Below, piece by piece: positions 1-64,000 of a stretch of DNA of 64,000 nt. The translations under genes and the position numbers were made by a program. Position 1 is the stretch's first letter. The number at the start of each line of letters is the position of its first letter. The DNA is taken from assembly GCA_963805625.1 (NCBI GenBank), contig CAWDVE010000010.1, positions 1,312,001 through 1,376,000 of the forward strand. Direction: 5' to 3'. The notes beneath the pieces were generated by a model. It made no database searches and had not been told where the DNA came from. It was given only the letters and a program-made list of their open reading frames with translations. Source of the stretch: an uncultured Candidatus Rokubacteria bacterium. GTDB lineage: Bacteria > Methylomirabilota > Methylomirabilia > Rokubacteriales > DASRDR01.

Positions 1-528
1 CACGCCGAGCACGGCTTCTTGTCCCGCCCTCCGGGCGCCACCGAGTGGGTGAGCGGGATGATTCCGCCCCAGGACTGGCGCCCGGCCGTGCTCGCCCTCA
101 TGCGAGCGTTCGCGGCACGAACACCGGGGGCTCTTGTCGAGGAGAAGAGTACCGGACTCGCATGGCACTACCGCCTGGCGGACCCGGCGATCGGCCCGAG
201 CCGGGCGCATGCCCTGACGCTCGAGCTGTCGATTCTCCTTGGCCGCCTGCCCGCCGAGATCCTGCCCGGGTCGAAGGTCATCGAGGTGGTGGCCCGAGGC
301 GTCCACAAGGGCCGCCTCGTCCCCTCCGTCGTGGCCCGTGCCCCTGCGGGCGCGCTGGTCGTGGCCATCGGGGACGATCGCACCGACGAGGATCTGTTCG
401 CGGCGCTGCCCCCGAGCGCGCTCGCGGTCCACGTCGGGCCTGAACCGACGACGGCCTCCATCCGTCTCGGCGGTGTCCGGGACGTCCGCGCCCTCCTCCG
501 CACGGTCGTGGAAGCCCGGCCCAGCTAA
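1..528 (+). CDS. otsB: Trehalose-6-phosphate phosphatase domain (5'-partial; probably the C-terminus of a bifunctional TPS/TPP)
   Basis: Frame open from base 1 (HAEHGF). Motifs EEKSTGLAWHYR, GSKVIEV, HKG and GDDRTDED are typical of HAD-IIB T6P phosphatases. Confidence 0.9.
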   Translation, partial: HAEHGFLSRPPGATEWVSGMIPPQDWRPAVLALMRAFAARTPGALVEEKSTGLAWHYRLADPAIGPSRAHALTLELSILLGRLPAEILPGSKVIEVVARGVHKGRLVPSVVARAPAGALVVAIGDDRTDEDLFAALPPSALAVHVGPEPTTASIRLGGVRDVRALLRTVVEARPS

Positions 529-555
529 GCAGAGACGCGTTATTCTGGAGGTGAA

Positions 556-591
556 GCGTGAGGGCGAGGGCCAGTACCCTCACCCTCACGC
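556..591. repeat. Intergenic stem-loop (15-bp arms, one mismatch, 6-nt loop)
   Basis: GCGTGAGGGCGAGGG-ccagta-CCCTCACCCTCACGC between otsB and glgE; no U-tract. Confidence 0.7.
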
Positions 592-614
592 AAGACGACA
601 CGAGGTGAGGCACC

Positions 615-2606
615 ATGGCATATCGGTCGCCGCGCGGCGACGTCCGCAGCGTCTGGATCGGTGACGTCCGGCCCGAGCTGGATGGCGGGCGATTTCCCGT
701 CAAGCGCGAGGTCGGCGACACGTTCGAGGTGACCGCGGACATCCTGCAGGAGGGCCACAGTGGCCTGGCCGCCGTGCTCCGCTACCGGACCGTGAAGGAC
801 ACGGCGTGGCACGAGGCGCGCATGGAGCCCCTCGGAAACGACCGCTGGGCCGGCCGGTTCCTTCTGGAGGAGAACACGCGGTACGTCTACACGCTCGAGG
901 CGTGGCCGGACGCCTACCGGACCTGGGCCGATGACCTCCGGAAGCGCCTGGGGGCCGGCATGGACGTCTCGAGCGAGCTCCTCGAAGGCGCGGCCCTCCT
1001 GCGGGGCGCCCTCGCGCGCGTCGTGGGAGCCGACCGCCGGCGGCTGGAGGCGCGTCTCGGCGACTTCGAGGCGACGAGCGACACCGACCGCCGGGCGCGA
1101 CTCCTCCTCAACGAGGAGGTCACCGAGGTCCTCGACATCTATCCGGATCGAGCCGCGGCGACGCGGTATGACCGGGAGCTCGAGGTGGTCGTGGACCGCC
1201 CTCTGGCCCGGTTCGCCGCATGGTACGAGTTGTTCCCGCGATCCCAGGGCCGGGTACCGGGCCGACCCGGCACGCTCCGCGACTGCATCGAGCGGCTGCC
1301 GGAGATCGCGGACATGGGCTTCGACGTGGTCTACCTGCCGCCGATCCATCCGATCGGGCGGAGCTTCCGGAAGGGACGAAACAACGCGCTCGAGGCGGGC
1401 CCCGACGACCCGGGCTCCCCGTGGGCCATCGGCAACGAGCACGGGGGGCACAAGGCGATCGATCCCACCCTGGGGACGCTGGCAGACTTCCGAGCGTTCC
1501 TTCGAGCCGCCCGAGACCACGGGCTCGAGATCGCGCTGGACTACGCGCTCCAGTGCTCGCCGGACCATCCCTGGGTGACCGAGCACCCCGAGTGGTTTCA
1601 CCATCGGCCGGACGGGACGATCAAGTACGCCGAGAACCCGCCGAAGAAGTACCAGGACATCTACCCCTTGAACTTCTTCGGCCGGGAGCGCGAGGCGCTC
1701 TGGGAGGAGGCGAAGGGCATCCTCCTCTTCTGGATCGAGCAGGGGGTGCGGATCTTCCGCGTGGACAATCCCCACACAAAGCCGATCGCGCTATGGTCCT
1801 GGCTGATCGCGGAGATCCAGGCCGTCCACCCTGACGTGATCTTCCTCGCCGAGGCCTTCACGCGCCCGCGGGTCGTGCAGAGTCTCGCGAAGGTCGGCTT
1901 CACCCAGTCCTACACGTACTTCACGTGGCGGAACTTCAAACAGGATCTGATCGACTACCTCACCGAGCTGACGCGCGGAGAGATGGCGGAATACTTCCGG
2001 GGAAACTTCTTCGCGAACACGCCGGACATCCTTCCCCCCATCCTGCAGCAGGGCGGGCCGCCGGCCTTCCGGATGCGCCTCGCGCTCGCGGCGACCCTCT
2101 CCTCGCTCTACGGGATCTACAGCGGCTACGAGCTCTGCGAGAACGCCGCCATCCCCGGCACCGAGGAGTACCTCGATTCCGAGAAGTACGAGATCCGGGT
2201 CCGGGACTGGAACGCGCCAGGGAACATCCGCGCGTACGTCGCGCGGCTCAACCGGATCCGCCGGGAGAACCGGGCACTCCACGAGTACCGGAACCTCGTT
2301 TTCTACGAGAGCGACGACGAGCACGTCCTCTGCTACGGGAAGCGCAGCGCGGACGGGACTAACGCAGTCCTCGTGGCGGTGAACCTCGACCCGTTCGCGC
2401 CGCACGAAGCGGGGGTGCGCGTGCCCCTCGAGACCCTGGGGATCGCGGCGGACGAGCCCTTTCAGGCCCACGAGATGCTCTCGGACGAGCGGCACCTCTG
2501 GAGGGGGCCGACGCAGCACGTCCGCCTCGACCCCATGATGGAGCCCGCGGCGATCCTCCGCCTCGAGCGCTTCGGACAGCGTGCCTACGGGACGCCGTGC
2601 TACTGA
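615..2606 (+). CDS. glgE: Alpha-1,4-glucan:maltose-1-phosphate maltosyltransferase
   Basis: WYELFPRS, KGRNN, QCSPDHPW, ENPPKKYQDIYP, RVDNPHTKP, LAEAFTRP, NTPDIL, SEKYE; SD GAGG upstream. Confidence 0.97.
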   Translation: MAYRSPRGDVRSVWIGDVRPELDGGRFPVKREVGDTFEVTADILQEGHSGLAAVLRYRTVKDTAWHEARMEPLGNDRWAGRFLLEENTRYVYTLEAWPDAYRTWADDLRKRLGAGMDVSSELLEGAALLRGALARVVGADRRRLEARLGDFEATSDTDRRARLLLNEEVTEVLDIYPDRAAATRYDRELEVVVDRPLARFAAWYELFPRSQGRVPGRPGTLRDCIERLPEIADMGFDVVYLPPIHPIGRSFRKGRNNALEAGPDDPGSPWAIGNEHGGHKAIDPTLGTLADFRAFLRAARDHGLEIALDYALQCSPDHPWVTEHPEWFHHRPDGTIKYAENPPKKYQDIYPLNFFGREREALWEEAKGILLFWIEQGVRIFRVDNPHTKPIALWSWLIAEIQAVHPDVIFLAEAFTRPRVVQSLAKVGFTQSYTYFTWRNFKQDLIDYLTELTRGEMAEYFRGNFFANTPDILPPILQQGGPPAFRMRLALAATLSSLYGIYSGYELCENAAIPGTEEYLDSEKYEIRVRDWNAPGNIRAYVARLNRIRRENRALHEYRNLVFYESDDEHVLCYGKRSADGTNAVLVAVNLDPFAPHEAGVRVPLETLGIAADEPFQAHEMLSDERHLWRGPTQHVRLDPMMEPAAILRLERFGQRAYGTPCY

Positions 2607-2663
2607 GACTCGGCGGACAAGCCGCTCCACCCGCCCTACCCCCGCACCCGGAGGGCACCGACC

Positions 2664-4334
<1,671 letters not shown>

Positions 4335-4404
4335 GCGCGACCGAAACCCCTCCGCCGCAGGCCGAGGACCGCTCATCCGATGGGAGAGTGGCGGGAGGAT
4401 CCGC

Positions 4405-5631
4405 GTGAAGGTCCTCCTGCTCACCCGTGAGTATCCGCCCGATGTCTACGGGGGCGCCGGCGTGCACGTCGAGCACCTCGCCCGGGAGCTGGCAAGACTT
4501 GCGGCCGTCGAGGTGCGAACCTTCGGCCGCCAGCACGTCGAGGCCGGGAGCCTCGTGGTGCAGGGCCACGGGGCGGCGGCGGAGACGATCGACCCTCCCG
4601 AGGGCGCGTACTCGTTCGCGCCGGTCATCCGGGCCCTCCGCGTCTGCCTCAGTCTCGGTGTCCGGCCGACGGACGCCGACGTCGTCCACTCCCACACCTG
4701 GTACGCCGCGTTCGGCGGTCTCCTGGCCCGGCTCATCCACGGCATCCCGCTGGTCGTAACCGCTCACTCGATCGAGCCGCTCCGCCCGTGGAAGCGCGAG
4801 CAGCTCGGCCGGGGTGCCGACGTCTCGGCGTGGGCCGAGCGCGCCGCCCTCGAGGCCGCGGACGCGGTCATCGCCGTCTCGACGGAGATGCGACGGGACC
4901 TTCTCCGCCACTACACGATCGCACCCGAGCGGGTACACGTCATCCCGAACGGAGTCGACACCGATACCTACCGCCCGGCGCCCGGCCGGGCGCGCATCGA
5001 GCGGTTCGGGATCGACCCGACCCGCCCCTACGTTCTCTTCGTGGGACGGATCTCCCGGCAGAAGGGTCTCTTCCACCTGATCCAGGCCATCCCCGACCTC
5101 AGCCCCGGGGTCCAGGTCGTTCTGTGCGCCGGGGCACCCGATACGCCCGAAATTGCGCGAGAGGTCGAGGCCGCCGTGGCGCGAGTCCAGGCGCAACGGT
5201 CGGGGGTCGTGTGGATCCCCGAAATGGTCGACCGGGCCACGGCCGTGGAGCTTTACTCGCACGCGGCCGTCTTCTGCTGCCCGTCGGTGTACGAGCCGTT
5301 CGGCCTGATCAACCTCGAGGCGATGGCCTGCGAGATCGCGGTGGTCGCGACCACGGTCGGCGGCATTCCGGAGGTCGTGGTCGACGGAGAGACCGGCTGC
5401 CTCATCCCCGTCGATCTGGTCGACCACGACGGCGTCGTCGAGCCGCGGGATCCCGAGAGCTTCGCGTGGAACCTGGCGCAGGCCCTCAACGCTCTCCTCG
5501 CGGATCCCGCGCTGCGCCGGACCATGGGGGTCAAGGGACGCCAGCGGGCCGAGGCATTCTTCAGCTGGGCGGCCGTGGCCCGCCGCACGCTTGCGCTCTA
5601 CCGGACTCTCGTGGAGGCGCATGAGCGCTAG
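4405..5631 (+). CDS. glgA: GT4 glycogen synthase / alpha-maltose-1-phosphate synthase (GlgM-type)
   Basis: GTG start after GGAGG. TREYPPDVYGGAGVHV, HSHTWY, HSIEPLRPWKREQLG, VGRISRQKG, YEPFGLINLEA. The track ORF from 4000 is an overextension. Confidence 0.92.
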   Translation: MKVLLLTREYPPDVYGGAGVHVEHLARELARLAAVEVRTFGRQHVEAGSLVVQGHGAAAETIDPPEGAYSFAPVIRALRVCLSLGVRPTDADVVHSHTWYAAFGGLLARLIHGIPLVVTAHSIEPLRPWKREQLGRGADVSAWAERAALEAADAVIAVSTEMRRDLLRHYTIAPERVHVIPNGVDTDTYRPAPGRARIERFGIDPTRPYVLFVGRISRQKGLFHLIQAIPDLSPGVQVVLCAGAPDTPEIAREVEAAVARVQAQRSGVVWIPEMVDRATAVELYSHAAVFCCPSVYEPFGLINLEAMACEIAVVATTVGGIPEVVVDGETGCLIPVDLVDHDGVVEPRDPESFAWNLAQALNALLADPALRRTMGVKGRQRAEAFFSWAAVARRTLALYRTLVEAHER

Positions 5632-7861
5632 GCGCCGGGCCGAAGGCGCCCCGGCTCCGGCCCGGAATCCCGAGCCGCCGCCCCCCCCGGCGCTCACGGC
5701 CCGCGCGGGCGCCGCGCTGGGTGAGACCCTGGGCGGCCGACGATGGTTCGGCAGCAAGAACCGGGATGTGTCCGAAGTCGTCCCGGTGGACCACGCGGCA
5801 GTGCCGGGAACGGCCGGGCTTCTCGCCCTGTTCGACGTGGTCTTCGCTGATCAGGGGCGGGAGCGCTATTGCATTCCCGTCGCGCCACCGAGCATCGACC
5901 AGGAGCCGTTCGTCGACGCGATGGCCGAGCCGGCATTCTGCATGGCCTTGCTGGAGGCGATCCGGAATGGCGCGACGCTCGCGGGCGCGCGCGGCGCGTT
6001 CCGGTGCGTGGCGACGGCCGTGCTGGCCGAGATCCTGCCGGCGGCGCCGCACGAGGCGCGTCCGATCGGGAGCGAGCAGAGCAACACGTCGGTCGTCTAC
6101 GACCGCCGGGCGATCCTGAAGCTCTTCCGGCGGCTCGAAGCCGGACCGAGCCCCGAGCTCGAGCTCACGGACTTCCTCACGCGAGAGGCGACGTTTCCCG
6201 GTGCCCCCCGGCTCGCCGGCGCGGTCACCTACCAGGCCGACGGCGAGGACCCGGTCACGCTGGCCGTGCTGCACGAGTTCGTTCCGAACCAGGGCGACGC
6301 CTGGACGGCCACCCTCGAGCGGCTCGCCGAGTACTACGCGGCCGCGATCGAGGGACGCGGGGAGGAGTCGCCGGACCCCGTCTTCGCCCGTGCCCTGGCA
6401 GCGGCGGACGCGCACGAGGCCGCGCGACTCGGCACGCTCACCGGTCGCCTGCACCGGGCGCTGGCCGCGGCCCCGCCCAGCCACCCCCTGGCGCCCGAGC
6501 CGATCACGACGGGAGACGTGGCCGTCTGGGGGAAAGCGATGCTGGCGCAGCTCAGCCGCGCCGGCGAGGCGCTCGCCGCCGGGCTCCCGGACCTCCCGCC
6601 GGCGCTCCGCGAGAGCGCGGAGCGCGTCGTCGCTGACATCGCCCGTCTAGGCGACGAGCTTCGCGCACAGGACGCCCTCGCGGCCGGAGGTGTCGTGAAG
6701 GTCCGTGTCCACGGCGACTACCACCTCGGGCAGCTCCTGCGAACGGCCGACGGCTTCACCATCCTGGACTTCGAGGGCGAGCCGGCGCGAACCCTGGCAG
6801 AGCGTCGCGCCAAGCAGTGCGTCCTGAAGGACGTGGCCGGGATGCTCCGCTCGTTCGCGTACGCGGCGCAGATCGCCTTCGCTCGCCGCCTGGAGGCAAA
6901 CCCCCACGACGCCAGGCTAGCCGAGCGTCTCAGACCCTGGGCGGAGACGTGGGAGGACGGAGTGCGCACGGCCTTCCTGAACGCGTACCTCGGCGAGGTC
7001 ACGCGGCCCGGCGAGCCGCCGCTGGTACCGATCGAGCGGGAGCGCTTCGACCGGGCTCTGCGCGCCTACGAGCTCGACAAGGCGCTCTACGAGCTCGGCT
7101 ACGAGCTCGCCAACCGGCCGACGTGGGTCTCGGTTCCCCTCGTCGCCCTCGAGCGCGCGATCGCCAGGCTTCCCGGCCCGGCCGCGGGCCAGCTTCGCGT
7201 GGGCGAGGGCCCGTTCGCCTTCATGGCCTGCATGGAGTTAAGGGAGTTCACCGGCCTGCGGGCCGAGAACGAGCGGCAGCTGGCCCAGCTCCTCGACGAG
7301 GTCCCGCTCGACTCGATCTACTACCACACGCACGGCTTCTTGCTGCGCCATCGGCTCGTGACCGGTCTCTATCCCAACGACTTCGCGACGTGGGTAGACG
7401 TTCAGGTGCGGGATCGTGTCCTGGGGGAACGTCTGGCGATGGTCGACCCGGCCGACTTCACCACCCTCCAGGCCTTGCGGGAGGAGCTCGTGTCGGTGGT
7501 GGACGAGCACCTCCGCCGCATCGGCATCGTGCCCCAGGTCATGTCCGGGGAGCCCTTCGACTTCATCCAGTCACGGATCGTCGAGATCCCGACCGGGATC
7601 GAGGTGCGAACGCTCCAGGAGCTCCGGGACGTCCTGCTCGAGGTCGACCAGAGCGCGCTCTACTTCCACCTCGTCGAGACCCGGCTCCGGCTCGGCCGGG
7701 GGCGGAACGACTTCGCGGCATGGCTGGAGCGGGGCCTCGGGCTGCCCGAGCTGGCCGCCCGGGTCCAGGGGGTCAACCCGTACGCCGCCAGCCTCGAGCA
7801 GGCCCGGACCCGTCTCATCGCGCTCCTCGACGAGGCACTCTCCACGGGTGTGGGCCGATGA
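5621..7861 (+). CDS. Maltokinase (Mak/Pep2) fused to a C-terminal DUF5752-like domain
   Basis: RWFGSK, EQSNTS, LKLFRR, NQGDAW, RVHGDYHLGQ, DFEGEP, DVAGMLRSF. From ~7211 a two-repeat domain (SIYYHTH..NDFATW / ALYFH..NDFAAW). Confidence 0.88.
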   Translation: MSARRRAEGAPAPARNPEPPPPPALTARAGAALGETLGGRRWFGSKNRDVSEVVPVDHAAVPGTAGLLALFDVVFADQGRERYCIPVAPPSIDQEPFVDAMAEPAFCMALLEAIRNGATLAGARGAFRCVATAVLAEILPAAPHEARPIGSEQSNTSVVYDRRAILKLFRRLEAGPSPELELTDFLTREATFPGAPRLAGAVTYQADGEDPVTLAVLHEFVPNQGDAWTATLERLAEYYAAAIEGRGEESPDPVFARALAAADAHEAARLGTLTGRLHRALAAAPPSHPLAPEPITTGDVAVWGKAMLAQLSRAGEALAAGLPDLPPALRESAERVVADIARLGDELRAQDALAAGGVVKVRVHGDYHLGQLLRTADGFTILDFEGEPARTLAERRAKQCVLKDVAGMLRSFAYAAQIAFARRLEANPHDARLAERLRPWAETWEDGVRTAFLNAYLGEVTRPGEPPLVPIERERFDRALRAYELDKALYELGYELANRPTWVSVPLVALERAIARLPGPAAGQLRVGEGPFAFMACMELREFTGLRAENERQLAQLLDEVPLDSIYYHTHGFLLRHRLVTGLYPNDFATWVDVQVRDRVLGERLAMVDPADFTTLQALREELVSVVDEHLRRIGIVPQVMSGEPFDFIQSRIVEIPTGIEVRTLQELRDVLLEVDQSALYFHLVETRLRLGRGRNDFAAWLERGLGLPELAARVQGVNPYAASLEQARTRLIALLDEALSTGVGR

Positions 7862-7897
7862 ACCCTCACAAGAGCTCCGCATGACGGGTCGGCACGC

Positions 7898-9100
7898 ATG
7901 AGCGGCCCGCGCCTGGAGGAGTACCGGGCCGTCGCGCCGCGGGGCGCGATCGAGCTCCTGCTGAAGCTCGCCGAGCGGCTGCAGGGCCGGCGCTTCGTCC
8001 ACGTCAACGCAAGCCGTTACGGCAGCGGGTCTTCGGAGATCCTAGCGCGGCTCGTGCCGTTGCTCCAGGATCTCGGCGTCGACGCCACTTGGGAGGTCAT
8101 CGTCGGGGATCCGGCGTTCTACGCGGCGACCCACGCGCTCGAGACGGCGCTCAGCGGCCAGCCGGCCGTCATCACCGAGGCCATGCTCGTCTCCTACGTC
8201 GAGGCCGCTGCGACCAACGCCGCGACGCTCCGGCTCGAGTCCGACCTCCTCATGGTCCACGACCTCCCGGCCTTGCCGCTCGTCCGCCACCGCCCCGAGC
8301 GGGGCCGCTGGGTCTGGCGCTGCTACGCCGACCTCTCCCGCGCGTGGCGACGCGCGTGGCACCTCGTGCGCCGCGACCTCGAGCGATACGACACCGTGGT
8401 GTACTCCATGCCGAAGTTCGCCCAGCGCGTCCGGGTCCCGATGCTCGTCGTTCATCCGTCGATCGATCCGCTCGGCGAGAAGAACCGGGAGCTCGGGCGA
8501 AGCGAGGTACGCGAAGTCCTGGACCGGTACAACATCGCCCGGGACAAGCCGCTCTTGCTCCAGGTCGCCGCCTATTCCCGCGCGACCGAGCCCACAAGGG
8601 CGTTGACCGCCTTCCGCCTCGCGCGAAAGTACGTGCCCTGCCGGCTCGTACTGGCCGGGTGGGGCGCGACGGACAACCCCGAGGGCAGTGCCGTCCTGGC
8701 CGAGCTGCGCGAGGCCGCCGGCACGGATCCGGACGTCCACGTGCTCGTGATGCCGCCCGACGCCGCCCGGGAGCTCAATGCGCTCCAGCGAGCCGCGACG
8801 GTGGTTCTCCACCTGCCACAGCGGGAGGGCTTCGGCCTGGCGGTAGCCGAGGCGATGTGGAAGGGCAAGCCGGTCGTCGGCAGCGCCGCGGGCGGGATCC
8901 CGGCCCAGGTCCTTTCGGAGGTGACGGGCTACACCGTGGGCTCCGTCGAGGGGGCGGCGTTCCGGATCCGGCAGCTACTGCAGAGCCCCGACCTCACCGC
9001 ACGCTTGGGTGGCGCCGCGCGGGAGTACGTCCGGCGGAACTTCCTGCTCCCGCGTCACCTCGGCGACTACCTCGCCCTCCTCGCCCAGATGACCGCGTAG
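7898..9100 (+). CDS. TreT-like GT4 glycosyltransferase with degenerate active-site motifs
   Basis: HVN..YG.G..EIL, WVWRC, PSIDPL, NALQRAA, REGFGL..AEAMWKGKPV match TreT; the SRFDxxK motif is absent. Confidence 0.82.
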   Translation: MSGPRLEEYRAVAPRGAIELLLKLAERLQGRRFVHVNASRYGSGSSEILARLVPLLQDLGVDATWEVIVGDPAFYAATHALETALSGQPAVITEAMLVSYVEAAATNAATLRLESDLLMVHDLPALPLVRHRPERGRWVWRCYADLSRAWRRAWHLVRRDLERYDTVVYSMPKFAQRVRVPMLVVHPSIDPLGEKNRELGRSEVREVLDRYNIARDKPLLLQVAAYSRATEPTRALTAFRLARKYVPCRLVLAGWGATDNPEGSAVLAELREAAGTDPDVHVLVMPPDAARELNALQRAATVVLHLPQREGFGLAVAEAMWKGKPVVGSAAGGIPAQVLSEVTGYTVGSVEGAAFRIRQLLQSPDLTARLGGAAREYVRRNFLLPRHLGDYLALLAQMTA

Positions 9101-9115
9101 CGGGACGGAGCAAGC

Positions 9116-10360
9116 GTGGCGGACGGGCTCATCCTCGAGACCGCGCTCCCGCCGGACGGCACTGCGGCGGTGGAGGCGCTGGGACCCGTGGAGGCACTGG
9201 TCGCCGTCACGGCGCTGAACCAGGCCCGGACCGCCCCATCCGTCGTTACCGCGGTCGCCGCCGGGCTGGCCCGCGGCTTCGCCGGGCGGAAGACGGCGGT
9301 CCTCTTCGTCGACGGCGGGTCGCAGGACGGTACCCTCGATGCGGTCAATCAGCAGGCGTCGGCTGATGCGACGGTCCCGGTCGCGAGCGCCCGTGTCTCC
9401 GGACGCCCGGGACGCGGCCGCGCCGTGCTGGCCGCGCTGGCGGCAGCCCGGCACGTCGGCGCCCGCGCGGCAGGCATCGTGGACGCCGGCCTCGCCAGCA
9501 TCACCGCCGAGTCGGTCGAGCTTCTGCTCGGCCCCGCGCTCAACGGGGATGCCGACTACGTCTCGCCTTCCTACACCCGCGCGCTCACCGAGGGCACGCT
9601 CACGACGAACCTTCTCGCGCCCCTGGTCCGATCGCTCTACGGCAAGCGTCTCCAGGAGGTGCTCGGGGGGTGCGCCGCCGTGTCGTCGGCCATCCTCGAT
9701 GCCTTGCCCCCGGCGGAGGAGTGGGCCGACGAGCCGACGGGCCAAGGAGCGGAGATGCGGGTCCTCGGCCAGGCACTGGCGGGCGACCACGCGCTCGTCG
9801 AGGTCCATCTGGGCCGGAAAGAGGTCAATCCCGGCGCCGCCCCGGCCGATCTCGCCCACACCCTGGTGGACGCCGTCGGGCCGCTGTTCCGGCTGATGGA
9901 GCGCCACGCCGCCGGGTGGCAGGACGTCCGAGGGAGCGTGCCAGTCCCTCGGCGAGGCCCAGCCGACCCCGGCCCCAGGGCGGCGGGCGACGTCCGGCCA
10001 GATCGGATGGTCGGGGCCTTCCACCTCGGCCTGAAGGATCTCCTTCCGCTCTGGGAGCAGGCCGTGACGGAGGAGACGCTCGGCCAGCTCTACCCGCTCG
10101 GGCTCCTCGGGCCCGACGACTTCCGCTTCCCGCCGTCCCTGTGGGCTCGCGTGATCGCCGACTTCGCCGTGGCCCACCACGAGCGGCGGCTTCCACGGGA
10201 CCACCTCCTGCGGGCGCTGACGCCGCTCTATCTCGGGCGAGTCGCCGCGTTCGTTCTCGAAACCCAGGCCGCATCCTCGCCGGGAGCCACCGATGCCCTC
10301 GAGCGGGTGTGTCTGGCCTTCGAGGCCGAGAAGCCCACGCTCTCGGCTCGATGGAGGTAG
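9116..10360 (+). CDS. GT-A fold glycosyltransferase homologue (glucosyl-3-phosphoglycerate / glycosylglycerate synthase-like), degenerate
   Basis: DGGSQDGT, DYVSP.Y.R, GTLT.NL..PL.RSLYG, W.RVI.DF, L.PLYLGRVAAF; the DxD position reads VDAG. Confidence 0.72.
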   Translation: MADGLILETALPPDGTAAVEALGPVEALVAVTALNQARTAPSVVTAVAAGLARGFAGRKTAVLFVDGGSQDGTLDAVNQQASADATVPVASARVSGRPGRGRAVLAALAAARHVGARAAGIVDAGLASITAESVELLLGPALNGDADYVSPSYTRALTEGTLTTNLLAPLVRSLYGKRLQEVLGGCAAVSSAILDALPPAEEWADEPTGQGAEMRVLGQALAGDHALVEVHLGRKEVNPGAAPADLAHTLVDAVGPLFRLMERHAAGWQDVRGSVPVPRRGPADPGPRAAGDVRPDRMVGAFHLGLKDLLPLWEQAVTEETLGQLYPLGLLGPDDFRFPPSLWARVIADFAVAHHERRLPRDHLLRALTPLYLGRVAAFVLETQAASSPGATDALERVCLAFEAEKPTLSARWR

Positions 10361-10362
10361 TG

Positions 10363-11067
10363 ATGCAGCAGCAATGGAGCGACATCGTTCTCGACGCGAT
10401 CAGGGACGTGGGGCATCGGATCCTGTTCGTGACGCCCCGACTCTTAGCCGCGCTCACGCTGATACTGCTCGGCTGGATCGTCGCAGCCCTGGTCCGCCGC
10501 GTCACGATCCGGGTCCTGGCTGCCGCGGACCTCGACGTGCGATGCGCCCGATGGGGACTGACTGGGGTCCTCAGCCGTGGCGGTCACCGTCCGTCGCCGA
10601 CCGAGCTCCTCGGCCGTCTCGTGTACTGGGCCATCTTCCTCGTGGGGCTGCTGATGGCCGTCGAGGCGCTGGAGATGCCGGGGACGCGGGGCGCGGTGGG
10701 CGCGGTGCTCGCGTTCCTGCCGCACGTCATCGTCGCGGTGCTCGTCGTCGTCGGGGGGTGGATGCTCGCCCAGTTCCTGGCCCAAGCCGTGTTGATCGCC
10801 GCGGTCAACGCTCAGGTGGCGGGGGCCTCCCTGCTGGCGACGGCGGTTCGCTGGCTCGTCCTCACCGTCGCCGCCGCCGTCGCCCTGACCGAGCTCGGCG
10901 TCGCACGCGAGATGGTCCTGCTCGTCTTCGGAATCGCGTTCGGCGGGGCAGTGCTCGCCCTGTCGCTGGCCTTCGGCCTCGGAGCGCGAGAGCTGGCGCG
11001 CCAGGCCCTCGAGAGCTACCTCGCCCGGGTGCGCCAGGACCGCGGCGAGCCCGTCTCGCACGTCTGA
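10363..11067 (+). CDS. CmpX / mechanosensitive-channel TM-helix membrane protein
   Basis: Two P..L.A..I...GW repeats, several TM helices, C-terminal ALSLAFGLGARE. Confidence 0.8.
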   Translation: MQQQWSDIVLDAIRDVGHRILFVTPRLLAALTLILLGWIVAALVRRVTIRVLAAADLDVRCARWGLTGVLSRGGHRPSPTELLGRLVYWAIFLVGLLMAVEALEMPGTRGAVGAVLAFLPHVIVAVLVVVGGWMLAQFLAQAVLIAAVNAQVAGASLLATAVRWLVLTVAAAVALTELGVAREMVLLVFGIAFGGAVLALSLAFGLGARELARQALESYLARVRQDRGEPVSHV

Positions 11068-11081
11068 CGGCAGGAGGCCCC

Positions 11082-12419
11082 ATGGCCGGGATGATCGACA
11101 GCGCGTTCTTCGGGGATCTCTACTCGACCGCCGAGATGCGGGAGGTATGGAGCGACCGCGCGATGATCCAGCGCTGGCTCGACGTCGAGTCCGCGCTCGC
11201 TCGCGCCGAGGCTCGCCTGGGGATCGTCCCCGCCGCGGCGGCCGACGAGATCACCCGGAAGGCCCGTGTCGAGCAGCTCGACTTCGGGGAGATGAAACGG
11301 GAGCTCGAGGAGGCCCGCCATCCGATCATGCCCTTGATCCGCTGCCTCGCGCGCGCCTGCGAGCCGGAGGCGGCCGAATTCATCCACTGGGGCGCGACCA
11401 CCCAGGACATCCTCGACACGGGGCTCATCCTCCAGCTCCGATCGAGTCACGCCATCGTGCTGCGCGACCTCGGCGAGGTTCGCCGCCTGCTCGCGGCCCT
11501 GGCGCGCCGCCACCGGGACACCGTCCAAGCGGGCCGGACCCACGGGCAGCAGGCGCTGCCGATCACCTTCGGCTACAAGCTCGCCGTGTGGGTCGCGGAG
11601 ATCGACCGGCACCTCGAGCGGCTCGCCCAACTCGCGCCCCGGGTCTTCCGGGGTCAGCTCGCGGGTGCCGTGGGGACCCTCGCGTCGATCGGCGAGAAGG
11701 GCCTCGAGCTCCAGGCGCTCTTCTGCGCGGATCTTGGCCTGGCCGTCCCGGAGATCGCCTGGCACACCGCCCGGGACGGCGTGGCGGAGGCCGTCTGCGC
11801 CTACGCGCTCGTGAGTGGCACCCTTGCCAAGATCGCGAACGAGGTCATCGACCTCCAGAAGACGGAGGTGGCGGAGCTGGAGGAGCCGTTCCACCGGGGC
11901 AAGATCGGGTCCAGCACGATGCCCCACAAGCGCAACCCGTCGGCGTGCGAGCACGTGGTGGCGCTGGGCCGGCTCCTCCACGCCCAGGTCGCGCCCGCCC
12001 TCCAGAGCATGGTCTCGGCAAACGAGCGGGACAAGCGGGCGGGTGTGACCGAGCAGGCGGTTCTGCCCGAGGTCTCGTGTCTCGTCGCCGGGATGCTCCG
12101 CGGGACCCGGGGAATCCTCTCCGGCCTCCACGTGTACCCGGAGCGGATGCAGGAGAACCTCGGACTCCTGGACGGGCTCCTCCTGAGCGAGGCCGTGATG
12201 CTGGCGCTGGCACGGCACATCGGCCGCCAGCGGGCCCACGAGGTCGTCTACGAGCTGAGCATGGATGCCGTCGAGGGGCGGCGGCCCCTCAGGCAACTGC
12301 TCCTCGAGGATCCGCGGGTCAAGCCCTACCTCGGCCCGGCCGAGCTCGACAGCCTGCTCGACCCGGCCCGCTACACGGGGCTCGCCGCCCGCTTCGTCGA
12401 TCGCGTGGCTTCCCCGTAG
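11082..12419 (+). CDS. Adenylosuccinate lyase / 3-carboxy-cis,cis-muconate cycloisomerase family lyase
   Basis: HWGATTQDI, GRTHGQQA, signature GSSTMPHKRNP; SD AGGAGG. Confidence 0.9.
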   Translation: MAGMIDSAFFGDLYSTAEMREVWSDRAMIQRWLDVESALARAEARLGIVPAAAADEITRKARVEQLDFGEMKRELEEARHPIMPLIRCLARACEPEAAEFIHWGATTQDILDTGLILQLRSSHAIVLRDLGEVRRLLAALARRHRDTVQAGRTHGQQALPITFGYKLAVWVAEIDRHLERLAQLAPRVFRGQLAGAVGTLASIGEKGLELQALFCADLGLAVPEIAWHTARDGVAEAVCAYALVSGTLAKIANEVIDLQKTEVAELEEPFHRGKIGSSTMPHKRNPSACEHVVALGRLLHAQVAPALQSMVSANERDKRAGVTEQAVLPEVSCLVAGMLRGTRGILSGLHVYPERMQENLGLLDGLLLSEAVMLALARHIGRQRAHEVVYELSMDAVEGRRPLRQLLLEDPRVKPYLGPAELDSLLDPARYTGLAARFVDRVASP

Positions 12420-12431
12420 CCCCGGCGGCTC

Positions 12432-13124
12432 TCACACCATCTCCGCGATCAGGCGTGCCGCCGCATCGACGTCCCGCGCTTTCGGGCAGTCGTCGACCGC
12501 CCAGGCTCCGAAGGGATCGAGGAGGATGGCGCGAGCCCCAGCCACGCGCGCGCCCGCGACGTCGACCGAGTACAGGTCCCCCACGTGGACGGCCTCTGCC
12601 GGCTCAACGCCGAGGGCCGCCGCCGCGTGGTGGAAGATCCGAGGATCGGGCTTCTCAAAGCCGACGACGCCCGAGTCGACGACGGCATCGAGCCAGCCCG
12701 CGAGACCGAGCGCTTGGAGAAGCCGGGCCACCGTACCGTTGGAGTTCGAGACGACGGCGAGTCGGAGGCCAAGCCGGCGGAGCGTCTCCAGGGCGCGCGG
12801 GGCCTCGGGCAGACACACCGACCACAGCCCGAAGGGCGGGTTGACGACGCGAAGATCCTGGACGAGGCGCTCGCTCCCCTCGCTCCAGGCGAGCCCGAGC
12901 TCCTCGAGCACGTACCGGACGTAGCAGGTGAACACGTCCGCGGTCTCCGTCGACCGGCGGGCGGCGAGGAGGGGATCGAGTCGGACGCGCGCCCGGGCCT
13001 CCGCGGCGCGCACCGCGGGCACATCCACCGAGTAGGATTCGGCCCCGATCCGCCGCGCGATCGTGTCGTAGTCGAGGCCGACGAGCGTGTTGCCCGCGTC
13101 GAGAAAGACGGCGCGAAGCGCCAA
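12432..13124 (-). CDS. HAD-IA family hydrolase
   Basis: FLDAGNTL, VVSN, EKPDPRIF, HVGDLYSVDVAGA; TTG start just after the upstream stop. Confidence 0.88.
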   Translation of the reverse strand: MALRAVFLDAGNTLVGLDYDTIARRIGAESYSVDVPAVRAAEARARVRLDPLLAARRSTETADVFTCYVRYVLEELGLAWSEGSERLVQDLRVVNPPFGLWSVCLPEAPRALETLRRLGLRLAVVSNSNGTVARLLQALGLAGWLDAVVDSGVVGFEKPDPRIFHHAAAALGVEPAEAVHVGDLYSVDVAGARVAGARAILLDPFGAWAVDDCPKARDVDAAARLIAEMV

Positions 13125-13126
13125 GG

Positions 13127-13750
13127 CTACTTCTTCACCCACTCTCCCCGGTCGGTCTGGATCCACTGCCCGCCATGGGTCCGCTCCCGGTAGGCCTTGG
13201 CGAACGACGCCTTCACCCGTGCCACATCCGTCGCCGCAATGCGGTTCTGCCGCATGAAGGTCTCGATGATGGCCTGCCGGTCCCGGTTCTCCTCTCCAAT
13301 GAGCCTGGCGACCTCGCCGGTGCAGCCTTGGCCGGGGCGGGGCTCCACGAACCCCTGGTTGTTCTCGCCGACGCAGCCACGCGCCAGCCCCTGCTGGAGC
13401 GCGCCCAGCCGCCGGTTCTGCGACTCCGTCAGCTGGCGCAGCTCTTCGCTGTCCGTCTTGGGCGCCTGGGCGATATCGACGCTGGACCCCTGCGCGCTCG
13501 CGTCGCGGGGACCCAGCGGGGCAAGCCACCGGTCGAGGCTCGACCCGGGCTTGGGCGTCGCGCTCGGCGCCGGCGCGGGTGGCGGCGGCGCGCCCTCCGG
13601 ACGGCGACTCATGTCCACGATCTGGCTCGCCGCGTCGTCCAGCTTTTGCTGGGGGAACGTGACGTTCACGGTCACCGGGACGCAGGCGGCGAGCGCCGCC
13701 GCGAGCACGAGAACGCTGACGCGACGACCGACAAGGGCCCTCTTCATCAT
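13127..13750 (-). CDS. YdbL/DUF1318-family lipoprotein (paralogue 2)
   Basis: Lipobox LAAC, GCVGENNQG, EENRDR..I, GQWIQ...GEW. Confidence 0.8.
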   Translation of the reverse strand: MMKRALVGRRVSVLVLAAALAACVPVTVNVTFPQQKLDDAASQIVDMSRRPEGAPPPPAPAPSATPKPGSSLDRWLAPLGPRDASAQGSSVDIAQAPKTDSEELRQLTESQNRRLGALQQGLARGCVGENNQGFVEPRPGQGCTGEVARLIGEENRDRQAIIETFMRQNRIAATDVARVKASFAKAYRERTHGGQWIQTDRGEWVKK

Positions 13751-13787
13751 GCCGTCTCCCTACCGGCCGCCACGAGTCGACCCCAGC

Positions 13788-14351
13788 TCATGTCTTTCTG
13801 ACCCACCGGCCGTTCTCGAGCTGGATCCAGTCATTGGGGCGCGAGCGCTCCTGGCGGGCCTTGGCAAAGGCGCTCTGGACGCGAACCGTGTCGCTCGCCG
13901 GAATGTTGTTCTCCTTCATGAACGCGCCGTAAATCACCTGCCGGTCTGCGTTCTCGGCTCGGATCAGGTCCGAGACCTCCGGACCACACCCCTCGCCCGG
14001 CCGTGTCACCAGCAGTCCCTGGTTCGTCTCGCCGATGCAGCCCCGACTCTTCCATTCGCGAAGACTGGAGCGGCGATCACGGCGGGACTCGGTCGCCTTC
14101 ACGACCTCGGGCGACCGTTCGTTGAGTCTGGGCGTCGACGCCACGTCGACACTACGTCCTCCGCTCGGGGTCGGAGCCGGCGTCGCGGGCGGGGCGGACG
14201 CACTCGGAACCGGCATTTCTTCTATATGCCTCGCGGCGCTGTCGAGCTTCTCCTGGGGGAACGTGACGTTCACGGTCACGGGAACGCAAGCCGCAAGGGC
14301 GATTGCCAGCGTCGCGAGCACCACCGGGTGAGAACCTCGCCGCCAGTTCAT
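13788..14351 (-). CDS. YdbL/DUF1318-family lipoprotein (paralogue 1)
   Basis: Lipobox LAAC, GCIGETNQG, ENADRQVIY, DWIQ...GRW; start taken at MNWRR after GGGAG. Confidence 0.8.
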   Translation of the reverse strand: MNWRRGSHPVVLATLAIALAACVPVTVNVTFPQEKLDSAARHIEEMPVPSASAPPATPAPTPSGGRSVDVASTPRLNERSPEVVKATESRRDRRSSLREWKSRGCIGETNQGLLVTRPGEGCGPEVSDLIRAENADRQVIYGAFMKENNIPASDTVRVQSAFAKARQERSRPNDWIQLENGRWVRKT

Positions 14352-14389
14352 CGCCCGCTCCCTTCCCGAGTCATTTCGCTCCGGCGATC

Positions 14390-16981
14390 TCATAGACCGG
14401 GGAACTGCTTCGCCAGGAACCCGATTGGCATGCTGATCACGTTGATTTCCTTCACACGCGGCGGGAAGATCCCCAAGATCTCCCGGCCCTTGAGGCTCAG
14501 GGTCACCTTCACGTCTTCGTTCTGCTCAGTGCGGACCACCACATCGGCCGCCTTGTAGTCGAAAGACCGGAGGTTGCCGAGGGCGGTTCTCACGACCCCG
14601 GTCGGGTCGGCCTCCGCCCACGAGAGAAGGCGGTCGAGAAGCTCGATCGTCACCGTGCCCCCTTCCGGCACCCCGAACCGGCCGTCCGCGCCAAGGCGGC
14701 CGCCCCCGTAACGCATATCCAGATCGTACCGCAGGAGTCCCGTCATGGTCCCGCCACGGATCCCGTACGCCGCCATGAACTCGTCAATGCGCACTCGCTC
14801 GCCCGTGATCCGAGCACGCGCGGTCGGCCCGGCGGCGGCGAGCTCGAGCTCGATCGTTCCTCGACCCTCCCCGGAGTAGAGGCCGTAGTGGAGATCGGTC
14901 AACGTCAGCCGCTGGTCGATAGCCCGGGCGCGCGCCGTGACATCGTACAGGACGGCGCCGTAGCCCACGAACTCGCCCACCTTGAGCGGTCCATCCGCCG
15001 AGGCGCCGGCCGGAGCGACCACGCCACCCCGGCGCACCGGCACTTCGGCCGAGACATCGCGGAGGCTCAGCCGCCCCCCGAGAAGCTCCGCCTTGGCGAC
15101 CTGGAGACCCAGGCGCCCTTCATATGTGCCGAACCCCATGTCCGGCGACTCGAGCTCGACCGTCGCCGACCCGGTGACCTCCCGTGAGACCGACGGCCAG
15201 AGCGGCGCGAGACGCTCGAGGGCTGGCACCCGCGCCGTCAGCCTGATCGGCCCGGTGGAGCCGGGCGCTCGACGTCCGAGGTCCGCCTGGAACATCTCCC
15301 GGCCTTCGGCGTCGCGGGCCACCATCGTGGCCCGCCCGAGGCGCGCGCCGGCCCCGTTGCGCCCCACGTCGGCGGAGCCCGCGACGCGATGGAGCAGCCC
15401 CTCGAAGGAGGGTAACGCTCCGCGAACACGCTCGGCCTCGTACCCGATGGTCGCGCTTCCGGACCGGACGGTCGCCTGGACGCGCGCGCGGTCGACCGCA
15501 GCCTCGCCCGCGGGCTGCCGGAGCGCGACGCCCCGGATCTCCGCGTCAACCTTCCCGTCGGTCCAGCCACGCGGATCGAGTCCCGTCACCACGACACGGA
15601 GGCTCCCAGCCCGCAGCTGATCCGACGGGCCGAGCCAATCTCCACCAAAGTGGCGAGCCAGCGCGTCGAGACGCACCGCGCTCGTCTCGACCCGAGCGTC
15701 GGCCCGCGCCCGCAGGACGTCGTACGCCACCGCACCCCGAAGCGGCACTCCGTGAACCTGCGCCGTCAGGCCGGTCAGCTCCACCCGCGAGAGACTCCCA
15801 GTCGTGTCGAGGTCGACCCCGAACGGGGTCGCCACTGGTGCAAACACGAGTCCCGCGACCTCGACCCTCTCGCCACGAAGGTCGCCGCGCGCGCTCACGC
15901 CCTCCTCGCGGGGCCCGAGCGCGAGTCGCGCCTCGACACCACGGGCAAGCACGTCCAGGCCGACAGCGGAGGCCGGCACGGACGCGTCCAGGACGTGGAG
16001 CGTAGCGCGCGCCTCGGGCCACCCGCCGCGCTCGGGCGCCCAGGTGACCTCCCCGTCGGCGAGCTCCGCGTGGCCCTTCACCGGCCCCCCGAGGCCGGCC
16101 ATCGACCCGGCGAGCCCCAGGTCAGCGGTACCCCGGAGCTCGCCGAGGCGAAGCCACCCGTCCTGGAACGAGAGGGCGCCCTCCAGCGCCGCGAGATCGC
16201 CGAGGCGCGCGCTGGCGCGTCCCGCGACGCGGTCTCCCGGGGAGAGGCCCAGCTGGGCGCGCAAGTCGACCGGCGTCGTCCGGGCGGCGGCCGCAAGCGC
16301 CGCGGGAAGCCACGGCGCCAGGGGTGCGAGCCCGCCCTCACCCGCCAGGTCGAGGCGGATCGTGTCTCCATCGGCCCGCGCGTAGAGCCCGAGGGTGAAG
16401 CGAGACCGTGCCCGGTCCCGCAGCAGCACCTCCCCACGCACCTCGCCGCTCCTCTTGTGGAGGGTCGCATCGAACGTCACGTCCTCCGAAGACGAGCCCG
16501 GCGCCTGGATCACACCCCCGGTGATCGCAACGTCGACGAGCGGGGCGCTCCCGATGAAGCTCGCCAAACCTTGATGGAGCCCTTCGAGTGCCGCAGCTCC
16601 CGTCGCACCCCCGCCTCCGGCGACGATCTTCGGTCGGACCACCAAGAGCCGGACCGGCGCGGCTTCCCCGCGTGCCGCGGAAAGAAGCGGGCCCGAGGCC
16701 TCGACCGACTCGGCCGTCACCTCAGCCGGCCAGCCGCGCTCCGCCGGCAGCCGAAGGCCTCGGAGAACGACCCGCGAGGGACCGAGGTCGGTGACTCGAT
16801 CGATCTCCACTCCTCGCGCGAGGGCCTGGGTGAGGGTCGCGGCGAGGATCCGGGCGGAGCGGCTCTGGTCGGCGAGGACCAGGTACCCGACAATGGCCAC
16901 GGCGGCAACCGTCAGGAAAACGCCCGCCGCGAAGGCCGCCAGGACGCGACGGCGCCGCACCCAGTCCCGCAACGTGCCCAT
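14390..16981 (-). CDS. YdbH/AsmA-like intermembrane bridge protein
   Basis: N-terminal TM anchor, long Gly-rich beta-repeat body, C-terminal AL.NL..FDY...L.L.G; directly upstream of the YdbL-type genes. Confidence 0.65.
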   Translation of the reverse strand: MGTLRDWVRRRRVLAAFAAGVFLTVAAVAIVGYLVLADQSRSARILAATLTQALARGVEIDRVTDLGPSRVVLRGLRLPAERGWPAEVTAESVEASGPLLSAARGEAAPVRLLVVRPKIVAGGGGATGAAALEGLHQGLASFIGSAPLVDVAITGGVIQAPGSSSEDVTFDATLHKRSGEVRGEVLLRDRARSRFTLGLYARADGDTIRLDLAGEGGLAPLAPWLPAALAAAARTTPVDLRAQLGLSPGDRVAGRASARLGDLAALEGALSFQDGWLRLGELRGTADLGLAGSMAGLGGPVKGHAELADGEVTWAPERGGWPEARATLHVLDASVPASAVGLDVLARGVEARLALGPREEGVSARGDLRGERVEVAGLVFAPVATPFGVDLDTTGSLSRVELTGLTAQVHGVPLRGAVAYDVLRARADARVETSAVRLDALARHFGGDWLGPSDQLRAGSLRVVVTGLDPRGWTDGKVDAEIRGVALRQPAGEAAVDRARVQATVRSGSATIGYEAERVRGALPSFEGLLHRVAGSADVGRNGAGARLGRATMVARDAEGREMFQADLGRRAPGSTGPIRLTARVPALERLAPLWPSVSREVTGSATVELESPDMGFGTYEGRLGLQVAKAELLGGRLSLRDVSAEVPVRRGGVVAPAGASADGPLKVGEFVGYGAVLYDVTARARAIDQRLTLTDLHYGLYSGEGRGTIELELAAAGPTARARITGERVRIDEFMAAYGIRGGTMTGLLRYDLDMRYGGGRLGADGRFGVPEGGTVTIELLDRLLSWAEADPTGVVRTALGNLRSFDYKAADVVVRTEQNEDVKVTLSLKGREILGIFPPRVKEINVISMPIGFLAKQFPGL

Positions 16982-17071
16982 GGCAGTCAGACGGCCGGCG
17001 CCGCCTCCGTCATCAGTCGGTCAGGCGCCTGGGAGGGCAGCCCGTGGGCTCGCGGCCCGCGCGCTCGCCGG

Positions 17072-18241
17072 TCAATAGGACTTGGGGAGGCCAAGGACCC
17101 GCTCGGCCAGATAGTTGAGCGCCATTTGCTGGGAGACCGGCGCGATCTTGTAGAGCCGTACCTCCCGCCACAGGCGCTCGACGTCGAACTCCTTCGCGTA
17201 CCCGAAGCCGCCAAATGTCTGGAGCGCGGCATCCGCCGCCTCGAAGCCGGCCTCCGCCGCGAGAACCTTGGCGGCGTTCGCCTCGGCCCCGCATGCCTCA
17301 CCGCGATCGAAGAGCCACGCGGCGCGGAGCGTCAGCTGCCAGGCGCCCTCGAGGCGCGCCCATGCGAGGGCCAGCGGGTGCGCGATGGCCTGGTTCTGAC
17401 CGATGGGCCGCCCAAACACCACGCGCTCGCGGGCGTACGCGGCGGCGCGCTCGAGCGCCACCCGCCCGATCCCGATCGCTTCTCCGGCCACGAGGACGCG
17501 CTCGGGGTTGAGCGAGTCGAGCAGGTGATGGAAGCCGCGTCCCACCTCACCCACCACGTCCTCATCCGCCACCCGGAGCCCATCGATGATGAGCTCGTTG
17601 GAGTCAACGGCCGCCCGGCCGAGCTTCTCGATCTCGCGAATCTCCACGGTCTGAGGGTCCAGGTCGGCGACGAAGAGCGTGAGGCCGTCGAGCTTCCGCG
17701 GGCCGGTCAGCTCGTACGGTGTCGTTCGCGCGAGCAAGAGCATCTTCTCGGAATGGCGCGCGTTGGAGGTCCAGACCTTCCGGCCCTTCACGACCCAGCC
17801 GGTTCCGTCATGGCGGGCCATGGTCTCGATGCGGCTCGTGTCCGTCCCCGCGTTAGGTTCCGTGACGCCGAACGCCAGGCTGAGCCGCCCGGCCGCGATC
17901 TCCGGCAGGATACGCCGCCTGAGGCCTTCGCTTCCGTGACGGATGATGGGCATAGGCGGGAACACCGCGAAGTGGACCGGAGACGCGCCCGACAGGCCCG
18001 CGCCGGAGGCGCAGATCGCCTCAAGCATCAGCAGGGCCTCGGTTACCCCCAGGCCCGCGCCCCCGTATGCCTCTGGGATGGCCAGGCCCAGCCACCCCGC
18101 GTCGGCGAAGGCCCGCACGAACTCGATGGGGTACTCCGCCTTCCGGTCCTTCTCCCGCCAGTAGTCCCAGCCGAACCCCCGGGCAAGCGCGGCGACCTGC
18201 CGGTGAATCTCAGCCTGAGACTCGGAAAGGGCGAAGTCCAT
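17072..18241 (-). CDS. Acyl-CoA dehydrogenase
   Basis: MDFALS start, VTEPNAGTD, GRKVWTS, R.VFGRPIGQNQAI, GGFGYA.E..VERLWRE. Confidence 0.93.
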   Translation of the reverse strand: MDFALSESQAEIHRQVAALARGFGWDYWREKDRKAEYPIEFVRAFADAGWLGLAIPEAYGGAGLGVTEALLMLEAICASGAGLSGASPVHFAVFPPMPIIRHGSEGLRRRILPEIAAGRLSLAFGVTEPNAGTDTSRIETMARHDGTGWVVKGRKVWTSNARHSEKMLLLARTTPYELTGPRKLDGLTLFVADLDPQTVEIREIEKLGRAAVDSNELIIDGLRVADEDVVGEVGRGFHHLLDSLNPERVLVAGEAIGIGRVALERAAAYARERVVFGRPIGQNQAIAHPLALAWARLEGAWQLTLRAAWLFDRGEACGAEANAAKVLAAEAGFEAADAALQTFGGFGYAKEFDVERLWREVRLYKIAPVSQQMALNYLAERVLGLPKSY

Positions 18242-18397
18242 GAAGGGTTCCTGAAACCAGTATAGCCGGGCGGCGTCGGGCGGCGCGCGAGAGACGGCTC
18301 TGCGGGGCCGATAGAGCCTTCTCACCGAGCGCCCGGACGAGTCGTCGCGGGATCTACCGCCTTCAGTAGCGCCGGGCCGGCGAAAGCGGCGCGGCTC

Positions 18398-18772
18398 TCA
18401 GGGGCAGGCGCGGGCCGTGGCCGAGAGAGGACCCACCTTCGACACGGCCGACGCCACCGCCTCGACGCAGAGGCTTCCCACGCCGGGCAGCCCGGTGGTG
18501 CGCTCGACCAGCTCCACCGCGTCCGTGCTCTCCGCGCACCGTTCCTCGACCCGATGGGCGATGCCCTTGACGCAGAGGCGATCGACTGGAATCCGCTGCG
18601 TGCCGGCCTGGTCGGACGTGGTGAAGGCACGGAACGTACTCACCTGCTCGCCCGACGCGCCCCGGGTCTCCACGGTGACGTGGAGCCACGCGGTTCCCTG
18701 GGCTCCGGGCATCCCGGTCCACCCTAGGACCAGTACCGCCAGTACCCCCGCCACACACGTCCGCACCATCAT
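18398..18772 (-). CDS. Hypothetical exported protein with four Cys in the mature part
   Basis: Hydrophobic signal-like N-terminus (MMVRTCVAGVLAVLVLG); fits between the kinase and the ACAD on the same strand. Confidence 0.55.
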   Translation of the reverse strand: MMVRTCVAGVLAVLVLGWTGMPGAQGTAWLHVTVETRGASGEQVSTFRAFTTSDQAGTQRIPVDRLCVKGIAHRVEERCAESTDAVELVERTTGLPGVGSLCVEAVASAVSKVGPLSATARACP

Positions 18773-18789
18773 CACGCTCCTCTTGCCGG

Positions 18790-20589
18790 TCACCCGGTGT
18801 CGCTCGGCTCGTGGGCGAGAACGCCGGCCACCAGCCTCGTCATGTCGTCCACGTTGAAGGGCTTGGCCATCAGATAGTCGACCCCGCGCGTGCGCGCCTC
18901 GGTAAAGTCGATCTGGTCTCCCCAGCCTGTAACCAGCGCGATCGCCACGTTCGGCTGAGCTGCACGGAGGCCCTTGGCGACCTCCCAGCCGGAGAGCCCC
19001 GGCATCGACAGGTCGACGAGTGCGAGGTCGAACGCCGGCCCGTCGACGTGCGTCAGCGCCGCCGTGCCGTCCGCACATACCACGACCTCGTGCCCCTGAC
19101 CCTCGAGGACGTCGACCAGCACCTCCCGCACCGCGGCCTCGTCCTCCACCACGAGGATGCGCGCGCTTCGGTCCGCGCGTGGCGCCGGCGGCTCGGGCGG
19201 CGGCGGGAGCACCCCAGCCCCGACCGGCAGGCGCACGGTGAAGCGGCTTCCTTCGCCGGGCTGGCTCCAGACCTCGATCTCCCCGCCGTGGCGCGTCACG
19301 ATGCCGTACGCGATCGACAGGCCGAGACCGGTCCCGTGCTCCGCCTTCGTCGTGAAGAAGGGCTCGAAGCAGCGCTGCCGAACCTCTTCGCTCATGCCGA
19401 CACCGGTGTCCTGGACGATGCACACGACACGATCACCCTCGACCTTCGTCGAGAATGTCAGGGACCCGCCCTGCGGCATCGCGTCGAGCGCATTGAAGAG
19501 CAGGTTCAGGAACGTCTCCCGGAGCTCGGCCGGGTCGCCGGCCACCGGAGGCACCGGGGCGAGGTCGAGCCGCATCGCATACGTCACGGCGCGCGCCTGG
19601 GCCAGGTCGCTCCAGTGCGGCCGGGTCGCTTCAACCACCTCGCGAACCAACTCGGTGACGTCGACGCGCTGCCAGGGACGGGTCCGGCGCATCCGCGCGA
19701 ACTCCTGGATGCGGCGGACCGTCTGGGCGCCGTCCTGGGCGACGTGCTCGATGATCTTGAGCTGCCGGCGTAGATCGGGCGCGTCGATCTGGCGCTGCAG
19801 GAGCTGGGCGCGCCCGAGGACCACGGCGAGGACGTTGTTGAAATCGTGGGCGACACCGCCCGCCATCTCGCCCAGCGCCCGGAGGCGCTCGCTCCGGATG
19901 ATCCGCTGCTGGGACTGCTCAACCGTCACGAGGGCGGCGCGGAGCTCCGCGTAGAGCCGGCTGTTCTCGAGAGCCACTGCACCCTGGGCCGCCAGCGCCA
20001 CCGCGAGGTCCTGGGAGCGCGCGGAGAAGGGGACGGCCCCGCCGGCGATGTCGTCGAGCGACGCGAACCGCCAGCCTCGGTCGGGCTTCCGGTTCATCAG
20101 CTGCAGCACCCCCAGCACCTCGCCCTTCGGGGTCTTCATCGGCACCACGAGCATCGACTTCGTGCGGTAGCTGGTCTCCAGGTCCGGGGCGCGGTCGATC
20201 GTGAACGGCGACCCCGAAGGCGGGGCGTAGGCATCGGCGAGGTTGATGACCTCGCCGCTCAGCGCCGCGTAACCGGGCACGCTCTGGGGGCCGATCGGGA
20301 TGACCTGCTCCTTGACGGCCACCGACACGCTGTCGTTCTGCACGAGCACGGACCGGAGACAGCGCGTGCCGGTCCCATCGGTGTCCACCACGTAGAGGGA
20401 GCCGGCGTCACTCCAGGTGATGTCGCGGGCGGTCGTCAGAATGAGGTCCAGGAGCGCATCGGTGTCCCGCTCCGCGGCAAGCCGGACGCCGATGCCGATC
20501 AGCTCGCGCAGCTCCCGCGTGGCGCGGGCAAGATCGGCCTTCGTCCGCTCGTGGGCGCGTGAGAGCTCTTCGAACCCGGCGCCGCTCAT
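18790..20589 (-). CDS. Cytoplasmic GAF-HisKA-HATPase-REC hybrid histidine kinase
   Basis: GAF (DAGSLY..YRTKSMLVVPM), AHDFNN, NALDAM, DTGVGM, PFFTTK..GTGLGL, receiver VDLSMP..KPF. Confidence 0.93.
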   Translation of the reverse strand: MSGAGFEELSRAHERTKADLARATRELRELIGIGVRLAAERDTDALLDLILTTARDITWSDAGSLYVVDTDGTGTRCLRSVLVQNDSVSVAVKEQVIPIGPQSVPGYAALSGEVINLADAYAPPSGSPFTIDRAPDLETSYRTKSMLVVPMKTPKGEVLGVLQLMNRKPDRGWRFASLDDIAGGAVPFSARSQDLAVALAAQGAVALENSRLYAELRAALVTVEQSQQRIIRSERLRALGEMAGGVAHDFNNVLAVVLGRAQLLQRQIDAPDLRRQLKIIEHVAQDGAQTVRRIQEFARMRRTRPWQRVDVTELVREVVEATRPHWSDLAQARAVTYAMRLDLAPVPPVAGDPAELRETFLNLLFNALDAMPQGGSLTFSTKVEGDRVVCIVQDTGVGMSEEVRQRCFEPFFTTKAEHGTGLGLSIAYGIVTRHGGEIEVWSQPGEGSRFTVRLPVGAGVLPPPPEPPAPRADRSARILVVEDEAAVREVLVDVLEGQGHEVVVCADGTAALTHVDGPAFDLALVDLSMPGLSGWEVAKGLRAAQPNVAIALVTGWGDQIDFTEARTRGVDYLMAKPFNVDDMTRLVAGVLAHEPSDTG

Positions 20590-20657
20590 CCCACTACGGT
20601 AGGGAGCCGGATATTGCCCTGTCAACGGCCCCCCGGGGCCCCAGCCCTTCCCGGTGC

Positions 20658-20808
20658 TCATCGCCAGGCGAGCGCGGTCACCCCGAAGGCCAGAAGAACC
20701 AGTCCCGACAGTCGGTTGACCCAGCAAAGGGCGCCCAGATCCAGGCGCGCGGAGGGCGCTGACGGCCCCGTTCAGCATCAGCCACCAGAGGGCCGAGCCC
20801 AGGAAGTC
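20658..20808 (-). pseudogene. lysE: 3' fragment of a LysE-family translocator (one frameshift near 20747)
   Basis: Reads DFLGSALWWLMLNGAVSALRA, then in a shifted frame LDLGALCWVNRLSGLVLLAFGVTALAWR*; this is a LysE/RhtB C-terminus. Confidence 0.85.
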
Positions 20809-20816
20809 GGTCGACG

Positions 20817-20832
20817 TGGCATGGTTTGTGCT
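20817..20832 (+). promoter_or_regulatory. Sigma54-type -24/-12 promoter
   Basis: TGGCATGGTTTGTGCT = GG-N10-GC; the expected +1 falls on the ATG at 20844. Confidence 0.6.
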
Positions 20833-20843
20833 CCCTCCCGGCC

Positions 20844-21032
20844 ATGAATCCCAAGCGCCAGTCGGTGGCCGAAGCCGACGTATTCCGCGTGCTGACCGAC
20901 CTTCGGAAGGCTGAGCTCGTCCTGGCGACGAACATCGAAAGCACCCCTCCGGATCTCGTTCAGGCGGCGCACCTGGCCGCGATCCGCGCGGCCATCGCCA
21001 AGCTCCACCTGTTCTTCGCCTCGCCCAACTGA
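20844..21032 (+). CDS. Small helical hypothetical protein (62 aa), paralogue A
   Basis: MNPKRQSVAEADVFRV..LRKAE..PD..AIRAAI; aligns with 21240-21443. Confidence 0.7.
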   Translation: MNPKRQSVAEADVFRVLTDLRKAELVLATNIESTPPDLVQAAHLAAIRAAIAKLHLFFASPN

Positions 21033-21075
21033 GCCTCCCCCTCACCGCTCCAGGGCCGTCATCCGCAGTGGGGAA

Positions 21076-21102
21076 GGAGCCCGGGGATCGCCCCGGGGCT
21101 CC
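21076..21102. terminator. GC-rich hairpin downstream of paralogue A
   Basis: GGAGCCCGGGG-atcg-CCCCGGGGCTCC (one bulge); no U-tract. Confidence 0.4.
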
Positions 21103-21211
21103 GTGGTCGCGGCCATTTCAACCACCTGCGAGGTCATTTCAGCCCCGGCCCGCGTGCTCGCGGCCGGCGATCATGGCGTCCTCCCGTTGACGGCGGCGCG
21201 CCTCCACGCGG

Positions 21212-21227
21212 CGGCATCGCCCGTGCT
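21212..21227 (+). promoter_or_regulatory. Sigma54-type -24/-12 promoter
   Basis: CGGCATCGCCCGTGCT = GG-N10-GC, in the same position relative to the start codon as for paralogue A. Confidence 0.55.
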
Positions 21228-21239
21228 ACCCTCGGCGCC

Positions 21240-21443
21240 GTGGAGTCCCCGCGCCTCCAGTCGGCCACGGAAGCCGGCGCCTACCGCCTCCTGCGCGAGG
21301 CCCTCCTCGAACTGCGGCAGGCCGAGCGGACCCTGACGATCCTCGAAGAGGCCGCGCCGGATGTGGAGCGTGCCCTCCTCCTGGTCGCGATCCGGGCGGC
21401 GATCGTCCAACTCGAGGTCTACGTGCGACCGCTGCCGGGCTGA
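21240..21443 (+). CDS. Small helical hypothetical protein (67 aa), paralogue B
   Basis: MESPRLQSATEAGAYRL..LRQAE..PD..AIRAAI; aligns with 20844-21032. Confidence 0.7.
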   Translation: MESPRLQSATEAGAYRLLREALLELRQAERTLTILEEAAPDVERALLLVAIRAAIVQLEVYVRPLPG

Positions 21444-21547
21444 GCCTGCGCGGCAAGCTTCATCAACGCGCCCGCTCCCCCTCGATAGCCCACTCGGCGC
21501 GCGCGGGCTCTCACAGCTCCAGCGCCGCCATCCGCGCGGGCGGCGAT

Positions 21548-21835
21548 CATGGCGTCGCCGCCGGTCTCGCCCGCGCCGGGTCAGCGCGAGGCCGACCAGC
21601 GCCAGCGTCTGGAACGTGGCACTCGCCGGCCCCGGCACGGGGGTGGCGTCGGTCGTGGGCGTCTCCTGGGTGATGAGGGTGACCCCGGCGTGGGCGCCCC
21701 GCACTCGCGGCAGAGCACCCACTCGCCGTCGAGGTGCCGATACACCACGCCCGAGGAGAGTTGCAGGGTGTCGCCGTCGTGGTACCAGCCGAGCGCGGCC
21801 CAATCAATCTCCACCGTCGTCTCTCCGCTTGGCAT
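21548..21835 (-). pseudogene. Frameshifted hypothetical protein with a PEP-CTERM-like tail
   Basis: MPSGETTVEIDW..CRECGAPTP, then after a shift in the run near 21683 VTLITQETPTTDATPVPGPASATFQTLALVGLALTRRGR; ends approximate. Confidence 0.4.
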
Positions 21836-21906
21836 CGTTTACCGCTTTCCGCATCGTTCGCTCACCGCCCCGGCGGTGTTTCACGCACCGCGCGGGCGGC
21901 ATCCTT

Positions 21907-22208
21907 GCTACGAACCTCTCGGCTGGTCTTCTGACAGGGTTCCTTTCACCGTCGCCGAGAGAGTCGTCGAACCGGAGAGCAAGATCTCAATGAACCCCCC
22001 TGTAATGCGACCCCGGCGTCACGATTCAACCGGACCCAGCCCGATGCTCTATGCCTCGGAGCATCAGTGTCGTCAGCCGCCGGAGCTCGGCGGCCTCCGC
22101 CTGCAACTCTCGGGCGCTCGTCCGATAGTAGAGCCATGACACCAGCCACGTGATCAGCCCGCCGAGAAGGACGCTGACGCCGGTCGACACCCACGAATTC
22201 ATCATCAC
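21907..22208 (-). pseudogene. Small single-TM hypothetical protein with two apparent frameshifts
   Basis: TM helix then LRRLTTLMLRGIE / SGWVRLNRDA / GRITGGFIEILLSGSTTLSATVKG..* across three frames; ATG overlaps the XRE stop. Confidence 0.5.
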
Positions 22209-22420
22209 TCCAGCAGCGCCGTCACCGGCACGCCGAGGGCCTTGGCGAGGCGCTGGAGGATCACGATGCCGGGACTCTTGTTTCCGCGTGTCCCCGCCTC
22301 AAGCTGGGACAGGTACGGCTGAGAGACGCGCGCTTTCTTCGACAAAGCGGCCTGACTGAGTCTTTGAGTCTGGCGGAGCTTTCGCACCTTCACACCGAAC
22401 CTCACCCTCCGTGGACTCAT
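22205..22420 (-). CDS. XRE-family helix-turn-helix repressor
   Basis: LRQTQRLSQAALSKKARVSQPYLSQLEAG..PG...LQRLAKALGV (Cro/C1 HTH). Confidence 0.92.
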   Translation of the reverse strand: MSPRRVRFGVKVRKLRQTQRLSQAALSKKARVSQPYLSQLEAGTRGNKSPGIVILQRLAKALGVPVTALLE

Positions 22421-22422
22421 GT

Positions 22423-22448
22423 TATTGCAATCGCAATAGTCATGTCAA
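22423..22448 (-). promoter_or_regulatory. Sigma70 -35 box plus palindromic operator upstream of the XRE gene
   Basis: Minus-strand TTGACA (22443-22448) followed by the inverted repeat TATTGC-N4-GCAATA (22423-22438), in an AT-rich patch. Confidence 0.7.
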
Positions 22449-22466
22449 GGTCTCCATGGGCCTGGT

Positions 22467-22906
22467 CTAGCGGGTGCCTTCCAGCGCCTTGATCCACTCT
22501 TTGACGATGTTGCTCTCGCAGCCGCGGCTGGACATGTTCAACACCTCGGTGCCCGACTCATTGTCGATCAGTGTGATGTCATAGGTGACTGCGGCTCGAA
22601 GTTCGCGATGCAGACGTCGAACTGCTGCCATGCCACCAAGAGGCGGTACCGAGTTCGGAACGTGGCGAACTGCTCAAGCTGCGTCTGCTCACCCGTTGTG
22701 CCGCGAGTGACCTGAGGGCCCCGGTCGGTGGCCAAGCGCCATCCGCGCTGGGCTAGGGCATCCTTCAGGGCGCCGGTGAGGCCCCCGCCGGGCGGGACCG
22801 TCACGGTGCGGGTGGTTAGATCGACGGGTCCATAGGTGCGAACGCGATAGGAACCGCAGGCCGACAGGATGACGAGCGCCACCCCAAGGGTCAATATTCG
22901 TCGCAT
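22467..22906 (-). pseudogene. Hypothetical lipoprotein, one frameshift near 22591
   Basis: SD GGAGG, lipobox LSAC; after FEP a shifted frame continues VTYDITLIDNESGTEVLNMSSRGCESNIVKEWIKALEGTR*. Confidence 0.65.
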
Positions 22907-22910
22907 GGTT

Positions 22911-23196
22911 TCACTCCTCCACCACCGAGTTGGCATAGGCGATCCAGCGGTCGATCCGGCGCAGCCACTGGTGGAGATGCGGCGGACTGGTCCGGAAGGT
23001 GACCCGGGCGCCATCAAGCCCGAGGCGGCCGAGCTCCGGCGTGAACCGCGTCGTCGTCAGCCCGGGTGGCGGCCGGAGAAAGGCGGCGCGCCAGACCCGC
23101 GACGGAACCGCACTGAGTGCGACCTCGTAGAGCGCCAGGGGACGGCGTGGCCAGCGCGATCGGGTGGGGTGGACGCTGGACCCGGTGGATCGCCAC
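22911..23196 (-). pseudogene. Hypothetical protein, frameshifted near 23155
   Basis: MAIHRVQRPPHP, then in a shifted frame PLALYEVALSAVPSRVWRAAFLRPP..RFTPELG..WLRRIDRWIAYANSVVEE*, stopping 4 nt before the next ATG. Confidence 0.5.
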
Positions 23197-23389
23197 GACC
23201 GTCAGCGCGGCTCAGGGGGCCTGTACCGCCGGAGCGGGTTCACAGTCTGATCGGGCTCCCAGATCGGTACGAGAAGCCATCAGCCATCACCGACAAGGAC
23301 GGGTACGTCCTCGGTATTGCAGCCACACCACAGGATCGCGGGACCTCGGAGAACTCCAACGATGTGCCGCAGGAACGAGTTGTGGAGCG

Positions 23390-24103
23390 TCATTGCTGAG
23401 CAGATCGGGCGCCACGGCGCCACGCGAGCGCGCCGAGCGTCAGCAGACCGCATGCCGTGAGCAGCACGGTCGACGGCTCCGACACCCGCTGCCGGAACAA
23501 CAAAATATCGAAAGCACCAACCCGATCGCGCTCACCGAGGCTGATCGTTTTCTCCATCACTCCGCCGCCACGGTCCGGCAGGTGTTCGACGATGCCGAGC
23601 GCATGACCGATCTCGTGTTTCGCTACGGTGAGGAAGTCGGTCGTTAGCGCGGGTGGCTCGCCTGCGTCGTCCGTCGCCGGAGTCGGATCGAGGAACCACT
23701 GAAGCAACGTGTTGAAGTAGATCTCCCCCTCGGGGAAGTCGGGGGAGTTTCTCGGCGGAGATGGGTACTGCCCCGCCGCCCAGCCGCCTTGAGGGACGGT
23801 GACGCCCGGGATATCTAAGAGATCGTTCGGGGCGCCCACCTCGCCGAACCTCTTGAAGAGATCCGCGTCCTCCCACCGGAGCGTCCAGGTGCCGAGCACC
23901 TGATCGAAGTTCTCGATGAAAGTCTTCCACTCCGAGAGGGCCTCGTTGACGATCGCTTTCTCGGCCTCAGTCCACGGCTTGGCAGGGTGGCCGGCGGTCG
24001 TGCCGGCGTCACCCGGGTTGACGAAGATGACCCCGGCGCGCGCCGGATGCGTGCCGAGCGTGAGTGTCGAGAGGAGAGCAAGGAGAAGGATCGTGGAGAT
24101 CAT
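23390..24103 (-). CDS. Exported metzincin (matrixin-like) metalloprotease with a PEP-CTERM-type sorting tail
   Basis: Signal peptide, HEIGHALGIVEH, Met-turn VM, C-terminal VSEPSTVLLTACGLLTLGALAWRR. Confidence 0.85.
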   Translation of the reverse strand: MISTILLLALLSTLTLGTHPARAGVIFVNPGDAGTTAGHPAKPWTEAEKAIVNEALSEWKTFIENFDQVLGTWTLRWEDADLFKRFGEVGAPNDLLDIPGVTVPQGGWAAGQYPSPPRNSPDFPEGEIYFNTLLQWFLDPTPATDDAGEPPALTTDFLTVAKHEIGHALGIVEHLPDRGGGVMEKTISLGERDRVGAFDILLFRQRVSEPSTVLLTACGLLTLGALAWRRGARSAQQ

Positions 24104-24146
24104 AACCGGCCCCCTTCAGGGATGGCTGTGCGTGAGTCGCATCGGG

Positions 24147-24161
24147 GCAACCTCGCGGCCA
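24147..24161 (-). promoter_or_regulatory. Sigma54-type promoter of the PEP-CTERM protease
   Basis: TGGCCGCGAGGTTGC = TGGC-N7-TTGC, 43 nt upstream of the ATG. Confidence 0.65.
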
Positions 24162-24222
24162 CACGTCCAGCAAGCGCGAGTCGGCCGCGGGCGGCCGGTG
24201 GCGTCGAGCCGGATGGGAGGCG

Positions 24223-25224
24223 TCACTGGATGATCTGGTCCGCTCGGGCCAGGATCGAAGGCGCGATCGTCAGGCCCAGCGCCTTGGCAGTCTTCAGGTT
24301 CACGAACAGGTCAAACTTCGTCGGCTGCTCGACGGGCATGTCGCCGGGCTTCGCCCCCTTGAGGATCTTGTCGACGAACGTCGCGGCGCGCCGCCGAACG
24401 TCGAGCGGGTTCGAGTAGTAGGACATGAGGCCGCCTTCCTCCACCGCATCCCCGTCGTCGTACATCGTGGGCAGGCGGTTCCGGGCCGCGAACTCCAAGA
24501 TGAGGTTAAAGTGCTCGCTGTTGATGGCGCTCCCAAACAGGAAGAGCCCGTCGGCGCGCTCCCGGGTGATGGCCGCCAGGGCCGCCGTCAGCTCGGCCAG
24601 CGTCCTGGCGTCATGGGGCAGGAGCGTCATCCCGAGCTTCGGTGCCACGCGCCGCTGGACGCGGACGTAGGGGTCATAGAGGTTCTCGCTCGAGTACAGC
24701 ACCGCCACCCGCGAGATCCTGGGCACGGCCTCCTTGAAGAGCTCGAGCGCCTCACCGGCGATCTCGAGCTCCGGACTTGAGGTCACCCCAGTCACGTTCC
24801 CGCCGGGCCGGGCGAAGCTCGCCACGAGCCCCCGCCCGACCGGGTCGGCGCTCCCGATGAAGACGATGGGGATCGTGGCCGTCGCCGCCTTGGCGGCTTT
24901 GGCGCTCGTCGAGTTCGCGGCCACGATGACGTCGACCTGGAGCGCGACCAGCTCGGCCGCGAGGGCTGGAAGCCGATCGACCTTCGACTCCGCGAAGCGA
25001 CTCTCGATGACCAAGTCCCGCCCCTCGACGTAGCCCAATTCAAAGAGTCCCTGTCGGAAGGCCACGACGTTAGTCCGGGGGCTGGGCGGTCCGAAGACTG
25101 GGGGCTGGCCGGTGTGCAGAAACCCGATGCGGTGGACCTTTCCCGTCGGCTGGGCCTCGGCGGCGAGCGGCGCGACGAGGAGGGCCAGGACGAGAACCGT
25201 GGTCGTGAACCGGGCAAGCCTCAT
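24223..25224 (-). CDS. Orphan ABC transporter substrate-binding protein (ABC_sub_bind family)
   Basis: AEAQP.GKV.RIGFL, LGYVEG, TIPIVF, DPV..GLVAS.ARPGGNVTG, KILKGAKPGD.PVEQPTKF. Confidence 0.93.
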   Translation of the reverse strand: MRLARFTTTVLVLALLVAPLAAEAQPTGKVHRIGFLHTGQPPVFGPPSPRTNVVAFRQGLFELGYVEGRDLVIESRFAESKVDRLPALAAELVALQVDVIVAANSTSAKAAKAATATIPIVFIGSADPVGRGLVASFARPGGNVTGVTSSPELEIAGEALELFKEAVPRISRVAVLYSSENLYDPYVRVQRRVAPKLGMTLLPHDARTLAELTAALAAITRERADGLFLFGSAINSEHFNLILEFAARNRLPTMYDDGDAVEEGGLMSYYSNPLDVRRRAATFVDKILKGAKPGDMPVEQPTKFDLFVNLKTAKALGLTIAPSILARADQIIQ

Positions 25225-25490
25225 GAAATCCTCCTGTCGTCCAGCACCCGGAGCGCCGACTCAAGGAACCGCCGGAGTTCGGCGTCGCGCGCCGCCAGCC
25301 GGGCGGCCCGGTCTCGTCGATGGAGCGCGGCCCGGCAGCGCCCGGAGCAGACCCGTTGCCCCTCGCGGGGCGGCGCCCCCTCCGGTTGGAGCGGCCGGCC
25401 ACAGACCGGGCACCGCGGGTCCGAGGGTACTACGGGCGGGGCCGGCGTACGTACGCCGCCTGGGCGGCCTGGCGTCCGTCTGGGAACCAT
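25221..25490 (-). CDS. Small zinc-ribbon protein (CxxC..CSxxC) with a coiled-coil tail
   Basis: CPVCGRPL..CSGRCR; stop overlaps the next ATG (ATGA). Confidence 0.65.
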   Translation of the reverse strand: MVPRRTPGRPGGVRTPAPPVVPSDPRCPVCGRPLQPEGAPPREGQRVCSGRCRAALHRRDRAARLAARDAELRRFLESALRVLDDRRIS

Positions 25491-25542
25491 TCTGGGTGAT
25501 CTCCTTACCGGGCCGCGCGCGCCCTGCGGGAGCCGGACGCGG

Positions 25543-25683
25543 TCACGACGGCGACTCCTGGAAGCCGCAGCGCGGGCGCTTCCCCTTCTTCACTTGGGGA
25601 CCCGTCGTCGCCGTCGTCACGCTGTTCTTCGGCGGCGTGTAGTACGGGGTCGGGGTCGGTTTGGGATAACTCGGGCCGCCCAT
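25543..25683 (-). CDS. Small Pro/Thr/Lys-rich protein
   Basis: MGGPSYPKPTPTPYYTPPK..., starting 2 nt after the upstream stop; the 3' end may be frameshifted. Confidence 0.45.
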   Translation of the reverse strand: MGGPSYPKPTPTPYYTPPKNSVTTATTGPQVKKGKRPRCGFQESPS

Positions 25684-25685
25684 GG

Positions 25686-26423
25686 TCAGCGCCGCGCCGT
25701 CGGCGGATCGGCCGGCCACCGCTGCCGCAAGGTTGCGGCATGCTTCGCCCCAAAGTTCTCCGCCACCTTCTGGATCGCGGCCTCGCGGTCCAGGTCGTAG
25801 TACCCCGCAAACTGCTGAATCATCTTCACCGCATTCCCGAGCCCGCTGCCATCGAGCGCCGTCTTGAGCCGGGTCTCCAACTCCGGCGCCAGGCTCTTCA
25901 CCACGCTGAGCACGCGCATCCCTTTCCCGAGCGTCTGCCGGGCCGCGTCCGCCAACCCCTCCGCCTTGATCAACGCGTCCAAGGCCTCGCGGTCGGTCGT
26001 CTGCACGACCCCGATCGCCGCCTCGGGCAGATCCTCCCGGAACCCGCGGATGTAATCCACGAGCGATTGCTGCACCGTGGCCGACACGCCCGCCGCCTGG
26101 CACACCTCGCCGACGACCCGCCCGGTCTCGGGGTCGAGACCCACCAGGGGCGCCGGCGCCGGTCCAGACACCCCGCTGGGCGCGGACGTCGTCCCGGAGA
26201 CCACCCGCAGGAGGCGGTCCATTTCTTCCAGCGCGCCGGGGGCGCCACGCCAGTAGGGGGACGAGGGATCGGCGCGGATCTGCTGGATCCTCTGCTCCGC
26301 CGCGACGCGATTCCCACTCCCACTCGGGGCGGGGGCGCGGGCGGCGGGGGCAAGGGCCGACCCGACGAGCCGCACGCGCTGGACGCCCCCCGGAGAGAGC
26401 TCGATCACCATCATGGTCGCCAC
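25686..26423 (-). CDS. Hypothetical protein with phage scaffolding-protein-like motifs
   Basis: SD AGGAGG; AEQRIQQIRADPSSPYW and LDGSGLGN..MIQ.F recall podovirus capsid-assembly proteins (from memory, not searched). Confidence 0.55.
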   Translation of the reverse strand: MATMMVIELSPGGVQRVRLVGSALAPAARAPAPSGSGNRVAAEQRIQQIRADPSSPYWRGAPGALEEMDRLLRVVSGTTSAPSGVSGPAPAPLVGLDPETGRVVGEVCQAAGVSATVQQSLVDYIRGFREDLPEAAIGVVQTTDREALDALIKAEGLADAARQTLGKGMRVLSVVKSLAPELETRLKTALDGSGLGNAVKMIQQFAGYYDLDREAAIQKVAENFGAKHAATLRQRWPADPPTARR

Positions 26424-26531
26424 CTCCTGCTCGCCCTGTATCAGGACGCGCCGAGGGGGCGATCTGGGGAAAACCAGGGTGGCTCGGGTCGCTGGGGGCC
26501 GAGGGCACTCCGGGCCGCGGAGCCGGCGACG

Positions 26532-27266
26532 TTACAGCGGGTCGACCCCCCGGGCGAGGCGGGTGAGGTTGGGACGTTCCGCCGCGAGGAAGGCACGGAG
26601 CGTCTTCCGGTCGAGATGGGCGCGCCGGGCCGCTTCCGCCTGAGACGTGTGGTCCTGGTACAAGCACGTCAGCGCCACGGCCTTCCGGGCCCCGAGGCGC
26701 CCCCGGCCGGCGATGCGGGCCAGGTAGGCGCCCCATCGCGCGGCGCGCGCCGTCCCCTCGACGCGGGGGACGAGCTCCTGCTCCGGGTCCAGGATCTCCT
26801 CGACGGTCGCCTCGAGATCCGGCACGGTGAGCGCTTGCCGCTGCTCGCGCTGCCGCGTGCGCCGGATGCGCGCCTGCTCGGCATTGGTGACATGCCAAAT
26901 CGCCCACGTCGGCTCTAGTCGGATGGCCGGGAGATACTCGACGCGGGCGCGGCGGAGGTCCTCGAGGAAGCCTCGTTCGAGCGCGGCGTCCCACTCCGGG
27001 CGCGCCGGCCCCTGGAGCATCCGCCGCACGGGACTACTCGCGATCCAGTGCGCGGATCGACGCCGTGGCGTCACCTCGAGGTAGCGGGTCAATCGCTCCA
27101 GCACCCGACCCGCGAGCTCGGCGCGCTGCTCGGCCGTGCGCCACAGCCCCTTCTTGTAGAGCGCGAAGAGAAACGGCTGCAGGAGGCGCGCCGGGGGCTG
27201 CGACGCGTCCACCGCGGTCCGCACCTGGTCGAGGATCGAGGCGTCGCGGCGCCGCCGTACCTCGGC
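26532..27266 (-). CDS. Protein with a C-terminal HTH (sigma region 4 / late-activator-like), 5' end joined in frame to the lysE fragment
   Basis: SQAEAARRAHLDRKTLR HTH; no start or SD of its own at the junction. Confidence 0.6.
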   Translation of the reverse strand, partial: AEVRRRRDASILDQVRTAVDASQPPARLLQPFLFALYKKGLWRTAEQRAELAGRVLERLTRYLEVTPRRRSAHWIASSPVRRMLQGPARPEWDAALERGFLEDLRRARVEYLPAIRLEPTWAIWHVTNAEQARIRRTRQREQRQALTVPDLEATVEEILDPEQELVPRVEGTARAARWGAYLARIAGRGRLGARKAVALTCLYQDHTSQAEAARRAHLDRKTLRAFLAAERPNLTRLARGVDPL

Positions 27267-27566
27267 GGTGACGAGAACCGTTGCCTCCCGCCAGCTTCCC
27301 GCACCCGCGATCCCCAGGCCGGCAAAGACGGCCACGAAGGAGAGGCGCAGGGCGCCCTGCTGCCGCACGAGGAGGCTGGAGACCGCCGTCAGTCCGAAAC
27401 CCGCGATGGCACCGTAAACGGCGCCCGCCGCGGCCGCCCCGAGACCCACCGCAAGCCCCGTCACGCGGCCGTCGGTGAGCGTCCGCCGGATGCACAGGAC
27501 ACCGATCGGGCCGACGGGCGCTGCGATGGAAAAGCCGATCACGACTCCTTGCAGGAGCGTCTCGAG
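27267..27566 (-). pseudogene. lysE: 5' fragment of a LysE-family translocator with an internal deletion
   Basis: GFSIAAPVGPIGVLCIRRTL..G..GLGAA..YGAIAGFG, then LRL joined directly to SFVAVFAGLG (TLTNP segment missing); no start codon visible. Confidence 0.88.
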
Positions 27567-27577
27567 TCTCCGAAGAC

Positions 27578-27973
27578 TCAGGCGGCCGGTCGGGAGACGG
27601 GCGTGATCCGCACGAGGACGCTGCGGCCACCGCGAAGACCGCGCCTGATGTAGCGGCCCATCCAGAGCGGAACCATGAGCCAGTACTTCCGCCGGTACGC
27701 GCGGAGCAGCGCGGCCTCGAGGTCGGGACGCCCATCCACCCATTCCGCCCGGCCCTCGAAGGGCGGCCCGTCCTTCGAACCGACGCGGACCGTCACGCGC
27801 CCGGTCTCGCGGATCCGGCGCGCCTTGAGGCTCTCCCGCTGCGTCGTGAAGTAGGCGGCGTCGCCATCGTACCAGCACCACACGGGAACGGTGCCCGATC
27901 TCCCCGAGGCGCCGTAGGTCGTGAGGTAAAGATAGCTTGCGCGGCGGAGCGCCGCGTCGAGCGCCGGATCCAT
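27578..27973 (-). CDS. Pyridoxamine 5'-phosphate oxidase-like (PPOX / split-barrel) protein
   Basis: YLTTYGASG...VPVW, S.KARRIR...RV, Y.RKY. Confidence 0.8.
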   Translation of the reverse strand: MDPALDAALRRASYLYLTTYGASGRSGTVPVWCWYDGDAAYFTTQRESLKARRIRETGRVTVRVGSKDGPPFEGRAEWVDGRPDLEAALLRAYRRKYWLMVPLWMGRYIRRGLRGGRSVLVRITPVSRPAA

Positions 27974-28108
27974 GCGAGAATTCTACCCCCCGGCCGGTTG
28001 TGCCGCAGGGAGCCGGCATCGCGATACGCCGCATCGAGCCGATGCTCGACAGCGTCGCGTGCCTTGGTCACAGCTCCCGGCTGTGGGCGCTGACTCCAGG
28101 AGGAGCGA

Positions 28109-29143
28109 ATGGACGAAACCTCCGGCGAACCCCGAGGACCCAGGCGGCGAGCTCCGCTCCGGCTCCCCCACCCGAGCGGCATCGAGCGCGCGCGCACCGC
28201 GCTCCGCGCCCACCTCCTCGAGACGCCGCTCGTCCGCTCCGAGCTCCTCTCGCGGGCGCTCGCCACCGAAGTCTGGCTCAAGAACGAGACGGTTAGCCCG
28301 ATCGCGTCGTTCAAGCTCCGGGGCGCGCTGACGGCTCTCCTGCGGGCACGCGATGCGGGCGGCGCCACGGAGGCGGTGACCTCTTCGACCGGCAACCACG
28401 GGCAGGGTGTCGCGTACGCGGCGAGGGCTCTTGGCATGACGGCCCACATCTTCCTCCCCCGCGGGGCGAACCCCGTGAAGCGACGGATGATCGAGGCCCT
28501 GGGCGCGACCATCCACGAGGGAGGCGCCGACCTCGACGACGCCAAGGCCGACGCCGAGCGCTTCGCCGCATCGGGCGGCTTCCTGTTCGTGGACGATGGC
28601 GAGAGCCTCGACGTCATGGAAGGGGCGGGCACCGTCGGCCTCGAGGTTGCCGAGCAGCTCCCAGAGATCGACATCCTGTTCGTGCCGATGGGCAGCGGCA
28701 CCCTGGCGGTTGGCTGTGCCGTCGCGCTCAAGGGCCTCCAGCCCCGGGCGCGCGTGGTGACAGTCCAGTCCTCGGGCTCACCTGCGATGGTTGAGAGCTT
28801 TCACGCGCGCCGGGCGGTCGAGCGGGCAATCGACACCATCGCCGACGGGCTCGTGTGCCGGATCCCCGCCCGCCTCGCGCTGGAAGGACTCTGGATCTGG
28901 GTCGACGACGCTGTCTCCATTCCCGACGGCGCCCTGCTCCAGGCTCTTCGCGCGCTCGTCGAGCATGCCCATGTCCTCGTCGAGCCCGCCGGTGCCGCGG
29001 CGCTGGCCGCCGCCTGGGCGGCCCGGGCGGATCTTCGCGGGCAGCGCGTGGTCCTGATCCTGACGGGAGCCAACGTGACGATGCCCATCCTCGCAGACGC
29101 GCTCTCGGCGCCCCCGCTTTTCGATCCCGCGGGCCCGGACTGA
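28109..29143 (+). CDS. PLP-dependent threonine/serine dehydratase family
   Basis: TPL, LKNE..SFKLRGA, SSTGNHGQGVA, PMGSG, TIADGL, VEPAGAA, TGAN. Confidence 0.92.
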   Translation: MDETSGEPRGPRRRAPLRLPHPSGIERARTALRAHLLETPLVRSELLSRALATEVWLKNETVSPIASFKLRGALTALLRARDAGGATEAVTSSTGNHGQGVAYAARALGMTAHIFLPRGANPVKRRMIEALGATIHEGGADLDDAKADAERFAASGGFLFVDDGESLDVMEGAGTVGLEVAEQLPEIDILFVPMGSGTLAVGCAVALKGLQPRARVVTVQSSGSPAMVESFHARRAVERAIDTIADGLVCRIPARLALEGLWIWVDDAVSIPDGALLQALRALVEHAHVLVEPAGAAALAAAWAARADLRGQRVVLILTGANVTMPILADALSAPPLFDPAGPD

Positions 29144-29159
29144 ACGGGCGCGCCGGCTG

Positions 29160-29837
29160 TCAGGCGCCCGACTTCCGGCAGACGTACAGCACGTGAGGAT
29201 ACGGAAGGAAGTCGACCATCGAGTGCCGGAATACCCGGAACCCCGCCTCCTCGAGCGCTGCCTGCAAAGTCTCGGCCGCCCAGTAGTGCGGCGGGCTGCC
29301 CGGGCTGACCAGGAGGTCGAGCGCGTGCGTGAACCAGCGCTTGTAAGCCGGGTGCGTGTCCACGTCCTTCACGAGCAGACAAGCGCCGGGCAGCAGCGTG
29401 GCATGGAGCTCGGCCAGCAGGGGCCGCACGGCGGCGGGCTCGACATGGTGGACGATGTCCAGCATGTAAGCGCCCGCGTACTGCCGGCTGGCTCGGAAGT
29501 CCCGCGCGTCGCTCACGACGTACTCGACGTTCGCCAGCCTGAGCCGCCGCGCGGCCTCGCGGGCGATACCGACGCGCCGGGCGTCCACATCGACGCCGTG
29601 GAAGCTCGAGCTCGGTAGAATCTGGGCGTAGTAGAGCGAGAAGAGCCCGAAACCGCACCCGAGGTCGAGGACGTCGCCCGAGAGCGGCAAGTACTGACCG
29701 ATCTCGTCAAGGAAGCGCTGCCGGAGGATGAGAAAGCGCGCGCGCGAATAGGCGCGGATCACCCGAGCGTCGTAGGCCTCCACGACCCGGGCGATCGCCT
29801 CGCGGCCCGCCCTATTGGATTGCCGCCCGTCCGACAT
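29160..29837 (-). CDS. Class I SAM-dependent methyltransferase
   Basis: VLDLGCGFG, DIVHHV, LLVKD; start uncertain. Confidence 0.88.
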   Translation of the reverse strand: MSDGRQSNRAGREAIARVVEAYDARVIRAYSRARFLILRQRFLDEIGQYLPLSGDVLDLGCGFGLFSLYYAQILPSSSFHGVDVDARRVGIAREAARRLRLANVEYVVSDARDFRASRQYAGAYMLDIVHHVEPAAVRPLLAELHATLLPGACLLVKDVDTHPAYKRWFTHALDLLVSPGSPPHYWAAETLQAALEEAGFRVFRHSMVDFLPYPHVLYVCRKSGA

Positions 29838-31353
29838 AGAGCCGGTAGCCATCACCCTCCTCTGCGACACGGTACCCATCCAGGAGCCACCGCTGGAGCT
29901 CCGGGAACATCGCCAGACGCTCGTACCCGCCTTCGGGCCACCCTGGCACGAAGACCACCACGGCCGCCGGGGGCCGGAGTCGGAGCGCGGCCATCAGCTC
30001 GGCGCGCAGACGCCGCACGTAAGGATGGCTCACGTCGTGGTAGAAGTGGAAGTCGTAGAGGAACCGGCTGGGTTCCCGGGCGCGGAGACGGAAGAGCGCG
30101 TGGATCCCGCCCTCCGTGGTATCCAGCACCTGCACCGTGCCCCCGGTCGCCACGACCGGCCGGAGCGCCGCCGCGACGCGACCGACCCGTTCGAGCTTCG
30201 CATCAATCCACGCGGGGGCGAGATTGCGCTGCCCCTTGGTCCACAGGGCGCCCGCCGTTATCGCTAGCGTGAGCACGAGCATCACGCTGAGCGCGCGGCG
30301 GCCGCCCGCCACCGCCGCCCCGAGGCCGGCCCCGCCCACCGCCGTCGCGAAGAGCGCGAGCGGGTAGAAATGATACTCCCATCCCCGTCCCTGCACCCAG
30401 AAGTGGGCCGCGCCGTAGGCCAGGCCCGTAGTCAGAATGCCGATCTCCCTCCACTGCTGCCCCCGCGCGAGGGCGGCGACGCCGAGACCGGCCCACGCCA
30501 CGAGACCGGCCAGCACCGCCGCCCCGTAGTCGCGCACGGCGATCTCGTGGGCGAGGTCGCTCCGCCCCAGCCGACTGTAGAGCGGGAGCAGGTAGCCCAG
30601 CGTGATGTCCGCGAATGCTCCGAGACCGCCGGTCCAGCCGAGCCACGCGAGCAGCACCAGGCCAGGCAGCGCCGCCCCCAGGCCGACGGCGGCGAGCGCA
30701 CGTCTCCGCGCCGGGCCTCGGCACCCCCACCACACCCAGCACGCCAGAGCCGGAACCAGCACGATCGCGTGGGGCTTGACCCACACGGCCGCACCCAATG
30801 CGAGGGCCGCGCCGCCGAGCCGCCGGATCCGCGCGCCCTCGGGTACGTTGGTCGACGCAATGACGCCCGCCGCGCTCCACACGAGGAAGCCGCAGAGCAG
30901 GAGGTCACGCTGCCCGGCGAGCCACGGACCGCCCGCGACGTGGTAGAGGGCGAAGAGCGCCGCCGCGGCCAGGCCACCCCATGCCCCCGAGAGCCGCAGC
31001 GCACTCCAGAGACCGGCACCCACGAGGACGAGGATGCCCAGGTCGAACGCGCGAAATGCGAGGTCCCCGGGTCCAAGGGTGAGGAGAAGCAGGAGGTGCG
31101 CCGCGTATGCGCCGGGGAAGTTCATGTCGAAGAGGTCGCGATAGGGCGCGGCACCGTCCAGGATCCGCCACGCGATGTAGTGGATGAGCGGGGCGTCGTG
31201 AACAAGCGGCCAGCCGCGAGAGAGCCACGCGAGCCGGAGCGCGGCCAGGACCGCCAGAACCACGGTCACCGAGACCACGACATGAAGCCCCGGAGCCCGG
31301 ACGCGGGCGATGGAAACTCCCGCAGACGGAGGATGGGCGCGCTTCGTGGACAC
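29812..31353 (-). CDS. Polytopic membrane protein, GT-C / ArnT-like glycosyltransferase
   Basis: HD...Y..W....G..PYRDLFDMNFPG, KP motif, many TM helices. Confidence 0.65.
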   Translation of the reverse strand: MSTKRAHPPSAGVSIARVRAPGLHVVVSVTVVLAVLAALRLAWLSRGWPLVHDAPLIHYIAWRILDGAAPYRDLFDMNFPGAYAAHLLLLLTLGPGDLAFRAFDLGILVLVGAGLWSALRLSGAWGGLAAAALFALYHVAGGPWLAGQRDLLLCGFLVWSAAGVIASTNVPEGARIRRLGGAALALGAAVWVKPHAIVLVPALACWVWWGCRGPARRRALAAVGLGAALPGLVLLAWLGWTGGLGAFADITLGYLLPLYSRLGRSDLAHEIAVRDYGAAVLAGLVAWAGLGVAALARGQQWREIGILTTGLAYGAAHFWVQGRGWEYHFYPLALFATAVGGAGLGAAVAGGRRALSVMLVLTLAITAGALWTKGQRNLAPAWIDAKLERVGRVAAALRPVVATGGTVQVLDTTEGGIHALFRLRAREPSRFLYDFHFYHDVSHPYVRRLRAELMAALRLRPPAAVVVFVPGWPEGGYERLAMFPELQRWLLDGYRVAEEGDGYRLYVGRAAIQ

Positions 31354-31464
31354 CGTGTCAGGATGCGCGCGATACGGCCAGGCGCGGAGGGAGTGTGGCT
31401 CCGCCCGCCGTGCGTGTCAAGCGAGGTGGTGGGCAGGCGTGCCTGGCTGTGAGACCGTAGGGCC

Positions 31465-32232
31465 GTGGCGACGACGACGCTGCTCAAGATCCTGCTGGCG
31501 CCCGTGCTCATCCTCCTCGCGACGCTGGCCGGACGCCGCTGGGGACCCGCGGTCGGCGGATGGCTGGCGGGGCTCCCGCTGACCTCCGGTCCCGTGTCGT
31601 TCATCCTCGCCCTCGAGCAGGGTCCCGAGTTCGCCGCTCGCGCGGCACTCGGCACGCTCTTCGGCTTGGTCTCGCTCGCGACATTCTGCCTGGTGTACGG
31701 CGCGGCGGCGCGGCGGGTGGGGTGGGGCGGCTGTCTCGCGGCCGCGCTCGGCGCCTTCGGCGTGTCGACGCTCGCGCTCCGGGACGCGACGCTTCCGCTC
31801 GTGCTCGCGTTCGCCCTGGTGTGCGCCGTTCTCGCCGGCATCGGAGCGGTCATGGCCGGCGGCAATCCGCCCCGTCTCCCACGACGCCTCCTGCCCGGCG
31901 ACCTGGCGATTCGGATGGCGCTCGCGGCCCTGCTGGTCCTCGTCCTCACGTCGGTGGCCGCCGCGCTCGGCCCCGCGCTGGCGGGTAGCCTGTCGCCGAT
32001 CCCGGTGTTCGGCGCGCTCCTCGCCGTGTTCGCGCACCGCGAACAGGGCGCGGCGGCGGCCGTTCAGCTCCTTCGCGGGATGGTGCTGGGCTCGTTCGGC
32101 TTTGCCACCTTCTTGCTCATGGTGGCGGGACTGCTCGATCGCATGGCCGTCGGGCCAACGTACGTGCTGGCGTCGGCGGGTGCCCTCGGCGTTCACGGGT
32201 TGACTCTCAGCGTGGTCCGGCGCGTGATCTGA
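31465..32232 (+). CDS. Conserved inner-membrane protein (duplicated G..G.L..LP motif)
   Basis: RRWGPAVGGWLAGLPLTSGP and LGPALAGSLSPIP; about 8 TM helices. Confidence 0.75.
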   Translation: MATTTLLKILLAPVLILLATLAGRRWGPAVGGWLAGLPLTSGPVSFILALEQGPEFAARAALGTLFGLVSLATFCLVYGAAARRVGWGGCLAAALGAFGVSTLALRDATLPLVLAFALVCAVLAGIGAVMAGGNPPRLPRRLLPGDLAIRMALAALLVLVLTSVAAALGPALAGSLSPIPVFGALLAVFAHREQGAAAAVQLLRGMVLGSFGFATFLLMVAGLLDRMAVGPTYVLASAGALGVHGLTLSVVRRVI

Positions 32233-32257
32233 CCGGTTCCGGCGGGGAGGCGTTACC

Positions 32258-32737
32258 GTGGCCGTTCCGGCTTCGTTGCTCGCGCGCTTGGAGACTCAGC
32301 TCGAGGCGCTCGGTCTGATCCTCGCCCGGGCCACGCCGGCCGTCCTCGACGCGCGGCCACGGCCGGAGGAGTGGTCGGCGCGGGAGAATCTCGCCCACCT
32401 GGCCCGCCACCACGCGGTCTTTCTGGATCGGCTGCGGCGCCTGCTGACGGAGGACCGCCCGGCCCTGGACCGCTATCGCGCCGAGGACGACCGCGAGTGG
32501 GCTGCCTGGGCGACGCTCCCGCAGGACGAGATACTCCACCGGCTCCGAGCCCTCCGCGCGGAGCTCGTCGCCGTCGTGCGGTCGCTGTCGCCGGCCGAGA
32601 GCACGCGCACGGCCCTGCACCCGACGTTCGGCGAGATGGACGTGGCCGGATGGCTCGGTTTTTTCCTGCTTCACGAGGCCCACCACCTCTACACGGCCCT
32701 CGTGCGCGTGGGCGAGGCGAGCCGGCGCCCGCACTAG
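32258..32737 (+). CDS. DinB-family protein
   Basis: WSARENLAHLA and HEAHH. Confidence 0.88.
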   Translation: MAVPASLLARLETQLEALGLILARATPAVLDARPRPEEWSARENLAHLARHHAVFLDRLRRLLTEDRPALDRYRAEDDREWAAWATLPQDEILHRLRALRAELVAVVRSLSPAESTRTALHPTFGEMDVAGWLGFFLLHEAHHLYTALVRVGEASRRPH

Positions 32738-32764
32738 GCCATGCCGCCTCCGGGACCTCCCGGC

Positions 32765-33316
32765 TCAGGGGGTCGTGTGACCGCTGTGGCCGGCGCGCCC
32801 TGGAGCCGAGGCTGCCGGAGGCCGGAGCTGCCTCAGGTAGGCGACCAGGTCGATCGTCTCCTGGACCGTGAGCAGGCTGTTGTACGACGGCATCTTCGAG
32901 GACCCGTCGGCCGCGGTGTAGCCACGGTTCTGCTCGACGACCGCGCTGGGGTTGATGACCGACTCGGCGAAGAACTCCGGCGAATGGAATGGTCCCATCG
33001 TCGAGAGCTCGGGGCCCGCCAGCTCGAGATCGTTCGGCGCTGGGAAACGCTCGCCCCGCACCTCGTGGCAGCTGTAGCACTCGAGCTTCTCGAACACCTC
33101 GCGGCCCTTCGCCGGGTCGCCCTTCGGCAACGTGAAGCGCCAGCCCTCCGGCGTCCCATGCACGTGGGGCGGCGCGGGTGCCCCGCGCGCCGGCGGAGGT
33201 CCCGGCGCCGGGGCCGCCGTCTGACCGGCGGCCCGGCCGATGAGCTCCCCGCCCGCCGGGCCCAGGATGACGGCGCCAAGCGCGAGCGTGAGCGTCAGCC
33301 GTCGCGCGATCGCCAT
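32765..33316 (-). CDS. Periplasmic monoheme cytochrome c
   Basis: Signal peptide, GDP.KGR.VF, CYSCH, GPEL, SKMP, DLVAYL. Confidence 0.9.
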   Translation of the reverse strand: MAIARRLTLTLALGAVILGPAGGELIGRAAGQTAAPAPGPPPARGAPAPPHVHGTPEGWRFTLPKGDPAKGREVFEKLECYSCHEVRGERFPAPNDLELAGPELSTMGPFHSPEFFAESVINPSAVVEQNRGYTAADGSSKMPSYNSLLTVQETIDLVAYLRQLRPPAASAPGRAGHSGHTTP

Positions 33317-33355
33317 GCACCCGATTCTATACAATGCGGCGCCGCGGGCTCGGTC

Positions 33356-34153
33356 TCAGAACCAGCCGGGATCCTGCGGGAGCAGGATGCGCTCGCCGCC
33401 ACTCCCGTCCCGGATGATGCGCGGCCGGACGGGCCGGACCTCCCGTCCATGGGCAGCCGCCATGAGGGCATCGACGTCACGATGATTGGAGAGGGACGCG
33501 AGGATCCCCTGTGTCGGGAGCGGCAGCACCAGCTCGCGCGCCCGGTGCCTCGCCAGCGCATCCTCCGGACGGATCCAGCGTGCGGCCACCATCTCGAGGC
33601 CGTCGGGCTCCGCGGCCTGCTCCGGCCAGGTCGCCGCGACGAAGAAGCGCGTGTCGTACCGAATGGGCCGTTCCTCCGGCGTGATCCAGTGCGCCCAGTA
33701 GACCACCCGATCGGTCGCGAGGACGAGGTCCAGCTCGGTCAGGAACCGCCCGAAGACGGCACTGTCCTCGCGACAGCGGGCGCGGACGCCACCGCCGAGC
33801 GACGCGGCATTCACCGGGTGCGCGTCCGGGCCGCAGGCGAGGAGGATCCCCGCCTCCTCGAACGCTTCGCGCAACGCGGCCACCCAGAAGCCGATGGCCC
33901 GCTCCGCAGGCGCGACGTCCGGGAGCTGCCGCGCGGCCTCGACGCGTCCGAGGGCCCGGCACCGCGCCTCGATGCCGAGCCCCGCGTCGGGTGGCTCGAC
34001 GCGCCCGCCGGGAAACGCGAAGGCGCCGGGCGCGAACCGGCTGTTGGGATGCCGCTGGAGGAGCAGCACCTCGAAGCCGCCGGGAACATCGCGCGCGAGG
34101 ATCAGGGAGGCGGCCTCACGAGCCGCCGGGGGAGAAGCGGACGCCTCCTGCAC
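33356..34153 (-). CDS. NUDIX hydrolase (NUDT19-like)
   Basis: FPGGRV, AALREAFEEAG, WAHWITP..RYDTRFF. Confidence 0.9.
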   Translation of the reverse strand: MQEASASPPAAREAASLILARDVPGGFEVLLLQRHPNSRFAPGAFAFPGGRVEPPDAGLGIEARCRALGRVEAARQLPDVAPAERAIGFWVAALREAFEEAGILLACGPDAHPVNAASLGGGVRARCREDSAVFGRFLTELDLVLATDRVVYWAHWITPEERPIRYDTRFFVAATWPEQAAEPDGLEMVAARWIRPEDALARHRARELVLPLPTQGILASLSNHRDVDALMAAAHGREVRPVRPRIIRDGSGGERILLPQDPGWF

Positions 34154-34241
34154 GGCGCCGGTCGTATCACGCCGGTCCGGTGCCGTCAACGGTGTGGATC
34201 TGCCCGAGGCCCGTCCGGAACGCGACGCGTACAATGGCGAG

Positions 34242-35384
34242 GTGCGCGGGCTCCTGGTCCTCGTCGCTGCCGTGGTCCTCGTCGATACGGTGTTTTTCGC
34301 CGTCCTCTCCCCGCTCCTGCCCGCCTACGCGGCAGCGCTCGGTTTGTCAAAGGGCGCCGTGGGTGTCCTGGCGGGCGCGTTCGCGGCCGGCGTCCTGGTG
34401 GCGGCGCTCCCGAGCGGCTTGCTGGCCTCCCGGCTCGGCCTCCGGCCGACCCTTCTCCTCGGCCTCGGCCTGACGGCGGTCGCGAGTGTTCTCTTCGGCC
34501 TCGCGGACGAGTGGATCCTCCTCGTTCTGACGCGCTTCACGGCCGGCATCGGCAGCGCGTGCTCGTGGACTGCGGCCGTCGGCTGGCTCGCGCGCACGGC
34601 GCCGCCCGAGCGGCGCGGTGAGACGATCGGCTTCGCGGTCTCCGCGGCCGTGGCTGGCGCATTCCTGGGCCCCGCGCTGGGCGCCGCCGCAGCGTGGTAC
34701 GGCACGGGCCCGGCCTTCGGGACCGTTGCCGCGGCATGCGCCGGGCTGGCAGTTCGCGTCGTGACCTTGCCGGAGCCAGGAATGGATTCCCGGAGCGTGA
34801 CGATGGTCGCCGCCTTCGGCGTCCGATCGCTCCGGGTGCCCCTCGGCCTGATCCTGCTGGCGCCCCTCCTCTTCGCGATCCTCGGCGTCCTGGTGCCCCT
34901 GTCGCTCGGGGCGTGGGGGTGGGGCGCTGGGCGGCTGGGCGCGCTTTACGCGGCAGCGGCCGCGCTGGAGGCCGTCGTGCACCCACTGCTCGGACGCTGG
35001 GCGGATCGCAAGGGAGCGCTCGCCCCGATCTCGGCCGGGCTGGTCGGGTCGATCGTGGTGCTCGCGGCGCTGGCCGTGACGGGATCCCCGTGGCTGGTGG
35101 CCGGCCTCGCCATGGCGGCGGCGATCACGTTCGGCGCCACGTTCGTCCCCGGAATGGCGCTCCTCACACGAGCCGCCGACGCGGCGGGCCTCGACGGCGT
35201 CCTGGCGATCGCGCTCGCCAACTTCGCCTGGGCTCTCGGGCACGCCGTCGGGTCACCGCTCTGTGGGTGGCTGGCAGACCGAGCCGGCGACACCATCACC
35301 TATCTGGCCTTCACGGCAATGTGTCTCGGAGTTCTGGCCGTGCTCCGGAGTCCCGGCCTCGCCCCCGCCACCCGTCCCTCGTGA
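34242..35384 (+). CDS. MFS transporter
   Basis: About 12 TM helices, G.LASRLG.R and GRWADRKG; TACAAT 6 nt before the GTG. Confidence 0.9.
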   Translation: MRGLLVLVAAVVLVDTVFFAVLSPLLPAYAAALGLSKGAVGVLAGAFAAGVLVAALPSGLLASRLGLRPTLLLGLGLTAVASVLFGLADEWILLVLTRFTAGIGSACSWTAAVGWLARTAPPERRGETIGFAVSAAVAGAFLGPALGAAAAWYGTGPAFGTVAAACAGLAVRVVTLPEPGMDSRSVTMVAAFGVRSLRVPLGLILLAPLLFAILGVLVPLSLGAWGWGAGRLGALYAAAAALEAVVHPLLGRWADRKGALAPISAGLVGSIVVLAALAVTGSPWLVAGLAMAAAITFGATFVPGMALLTRAADAAGLDGVLAIALANFAWALGHAVGSPLCGWLADRAGDTITYLAFTAMCLGVLAVLRSPGLAPATRPS

Positions 35385-35403
35385 CCTGCAGGCGCGCGAC
35401 CGC

Positions 35404-35433
35404 TTGACACCCACGGATGGCCCTTCCTAGGAT
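35404..35433 (+). promoter_or_regulatory. Sigma70-type promoter
   Basis: TTGACA-N18-TAGGAT upstream of the RidA gene. Confidence 0.6.
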
Positions 35434-35488
35434 GGCCGCACCAGCAGGTCCCGGACTCACGAACCCTGCCAGCCAGCGAGGAATCACG

Positions 35489-36037
35489 ATGGGAGCGGAA
35501 GCGCGTCTCAAGGCCTTGGGTATCGAGCTCCCGATCCCGCCGCGGTCGCTGGGGACCTACGTGACGGCCGCCCAGTCGAGCAACCTCCTCTTCCTTTCCG
35601 GCCACGGGCCGGTGAAGGACGGCCGCGTCGTTCATCAGGGCAAGGTCGGCCGCGACCTCACGATCGAGCAGGGCCAGGAGGCGGCGCGCCTGACGGGTCT
35701 TAACCTCCTCGCCACCGCGCGAGACGCCCTCGGCAGCCTCGACCGCGTGCGGCGGGTCGTCAAGGTGCTCGGCATGGTGCAGTGCGCCGACGACTTCACC
35801 GAGCATCCGAAGGTGATCAACGGGTTCTCCGATCTGATGGTCGAGGTCTTCGGCGACGCAGGCCGGCACGCGCGCTCCGCCGTCGGCATGGGCTCCCTCC
35901 CCTTCGGGATCGCCGTCGAGGTCGAGATGATCCTCGAGGTGTCGGGCCCGGTGAGGCGCCCACGGAGTGCCCGCAGCCGAGTCTCGACCGTCAGAGCCCG
36001 GAGCCCGCGGCACCATTCAGCGCGGCGACGCGGCTAG
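35489..36037 (+). CDS. RidA/YjgF-family protein with an Arg-rich tail
   Basis: LFLSGHGP, GKVG, INGFSDL..VFG..GRHARSAVG..LP..VEVE. Confidence 0.92.
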   Translation: MGAEARLKALGIELPIPPRSLGTYVTAAQSSNLLFLSGHGPVKDGRVVHQGKVGRDLTIEQGQEAARLTGLNLLATARDALGSLDRVRRVVKVLGMVQCADDFTEHPKVINGFSDLMVEVFGDAGRHARSAVGMGSLPFGIAVEVEMILEVSGPVRRPRSARSRVSTVRARSPRHHSARRRG

Positions 36038-36136
36038 GCCAAGGCTAGGCCCACGCCAGCCGTCCGTCCTCGACGCGGCCGCGAGCGGCGCGATCCGCTA
36101 GCCGGGATCGCGCCGACACTGCCGACCGACCAGTAC

Positions 36137-36628
36137 GTGCCCGCGGTGAGCTCGGGCGTGCGGCTCTTTGTCGCCGGACACGACCCCGAGCGGGACGGCC
36201 GGCTCGCCTACCAGGGTCGCGTGGGCCAAGCGGTGCCGGTCGGTCACGCCGGGGCGGCCCTGCGCCTTGCCACCGCCAATGCCTTGGCCTCGGCGCGCGC
36301 CGCCCTCGGCTCGCTGGGTCGCATGCGCTGTGTCGTCTTGACCGCCTTCGTCTCGACTCCGGCGCCAGAGGGTCTCGCCCCGGAGCACCTGGAGGATAGC
36401 CTCGCGCTGCTGGCAGCCACGCTAGCCCCGGGGGACCCCCCAGCCGTGTGGCTCCGGCCAGCCCAGAGTCTGGCGGGAGGCATGCCCGTGGAGGTCGAGC
36501 TCATCCTCGAGCCGCGCCGACGAGGGGCGCGCCAGCGCCCTGCCCTCAGCCACCGGCCTCGGCGTCCGAGGAAAGGAGGACCGGGAGGCGCTCGAGCGCC
36601 TCGGCAATCCGGGGGCCGTACCAGCTGA
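36137..36628 (+). CDS. Second, divergent RidA-like domain (start unclear)
   Basis: YVPA..LFVAGH.P..G.L.YQGRVG..NALA..LGSL..PVEVELI; the HARSA motif is replaced. Confidence 0.6.
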   Translation: MPAVSSGVRLFVAGHDPERDGRLAYQGRVGQAVPVGHAGAALRLATANALASARAALGSLGRMRCVVLTAFVSTPAPEGLAPEHLEDSLALLAATLAPGDPPAVWLRPAQSLAGGMPVEVELILEPRRRGARQRPALSHRPRRPRKGGPGGARAPRQSGGRTS

Positions 36629-37334
36629 GGAGCTTGCCGTCCACGAGGTGGACCCGGCCCCTCCGGACGGCCGGCACGTCGGCGAACGGCGCGAAATCCG
36701 CCCGATGGGCCGCCCGGAACCGGTACGGCTCGTCCGGCAGCAGGATGACGTCGGGCATCGCGGCTCGCACGTCCTCGAGAGTGACCGTCGGGTAGCGAGC
36801 TGGGCTGGCGGCGAAGACGTTGTCGCCCCCGCAGGTCCAGAGCATGTCGTGGACGTAGGTGTCCCTGTTGATCGTCATGTACGGCCCCCGCCAGATCGGG
36901 CAGAAGACCCGGACGCGTGGCCGTGCCTCGATACGAGCTTGGATCCGCGCGTGGGCGGCTTCGATGGGACCCGCGAGCGACGCCGCGGCAGCTTCCGAGT
37001 CGGTCAGCGCCCCGAGCTCCCGGATGAGCTCGATTCCCGCCGCGACGGTCCGGGGGAACGTGACCCACACCGGAACGCCTTCCGCCCGGAGCGCCTCGAC
37101 CACGTCGCGGCGGTTCTCCTCCATGTTGGCGACGACCAGATCCGGAGCGAGGGCGCGGATGCGGGCGAGGTCGGGATCCTTCTCACGGCCGACCTTCGGC
37201 GTCCGGGCCACGCGGTCTCGGGGCTCGCTGCAGAAGATCGTGACGCCCACGATCCGGTCGTCCAGCCCGAGTGCGAAGAGGATCTCGGTGACGCTCGGGA
37301 TGAGCGACACGATGCGCGAGGGGCGCGCGGGCAC
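36546..37334 (-). CDS. BtuF-like helical-backbone metal/cobalamin-binding protein (no signal peptide)
   Basis: RIVSLIPSVTE, PDLV.AN.EEN, LPDEPY.F, VDG..SWYGPR. Confidence 0.88.
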   Translation of the reverse strand: MPARPSRIVSLIPSVTEILFALGLDDRIVGVTIFCSEPRDRVARTPKVGREKDPDLARIRALAPDLVVANMEENRRDVVEALRAEGVPVWVTFPRTVAAGIELIRELGALTDSEAAAASLAGPIEAAHARIQARIEARPRVRVFCPIWRGPYMTINRDTYVHDMLWTCGGDNVFAASPARYPTVTLEDVRAAMPDVILLPDEPYRFRAAHRADFAPFADVPAVRRGRVHLVDGKLLSWYGPRIAEALERLPVLLSSDAEAGG

Positions 37335-37456
37335 GGCGACGAGCGTCCCGCTGGCATCCTGCCTCGGCGTCGCGTCGCGCGGGGTCAGGCCGGGACGTCC
37401 CTACGTCTCGGAAAACGTCGCCGCAGGACGCGCAGGGGCGTCAGCCCTGACCCCGG

Positions 37457-37867
37457 TCAAGGCTCGACGCTCGGGGCGGGCCGGGAGATGATGCGGCGAC
37501 CGATGAGCTCGAGGGCGAGGATCACGAACATCGCCACGATGATGGCAATCGCGACTCCCGCCGCAACGGGATCGCCGCCGGCGCGGAGCTCGTCCGCTCG
37601 CTCGGCCAGCTCCGCCCGCTCGGCCGTGGTGAGGCGCTCCCAGAGCTCCGTGGCCTCCGCCTCCGACACGCCGAGTGTCGCGAGCTGCGCCTGGACGAGG
37701 CGGCGTTCGAGGAGCGTCCGGGCCGGTCCGAGGTCGCCGGCGGCGGCGGCGCGCTCGGGCGGGAGCGGCGCGGCGTCGCCAAGACGCGGGACCGAGGCCA
37801 TCGCGACACTCCAGGCGAGGACCAGCCAGACCAGCCAGCGCGGGCGGAGCATCCGGCCGTGGGCCAT
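37457..37867 (-). CDS. PA2779-like exported/membrane protein
   Basis: Signal peptide, V..QL..LGV..EA....LT..E..LA...AGG, C-terminal TM helix. Confidence 0.7.
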   Translation of the reverse strand: MAHGRMLRPRWLVWLVLAWSVAMASVPRLGDAAPLPPERAAAAGDLGPARTLLERRLVQAQLATLGVSEAEATELWERLTTAERAELAERADELRAGGDPVAAGVAIAIIVAMFVILALELIGRRIISRPAPSVEP

Positions 37868-37879
37868 GGATCTCCAGGG

Positions 37880-38140
37880 TCAGGCGACGCCGCGCGCCCG
37901 AAGGGCGGTGACGAGCGCCTCCCGAGCTCGGGCTTGGTAGCCCTGGATCAGGTGCCCGAGCTCGGCCCAGCGGGTCTCGACCTCGCGGGCAGCCCGGTCG
38001 TAGGCCTCGAGCGAGTGCGGGAGCACGGCGCCTGGACTCGATCCTCGAAGGGCGGCCTCGAGCTCTCCGAGCGCGTCCTCGCAGTCCGTCACCGCCGTGC
38101 CGAGGCCTCTCAGGAGCCGACGCGTCGAGTCCTCGGCCAT
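37880..38140 (-). CDS. Small helical hypothetical protein
   Basis: SD GGAGG; starts 1 nt after the upstream stop. Confidence 0.65.
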   Translation of the reverse strand: MAEDSTRRLLRGLGTAVTDCEDALGELEAALRGSSPGAVLPHSLEAYDRAAREVETRWAELGHLIQGYQARAREALVTALRARGVA

Positions 38141-38141
38141 G

Positions 38142-38519
38142 TCAGTCCTCCACCAGCTCGGGGACCGCCTGCCAGTGCGCCGGGCCCTCGGGCTTGAAGT
38201 TCTTCGTGTTCACGAAATGCATGCCGTGGTGGATGTTCAGCTTGAACTTCCCGCCGCCAAACCGCTCCCGGATGAATGCCTCCGGCGCCTCCAGGAACGG
38301 CCGCATCTCGTCTCCGCGGAGACGGAGGAGTCTCTTGAAGCGGACCGTTCCCTGCCACGGCTCCTGGACGAGGATCGTGCACGAGAGATCGGGCCACAGG
38401 CGCGCCACCTCGGCCAGCGTCTCCCGTGGGGTGGGGTTCGTCGCGCCGTGGCCCTCGAGCGACCGGTCGACGTAGTCCTCGATCAAGACCCACGCCCAGG
38501 CCGGAATCAGATCGCTCAC
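38142..38519 (-). CDS. Hypothetical protein
   Basis: Globular composition (FGGGKFKLNIHHG.HF); TATAAT 8 nt before the GTG. Confidence 0.7.
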   Translation of the reverse strand: MSDLIPAWAWVLIEDYVDRSLEGHGATNPTPRETLAEVARLWPDLSCTILVQEPWQGTVRFKRLLRLRGDEMRPFLEAPEAFIRERFGGGKFKLNIHHGMHFVNTKNFKPEGPAHWQAVPELVED

Positions 38520-38685
38520 AGACCGGTATTATAGGGCGGCGCAGCCCAGGGGCCAGCCGCAGACCCCCAGCGCCCGGATCCGGAGCCCGCCGATTCCCTT
38601 GCGCCCGGTCGCATGAGGGGGCTAGAGTGTCGGCCAGGCCTGGTCGCGGGTCGGGCGTGCAGCGCCGAGAGGCGAAGGGGGGGAA

Positions 38686-39288
38686 GTGGCGCAGCTCGGA
38701 GATCTCGATCGCGAGAGCGAGCAGCTCCTGTTCCACGTCGTGCGCGCCGTGGCCGACGCAACGCATGCTGGTGACCCTTACATGACGGGTCACTCGTCCC
38801 GCGTGGCGGCGTACTGCGAGAGGGTCGCCGATTCCCTGAGGCTCCCTCCCCGCGAGCGCCTCATGCTCTTCATCTCGGCGGCCTTCCACGATGTCGGGTA
38901 CCTCTCGACGCCCGAGTACATCCTCCGCAAGCCCTCGGTGCTTGCCGAGGACGAGATGGAGGAGGTGCGGGTTCACCCCGTGCGCGGGGCCGATGTCTTC
39001 GGGGCCCAGCCGGCCCTGGCCGAGATCGCCCGGGCCGTCCGCCATCACCACGAGCGGTTCGATGGGAGCGGCTATCCCGAGGGTCTCCGAGGCGACGAGA
39101 TCCCGCTGTTCTCGAGGATCATCCTGGTCGCGGAGACCTACGAGGCGATGACGCACCATCGTCCGTACCGGAGGGCCCTCTCCGCCGAGGAGGCCACGCG
39201 GCGCCTCCAGGAGAGCGCGGGCTCCCAGCTCGACCCTGAGATCGTCAAGCACTTCCTCGCGATTCTCGGAGCCGAGCCAAGTGCCTAG
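38686..39288 (+). CDS. Stand-alone HD-GYP domain protein
   Basis: GHS.RVA, HDVG, HP..G, HHERFDGSGYP, RPYR, GSQLDP. Confidence 0.9.
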   Translation: MAQLGDLDRESEQLLFHVVRAVADATHAGDPYMTGHSSRVAAYCERVADSLRLPPRERLMLFISAAFHDVGYLSTPEYILRKPSVLAEDEMEEVRVHPVRGADVFGAQPALAEIARAVRHHHERFDGSGYPEGLRGDEIPLFSRIILVAETYEAMTHHRPYRRALSAEEATRRLQESAGSQLDPEIVKHFLAILGAEPSA

Positions 39289-39289
39289 G

Positions 39290-40498
39290 CTACTGCTTCT
39301 TCGGCTGCTGTCGCTGCTGTAGGCTCTTCAGCAGGCGCTCGGCCTGTTCGATGTTCTTCTTCGCGTTGGCGTGCTCGGGCTCGTACTCGAGCACCGCCTT
39401 CCACTGCGTGATGGCGTCCTCCAGCTTCTCCTCGCGGTAGAGCTGGAGCCCCTGCGCATAGTGCTGCTGGGCCGCGCGCTCCCGCGCCTGCTTCAGCAGC
39501 GCCGGAGAATCCTGGTAGGTGGGTGCGAGCCGCGCCAGCTGGATGAGTGTCCGGACGGATTCCTCGTACTTCCGCTGGCCGAGCTGGCTCTTCCCGAGCC
39601 CGTACAGGACGGCCTTCTTCAACTCGGTGGCGTCGGGGTTCTGGGCGTTGCCGGCAAGGACACGGTCCACGTCGGCCAGCGCCACCTGGTACTCCCCTTT
39701 CTCGAGCGACTCCCGCGCCCCCACAAGGAGCGGGTTGATCTCGACCACCTCGGCCGACCGGCCCGCGTCGGGCGTGGGTGTGTCGGGCCGGGCCATCGGC
39801 TCCGGCGGCTTCGGGCGAAGCTCCGGCAGGACGAAAGGCACGCCAGGAATCTCCGGAATCTTGAGGACCATGCCCGCACTGAGCCTGGGGTTAGGCGGCA
39901 GCTGGTTCGTCTCCCAGATCACCTCCGACCGGGCGCGGTCGCCGTAGTAACGCTCGGCGATCGTCGCCAGCGTCTCGCCGGCCTTGACCGTGTGCGGCAC
40001 GAAGCGGATCTCCTTGACGTCGTTCTGGAGCGCCGAGAACGCGGCTTGGTTGGTGGGATCCATCGCGAGCACGGCCAGGAAATGTCGTCTCGCTTCCAGA
40101 TGGTCGCCCTTCCCCAGGGCCTCGCGCCCCTGGCCGAGCCGCTCTGCGACCGACCGCTCCATGCGCGCCTCGAGCTGCCGTCGCCCCTCCTGGGCGGCCT
40201 GGTCGCCGGGATCGATCGTCAGCGCGATCTTCCACTCGTCCAGGGCCTGCCGGAGGTCCCCGCTACGCTCCAGCCGGCGCGCCCGCTCCTTGTGTCCCGC
40301 CGCGAGCTGCTGACGCGGCGACGGAATCGCGGGAACCGGTGCGACCACCGGTGGAGCCGGGGCTGCGGACGGGGGTGCGGCCGGAGGCGGCGCGGCAGTG
40401 GTCGGCGCGGCCGGCGGAGGCGTGGCCGCCGCGCAGGCGCCCAGCAGGAGTGCGAGAGTCGCGACGAGGAACGATCGACCGCGACGACCGAGGATCAC
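39290..40498 (-). CDS. Lipoprotein with TPR repeats and a central LysM domain
   Basis: Lipobox LGAC, HTVKAGETLATIAERYYGD..N..L..G..LKIP, flanking TPR helices. Confidence 0.87.
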   Translation of the reverse strand: MILGRRGRSFLVATLALLLGACAAATPPPAAPTTAAPPPAAPPSAAPAPPVVAPVPAIPSPRQQLAAGHKERARRLERSGDLRQALDEWKIALTIDPGDQAAQEGRRQLEARMERSVAERLGQGREALGKGDHLEARRHFLAVLAMDPTNQAAFSALQNDVKEIRFVPHTVKAGETLATIAERYYGDRARSEVIWETNQLPPNPRLSAGMVLKIPEIPGVPFVLPELRPKPPEPMARPDTPTPDAGRSAEVVEINPLLVGARESLEKGEYQVALADVDRVLAGNAQNPDATELKKAVLYGLGKSQLGQRKYEESVRTLIQLARLAPTYQDSPALLKQARERAAQQHYAQGLQLYREEKLEDAITQWKAVLEYEPEHANAKKNIEQAERLLKSLQQRQQPKKQ

Positions 40499-41601
40499 CG
40501 GATCGCCTCCTCGCTGAACACGGTCAGGTTGCGGACGAAGTCGTCGAGACTCATCTCGGAATAGATCTGGGCTCGGTGGATCGTGAGCGTCGGCGTGAAC
40601 GAGGCGTTCCCCTGGCGCCGTACGTCCAGGGCGGCTATGTACCCCGCCTCGCGGACCCGTTTGACGACGGCCTCGTCGTGGGAGCCGTAGGGGTACGCGA
40701 GGATCTTCGGCGACACGCCCACGCGCTGCTGGAAGATCGCGAGGGGCTGGACGAGCTCGGCCTGCATGCGCCGGTTGTAGTCCTCGTCGGACTCCGTCGG
40801 CTTGCGGCGCATGTCATCGTGCGTCCTGGAGTGAGCCTGGATGTCGTAGCCCTCCTGGGCGAGCTCCTTTACCTCCGGCCACGAGAGGGCGACGCGGGCC
40901 CCGATGAAGTCCGTGTAGATGAACAGTGTGGCCGGATACCCGAGCTCCTTGAGAATGGGGTATGCGTACTCCTTGAAGGACTTCCAGCCGTCGTCGAACG
41001 TGAGCACGACCGTCTTGCGTGGCAACTGTTGCCGGAGCGACGCGAACTCGAGGAACTGCTTGAGCGTGATGACGTGGTAACCCTCGCGCTTGAGGTACCG
41101 CATCTGCTCCTCGAACGCGCTCGCGGACATGAGGAGCCGACCACGCGTCTGCGGACCCAGGTTGTGATAACAGAGGATCGGCACGAGCTGATACCCGCGC
41201 GACTCCACACCCGCGGGATTCCACGGTCGCTTCGGGATCACGACCTCGCGACCTTGCGTGAAGGTCGCCGTCCCGTTGTAGTCCTCGACCAGCCACGCCT
41301 TCGTCGGGTCGCCGAGATATCGCTGCGCGAGACTCTCCGCCGTGTCGCCAGCCTTCGCGAGCACGACGACGAAGTCGTCGGATTCGAAGGCCTCGGGGAG
41401 AGGCTCGACGGGGGGGGCGGGCATCGGACGACCAGGTGCCGTCGATGGCGCAGGCCTGGTGGCGGCGGCCGGACTCGCGGGCGCGGCCTGGGGCTGCGGG
41501 GAGGGAGCCCCGGTGGACGCGGGAGGTGCCGCCGCGCAGGCGTTCAGCACGCCCACCGCCATACCGAGTACGAGCACCCGTTTCAACCCGACGCCTATCA
41601 T
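40495..41601 (-). CDS. Lipoprotein with a LysM-like domain and a CE4 polysaccharide deacetylase domain
   Basis: LNAC, GDTAESLAQRYLGD, PILCYH, LTFDDG, HSRTH, AYPYG. Confidence 0.9.
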   Translation of the reverse strand: MIGVGLKRVLVLGMAVGVLNACAAAPPASTGAPSPQPQAAPASPAAATRPAPSTAPGRPMPAPPVEPLPEAFESDDFVVVLAKAGDTAESLAQRYLGDPTKAWLVEDYNGTATFTQGREVVIPKRPWNPAGVESRGYQLVPILCYHNLGPQTRGRLLMSASAFEEQMRYLKREGYHVITLKQFLEFASLRQQLPRKTVVLTFDDGWKSFKEYAYPILKELGYPATLFIYTDFIGARVALSWPEVKELAQEGYDIQAHSRTHDDMRRKPTESDEDYNRRMQAELVQPLAIFQQRVGVSPKILAYPYGSHDEAVVKRVREAGYIAALDVRRQGNASFTPTLTIHRAQIYSEMSLDDFVRNLTVFSEEAIR

Positions 41602-41722
41602 CGACCTCTCCTTGATCTCATCGATCCGGCGAGACGCCCGGGTTCGCGGCCGATCGGACGGCCTTCGGCTTCCATCGAACGGCCTTCGGCCTGAGCGGAC
41701 ATGTCGTGCCCTTCTGGTGACA

Positions 41723-43162
41723 TCACGCTCCTTGCGTCAGGCCAAGGACCTCGTAGACCTCGACCTGCTCCTCCTTGCCCTTCATCCGGATCACTCCGAG
41801 CGTGCGCACGTTGACCACGCTAGCCACCCTCTGATACGTGCGCTGGCTGATCAGGATCTGGCCGGGCTTGGCGTTGGACTCGAGTCGCGCCGCCAGATTC
41901 ACGCTGTCGCCAATCACCGTGTACTCCATCCGGTCCTCGGTCCCGACCGTCCCGGCGACGGCCTCGCCGGCGCTGACGCCGATGCCCACCGCGATTGGAT
42001 CCTTACCCTCCCGGGCCCGCTTCCGCGAGAGTTCCGCCACCGCGGCCTGCATCGCGACTGCCGTCTTGACCGCTCGAGCAGGATGATCCTCGTGGACGAT
42101 GGGAGCGCCGAAGATGGCCATAACGCCGTCGCCGAGAAACTTGTCCACGATCCCGTCGTTCTTCGCGGTCGTGTCGACCATCAGCGTGTAGAAGTCGTTC
42201 AGCACGCCGACGACCTCCTCGGGCGACAGGCGCTCGGCCAAGGACGTGAAACCACGCATGTCGCAGAACAGGACCGTGACGTCCCGGCGCTCCTCCTTCA
42301 AGGCGAGCTTCTCCGGATCCTTCAGGATCTCGTCGACCACCTGACGGGCAACGTAGCGCGTGAACGCCCGCTTGATCATCTCCTTCTCGCGGAGGTTCTT
42401 CGCCATCTGATTGAAGGAGTCCGTCAGCGCTCCGATCTCGTCCCGAGACGTAACCGGCAGGTGGATCTGAAAGTTCCCCGCGGCGACGGCGCGCGTGCCC
42501 TCGACCAGGCGCATCACGGGTTGCGAGAGCACGGTGGCCAGCCCGAGGGCCCCGAGGACCCCGATGAAGACCATGGCGGCACTGATGACGATCGTCGAGT
42601 TCCGCGCGGTGGCGACCGCCTGGTCGATCGGCTTCCGGCTGAAGCCGAGGTACAGGGAGCCGACCGACACCTTGCTGAAGACCAGTGGCACCGCGAAGTC
42701 GATCACCTTGCCGTGCTTCGGATCGACGTAGGGCGTGACCTGCGTCTCGCCCACCGCCATTGGCAAGCCGTCCGACCGCTGAATCCGCTGGCCGATCTGC
42801 GAGAGATCCGGATGCGCCACCACCTTGCCGTCGGCATCCACGAAGATCACGTAGACGACGTCGGGATCTTTCATGGCATCCTGCACTAGCAGGGACAGCG
42901 TCAGATCGTCGTTCGAGAGGATCGGGTTCTTCGACGCGTTCGCGAGGTCCCTCGCGATCGTGCGGCCGCGCTTGCTCATCTCGTTCGTGAGACTCTCCTG
43001 CTCCTGCCGTACCAGGAAGACGCTCACAAGCAGCACCGTCAGCACGAGAAGCGTCGTGATGAGGAGCGTGAGCTTGACCTTCAGCGACAGCCGCAAGGCC
43101 ATCGGCTCCTTCTCGTCCACCACCACCTTCTGCTCAACCACCACCTTCTGCTCAACCGCCAT
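41723..43162 (-). CDS. Membrane class III adenylate cyclase (sensor-HAMP-cyclase)
   Basis: Two TM helices, HAMP (SRDEIG.L..SFN.M), LFCDMRGFT, DKFLGD, YTVIGDSVNLAARLE. Confidence 0.93.
   Translation of the reverse strand: MAVEQKVVVEQKVVVDEKEPMALRLSLKVKLTLLITTLLVLTVLLVSVFLVRQEQESLTNEMSKRGRTIARDLANASKNPILSNDDLTLSLLVQDAMKDPDVVYVIFVDADGKVVAHPDLSQIGQRIQRSDGLPMAVGETQVTPYVDPKHGKVIDFAVPLVFSKVSVGSLYLGFSRKPIDQAVATARNSTIVISAAMVFIGVLGALGLATVLSQPVMRLVEGTRAVAAGNFQIHLPVTSRDEIGALTDSFNQMAKNLREKEMIKRAFTRYVARQVVDEILKDPEKLALKEERRDVTVLFCDMRGFTSLAERLSPEEVVGVLNDFYTLMVDTTAKNDGIVDKFLGDGVMAIFGAPIVHEDHPARAVKTAVAMQAAVAELSRKRAREGKDPIAVGIGVSAGEAVAGTVGTEDRMEYTVIGDSVNLAARLESNAKPGQILISQRTYQRVASVVNVRTLGVIRMKGKEEQVEVYEVLGLTQGA
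43121..43156. repeat. Perfect 18-bp tandem repeat (2 copies) in the cyclase 5' end
   Basis: CACCACCTTCTGCTCAAC x2, encoding VEQKVV x2. Confidence 0.9.
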
Positions 43163-43181
43163 CCGTTCTCCCCTGGCGCGG

Positions 43182-44148
43182 TCAGCCGCGCGCCCCCGAA
43201 TCGCCGCCCATGAGCCCGAAGAACCGTCGCATCCGGCCGAGTAGCTGGCTGGCCCGGTCCGCTCCCGGCCCCTCGTACTCGGACACCGCCGCGCGGTGGA
43301 TCGCGTCGTCCCGCTCGGCCTGGCGGCGCGCGAGTGTCTTCGAGAGGCGCTCGACCCGGGCCCGGGGCGGCGGCTGGCGGAGAACCCCGGCCACGTCGAG
43401 CGCCGCCTCGATCAGCACCTCGCGGACGCGGCCAGGCGGCTCGGCGCACGGGGCGCTGACCTCGATCGCGTGACCGTGGATCGGCAGCGGCTGGCTCATG
43501 TTCACGATCTCGGACTTTGCCACCACGCTGTTCGGCACGATCAAGTAGTCTTCCTGGCGGATGAGCTTCAGGCGCACCGCACGCCAGCTCACTTCCTGGA
43601 CCTGCCCGGTCAGATCACCCATCTGGATCCAGTCCCCGGGCTCGAACGGACGCTCGAGCATGAGCGCCAGCCCGGCGAAGACGGTTCGCCAGGGTCTCCT
43701 GCAGCGCGAAACCGAGGACGATCGACAGCGCCGCCGAGGTCGCGACGAGCGCGGCGACGTCGACGCCGAAGCTCGCGCGGAGAAGCACCACCAGGATGAG
43801 GCCGCCAACCACCGCCGCGACGACGTCGCGGAGAATGGCCGGGGCCTGTCGCGGTCCACGCCGGCCGGGAAGCAGGTCGACGACCAGCACCTCCACGACC
43901 TTGAAGGCCCCGTAGGCGAGAGAGAACAGCACGAGAAAGCGAAGGTACGGGTCCAGGAACGGCGCCTCGGCGGGCGCCAGCGCCCGAAAAAGCGCCACGC
44001 TCCCGGTCAGGGCGAGGAGCGAGAGCGCGAGCGACAGACGGCGGAGCGTGGTACGGCGGCAGACGATCCGGATGACGACGATCGCCGCGACGAGCGCCAC
44101 GAACGCCGGGACGCCTCCCCGGAGGAGGTCGATCAGCGGGGCGCGCAT
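43182..44148 (-). pseudogene. mscS: MscS-family channel, frameshifted (~43684) and internally deleted (~43352)
   Basis: GFALQETLAN then a +1 shift to VFAGL..ERPFEPGDWI..VPNS; the MscS C-domain breaks at PRARV and jumps to ERLS..LLGRMRRFFGL. Confidence 0.85.
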
Positions 44149-44384
44149 GCCGGAACCACCTCTCGGGGCGTTGGATCAGAGCCCACACCACTCCCACCGT
44201 GCATCGTTCGATGGTACGACAAAACGCGGGACACGCCAAATTGCCGGAGGCCCCGCGAGCCCCGCCACGCGTGGTGGACGCGCCGTCGATGGGTCGCTTC
44301 CGCTTGCGGAAACCGCCGAGGAATGGTTCAGTAGGGCGGACCCGGACCGGGCGGCCGCCGAGGCCACCGGAGAGAGGCGGCGCT

Positions 44385-45593
44385 GTGGACTTCGAGTACT
44401 CGAAGCGCACGCGGGAGTACCTGGACCAGCTGGCGGACTTCATGGCCCGCCACGTGTACCCAAGCGAGCAGACGTTCCTCGACCAGCTCGGCGCGGCCCC
44501 GACACGCTGGCAGGTGCCGCCGATCATGGAAGAGCTGAAGGCCAAGGCCCGCGAGCGCGGCCTCTGGAACCTCTTCCTGCCCGAGAGCGAGCACGGGTCC
44601 GGCCTGACCAACCTCGAGTACGCGCCTCTCTGCGAGGTGATGGGGCGTTCTCCGATCGCGCCGGAGGTGTTCAACTGCTCGGCGCCGGACACCGGGAACA
44701 TGGAGGTGCTCGTCCGCTACGGCACCGCCGCGCAGAAGCGCGAGTGGCTCGCGCCGCTCCTGGACGGGAAGATCCGCTCGGCCTTCGCGATGACGGAGCC
44801 CGCCGTCGCGTCGTCGGACGCGACCAACATCGAGGCGAGCATCGTCCGCGACGCCGACGAGTACGTCATCAACGGTCGCAAGTGGTGGACGTCAGGAATC
44901 GGCGATCCGCGTTGCAAGGTCATCATCTTCATGGGCAAGACCGACCCCGGGAACCCCGACCGCTACAAGCAGCAGTCGATGATCCTCGTGCCCCGAGACG
45001 CGTCCGGCGTCCATGTCGTCCGCATGCTCACCGTCTACGGCTACGACGACGCCCCTCACGGACACGGCGAGGTCGTCTTCGAGAACGTGCGGGTGCCGGC
45101 AGCGAATCTGCTCCTCGGCGAAGGGCGCGGCTTCGAGATCGCGCAGGGGCGTCTCGGCCCGGGCCGGATCCACCACTGCATGCGGCAGATCGGCGTCGCC
45201 GAGCGGGCGGTCGAGCTCATGTGCCGCCGCGCCCAGGAGCGCGTGGCCTTCGGCAAGCGCCTCGCCGAGAACGACGTGAGCCTCGAGCGAATCGCCCAGT
45301 CCCGGATCGAGATCGACCAGGCCCGCCTGCTCGTGCTCCACGCGGCGTGGAAGATGGACACGGTCGGCAACAAGGCGGCCAAGCAGGCTATCGCGGCCAT
45401 CAAGGTCGCCATACCCAACATGACCTTGAGTGTGCTGGACCGGGCCATCCAGCTCCACGGAGGAGGCGGCGTGAGCCAGGCGTTCCCGCTCGCGTACTGG
45501 TGGGCGCACTCTCGGACGCTCCGCTTCGCCGACGGGCCGGACGAGGTCCACCGCCGCCAGATCGGACGACTCGAGCTCCGGAAGCACCCCTGA
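44385..45593 (+). CDS. Acyl-CoA dehydrogenase (ACAD10/11-like)
   Basis: [55 protein letters not shown]. Confidence 0.95.
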
Positions 45594-45639
45594 GCGGCCG
45601 GCGAGCCCATGCCCCCGTCACGCGGCGGGCCTGGGCGCC

Positions 45640-45818
45640 CTACTTGCCGACTTCGTCCGCCCAGTAGTCGTAGAAATTGAACCACTGGTACGGAGCCATC
45701 AGACAGTATCGCTCCAACCGCCGCGCATAGTCGCCGGCCAGCGCATCCAGATCCTCGGGTCCCGTCACGACAACTCTCTCTGCGAACCGCTTGGCGAACG
45801 CTTCGTAGTGTCCATCCC
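45640..45818 (-). pseudogene. 3' remnant of an LpxL-like / lysophospholipid acyltransferase
   Basis: YARRLERYCLMAPYQWFNFYDYW C-terminal signature; only about 60 codons remain. Confidence 0.7.
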
Positions 45819-46877
45819 CTAGGCGGCCTGGTCCACAACCGCCCATGCCGCCTCGGCCAGTGGCCGCGCTCGCTCACCGCGCCGGCGGGCGTTGGGATCG
45901 CTCGCCGTCCCGTCGCGTACGCGGCCCATGATCCCCTGACAGATGGCGGCCAGCCGGAACAGGGCGAAGGCGACGTAGAACTCCCAGTCGGGGACCTCGT
46001 CGCGACCCGTCAGACGACAGTACCGCGCCACGACCTCCGCCTCGGCGGGAATCCCCAGGGCCGTGAGATCGAGGCCGCGGAGGCCGTCGATTCCCGCCGG
46101 CATCCGGAACGCAGTGCAAAGGTACCCGAGGTCGCCGAGTGGATGCCCGAGCGTCGAGAGCTCCCAATCCAGGACCGCTAGGATGCGGGGCTCCGTCGCG
46201 TGGACCACGGTGTTTCCGATCCTGAAATCCCCGTGCACGAGCGTCGTGGCGTCGTCGGCCGGCACGTGGGCGGGCAGCCACTCGATGAGGCGCTCCATCG
46301 CGGGAATGGTCTCCGTCTCCGAGGCGCGGTACTGACCGACCCAACGGTGGAGCTGGCGCGCATAGTAGTTGCCAGGCCTCCCGAAGTCGGCAAGCCCGAC
46401 GGCCCGCCAGTCCACCTGGTGGAGCCGCGCCAGGACTCCAACGGCGTCGTCCCAGAGCGCCCATCGCTCCGCGGGCTGGAGGGCGGGCAGGCCCAGCTCG
46501 GGCAGGACCCGCCCGGCCACGTAGCGCATCACGTAGAAGGCGGTGCCCACGACGCCGGGATCCTCGCAAAGCACGAGCGCCTCCGGCACCGGGACCCCGG
46601 TCCCCCGCAGGGCCGCGATCACGCGGAACTCCCGCTCGACGGCATGGGCGGATGGCAGGAGCTTCCCCGGAGGCTTCCGACGGAGCACGTAGTCGCCGCT
46701 CGGCGCGCGCAGGTGGTAGGTCGGGTTCGACTGGCCGCCCAGGAACTGCCGGACCTCGAGCGGCCCCACGAAGGCCGGCAGCCGGCCGGCGAGGTACCTC
46801 TCGAGGGCGTGAACGTCGAAGCGGTGCGCCTCGCGGACCGGTGCGGTGCCGGGCACCGCCGTCCCGCCGGCCGGCAT
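45819..46877 (-). CDS. APH-family phosphotransferase (partner of ACAD10/11-type enzymes)
   Basis: GGQSNPTY, LRRKPPG.LLPSAHAV.RE, HGDFR.GN, LDWELSTLG.P. Confidence 0.95.
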   Translation of the reverse strand: MPAGGTAVPGTAPVREAHRFDVHALERYLAGRLPAFVGPLEVRQFLGGQSNPTYHLRAPSGDYVLRRKPPGKLLPSAHAVEREFRVIAALRGTGVPVPEALVLCEDPGVVGTAFYVMRYVAGRVLPELGLPALQPAERWALWDDAVGVLARLHQVDWRAVGLADFGRPGNYYARQLHRWVGQYRASETETIPAMERLIEWLPAHVPADDATTLVHGDFRIGNTVVHATEPRILAVLDWELSTLGHPLGDLGYLCTAFRMPAGIDGLRGLDLTALGIPAEAEVVARYCRLTGRDEVPDWEFYVAFALFRLAAICQGIMGRVRDGTASDPNARRRGERARPLAEAAWAVVDQAA

Positions 46878-46881
46878 CCGG

Positions 46882-48012
46882 TCAGACGGCGCCGCGCGCC
46901 GTCAGATCCCCGAGCACCGCGAGAGCGCGCGCGACGTCGGCCTCGTCGTTGAACACGTGCACCGACAGGCGCACCCGCGCGTCACCGGCCCAGACCAGCA
47001 CGCCTGCGTCCTGGAGGGCGCGCCCGACCTCTAGGCTGTGGTCCGTCGCGAACACGATGTTCCCCGCACGCTCCTCGGGCGCCTCGGGCGTGAGGACCGT
47101 CAGGCCCAGCTTGACCAGCCCGGCACGAAGCGCTCCGCCCAGCGCGAGCACGTAGGCCTCCGACGCCCGGGGGTCGATGCCGTCGAGGGTACGCAGGGCG
47201 CTCTCCAGCACGTAGATGGGAAGGAACGGAGGGTTGCCCGCCTCGAAGCGCGAGCTATCCTCCCGAAGCCGATACTCCGTACGACGCCGCCAGTCGTCCT
47301 CGCGGAGCGTGGAGTGCCAGCCGACCCAGGGCGCCGCGAGGTCGGGCCAGCGCCGACTGTTCACGTAGAAGACGCCGACGCCGTGGACGGCGAGGACCCA
47401 CTTGTAGCAGCAGGCGACGACCACGTCACAGAGCGTGCCGTCGACGGGAACGACGCCGAGAGCGTGGGAGGCATCGACGATCAGCCGCGCGCCTACCCGG
47501 TCGGCGAGGCTGCGCAGGCGGCGGAGGTCGTGGCGAGCTCCCGTGAGGTATGCCACGTGGCTCACGGCGATCACGCGCGTCCGCCGATCGACTGCCGCGG
47601 CGATCTCGTCGTAGGTCACGACAGGCTCCCGGCCGACCGCACGGACCTCGACGCCGCGCGGCCGGAGCCGCTGCCAGGCGAGAAGGACCGAGGGAAACTC
47701 GCTCTGGCCCACCACGACGTTGTCGCCGGAGCGCCAGTCGATCCCCTCGGACGCGACGTGGAAGCCCTCGGAAGCGCTCCCGAGGAACGCGATGTCCTCG
47801 GGACGCCCGCCTAGACGGGCCGCGAGAGCCACCCGGGTTCGGTCCGCCGTCGCGAAGAAGCGCTCGCGCCCGGGCATGCCGTCGCCCTTGTCGAGAAGGA
47901 ACTGGGTCGCGGCCGCGAGGTTGGCACGCAGGACGGGGGCTTCCCCGCCCGTTGCAAGGTGCGCGACGTGGTCGATGCCGATGAACGCCGTCTTCGGGAT
48001 CAAGCCGGGCAT
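46882..48012 (-). CDS. Class V aminotransferase / cysteine-desulfurase-like PLP enzyme
   Basis: EFPS, SHV...TG, VDASH.LG, YKW.L, RFEAG, RLSVH.FN. Confidence 0.88.
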   Translation of the reverse strand: MPGLIPKTAFIGIDHVAHLATGGEAPVLRANLAAATQFLLDKGDGMPGRERFFATADRTRVALAARLGGRPEDIAFLGSASEGFHVASEGIDWRSGDNVVVGQSEFPSVLLAWQRLRPRGVEVRAVGREPVVTYDEIAAAVDRRTRVIAVSHVAYLTGARHDLRRLRSLADRVGARLIVDASHALGVVPVDGTLCDVVVACCYKWVLAVHGVGVFYVNSRRWPDLAAPWVGWHSTLREDDWRRRTEYRLREDSSRFEAGNPPFLPIYVLESALRTLDGIDPRASEAYVLALGGALRAGLVKLGLTVLTPEAPEERAGNIVFATDHSLEVGRALQDAGVLVWAGDARVRLSVHVFNDEADVARALAVLGDLTARGAV

Positions 48013-48019
48013 GGACACC

Positions 48020-48898
48020 TCACTCGAAGGGGAGCGCGTCCCCGGCCCGGAGGGCGTGCACGAGCTCGGGCGCGAGCGCCCCCTCACACGCCTCGGCAAC
48101 CGGTCCCTGGAGACGGATGGACCAGTCCGGCCGGACCTCGACGACCAACTCTCCACCGGGACTCTGGATGGTGATGCGCCCGCCGGCGAGGCCGTTACGG
48201 ACTGCCGCGGCAGCGACGGCGCAGGAGGACGAGCCCGACGCCAGGGTGAACCCGGCCCCACGCTCCCAGATGCGGATCTCCACCCGATCCCGCGCCAGGA
48301 CACGCGCGAACTGGACGTTCGTGCGGTTGGGGAAGGCCGCGTGGGTCTCGATCCGTGGCCCGAGCTGCCGCACCTCGTCATCGTCGAGCGTGTCGGTGAA
48401 GACGACGCAGTGGGGATTGCCGACCGAAACGCACGTCACGGTGAGGAAGCGGTCGCCCACCTGGAGGGGGACGGCCACAACCTCGCGATCCGGGCCGTGC
48501 ATGGGGATCTCGGGCGCGCGGAACGTCGCGCGCCCCATCTCGACCGTCACCTGGTCCACGCGCTCCCCGACGAGGTGGCACACGGCCTCGACGACACCGC
48601 CCTTCGTCTCGATCCGCATCGGCGACTTCCGCAGACCGCCGCGCTCCCACAGGTACTTCGCGAAGATCCGGAGGCCGTTCCCGGACTTCTCGGCCTCGCT
48701 CCCGTCGGGATTGAAGATGCGGAGGCCAACGTCGGCGACGCCGGACGTCGTCCGGAGCAGGATCCCGTCCGAGCCGACCCCCCAGTTGCGATGACAGATC
48801 CAGCGGACCGCGGGTGGCCCGAGCGGGAAGTCTATGTCCCGCTCCTCCATGACGAGGTAGTCGTTGCCGAGCCCGTGTCCCTTCGTGAATCGCGCCAT
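48020..48898 (-). CDS. dapF: Diaminopimelate epimerase homologue with a Ser/Ser catalytic pair
   Basis: HGLGNDY, G.GSDG, NPDGSEAEKSGNG, GNPH, ERGAG.TLASGSS. Confidence 0.9.
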   Translation of the reverse strand: MARFTKGHGLGNDYLVMEERDIDFPLGPPAVRWICHRNWGVGSDGILLRTTSGVADVGLRIFNPDGSEAEKSGNGLRIFAKYLWERGGLRKSPMRIETKGGVVEAVCHLVGERVDQVTVEMGRATFRAPEIPMHGPDREVVAVPLQVGDRFLTVTCVSVGNPHCVVFTDTLDDDEVRQLGPRIETHAAFPNRTNVQFARVLARDRVEIRIWERGAGFTLASGSSSCAVAAAAVRNGLAGGRITIQSPGGELVVEVRPDWSIRLQGPVAEACEGALAPELVHALRAGDALPFE

Positions 48899-48971
48899 CG
48901 GCTACTCGCGGACCACGGAACGCCAGACCACTTGGCCCAGCGTCACGACCGAAGCCTCCGGGAGCCTCACA

Positions 48972-50099
48972 TCAGCGCTGGCCGAGAGGGACGTAGGTCG
49001 CCTGGCGCGAACCTTGGTACTCGGCACGCGGACGGATGAGGCGGTTGTGGGCCTGCTGCTCCAGGATGTGGGCCGTCCATCCCGAGACCCGGGAGACCAC
49101 GAAGATCGGCGTGTACAGGTCCGGGTCGATGCCCATCGAGTAGTAGGTCGACGCGGAGTAGAAGTCGACGTTGGCGTGCAGGCCCTTCTCGGCGTTCACC
49201 ACCCGCTCGATGATGCGCGACATCTCGAACCACTTGAGCTCACCCGCCTCCCGCCCCAGCTGCTCGGACAGACGCCGGAGGTGGGTCGCCCGCGGGTCCT
49301 CGGTGTGGTAGACGCGATGCCCGAACCCCATGATCCGCTTCTTCTGGGCGAGCGCGTTCTTGATCCACGTCTCCGCCCGGTCCACGTCGCCGATCTCGAG
49401 GAGCATCCGCATGACGGCAACGTTCGCCCCCCCGTGGAGCGGACCCTTGAGGGTGCCGATCCCCGACACCACGCCCGAGTACATATCGGACAGGGTCGCC
49501 ACGGTGACGCGCGACGCGAACGTCGAGGCGTTCAGCTCGTGATCCGCGTGGAGGATGAGCGCGGTGTCCATCGCCTTCTCGGCGAGGGCGCTCGGCTTCC
49601 GGCCGGAGAGCATGTAGAGAAGGTTCCCGGCGAGCGACAGACGCGGGCTCGGAGGGATCGGCGCCTTGCCCTTCCGGATCCGGCTCCACGCCGCGACCAG
49701 CGTGGGCACCTGGGCCTGGATGCGCACGGCCTTCCGCAGGTTTGCCTCCCGGGAGTTGTCGCCCGCGTCCGGATCGTACACTCCGAGCGCCGAGACAGCC
49801 GTCCGGAGGACGTCCATCGAGTCGGACTTCCGCGGGAGGCTCCGGACCAGCGTCAGGACCTTGGCGGGCAGCCGCCGCTGGGTCGCCAGGGCCTTCCGGA
49901 GGCTCTCGAGCTCCGCACGCTTGGGCAGCGCGCCGTTCCAGAGCAGGGCGACCGTCTCCTCGAACGAGGAATGCGCCACGAGGTCGTGGATGTCGTAGCC
50001 GCGATAGAGAAGCCGCCCCCGATCACCGTCGATGAAGCAGATCTCGGAGGTCGACACGACCACGTCCTGGAGTCCGGTATCGGTCGTCTGAGTCGTCAT
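48972..50099 (-). CDS. Citrate synthase (or 2-methylcitrate synthase)
   Basis: GL..VV, LYRGY, HADHELNAST, GPLHGGAN, GFGHRVY..DPR, NVDFYS. Confidence 0.95.
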   Translation of the reverse strand: MTTQTTDTGLQDVVVSTSEICFIDGDRGRLLYRGYDIHDLVAHSSFEETVALLWNGALPKRAELESLRKALATQRRLPAKVLTLVRSLPRKSDSMDVLRTAVSALGVYDPDAGDNSREANLRKAVRIQAQVPTLVAAWSRIRKGKAPIPPSPRLSLAGNLLYMLSGRKPSALAEKAMDTALILHADHELNASTFASRVTVATLSDMYSGVVSGIGTLKGPLHGGANVAVMRMLLEIGDVDRAETWIKNALAQKKRIMGFGHRVYHTEDPRATHLRRLSEQLGREAGELKWFEMSRIIERVVNAEKGLHANVDFYSASTYYSMGIDPDLYTPIFVVSRVSGWTAHILEQQAHNRLIRPRAEYQGSRQATYVPLGQR

Positions 50100-50190
50100 G
50101 AACCGCCCCCGTTGGCGCGCGCGGAATTGGCCGAAACACGCGCGGCCCCGCATCGGGGGCCGCTTCGTACGGGAGTTATTGTGGCACACG

Positions 50191-50256
50191 GTCCCGGGAC
50201 GCCGCAACCGGACCGCCGTGCGACGGATCAGGCAGGAGATCGTCCCGGGACACCGC
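50191..50256. promoter_or_regulatory. Two GTCCCGGGAC palindromes upstream of citrate synthase
   Basis: Copies at 50191-50200 and 50242-50251, each followed by RCCGC. Confidence 0.45.
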
Positions 50257-50276
50257 CGGGACCGAGGGTCATCCGG

Positions 50277-50849
50277 TCAGTGCGGCCGTGCCTGAGGGAC
50301 GCCGTGCTTCCGCATCTTGGCGTAGAGCGTCGGTCGGTGGAGACCCAGGAGCCGCGCCGCGGCCTGCTTGTTCCAGCGCGTCGCCTCCAGCGCGGCAAGG
50401 ATCGCCTGCCGCTCGCGCGCTTCGAGATTCAGGGTCTCGGGCGCCGCCGCCTGTGCCGTCCGCAGCTCGCGCCGGAGGCGGCGGCGATCGAGCGCGTTGG
50501 CGAGCACGGTGACGAGCCGCTCGGGAGCGAGATCGCCGGGCGCTTCGAGGTAGTCCCACGCGCCCGCGGCGCGGGCCTGGAAGCCCTGGGTCCGCCCCCC
50601 GGGCTCGGTCACGGCCACGACGGGGAGGTCCGGCCACCGACCGGAGATGTCCGCGATGAGAGCGCCGGCTCCCTCGCCCCAGCCGAGGCTCACCAGCACG
50701 GCCTCGACGTCACCCGCGCCGATGGTCTCCAAGGCGTGAGCAGGCGAGCCGGCAAGCCTGAGCTCGTAGGGGTGTCCCTCGAGGGCCTGGCGGATACCCC
50801 CCACCAGGGTCTGATCCGGGTCCACGAGCAGGACGCCCACCTGCGCCAT
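50277..50849 (-). CDS. Pseudo-receiver + Fis-type HTH regulator (no AAA+ domain)
   Basis: REC-like fold (VLLVD..AGAWDYL), then LNLE..ERQAI..AL...WNK..AARLLGLHRPTLY.K. Confidence 0.85.
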   Translation of the reverse strand: MAQVGVLLVDPDQTLVGGIRQALEGHPYELRLAGSPAHALETIGAGDVEAVLVSLGWGEGAGALIADISGRWPDLPVVAVTEPGGRTQGFQARAAGAWDYLEAPGDLAPERLVTVLANALDRRRLRRELRTAQAAAPETLNLEARERQAILAALEATRWNKQAAARLLGLHRPTLYAKMRKHGVPQARPH

Positions 50850-50918
50850 GGCCTGTCTGGAAGCCTAACATGGCCGCGGCCTCCAAGGGAGGCGTCCCGA
50901 ACGGAACCACCCTGGCCG

Positions 50919-51893
50919 TCAGGCCGAGGGTTGTTGGATCGCTCCGAGCCTCCAGGGATTCGCGCCTACCGGGCGGACGAAGGTCCAGTACTCCACGAAC
51001 CGTGTCGGCTTCGTGGCGCTCCCCTCGACCACCTGGCCGGTGGCCTCGTCGACGACGTAGTCCACGGCGCCAGCCTGGATCTCCGCCGTGACGAGATCCC
51101 GGCCGTGCTCCTGCCACACCTCCGTGAGGGCGACTGAGTCGACGGTCACCTGGTCGACGCGGTTCCGCCGGCCTCTCTCACGGAGACGCGCCATGTCCCC
51201 TTCGAGCGCGACGACCATCTCGTCAGTGAGATGCGCGCGCACGGCGGCGAGGTCGCCACCGGACCAGCCGATCTGCAGGCGCACGAAGAGGTCCTTCGCG
51301 ATCGCGAGGAAGCGCGCGGGGTCGAAGTCCGGGTCCATCACGCGGATGTGGTCCACGCCGCGCGCGAGATCCTCGTCCAGCGCGGCGGCACCACCTTGCG
51401 CGACGGCTCCGGTGGGCGAGGGAGCCGAGGCGGGCTGGGGCGCCGCGGGAGTCCATTCCGCCCGCCCGTACGCCGACGCCGGCGCCGGCTCGGGCGTCCG
51501 ACGACGCAGGAACGAGATCACGAGCGCGGCGAGCCCGGCCATCACCAGGAGGTCCATGAATCCAATACCTCCCGACATACCGCCCAGCCCCCCGAACAGG
51601 AGCGAGCCCAGAAGCCCACCCAGGAGAAAGCCGCCCACCATGCCGCCGAGCCCTCCGAACAGACCGGGTCGCGGCGTTTGCGCGAAAGAGCCGGGGCTTG
51701 GCGCCACCGGTCGGGGGGATGCCGGCGTCGACGGGATGACCGGTGACGAGGGAACGCGCGGTGCCGAGTAGGAGCGCGAGCCCCGACTCCCGCTCGAGCC
51801 GCCCCCGCCAACGCGCGCTTCGCTGAAGGTCGTCAGCGCCACCCCGCCCGCCAGAATCCCGATCAGGCCCACCGCCACGATCGACCGCCGCAT
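50919..51893 (-). CDS. Tim44-domain protein
   Basis: ARVGGGGSSGSRG, G..LGGLLG, DP.FD...F, EYWTF.R...W.L.AIQQ. Confidence 0.9.
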   Translation of the reverse strand: MRRSIVAVGLIGILAGGVALTTFSEARVGGGGSSGSRGSRSYSAPRVPSSPVIPSTPASPRPVAPSPGSFAQTPRPGLFGGLGGMVGGFLLGGLLGSLLFGGLGGMSGGIGFMDLLVMAGLAALVISFLRRRTPEPAPASAYGRAEWTPAAPQPASAPSPTGAVAQGGAAALDEDLARGVDHIRVMDPDFDPARFLAIAKDLFVRLQIGWSGGDLAAVRAHLTDEMVVALEGDMARLRERGRRNRVDQVTVDSVALTEVWQEHGRDLVTAEIQAGAVDYVVDEATGQVVEGSATKPTRFVEYWTFVRPVGANPWRLGAIQQPSA

Positions 51894-51994
51894 CGTTCCC
51901 TCCCCGGGCCGTCCACGAGCACCCATCCCAGATATCATACTCGAGATCGCATACTTGGGGCGGGACGCCGGCGGAGGAACCCCGCCAGGCGGCG

Positions 51995-53470
51995 TCACCG
52001 CAGATTCTTCTTCAGGATCTTGCCCGTCGGGCTCTTGGGCAGCGCGGACAGGAACTCCACGGCGACCGGGACCTTGTAGGGCGCCACGCGTCCCCGACAC
52101 CGCTCGATGAGCTCCTCCGCCGTCGTCGACTGGCCGGATCGGAGCACCACGCATGCGCGGACGACCTCGCCCTTGACGGGATCCGGCCGTCCCAGCACCG
52201 CGGCCTCGGCGACGGCCGGATGCTCGAAGAGGACCTCCTCGACCTCGCGCGGGTAGACCTTGAACCCCGCGACGTTGATCATGTCCTTCACGCGATCCAC
52301 GACGTGGAAGTACCCGTCACCGTCACGGTGGCCGATGTCCCCCGAGTGAAGCCAGCCTCCGCGGAGCGCAACGGCCGTGTCCTCGGGCTTCCCCAGGTAC
52401 CCCCGCATCACGTTCGGTCCCCGGATCACGATCTCGCCGAGCGTGCCGTCGGGCACCTCCCGGTCGTGCTCGTCGACGACTCGCACCTCCACGTTCTCGA
52501 TCGGCGTCCCGACCGAGCCGGGCCGGTGGGCGTGCTCGTGGTTGTAGGTCGCGAACGGGGAGGACTCGGTGAGTCCGTAGCCTTGGGAGATCGGGAGCCC
52601 GGTGGCCGCTGTCCAACGTTGCTCGACGTCGCCGGGCAGCATGGCCGCGGCGGAGAAGGCGAGCCGGAGCGACGAGAGGTCGTGGGCGGCCAGACCGGCG
52701 GTCAGAAGGACGATGTACATCGTCGGCACGGCGTACAGGAGGGTGACGCGGTGCTGGCCGGCCGCGGCCAGGAAGTCGGCCGGCACGAACCGCTCCTGCA
52801 AGACCAGCGTCCCTCCGGCGGCCACGAGGGCGTTCATGATGAAGTTCTGGCCGAAGCAGTGGAACAGCGGTAGCGCGCACAGCCCGCGGTCCTCCGCGCT
52901 CATGCGGAGGTGGTGCACCGTCGCATAGGTGTTCGACACGACGTTGGCCTGCGTAAGCATGACGCCTTTGGGCCGGCCGGTCGTGGCCGAGGTGTAGAGA
53001 ACGGCGGCGACGTCCTCCCGGTCGCCGTCGACCGCGCGAAGGGGCGGATCGGTCGGGAGCGCTTCGAAGGTCACCGCCCCGGGCTCGCCGGTGCCCACGT
53101 GCACCCGAACGGACGGAGTCTCCCCGGGACGCGGGAGCTGGGCGGCAAATGGCGGGCCGCTCAGGATCGCTGCCGCCTCACTGTCACGGACGATGTACGC
53201 TAGCTCGTCACGCACGTAGGTGACGTTGAGCGCGACCGCCGTCACGCCGAGCTTCTGGCAGCCGTAATAGGCGACGACGAACTCCGGCCGGTTCGCGAGA
53301 TGGAGGCACACGCGCTCGCCGGGCCGGATCCCGAGCCGCGCGAGGCCCGCCGCCACCCGCCCGGCCTCGCGGTCGAGCTCCGCGTACGTGAAACGTCGGT
53401 CCCCGTAGACGAGGGCCGTCCGCCCGGGCTCGCGGCGGGCGCTCGCCTCGAGAAAGTGCGCGACGTTCAT
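51995..53470 (-). CDS. Long-chain acyl-CoA ligase (AMP-binding)
   Basis: YTSATTGRPKG, GYGLTE, GWLHSGD, DRVKDMI, PKSPTGKI. Confidence 0.95.
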   Translation of the reverse strand: MNVAHFLEASARREPGRTALVYGDRRFTYAELDREAGRVAAGLARLGIRPGERVCLHLANRPEFVVAYYGCQKLGVTAVALNVTYVRDELAYIVRDSEAAAILSGPPFAAQLPRPGETPSVRVHVGTGEPGAVTFEALPTDPPLRAVDGDREDVAAVLYTSATTGRPKGVMLTQANVVSNTYATVHHLRMSAEDRGLCALPLFHCFGQNFIMNALVAAGGTLVLQERFVPADFLAAAGQHRVTLLYAVPTMYIVLLTAGLAAHDLSSLRLAFSAAAMLPGDVEQRWTAATGLPISQGYGLTESSPFATYNHEHAHRPGSVGTPIENVEVRVVDEHDREVPDGTLGEIVIRGPNVMRGYLGKPEDTAVALRGGWLHSGDIGHRDGDGYFHVVDRVKDMINVAGFKVYPREVEEVLFEHPAVAEAAVLGRPDPVKGEVVRACVVLRSGQSTTAEELIERCRGRVAPYKVPVAVEFLSALPKSPTGKILKKNLR

Positions 53471-53967
53471 CCGAGAAGCGCGCGGATCTCCTCGGCCGCC
53501 GACCGCCGCCACTCGTCCCCGTGCTGGGCGCGGAGCTGGCGGCGCAGCTCGAGCTGCTTCTGGTCCATGTACTCCGTGATCTTGAGCGGCCGTTCGACGA
53601 AACGGGCGACCTCCTTCATGTCCGCGTCGAAGAACACGAAGACCGGGATCGACCGGAAGAGTCCGCGGTTGAGGTACTGATCCATGAGGTCCGGGTTCTG
53701 ATCGCGGAGGAAGACCCGCATCTCGACGTTCGGGGCCCCCTCGACCATGCGCGCGAGCACCGGGAAGTTGGTCAGCGCGTCCCCGCACCAGTCCTCGGTA
53801 AGGACGAGGACGTTGAGCTTCTCGCCACGATCCGCGAAGACCGCCCGGTCCTGAGACGTGACGTGGGTCGCCGCCATCGTCTCCAGGAATTTGTCCTTGT
53901 TGCTGGTCATCTGGTCGAGATACTGCTGGAAGGTCATGCCCTGCGCGAAGCGCTGCTTGGTGACCAT
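53467..53967 (-). CDS. Thioredoxin-like protein (Thioredoxin_9 type)
   Basis: EDWCGDA, RD.N.DLMD.YL, RSIP. Confidence 0.85.
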   Translation of the reverse strand: MVTKQRFAQGMTFQQYLDQMTSNKDKFLETMAATHVTSQDRAVFADRGEKLNVLVLTEDWCGDALTNFPVLARMVEGAPNVEMRVFLRDQNPDLMDQYLNRGLFRSIPVFVFFDADMKEVARFVERPLKITEYMDQKQLELRRQLRAQHGDEWRRSAAEEIRALLG

Positions 53968-54011
53968 CAGGACCGGTCTCCTTCGTCGAGAGGTGTTCGC
54001 GAACGGTGGTG

Positions 54012-54632
54012 TCAGCGGAACTTGCCGAAGTCGAGCCTAGCCCGCAGGACCTCCTTCTGCTCCGGAGGCGCTCCCTTCACCACCAGCGTCACGACGCCGT
54101 TCCTCGGAAGCCCCTCGAGCGGGAACACGTACACGTTGCGCGCGGCGAGGCGGCCATCTTCCTGCACTAATGGCGTGCGCTCGTTCTGGACGAAGCTCGC
54201 CTTGACCTCGCGGCCGTTCACCATGAGGACCGGCTGGTAGAAGCGGGCGAAGCTCCGGGAAGGTCCTCCGTGCATCGTGACCAGGAGCTGGATCCGTCCC
54301 TTGCCCCTGTCGATCTGCTCCTTCTGCTGCTTCTCCGTCAGCGACTCGCCCTTCATCGCGGCCTGGCGGGCGGCGAGCGCGAGCCGGGAGAAGGGGGTGC
54401 TGACGACGACGTCCTCACCGCCGGGCAGCCGAAGCTGCCACTCCTCGGCGAAGTCGTCCTGCGTGATCGAGGCGATGCCTGCGTCGGTCGCCTCGCGAAT
54501 CTCGGCCGCCGTCAGATCCCCGACCAGCGCCGGGGCGGGCCGGGGAAAGCCCCAGAGGAGGATCTCGGCGAGGGCAAGTGCCGCACCGACCCGAACCCTG
54601 GTCTGCCGCGGCCGAGCCCGCGCGCCGCTCAC
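54012..54632 (-). CDS. Hypothetical exported protein
   Basis: GTG overlapping the upstream TGA, signal-like N-terminus, TPFSRLA, YVFP. Confidence 0.7.
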   Translation of the reverse strand: MSGARARPRQTRVRVGAALALAEILLWGFPRPAPALVGDLTAAEIREATDAGIASITQDDFAEEWQLRLPGGEDVVVSTPFSRLALAARQAAMKGESLTEKQQKEQIDRGKGRIQLLVTMHGGPSRSFARFYQPVLMVNGREVKASFVQNERTPLVQEDGRLAARNVYVFPLEGLPRNGVVTLVVKGAPPEQKEVLRARLDFGKFR

Positions 54633-54920
54633 AGCCAGTCGTGACTCTTGAGGAACATGAACGCGGTTGCCGAGAGCCCGAACATGAGGACGGTCGCCGC
54701 TGGGATCCCCCACGGCTGCTTGAGCCCAAGCATCACCTCGAAGTTCAGTGAATGGAAGCCGAACAGCCCCTCGAGCGCGTGGAGCTCCTCCGGGGGCCGC
54801 CGGCTCCAGATCCAGCCAGCCGACCGTTCCCTGCTGGCCGAGCGCCTGGGCGACCTGCTCGGCTTCGAGCCCTTCCTCGAGGACGCCGGACGGACGGCGG
54901 ACCAGGCCGAAGTGCCCCAT
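54629..54920 (-). pseudogene. corA: CorA Mg/Co transporter remnant (frameshift plus large internal deletion)
   Basis: N-terminal WLDL..EEL..L...FGFH.L joined directly to C-terminal NF..M..L..PWG....LM....FLK..DWL; about 97 codons in total. Confidence 0.8.
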
Positions 54921-54921
54921 G

Positions 54922-56295
54922 TCAGGGACTTCCGATCCCGGCCTCGCGGAGGTTGCCCACCAGCGCGAGACTCATGCCGTCCGGGTCCCAATGGGCCCGC
55001 ACCGCCCGGAGCACGTCGTCGGCGGTGACGGCCGAGACGGCCTGGCGGAAGCGCGCGGGGTAGTCGAGGCCGAGGTCGAACCGCTCGATCGCGACGAGAA
55101 GGTCCGACACGTCCGCCGCCGTGTCCATCCGCAGGGGGAAGCTCCCGACCAGGTACGAGCGAGCGCGCGCCAACTCCTCCCCCGACACGCGCTCGCGGCG
55201 GAGGCGGATCAGCTCCTCCCGCACCACCGCCAGAGCCTCGCGGACCCGCGCGTTCTCGCTCTGCAGCTCGACCAGGAACAGGCCCGCCAGGCGGGCCGGC
55301 GCGTACTGCGCGTACACGTTGTAGGCCAGCCCGCGCTCCTCGCGGATGCGAGTGTACAGGCGCGAGGACGAGCCACCGCCGAGGATCTGGCTCGCCACCA
55401 GCAGCGGGTAGAAGTCCGGATGCCTTCTGGTCACGGTCGCCTGGCCCAGGAGGATCGTGGCCTGAGTCAGGCTCCGCTGCACCGACTCGGTGCGCGAGGG
55501 CAACCCGAGAGGCACCGGCCCCGGCGGCGCAGGGGCCGGGGTCGTCACGGACCAGACGCCCAGGCGCGTCTCGAGCTCAGCCCGGACCGCCGCGGTCGTG
55601 ACGTCGCCCGCCACCGCGACGATTGTGCGCTCGGGCCGGTAGGCCGCCCGGTGGAAGGCTGCCACGTCGTCCCGGGTGATGGCGGGGAGCGACGCCTCAG
55701 TCCCGGTCACGGGACGGCCGTAGGGGTGCTCGGGAAAAGCCAGCCGCCTCAGCAGGCGAGCCGCGACCGTTCCGGGATCCTCCTCCGAGCGCCGCACCGA
55801 CGCCAGCATCTCGTCGCGCGTCCGTTCGAACTCGGTGTCCGGGAAGGCGGGCCGCAGAAGCGCCTCGGTCAGGAGATCGAGGCCGAGCCCGAGGTCCTTC
55901 CGGAGCACGGAGAGCACGACCTCGCTCGAATCCCGGCCCCCCTCGCCCTCGAGGCTCCCGCCGACGAACTCGATGGCACGGTCGACCTCAAGGGCAGACC
56001 GGGTCGCGCTCCCGCGGGTGAGGAGCATCGCGGTCAGGTTGGCGACGCCGCCCTTGTCCGGGGGGTCGAGGGCCGCTCCCGCCTCCACCGACGCGCGAGC
56101 GATGACGATCGGGATGCCGGGGCGCTCGGCGACGAGGATGACGATCCCGTTCGGCAGCGTGAGCCGCGTCCAGCCCGAAGCTATCGCGGGTGCCGGCGCC
56201 ACCACGGACGGTGGCAAGGTCTGGGAACCCGCCGGCGTCGCGAGCGCCGCGACAGCTGCGGTCAGGACGACGCCCCTCACGGCAACCAGACGCAT
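54922..56295 (-). CDS. M16 peptidase, non-catalytic subunit
   Basis: LPNG, G.ANLT..LL.RG (no HxxEH), HPYG, SRLY..IREERGLAY. Confidence 0.92.
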   Translation of the reverse strand: MRLVAVRGVVLTAAVAALATPAGSQTLPPSVVAPAPAIASGWTRLTLPNGIVILVAERPGIPIVIARASVEAGAALDPPDKGGVANLTAMLLTRGSATRSALEVDRAIEFVGGSLEGEGGRDSSEVVLSVLRKDLGLGLDLLTEALLRPAFPDTEFERTRDEMLASVRRSEEDPGTVAARLLRRLAFPEHPYGRPVTGTEASLPAITRDDVAAFHRAAYRPERTIVAVAGDVTTAAVRAELETRLGVWSVTTPAPAPPGPVPLGLPSRTESVQRSLTQATILLGQATVTRRHPDFYPLLVASQILGGGSSSRLYTRIREERGLAYNVYAQYAPARLAGLFLVELQSENARVREALAVVREELIRLRRERVSGEELARARSYLVGSFPLRMDTAADVSDLLVAIERFDLGLDYPARFRQAVSAVTADDVLRAVRAHWDPDGMSLALVGNLREAGIGSP

Positions 56296-56346
56296 GGCGG
56301 CATTATACCGGCTCTGCCATTAGCTAACCGGCCCGGCGCGGGGCGC

Positions 56347-57288
56347 CTACCTGTCCAGGAGCGCGAGGACGGGCGCAAAGGCCTCGAGGCTCTCCAGTGT
56401 GTTCGGCTCGAGCCAGAGCTGCACGTGACTGATGCCCTCGCGCGCATAGTCCCGCAGCTCCTCCGCCAGGCGCTCGGGCGGTCCGGTGAGGGGCTCGAAG
56501 GTCCAGTGCGCCGGAAGCGGTGGGGACGCGCTCTTTCCTGGTGCCATGTCGACGAACACGGCGACCGTGCGGCCGACCGTTACCGGATCGCGCCCAGCTT
56601 TACGGCAGGCCGCGTCGACCCGGTCCCGGAGCGGTGCGACACCCGCGGGACGGTTCTTCGTGGGGGTGAAGTACGCATTCCACACATCCCCGTACTGGGC
56701 CAGCAGCGCCAGCATGCGCTCCCCGCTCGACCCGATCAGGATCGGGGGGCCGCCGGGCCGGGGACCCCGTGGCAGGAGCACGCAATCCCGCGCCTCGTGA
56801 AAACGGCCGACGAAGTCGACGTGCCCCTGACGGAGCAGCCCGTGGACGATGCGGAGCCCCTCCTCGAAGCGGCTCACCCGGTGGTCGAAGGGATAGCCGA
56901 ACGCCCGGTACTCCGCCTCGTGCCAGCCGGCGCCGACGCCGAGGATCAGCCGGCCTCCCGAGATCTCCTCGATGGTGTCGGCCAGCTTCGCGAGATGCGC
57001 GGGATTGCGGAACGACATGCACGAGACGAGGGGGCCGATCTCGACGCGCGAGGTCACCGCGGCGATGGCGGCGATGATCGCCCACCCTTCCCACACGCCT
57101 TGCGAGGCCCGGCCCTCCTGGCGGAACAGGAGGTGGTCCTCGATCCACACGGAGTCGAATCCGATCTCCTCGGCATGGCGCGCCATCTGGCTGATGTCGC
57201 CCCAGCGCGGTGTGCCGTGGCGTCCCTTGTCCACGGCGATCGGCAGCTCCACGCCGACTTTCAGCGGCCGTCGTCTCTCTCGGGTCAC
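56347..57288 (-). CDS. LLM-class flavin/F420-dependent oxidoreductase
   Basis: AE.IGFDSVW..DH, RNPA.LAK...I..ISGGRL.LGVGAGW...E. Confidence 0.92.
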   Translation of the reverse strand: MTRERRRPLKVGVELPIAVDKGRHGTPRWGDISQMARHAEEIGFDSVWIEDHLLFRQEGRASQGVWEGWAIIAAIAAVTSRVEIGPLVSCMSFRNPAHLAKLADTIEEISGGRLILGVGAGWHEAEYRAFGYPFDHRVSRFEEGLRIVHGLLRQGHVDFVGRFHEARDCVLLPRGPRPGGPPILIGSSGERMLALLAQYGDVWNAYFTPTKNRPAGVAPLRDRVDAACRKAGRDPVTVGRTVAVFVDMAPGKSASPPLPAHWTFEPLTGPPERLAEELRDYAREGISHVQLWLEPNTLESLEAFAPVLALLDR

Positions 57289-57319
57289 GGATGGTCCTCC
57301 ATCGGCGGCCCCGCCGCGC

Positions 57320-58426
57320 TCAGTCGAGGGACTTGCGGAAGCGCAGCACCGCCAGGGTAAAGATCACGGCGCCGAACGCGACCAGGGGCCAGACGTCAGG
57401 CCAGAGGTCGGCCAGGCCGATGCCCTTCAGCACGATCCCGCGGATGATCCGCAGGAAGTACGTGATGGGCAGGATCCGCGCGACGTACTGCGCCGGCTCC
57501 GGCATCCCTTCCAGGGGAAACAGGAGCCCGGACAGGTAGATGGACGGCAGGATGGTGAGGAAACCAAGTTGCATCGCCTGGGGTACGGTGCGGGACATCG
57601 TCGACACGTAGATGCCGATCCCGAGAGTGCCCAGCATGAAGACCGCCGAGACCGCGTAGAGCAGCGCCACGCTCCCCCGGATGGGCACCGCGAACACGTA
57701 GTGCGCCACCACCAGGGCCAGCGTCATCTGGCCGTACGCGACGAGTAGGTTCGGCAGGATCTTCCCGAGCATGATCTCCCACCGCTTGAGCGGGCTCACG
57801 ATCAGGGCCTCGAGGGTCCCCCGCTCGCGCTCCCGGACCACGGCCACGGCCATGATCGTGATGGTCGTCTGCATCAGGAGGGCGCCGATGAGCCCGGGCA
57901 CGATGAACAGCGCCGACTCCTGGTCGGGGTTGTACCAGGCGCGGATGCGGACGTCGAGGCCGGCCTCCGTGTCGATGCCGCCCCGGCGCAGGAGCTCGAT
58001 CGAGCGATCGAGGCCCAGCGCGGTCGCCGCGTTGATGGCGGAGACGGCCACCTGAGGGTCGGAAGCGTCGACGATCACCTGGATCGCCGCGGCCCGGCGG
58101 CTGCGCAGGCGCTCGGAGAAATCGGGCGGGATCACGATTCCCACCTTGGCGTCGCCCCGGTCGATGAGCCGGGCGACCTCGTCGAGCGATCGCGCCTGGA
58201 ATCGGACCGCGAAGTACCGCGTGTTCTGGAACGCCTCGAGCAGCTTCTGCGCCTCGACGTCGCGCGCCTCGTCGAGCACGACGGTCGGCAAGTTCCTCAC
58301 GTCCGTGTTGATGGCGTAGCCGAAGATGAACAGGAGGGCGACCGGGATGATCAAAGCGAGCGTCAGCGACATGGGATCGCGCCGGAGCTGCACCAGCTCC
58401 TTCCACATCATCCCGAGGAGTCGCAT
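57320..58426 (-). CDS. ABC-2 exporter permease (YbhR/S-like)
   Basis: KE..QL.RD, FGYAI, WYNP, VPGL, RERERGTLE.L..SP, GK..P. Confidence 0.95.
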   Translation of the reverse strand: MRLLGMMWKELVQLRRDPMSLTLALIIPVALLFIFGYAINTDVRNLPTVVLDEARDVEAQKLLEAFQNTRYFAVRFQARSLDEVARLIDRGDAKVGIVIPPDFSERLRSRRAAAIQVIVDASDPQVAVSAINAATALGLDRSIELLRRGGIDTEAGLDVRIRAWYNPDQESALFIVPGLIGALLMQTTITIMAVAVVRERERGTLEALIVSPLKRWEIMLGKILPNLLVAYGQMTLALVVAHYVFAVPIRGSVALLYAVSAVFMLGTLGIGIYVSTMSRTVPQAMQLGFLTILPSIYLSGLLFPLEGMPEPAQYVARILPITYFLRIIRGIVLKGIGLADLWPDVWPLVAFGAVIFTLAVLRFRKSLD

Positions 58427-58432
58427 GCGCGA

Positions 58433-59401
58433 TCAGAAGGCGCCGAGCTGCCGCCGCAGCCGCGCCTTGCGCTCCTTGTCCACGAAGGAGATGAACACGT
58501 CCTCGATCGTCGGGGGAACCACGCGCACCGCCGCCGTCAGCCGGGCGGCCGCCAGGCGCTCCACCACCGCCGCCTCGGTGAGCTCGCGCTCGGCCGACAC
58601 GACGCGCACCACCGCTCCGTAGCGGACGGCTTCCTCGACGGCGGGCCAGTCGGCAAGGATGTCGATCGCCCGCTGGGGCTCCGGCGCCTCCACCTGGAAC
58701 ACGGGCCGCCCGAACGCGTCGGCCTTGATCACGGCTGGCGTGCCCTGCGCGATCAGCCGCCCCTGGTAGATGAACCCCAGCCGGTCGCAATGCTCGGCCT
58801 CGTCCATGTAGTGAGTCGTCACCACCACGGTGACGCCGCTGTCGGCGAGGCGCCGGATCAGCTCCCAGAAGGTGCGGCGGGACACCGGGTCGACGCCGGC
58901 CGTCGGCTCGTCGAGGAACATGAGCCGGGGCGCGTGGACGAGCGCGCAGGCGAGCGCCAGCCGCTGACGGTAGCCGCCCGACAGGTGGCCCGCCAGCGTG
59001 TCCTCGCGGCCAACCAGGTCTGCGAGCTGGATCATCCGGTCGATGCGCTCTCGCCGGAGCCGGCCCGGCACGCCGTAGACCATCGCGTAGAAGACGAGGT
59101 TCTCGGCGGCCGACAGGTCGTCGTAGAGCGAGAAGCGCTGCGACATGTACCCGATGGCGGCCTTGATCCGCTCGGGCTCCCGGCGAAGGTCGATGTCGAG
59201 GACGCGCCCACTTCCGTCGGTGGGCTCGAGGATGCCGCAGAGCATCCGGAGGGTCGTGGACTTCCCGGCGCCGTTCGGACCCAGGAAGCCGTAGAGCTCG
59301 CCCGCCTCGACCCGGAGGTCGACGTGATCGACCGCCGTGAAGGCGCCGAAGCGCTTGGTAAGTCCCTCGGTCAGAACCGCGGGATCGGCCGACTCCACCA
59401 T
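58433..59401 (-). CDS. ABC exporter ATP-binding protein (YbhF-like)
   Basis: GPNGAGKST, LSGG..QR, LDEPTAGVDP, TTHYMDEAE. Confidence 0.95.
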   Translation of the reverse strand: MVESADPAVLTEGLTKRFGAFTAVDHVDLRVEAGELYGFLGPNGAGKSTTLRMLCGILEPTDGSGRVLDIDLRREPERIKAAIGYMSQRFSLYDDLSAAENLVFYAMVYGVPGRLRRERIDRMIQLADLVGREDTLAGHLSGGYRQRLALACALVHAPRLMFLDEPTAGVDPVSRRTFWELIRRLADSGVTVVVTTHYMDEAEHCDRLGFIYQGRLIAQGTPAVIKADAFGRPVFQVEAPEPQRAIDILADWPAVEEAVRYGAVVRVVSAERELTEAAVVERLAAARLTAAVRVVPPTIEDVFISFVDKERKARLRRQLGAF

Positions 59402-59433
59402 CTCGAGGGAGGCGTCCCCGATGGAGGCGGCGG

Positions 59434-61116
59434 CTATCCGCCGGCGACTGTGACCGGAAGGGCACCGAGACGGAGCGCCTCGGCCCGGAGGATCTCCCAC
59501 GCCCGCCGCACGTGGCGCTCCTCCGTCCGGATGTTGCCGATGGCGAGGCGGAGCGCGTAGCGCCCGCCGAGGATCACGTGAGACAGGAACGCCTCGCCCG
59601 AGGCGTTCACGCCCTCGAGCAGCCGCTTGTTCAGGGCACCCAGCCGCGGGTCGTCGGAAACCCAACCCCGGGGCCGGAGCCGGAAAACGACCGTGCTGAA
59701 CGGGACGGGGGCGATGCGCACCCAGTCCGGATCGCCGTCGACCCACTCGGCGAAGAGCCGTCCGAGCCGCATGTGCTCACGCAAGCGCGCCTCGATGCCG
59801 GACCGGCCGAACGCGCGAAGCACCATCCAGAGCTTCAGCGCCCGGAAGCGGCGGCCGAGCTGCGGCCCCCAGTCCATGTAGTTCTCGACCGCGCTCCCTT
59901 CCGGCGTCTGGAGGTACGAGGGCACGAGGGTGAAGGCGCGCTTGAGCACGTCGGGACGCCGGCAGAACAGGGCCGAGCAGTCGATGGGCGTGAAGAGCCA
60001 CTTGTGCGGGTTGACGACGATCGAGTCGGCGCGGTCGCACCCGGCCAGCACCTCACGCCGCTCGGGCAGGATGGCCGCGACCCCGCCGTATGCGGCGTCG
60101 ACGTGGAGCCAGAGTCCCTCCCGCGCGGCGATGTCGGCGATCGCCGGCACAGGATCCACGCTCGTCGTCCCCGTCGTCCCGACGGTCGCGCACACGGCGA
60201 TGGGTCGCCAGCCGGCGGCCCGATCCTCGCTGATCGCGCGGGCCAGCGCCGCCGGATCCATCCGGAACTCGCGGTCCGTCGGGATCTTCCGCACGCCCTC
60301 GCGCCCGAAGCCGAGGATGATCGCGCCCTTCTCGACGGAATTGTGCGCCTGCTCGGACGTGTAGACGCGGAGGCGCGGGATGTCGGGTCGCCCGGCCATC
60401 CCCTGCTCCCGGATTTCGAGCCCGGCGGCCTCGCGCGCCGCCGCGAGCCCGCAGAGGGTCGAGATCGATGCGGTGTCGTAGATGACGCCGTGGAAGTCCG
60501 CGGGCAGGCCGAGGAGCTTCCGCAGCCAGTCGAGGACGACCTCCTCCAGCTCGGTCGCGGCCGGAGACGTGCGCCAAAGCATGGCGTTGACGTTGAGCGC
60601 GGCGCAGAGGAGCTCGCCGAGGATCCCTGGAGCGGAGCCGCTGATCGCGAAGTAGGCGAAGAAGCCCGGATGGTTCCAGTGCGTGATGCCCGGGAGGATC
60701 ACGCGCTCGAAGTCCGCGAGGACCCGATGAAGCGGCTCGGGCGCGTCCGGTGCCTCACTTGGAAGCGCCTGCCGGACATCGCCGGGCTTGACTCGAGCCA
60801 GCACGGGGAATCGTTCAGGATCAGCCAGGTAGTCCGTGATCCAATCAATGACCCGTCTCCCGTACGCGCGGAACATCTCGGGATGAAGGTCTCCCTCCGT
60901 CGGCAGCACGGGTGGCTCGAGAAGATAGCTTGGCGTGACGTCAGGACGATTCTGATAGATCGCCATCCGGACGTCGCTGATCTTCCCGAGTGCTTCGCCA
61001 ATGCTCCGAATGTTCTGCTCGGGAGCCATCCCCAGATCCCGAATGACGGATGCAGCCTCGTCGAGAAGGCGACCAGCCTGTCTCAGAAGGTCCTCTAAAC
61101 GTTCGGGAGACTCCAC
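59434..61116 (-). CDS. Group II PLP decarboxylase (aromatic-L-amino-acid decarboxylase-like) with a ~70-aa N-terminal extension
   Basis: THWNHP.FFAYF, SPAATELE, GTT.T.S.D, HVDAAY, NPHKW, LGRRFRALKLW; GTG start after GAGGAG. Confidence 0.92.
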   Translation of the reverse strand: MESPERLEDLLRQAGRLLDEAASVIRDLGMAPEQNIRSIGEALGKISDVRMAIYQNRPDVTPSYLLEPPVLPTEGDLHPEMFRAYGRRVIDWITDYLADPERFPVLARVKPGDVRQALPSEAPDAPEPLHRVLADFERVILPGITHWNHPGFFAYFAISGSAPGILGELLCAALNVNAMLWRTSPAATELEEVVLDWLRKLLGLPADFHGVIYDTASISTLCGLAAAREAAGLEIREQGMAGRPDIPRLRVYTSEQAHNSVEKGAIILGFGREGVRKIPTDREFRMDPAALARAISEDRAAGWRPIAVCATVGTTGTTSVDPVPAIADIAAREGLWLHVDAAYGGVAAILPERREVLAGCDRADSIVVNPHKWLFTPIDCSALFCRRPDVLKRAFTLVPSYLQTPEGSAVENYMDWGPQLGRRFRALKLWMVLRAFGRSGIEARLREHMRLGRLFAEWVDGDPDWVRIAPVPFSTVVFRLRPRGWVSDDPRLGALNKRLLEGVNASGEAFLSHVILGGRYALRLAIGNIRTEERHVRRAWEILRAEALRLGALPVTVAGG

Positions 61117-61129
61117 GCGCTTCTCCTCG

Positions 61130-62443
61130 TCAGTCCGTCGCGATGACGGCGTCCGCAGGCATGCCCGGCTTGAGCCGCCCGTCCGGGTTGGCGATCGCGA
61201 TCTTGACCCGGAACACCAGGTTGACCCGCTCCTTCTGCGTCTGCACGTTCCGCGGCGTGAACTCCGCCCCGGAAGCGATCTCGGTGATCCGGCCCTCGAA
61301 CGGTCGCCCGGGAAAGGCATCCACGGTGACTCGTGCCGTCTGGCCGACCCGCACCCGGCCCAGGTCGGTCTCCGGAATATACGCCCGGAGCCAGATGTCT
61401 CCGGGATCGACGAGCGTCACGATGGCCGAGCCGGGCGCCGCAGTCGCCCCGGGCTCGAGGCTCTTCCGCAGCACCACGCTGTCCATCGGCGCCTCGATCC
61501 GGGTGTCCGCGAGACGCGTGCGCGCCTGCACCAGGGTGGCCTCGGCCTGGGCGAGCTGAGCCCGGGCCGTATCCACCTGGCCGGGCCGGGGCCCGGCCTC
61601 GACCAGCGCGAGCCGCTCCCGGGCGGCCCGGACCTCGGCGCGCGCGGCCTCGACCTGATCCGGTCGCGGCCCCGCCTCGACGAGGCGCAGACGCTCCCGA
61701 GCCTGGCGAACCTCCGCCCGCGCTGCTTCCACCTGCTCGCTCCGCGGGCCGGCGATCACCAAGGCGAGCTGCTCCCGCGCCGTGCGCTCCTGCATCCGCG
61801 CGACCTCGAAGGCCTGCCAGGCGCGATCCTTGTCGGCCGCCGCCACTAGGTTCCGGTCGTAGAGCGACTTGAGCCGTTCGAACTCCCGCTCCGTCCACAC
61901 CCGAGTCGCCTCGGCCGAGGCCACGGCGCTTCGCGCCTGCTCGATCTCCTGCGCCCGCGACCCGGCCTCGAGATCGCGCTGCCGCGCCTCGGCCTGGGCT
62001 ACCACCTGGCGTGCCGCCTGGATCTCCTCCCGCCGTGCGCCGGCGACGAGGTCGGCCAGGGCTGCCTCGGCGCGCCCGACGTGCGCCCCCGCCTCGGCGA
62101 TCTCTTCCTTCCGAGCCCCAGCCAGGAGGTCGCGTAGCTGCGCCTGCGTCACGCGCACCCCCGCCTCGAGCCGGGCCACGTCCGCCGCCAGCTCGGCGTC
62201 GTCGAGCTGGATCACGAGCTCGCCCCGGCGGACGCGGCTGCCCTCCTCGACGCGGATCGCGGCAACACGGGCGGTCGTCTTGGGCGACAGGTCCACTTCG
62301 CGTGCCTCGATCGTCCCGGTCACCGTGAGGCCGGCGGTGTGCGGCTCGCGCCGCGACAGCGCCCAGAGCCCGACCGCTGCCAGCCCGACGAGGGCCACCA
62401 CAACCAGGACCACGCCCCTGAGGGCTCGGCCGAATGGACTCAT
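61130..62443 (-). CDS. HlyD-family membrane fusion protein with an extended coiled coil
   Basis: TGTIEA, V.EG..V..G, repeated AG.R.E units, AEFTPRNVQT..ER..LVF.VK, LKPGMP. Confidence 0.93.
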   Translation of the reverse strand: MSPFGRALRGVVLVVVALVGLAAVGLWALSRREPHTAGLTVTGTIEAREVDLSPKTTARVAAIRVEEGSRVRRGELVIQLDDAELAADVARLEAGVRVTQAQLRDLLAGARKEEIAEAGAHVGRAEAALADLVAGARREEIQAARQVVAQAEARQRDLEAGSRAQEIEQARSAVASAEATRVWTEREFERLKSLYDRNLVAAADKDRAWQAFEVARMQERTAREQLALVIAGPRSEQVEAARAEVRQARERLRLVEAGPRPDQVEAARAEVRAARERLALVEAGPRPGQVDTARAQLAQAEATLVQARTRLADTRIEAPMDSVVLRKSLEPGATAAPGSAIVTLVDPGDIWLRAYIPETDLGRVRVGQTARVTVDAFPGRPFEGRITEIASGAEFTPRNVQTQKERVNLVFRVKIAIANPDGRLKPGMPADAVIATD

Positions 62444-62453
62444 CGCTGCGGCG

Positions 62454-63788
62454 CTACTGCCTGGCCGCGGCGGGCGGAACCGGCAGGAGGATCGCGGTCG
62501 TGCGGCGCTCGGCCACGAGGTGACGCTCCGCCACCCGCCGCACGTCCTCGCGCGTGACCGCGCGGATACCCGGCAGGTAGGCCTCGCGAAGCCGCCAGCC
62601 CCCGAGAAGCTCGTGGCGCGCGAGCGACGCTGACCGGCTGAAGACGGAATCCTGGCCGAAGAGGTAGGCGGCCTCCAGCTGGTTCTGGGCGCGCCGGAGC
62701 TCCTCCTCGGAGATGAGCTCGGTGCGCAGCCGCTCCACCTCGGCGTTGAGCGCCCTCTCGGCCTCCTCCACCGTGCGCCCGGGCAGCACCGTCACGTAGA
62801 AGGTGAACGTGTCCGGGTCGAGCGTGAGACGCGGGTAGTCACCGGCGGCCTCGAGGGCGAGCCGCTCCTCGTACACGAGCCGCCGATAGAGCCGCGACGT
62901 CCGCCCGCCCGACAGGACCGTCGACAGGACCTCGAGAGGGTAGGCGTCCTCCGATCGGTGATTGGGCACCGGATAGCCCGCGAAGACGACGGGAAGCTGC
63001 GCCTCTTTCCGCAGCCAGACTCGCCGCTCGCCGCGTTGCTCGGGTTCCACCACGGCGACGCGCGGCGGGTCGGGGCCCCGGGGAATGCCCTCGAACCGGG
63101 TCCGGATCTTCTCGAGGAGCTCGGCCGCACGGAAGTCCCCGACGACAGCGACGATCGCGTTGTTGGGCCGGTAGTAGGCCTCGTACCAGCCCCGAAGGTC
63201 GCTCGCCGTCAGGCGCTCGATGTCCTGGGCGAGCCCGATCGTCGGCAGCCGATAGGGGTGGACCACGAAGGCGACGGTGTTGAAGAGCTCGGCGAGGGCT
63301 CCGACCGGGTCGTCTTCCGTGCGTGTCCGGCGCTCCTCCATCACGACCTTCCGCTCGGCGTCGACCTCTCGGGGGTCGAGGAGAAGATGCCGCATCCGGT
63401 CAGCCTCGAGCTCGAGGACGAGGTCGAGCTGCTCGGCTGCGACGGTCACGTGGTACACGGTGACGTCGCGGCTCGTGAAGGCGTTGTCCTGGCCACCCAC
63501 CGTCTCGACCAGCTTCGAGAGGACCCCGGGCCCGTACCTCGGCGTCCCCTTGAACATCATGTGCTCGAGGTAGTGGGACAGCCCGCTCAACCCGACCCGT
63601 TCGTCGCGCGAGCCGACGCGGTACCAGACCTGGAAGCTGGCGACCGGGCTCCGGTGGTCCTCCTGGAGGAGAACTCGCAGGCCGTTGTCGAGCGTCGCCT
63701 CGACGATTTCCTCCGCACCCACCCACGGGCACGCGAGGCCGACGAGGAGAAGGATCAGAAGACGGGCGAGGCGACCGGGTCGGCTCAC
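62454..63788 (-). CDS. M16 zinc peptidase, catalytic subunit
   Basis: WYRVGS.DE..G.SHYLEHMMFKGT, NAFT, EERR.R, HPY, SRLY..LV. Confidence 0.95.
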   Translation of the reverse strand: MSRPGRLARLLILLLVGLACPWVGAEEIVEATLDNGLRVLLQEDHRSPVASFQVWYRVGSRDERVGLSGLSHYLEHMMFKGTPRYGPGVLSKLVETVGGQDNAFTSRDVTVYHVTVAAEQLDLVLELEADRMRHLLLDPREVDAERKVVMEERRTRTEDDPVGALAELFNTVAFVVHPYRLPTIGLAQDIERLTASDLRGWYEAYYRPNNAIVAVVGDFRAAELLEKIRTRFEGIPRGPDPPRVAVVEPEQRGERRVWLRKEAQLPVVFAGYPVPNHRSEDAYPLEVLSTVLSGGRTSRLYRRLVYEERLALEAAGDYPRLTLDPDTFTFYVTVLPGRTVEEAERALNAEVERLRTELISEEELRRAQNQLEAAYLFGQDSVFSRSASLARHELLGGWRLREAYLPGIRAVTREDVRRVAERHLVAERRTTAILLPVPPAAARQ

Positions 63789-64000
63789 GGCGCCAGTATA
63801 CAGGCGGTCCCGACCTCCCGGAGGACCCGAGACCGGCCGGTGCCTGCGTCACAAAGTCATTAGAGACGGCGGGTTACCGCCGATCTTCCCAGCTCGGGTG
63901 AGCGCACGGCGAGCGCGACCGGCACGGCCGCGACCCCCAGCAGCGCTGCCAGATAGCACCCTCCGGCGAAGGAGCCGGACCAGTCCTTGATCCAGCCCGT

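What the first reader, a model, noticed from the sequence alone, without database searches (positions are those of the whole stretch)
20658..27566. lysE split almost codon-exactly by a 6.46-kb integrase-less insert
Seen: the lysE 5' half ends ..EATVLVT (27267), and the 3' half resumes DFLGSALWW (20808) on the same strand 6.46 kb away. Both junctions carry ACCG (plus-strand CGGT at 20808-20811 and 27266-27269). Joining there restores an in-frame LVT-DFLGSALWW, about one codon shorter than the usual LVxGVFLGS. The ORF track hides this by merging both halves into other ORFs. The insert has no integrase, transposase or terminal inverted repeats, and its right end cuts into an HTH gene. Inference: a fragment of phage or satellite DNA was captured by microhomology or illegitimate integration, or this is a non-autonomous element mobilised in trans.
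Basis: partly seen in the sequence, partly recalled or inferred. Interest (0 to 1): 0.8.

Follow-up and report, generated by a model that had tools for sequence, protein, structure and literature searches.

The report
Mobile-element fragment lodged in dead lysE
A 6.5-kb middle piece of a small mobile element, without integrase or replication genes, splits an amino-acid exporter gene that is also broken elsewhere; it was likely pasted in once by error-prone DNA break repair and is likely a decaying fossil rather than an active element.

Summary
The split is real. Same-genus genomes have an uninterrupted lysE here, and short-read contigs bridge both junctions, so this is no misassembly. Rejoining would not restore the gene: it also lacks its start codon, 147 internal bases and 2 bases in the 3' half.

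The insert is the middle of a satellite-like element. 3.45 kb is 98.55% identical to a 14.2-kb element beside tRNA-Val on contig C13, which carries a tyrosine integrase, two excisionase-like genes and a primase-helicase. A 13-kb relative sits at tRNA-Leu. The insert stops about where the integrase lies in those relatives, and its other end removes roughly 80-120 residues of a sigma-like gene. Its ends are single-copy and show no tRNA att core, arm motifs or inverted repeats. The ACCG repeat is only weakly above chance (p about 0.02-0.04, post hoc).

Best explanation (0.6): one-off capture of a linear fragment at a DNA break, probably by the genome's Ku/LigD system. This is inferred, not shown. 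Mis-integration followed by loss of both ends (0.2) is not excluded. The mechanism is known; the donor family, with T7-like scaffold and internal-virion hints, is the more novel lead.

The parts
27266..27566 (-). lysE 5' remnant; start codon lost just upstream; fused in frame to the truncated sigma-like ORF (called as one 336-aa protein, P0001)
   Evidence: (PF01810 E 0.0016)
27342..27345 (-). scar of a 147-nt in-frame deletion in lysE at a 4-nt CCTC microhomology
   Evidence: covered without gaps by X2 record 15
27266..27269 (+). right junction CGGT; homology to relatives' lysE begins exactly at 27266
20807..27265 (.). 6.46-kb insert: internal fragment of a tRNA-integrating satellite-like element, GC 0.69
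26532..27265 (-). N-terminally truncated gene with a weak sigma-70/ECF-like C-terminal HTH; small family (7 clusters at 50% identity, including the window's own)
   Evidence: best E 0.066; TIGR02937 E 0.0027, below cut-off
25686..26423 (-). 245-aa ORF, 97% identical over residues 25-245 to the C13 copy; short motif shared with a T7-scaffold-like protein of the tRNA-Leu element; scaffold role is only a lead
25543..25719 (-). short ORF shared with both sister elements
25221..25490 (-). small zinc-finger-like ORF (DUF2116, weak)
   Evidence: E 0.0022
24223..25224 (-). ABC_sub_bind substrate-binding protein (cargo; large paralogue family in this genome)
   Evidence: E 4e-51; 56 tblastn hits
23390..24103 (-). 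secreted matrixin-like (M10) protein (cargo)
   Evidence: PF00413 E 3.6e-5
22911..26357 (.). block 98.55% identical to G000 C13:2904-6351, inside the tRNA-Val element
22911..23196 (-). small conserved island gene, frameshifted here by one extra base relative to the C13 copy
22467..22906 (-). lipoprotein-like gene in two frames (likely frameshifted; an X2 contig has one more base at 22592)
22205..22420 (-). XRE-type HTH regulator, homologous to those of the sister elements
22026..22205 (-). small membrane protein ORF
21550..21835 (-). likely frameshifted gene; its N-terminal part is homologous to the 96-aa gene lying between HTH and integrase in the tRNA-Leu element
   Evidence: 50% identity over 36 aa, E 4e-10
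21240..21443 (+). 67-aa ORF, paralogue of the next one; family scattered in islands of the genus
20844..21032 (+). 62-aa ORF beginning about 35 nt inside the left junction
20808..20811 (+). left junction CGGT; lysE homology ends at 20806
20658..20806 (-). lysE 3' remnant with a 2-nt deletion near 20745
   Evidence: covered without gaps by X1 record 4 and X2 record 10; the 2 nt are present in X14 and X15

Best explanation
The insert is the middle 6.46 kb of a tRNA-integrating, likely phage-satellite-type element, sitting in a lysE pseudogene, and it was likely joined in once, as a linear fragment, by error-prone repair of a DNA break, most likely by the cell's Ku/LigD end-joining system. Inferred steps: (1) a relative of the C13 tRNA-Val element entered or was induced in an ancestor and was fragmented; (2) a break in lysE was sealed onto both fragment ends, losing 4-8 lysE bases and using a short microhomology at the right end, where lysE Val-Ala meets the donor gene's x-Ala-Glu-Val; (3) three other LysE genes made the loss tolerable, so the insert persisted in one lineage, cannot excise by itself, and is collecting frameshifts. 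Shown: the split, the empty site in relatives, the donor family, the cut gene, and the presence of Ku and LigD. Not shown: the enzyme, and the order of the lysE lesions.
For: - Empty site: intact 201-202-aa lysE with the same neighbours in 4 of the 14 relative loci read, and insert-free damaged alleles in 3 more; only 4 nt are missing at the junction.
- Donor: the 3,449-nt block at 98.55% lies within C13:1-14204, which has an integrase, HTH_17 proteins and Prim-Pol/AAA_25 and abuts tRNA-Val(CAC). Gene order is collinear.
- The HTH-to-left-end distance (1.4 kb) is close to the HTH-to-integrase distance in both sisters (about 1.3-1.5 kb).
- The right end is mid-gene; the sequence at the left end does not supply the missing N-terminus (reading frames compared by eye).
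- The ends have no other copy in the assembly, no tRNA match above 8-9 nt, and none of the sisters' arm motifs.
- Intact-looking Ku (TIGR02772, 298 bits) lies beside a three-domain LigD (TIGR02776, 553 bits), with a second Ku.
- Lab precedent: NHEJ captures foreign DNA in breaks in Sinorhizobium (PMC6379672); inserts of 30 bp to 18.8 kb at healed breaks in Streptomyces (PMC5869714).
- 7 of 26 large indels against G013 show 3-10-nt overlaps.
- Three other full-length LysE matches in the genome.
Against: - Nothing ties the event to Ku/LigD specifically; having these genes is common in soil bacteria (my knowledge).
- The left junction echoes the sequence before the right junction (8 of 9 nt, one gap; p 0.03-0.04). 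End-joining does not predict this, and a recombinase core or a decayed target duplication would.
- The exact donor was not found, so microhomology at either end cannot be read directly. No locus with the full-length sigma-like gene came back.
- The left end falls just where the integrase would begin, which could reflect a non-random cut.
- It is the only such gain in 428 kb compared with G013, so there is no pattern to generalise from.
Confidence: 0.6

Rival explanations
1. A complete element integrated into lysE at a secondary att site. It then lost its replication end and its integrase end by two deletions that reused the att half-sites (integrase acting on internal pseudo-sites), leaving the middle.
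For: The same ACCG (8-of-9 gapped) motif occurs at both junctions. Gene order matches an integrated element with both outer modules removed. Deletions at short repeats are frequent in this lineage.
Against: It needs two deletions that each stop within 4-8 nt of the insertion point. No arm motif or tRNA-like core remains at either end. No intermediate appears in the 21 family genomes searched or the 8 runs laid.
Confidence: 0.2
2. Replication template switching: a stalled fork in lysE jumped by microhomology onto a replicating satellite copy, copied 6.46 kb, and jumped back a few bases downstream, with no end-joining enzyme involved.
For: It explains short homologies at both junctions and the small loss of target bases. 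The donor family encodes its own primase-helicase.
Against: Multi-kb double switches onto a foreign molecule have less bacterial precedent than end-joining capture (my knowledge; one search listed only a microindel-scale SPDIR paper, seen as a listing). Sequence alone cannot separate this from the best explanation.
Confidence: 0.12
3. The 6.46 kb is a discrete non-autonomous unit that a trans-acting recombinase inserts and excises at an ACCG core.
For: The 4-nt direct repeat, and an in-frame join at it. About 20% of marine VEIME satellites lack an identified integrase (PMC9618062 passage). The genome has several integrases.
Against: The ends are single-copy. One end truncates a gene and a circle would not rebuild it. 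There is no replication gene. At least two cargo genes look frameshifted. No circle joint is listed. Relatives' empty site is not the simple ACCG join.
Confidence: 0.07
4. Assembly chimera.
For: The genome bin has 6.26% contamination, and no listed contig spans the whole insert.
Against: The left junction is bridged by listed contigs in 4 of 8 runs from 4 studies, and the right junction in 2 of 8 runs from 2 studies, with 0-5 differing letters per contig. One of these runs may be the source sample.
Confidence: 0.01

Closest known systems
NHEJ (Ku/LigD) capture of DNA at chromosomal breaks (Sinorhizobium PMC6379672; Streptomyces PMC5869714; passages read)
   Same: Insert without its own recombinase, a few target bases lost, possible short microhomology, host with ku and ligD; inserts up to 18.8 kb were reported in Streptomyces.
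   Different: Those were induced breaks with known donors. Here it is a natural, inherited event with no direct evidence of the enzyme.
Tycheposons (bioRxiv 10.1101/2020.12.28.424599; passages read): comparison applies to the sister elements
   Same: Integrated at tRNA genes with about 40-nt att duplications; integrase, excisionase, primase/helicase and cargo; degenerate remnants are common.
   Different: Integrase phylogeny was not tested; the host here is not marine. The insert itself lies in a protein gene with no partial tRNA. Remnants in that paper accumulate in tRNA islands.
Phage satellites: PICI, PICMI, VEIME (PMC9618062 passages; PICI and PICMI gene sets recalled)
   Same: Sisters are 13-14 kb with tyrosine integrase, primase-helicase, excisionase-like and HTH genes. 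One has an internal virion protein (phrog_418, E 4.7e-15) and a scaffold-like protein.
   Different: No AlpA, terminase, portal or capsid hit among the sister proteins scanned. No helper phage, packaging or induction is shown. The insert lacks integrase and primase altogether.
IS or transposon insertion into a gene
   Same: A gene is split with little target loss.
   Different: No transposase, no inverted repeats, no clean target duplication, single copy.

Membership tests
Autonomous integrative satellite/island (the insert itself) | own integrase | tested here: not met
   15 insert ORFs in Pfam, no recombinase; tblastn with the C13 integrase finds nothing in the window
Autonomous integrative satellite/island (the insert itself) | att direct repeats or partial tRNA at the ends | tested here: not met
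   only a 4-nt (8-of-9 gapped) repeat; best exact tRNA match 8-9 nt; no tRNA in the window
Autonomous integrative satellite/island (the insert itself) | replication module (primase/helicase) | tested here: not met
Non-autonomous transposon / MITE-like unit | terminal inverted repeats | tested here: not met
   best end-to-end match 5 nt in 60
Non-autonomous transposon / MITE-like unit | same ends at several loci | tested here: not met
   no other copy of 20812-21505 or 26358-27265 in the assembly
NHEJ capture scar | host encodes Ku and LigD | tested here: met
NHEJ capture scar | small target loss, no clean duplication, arbitrary donor ends | tested here: met
   4 nt lost; right end mid-gene
NHEJ capture scar | dependence on ku/ligD | not testable with these tools
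   a historical event in a metagenome-assembled genome
Tycheposon/PICI-like satellite (sister elements) | tyrosine integrase and tRNA att site | tested here: met
   PF00589; 39-bp repeat at tRNA-Leu; the C13 element abuts tRNA-Val, but its far att falls just off the contig end
Tycheposon/PICI-like satellite (sister elements) | excisionase and primase/helicase | tested here: met
   phrog_66, PF09250, PF13481
Tycheposon/PICI-like satellite (sister elements) | packaging or capsid-hijacking genes (terS, MCP, scaffold) | tested here: inconclusive
   no terS, capsid or portal hit in 9 C13 and 10 tRNA-Leu proteins scanned, not all ORFs; internal virion protein E 4.7e-15; Atlas 0.93-0.95 to viral hypotheticals, one cluster 16% PF05396
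Tycheposon/PICI-like satellite (sister elements) | integrase in the family's clade | not tested
   no tree built
Tycheposon/PICI-like satellite (sister elements) | mobilisation by a helper phage | not testable with these tools
   needs virion-fraction or induction data

The most novel reading that the evidence does not exclude
The insert is a natural scar of Ku/LigD capture of phage-satellite DNA. Its donor belongs to an undescribed family of 13-14-kb tRNA-integrating satellites of T7-like podophages, which carry their own capsid-scaffold-like and internal-virion proteins, in a soil/sediment lineage that I infer is Rokubacteriales. End-joining would then be salvaging satellite cargo into core genes.
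Probability: 0.25. Interest if true: 0.6.

Novelty: new member of a known kind. Interest (0 to 1): 0.36.

Why it matters
Capture of DNA at bacterial chromosome breaks has been shown in the lab, and natural cases where the empty site, both junctions and the donor family can all be read are useful benchmarks. This one is single and looks neutral, so alone it does not settle how much end-joining contributes to gene transfer. The side result may be worth more: two near-complete integrated relatives outline a satellite-like family whose marker proteins were found in only 1 of 251 phylum genomes. The case is also an annotation warning, since the 336-aa protein called here is a lysE/sigma-like chimera.

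Tried and rejected
- Paralogue confusion: rejected. Both halves match one syntenic gene; the three other LysE matches lie elsewhere.
- Misassembly: rejected.
- attP inside the sigma-like gene, with its N-terminus at the far end: rejected, no resemblance (by eye).
- C13 element as the direct donor: rejected; similarity stops at 22911 and 26357.
- Context of the full-length sigma-like gene: not found. 0 of 20 other family genomes; one weak 34% hit over 94 residues, in a different gene context; none in viral contigs; none or one spurious in metagenome contigs; 0 of 250 other phylum genomes.
- 245-aa ORF: only its own cluster in the protein search; none in viral contigs; one marginal hit in 120 other genomes; single-sequence model pLDDT 47.7, not used for a fold search; Atlas top score 0.85 with low recognition, a lead only.
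- Sisters' 257/249-aa protein: none in viral contigs; 0 of 250 other genomes.
- Fold search of the sigma-like ORF: no hit at E<=0.001.
- Window vs C13 copy: 13 synonymous and 11 non-synonymous codon changes in four ORFs; a fifth short ORF (0 and 3) was left out of that sum. Too few to order events.
- The G013 codon comparison was out of frame and is discarded.
- A general pattern of integrase-less gains: not seen. 26 large indels in 428 kb against G013; 9 inspected; none similar.
- Paper searches for satellite plus internal virion protein and satellite plus scaffolding protein plus podophage returned 0 papers.
- Earlier scan findings: none.
Full report
Observation. The two lysE halves and the CGGT pair are at the stated coordinates. 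A DNA search with the right flank over 40 relatives returned 14 loci other than the window's own, which I read. Four (G014, G010, G009, G005) have an intact 201-202-aa lysE between the same PNPOx-family gene and histidine kinase. Three (G013, G008, G001) have insert-free but damaged alleles, and G003 lacks lysE there. Six were uninformative because the fetched stretch did not reach lysE or had other neighbours. None carries the insert. Against G010 the 5' half runs to nt 454 and the 3' half resumes at nt 459, so 4 bases are missing. The remnants are 92-95% identical to G013, like the flanks at 95%, so the two halves are one gene.

The gene is dead for other reasons too. It has a 147-nt in-frame deletion at a CCTC microhomology and a 2-nt deletion in the 3' half, and its start codon is lost. 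Short-read contigs cover all three places without gaps (X2 record 15, X1 record 4, X3 record 24). Three other full-length LysE matches exist in the genome.

The junctions are real. Of 21 runs listed I laid 8. Listed contigs bridge the left junction in X1, X2, X3 and X5, from four studies, and the right junction in X1 and X2, from two studies. One of these may be the source sample, the contig tables are cut, and no listed contig spans the whole insert. X14 has a contig joining 20804 to 27357 with 148 letters between, where an intact gene would give about 244: an insert-free, itself shortened allele in a close relative. No circle joint is listed, but contigs drop rare forms and 15 joints were hidden.

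What the insert is. Positions 22911-26357 are 98.55% identical over 3,449 nt to C13:2904-6351 of the same genome. That block lies in a 14.2-kb element running from tRNA-Val(CAC) to the contig start. It carries HTH_17 excisionase-like genes, a Prim-Pol/PriCT/AAA_25 protein, small unknown ORFs, the shared cargo, an XRE HTH and a tyrosine integrase. Its far att is not assembled; the related island on C25 has a 46-bp tRNA duplication exactly there. A second relative at C10:522476-535509 is bounded by a 39-bp repeat from tRNA-Leu(TAA). It has the same layout plus an internal virion protein (phrog_418, E 4.7e-15) and a 185-aa protein whose nearest Atlas clusters are viral hypotheticals (0.94-0.95), with one cluster at 0.93 that is 16% T7 capsid-assembly PF05396. 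The window's genes are collinear with the middle of both. No capsid, portal or terminase hit appeared in 9 C13 and 10 tRNA-Leu proteins scanned, which were not all their ORFs. The parts of the insert outside the shared block match only short HTH and motif pieces elsewhere in the assembly, so the donor was a third, mosaic relative.

The ends. The right end cuts a gene whose homologues are 289-355 aa and run about 80-120 residues further upstream; they read Val-Ser/Ala-Ala-Glu-Val or Leu-Ser-Ala-Glu-Val where the window reads Val-Thr-Ala-Glu-Val. All five empty alleles read have G where the window has the A of ACCG. I infer a short microhomology join there, with the A possibly from the donor. 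The gene is weakly sigma-like (neither significant). The left end lies 1.4 kb from the HTH gene, about where the integrase starts in the sisters, just upstream of a small island gene whose homologues align only up to about 20828. There are no inverted repeats or sister arm motifs and no tRNA-like core. The resemblance between the two junctions is modest: about 2% for ACCG and 3-4% for the gapped 9-mer in random draws, chosen after the fact. Several cargo genes look frameshifted.

Mechanism. One event that joined a linear fragment to both sides of a break explains arbitrary donor ends and a 4-base target loss most simply. The genome has Ku beside a full LigD and a second Ku. End-joining has been shown to capture foreign DNA in Sinorhizobium (PMC6379672, passages), and inserts of 30 bp to 18.8 kb were found at healed breaks in Streptomyces (PMC5869714, passages). 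The enzyme is inferred, and I put this at 0.6. Mis-integration with later loss of both ends (0.2) explains the junction echo but needs two near-exact deletions. Template switching (0.12) cannot be told apart from sequence alone. A unit moved in trans (0.07) conflicts with single-copy, mid-gene ends.

Is it a pattern? Comparing 22 stretches of G013 (428 kb, 349 kb aligned) gave 26 indels over 150 nt, 7 with 3-10-nt overlaps. The lysE insert is the only gain above 2 kb in this genome. Nine others inspected carry ordinary genes. It looks like a one-off in a deletion-prone lineage.

Comparison and novelty. The insert fails membership as an autonomous island or a MITE-like unit, and fits the profile of a break-repair capture scar. 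The sisters work like tycheposons or PICI-like satellites (bioRxiv 10.1101/2020.12.28.424599 and PMC9618062, passages), but membership was not tested by integrase phylogeny. Their 257/249-aa protein was found in 1 of 251 phylum genomes. Two paper searches for podophage satellites with scaffold or internal virion proteins gave no papers, and a search for Rokubacteria with prophage and integrase gave four listings. In one of them, PMC5712423 (passages), I saw only a general note of many integrases and prophage genes. The library lacks most subscription journals and I read no supplements, so absence from print is not established.

Verdict. Real and well supported as an observation. The mechanism is of a known kind and only inferred, and the insert is probably neutral. 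Interest 0.36, with the donor family as the lead to follow.

Noticed in passing
G000 C13:1-14204 (L001): Near-complete 14.2-kb satellite-like element beside tRNA-Val(CAC): integrase, two HTH_17 genes, Prim-Pol/AAA_25 and several ORFans; its matrixin-like gene is frameshifted.
   Followed up: yes
G000 C10:522476-535509 (L004): 13-kb relative whose 39-bp att repeat is the 5' part of tRNA-Leu(TAA), not the more usual 3' part (usual: recalled); it encodes an internal virion protein and a T7-scaffold-like protein.
   Followed up: partly
G000 C13:14204-15840 and C25:1-1637: 1,637 bp are 100% identical on two contigs, including tRNA-Val(CAC), with different islands downstream: strain variants in the bin or tandem islands split by assembly.
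   Followed up: partly
G000 C25:9704-11583 (L013:4705-6584): Stand-alone LigD phosphoesterase and LigD primase-polymerase genes ride inside the tRNA-Val island on C25.
   Followed up: no
window 22911-23196 and 22205-22420: A 94-aa gene of no Pfam family recurs at about eight places in this genome and in relatives, usually near an XRE HTH and an ABC_sub_bind gene, in islands with tyrosine or serine recombinases.
   Followed up: partly
lysE locus in G013, G008, G001, G003 and run X14: This lysE is damaged or lost in different ways in several members of the genus: frameshifts, deletions, absence.
   Followed up: partly
window 26532-27542: The public protein set holds the lysE/sigma-like chimera as one 336-aa protein (P0001).
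   Followed up: yes
G000 C11:155600-156730 (L007:2602-3732): Terminase small subunit (phrog_51, E 1e-25) beside an HTH/ABC island: another phage or satellite remnant.
   Followed up: no
G000 C21:1000-14290 (L005): Another island at tRNA-Val(TAC) with integrase, excisionase-like genes and a helicase.
   Followed up: no
G000, ten tRNA genes: 10 of 64 tRNA/tmRNA calls have a downstream duplicate of their 3' part (14-47 nt), marking many integrated islands; the shortest may be chance.
   Followed up: partly
window near 45,800 (G000 C10:1357819): A 5.2-kb stretch with acyltransferase/ACP/glycosyltransferase-like genes (read by eye) present in G013 is missing here, leaving a 42-aa gene stub.
   Followed up: partly
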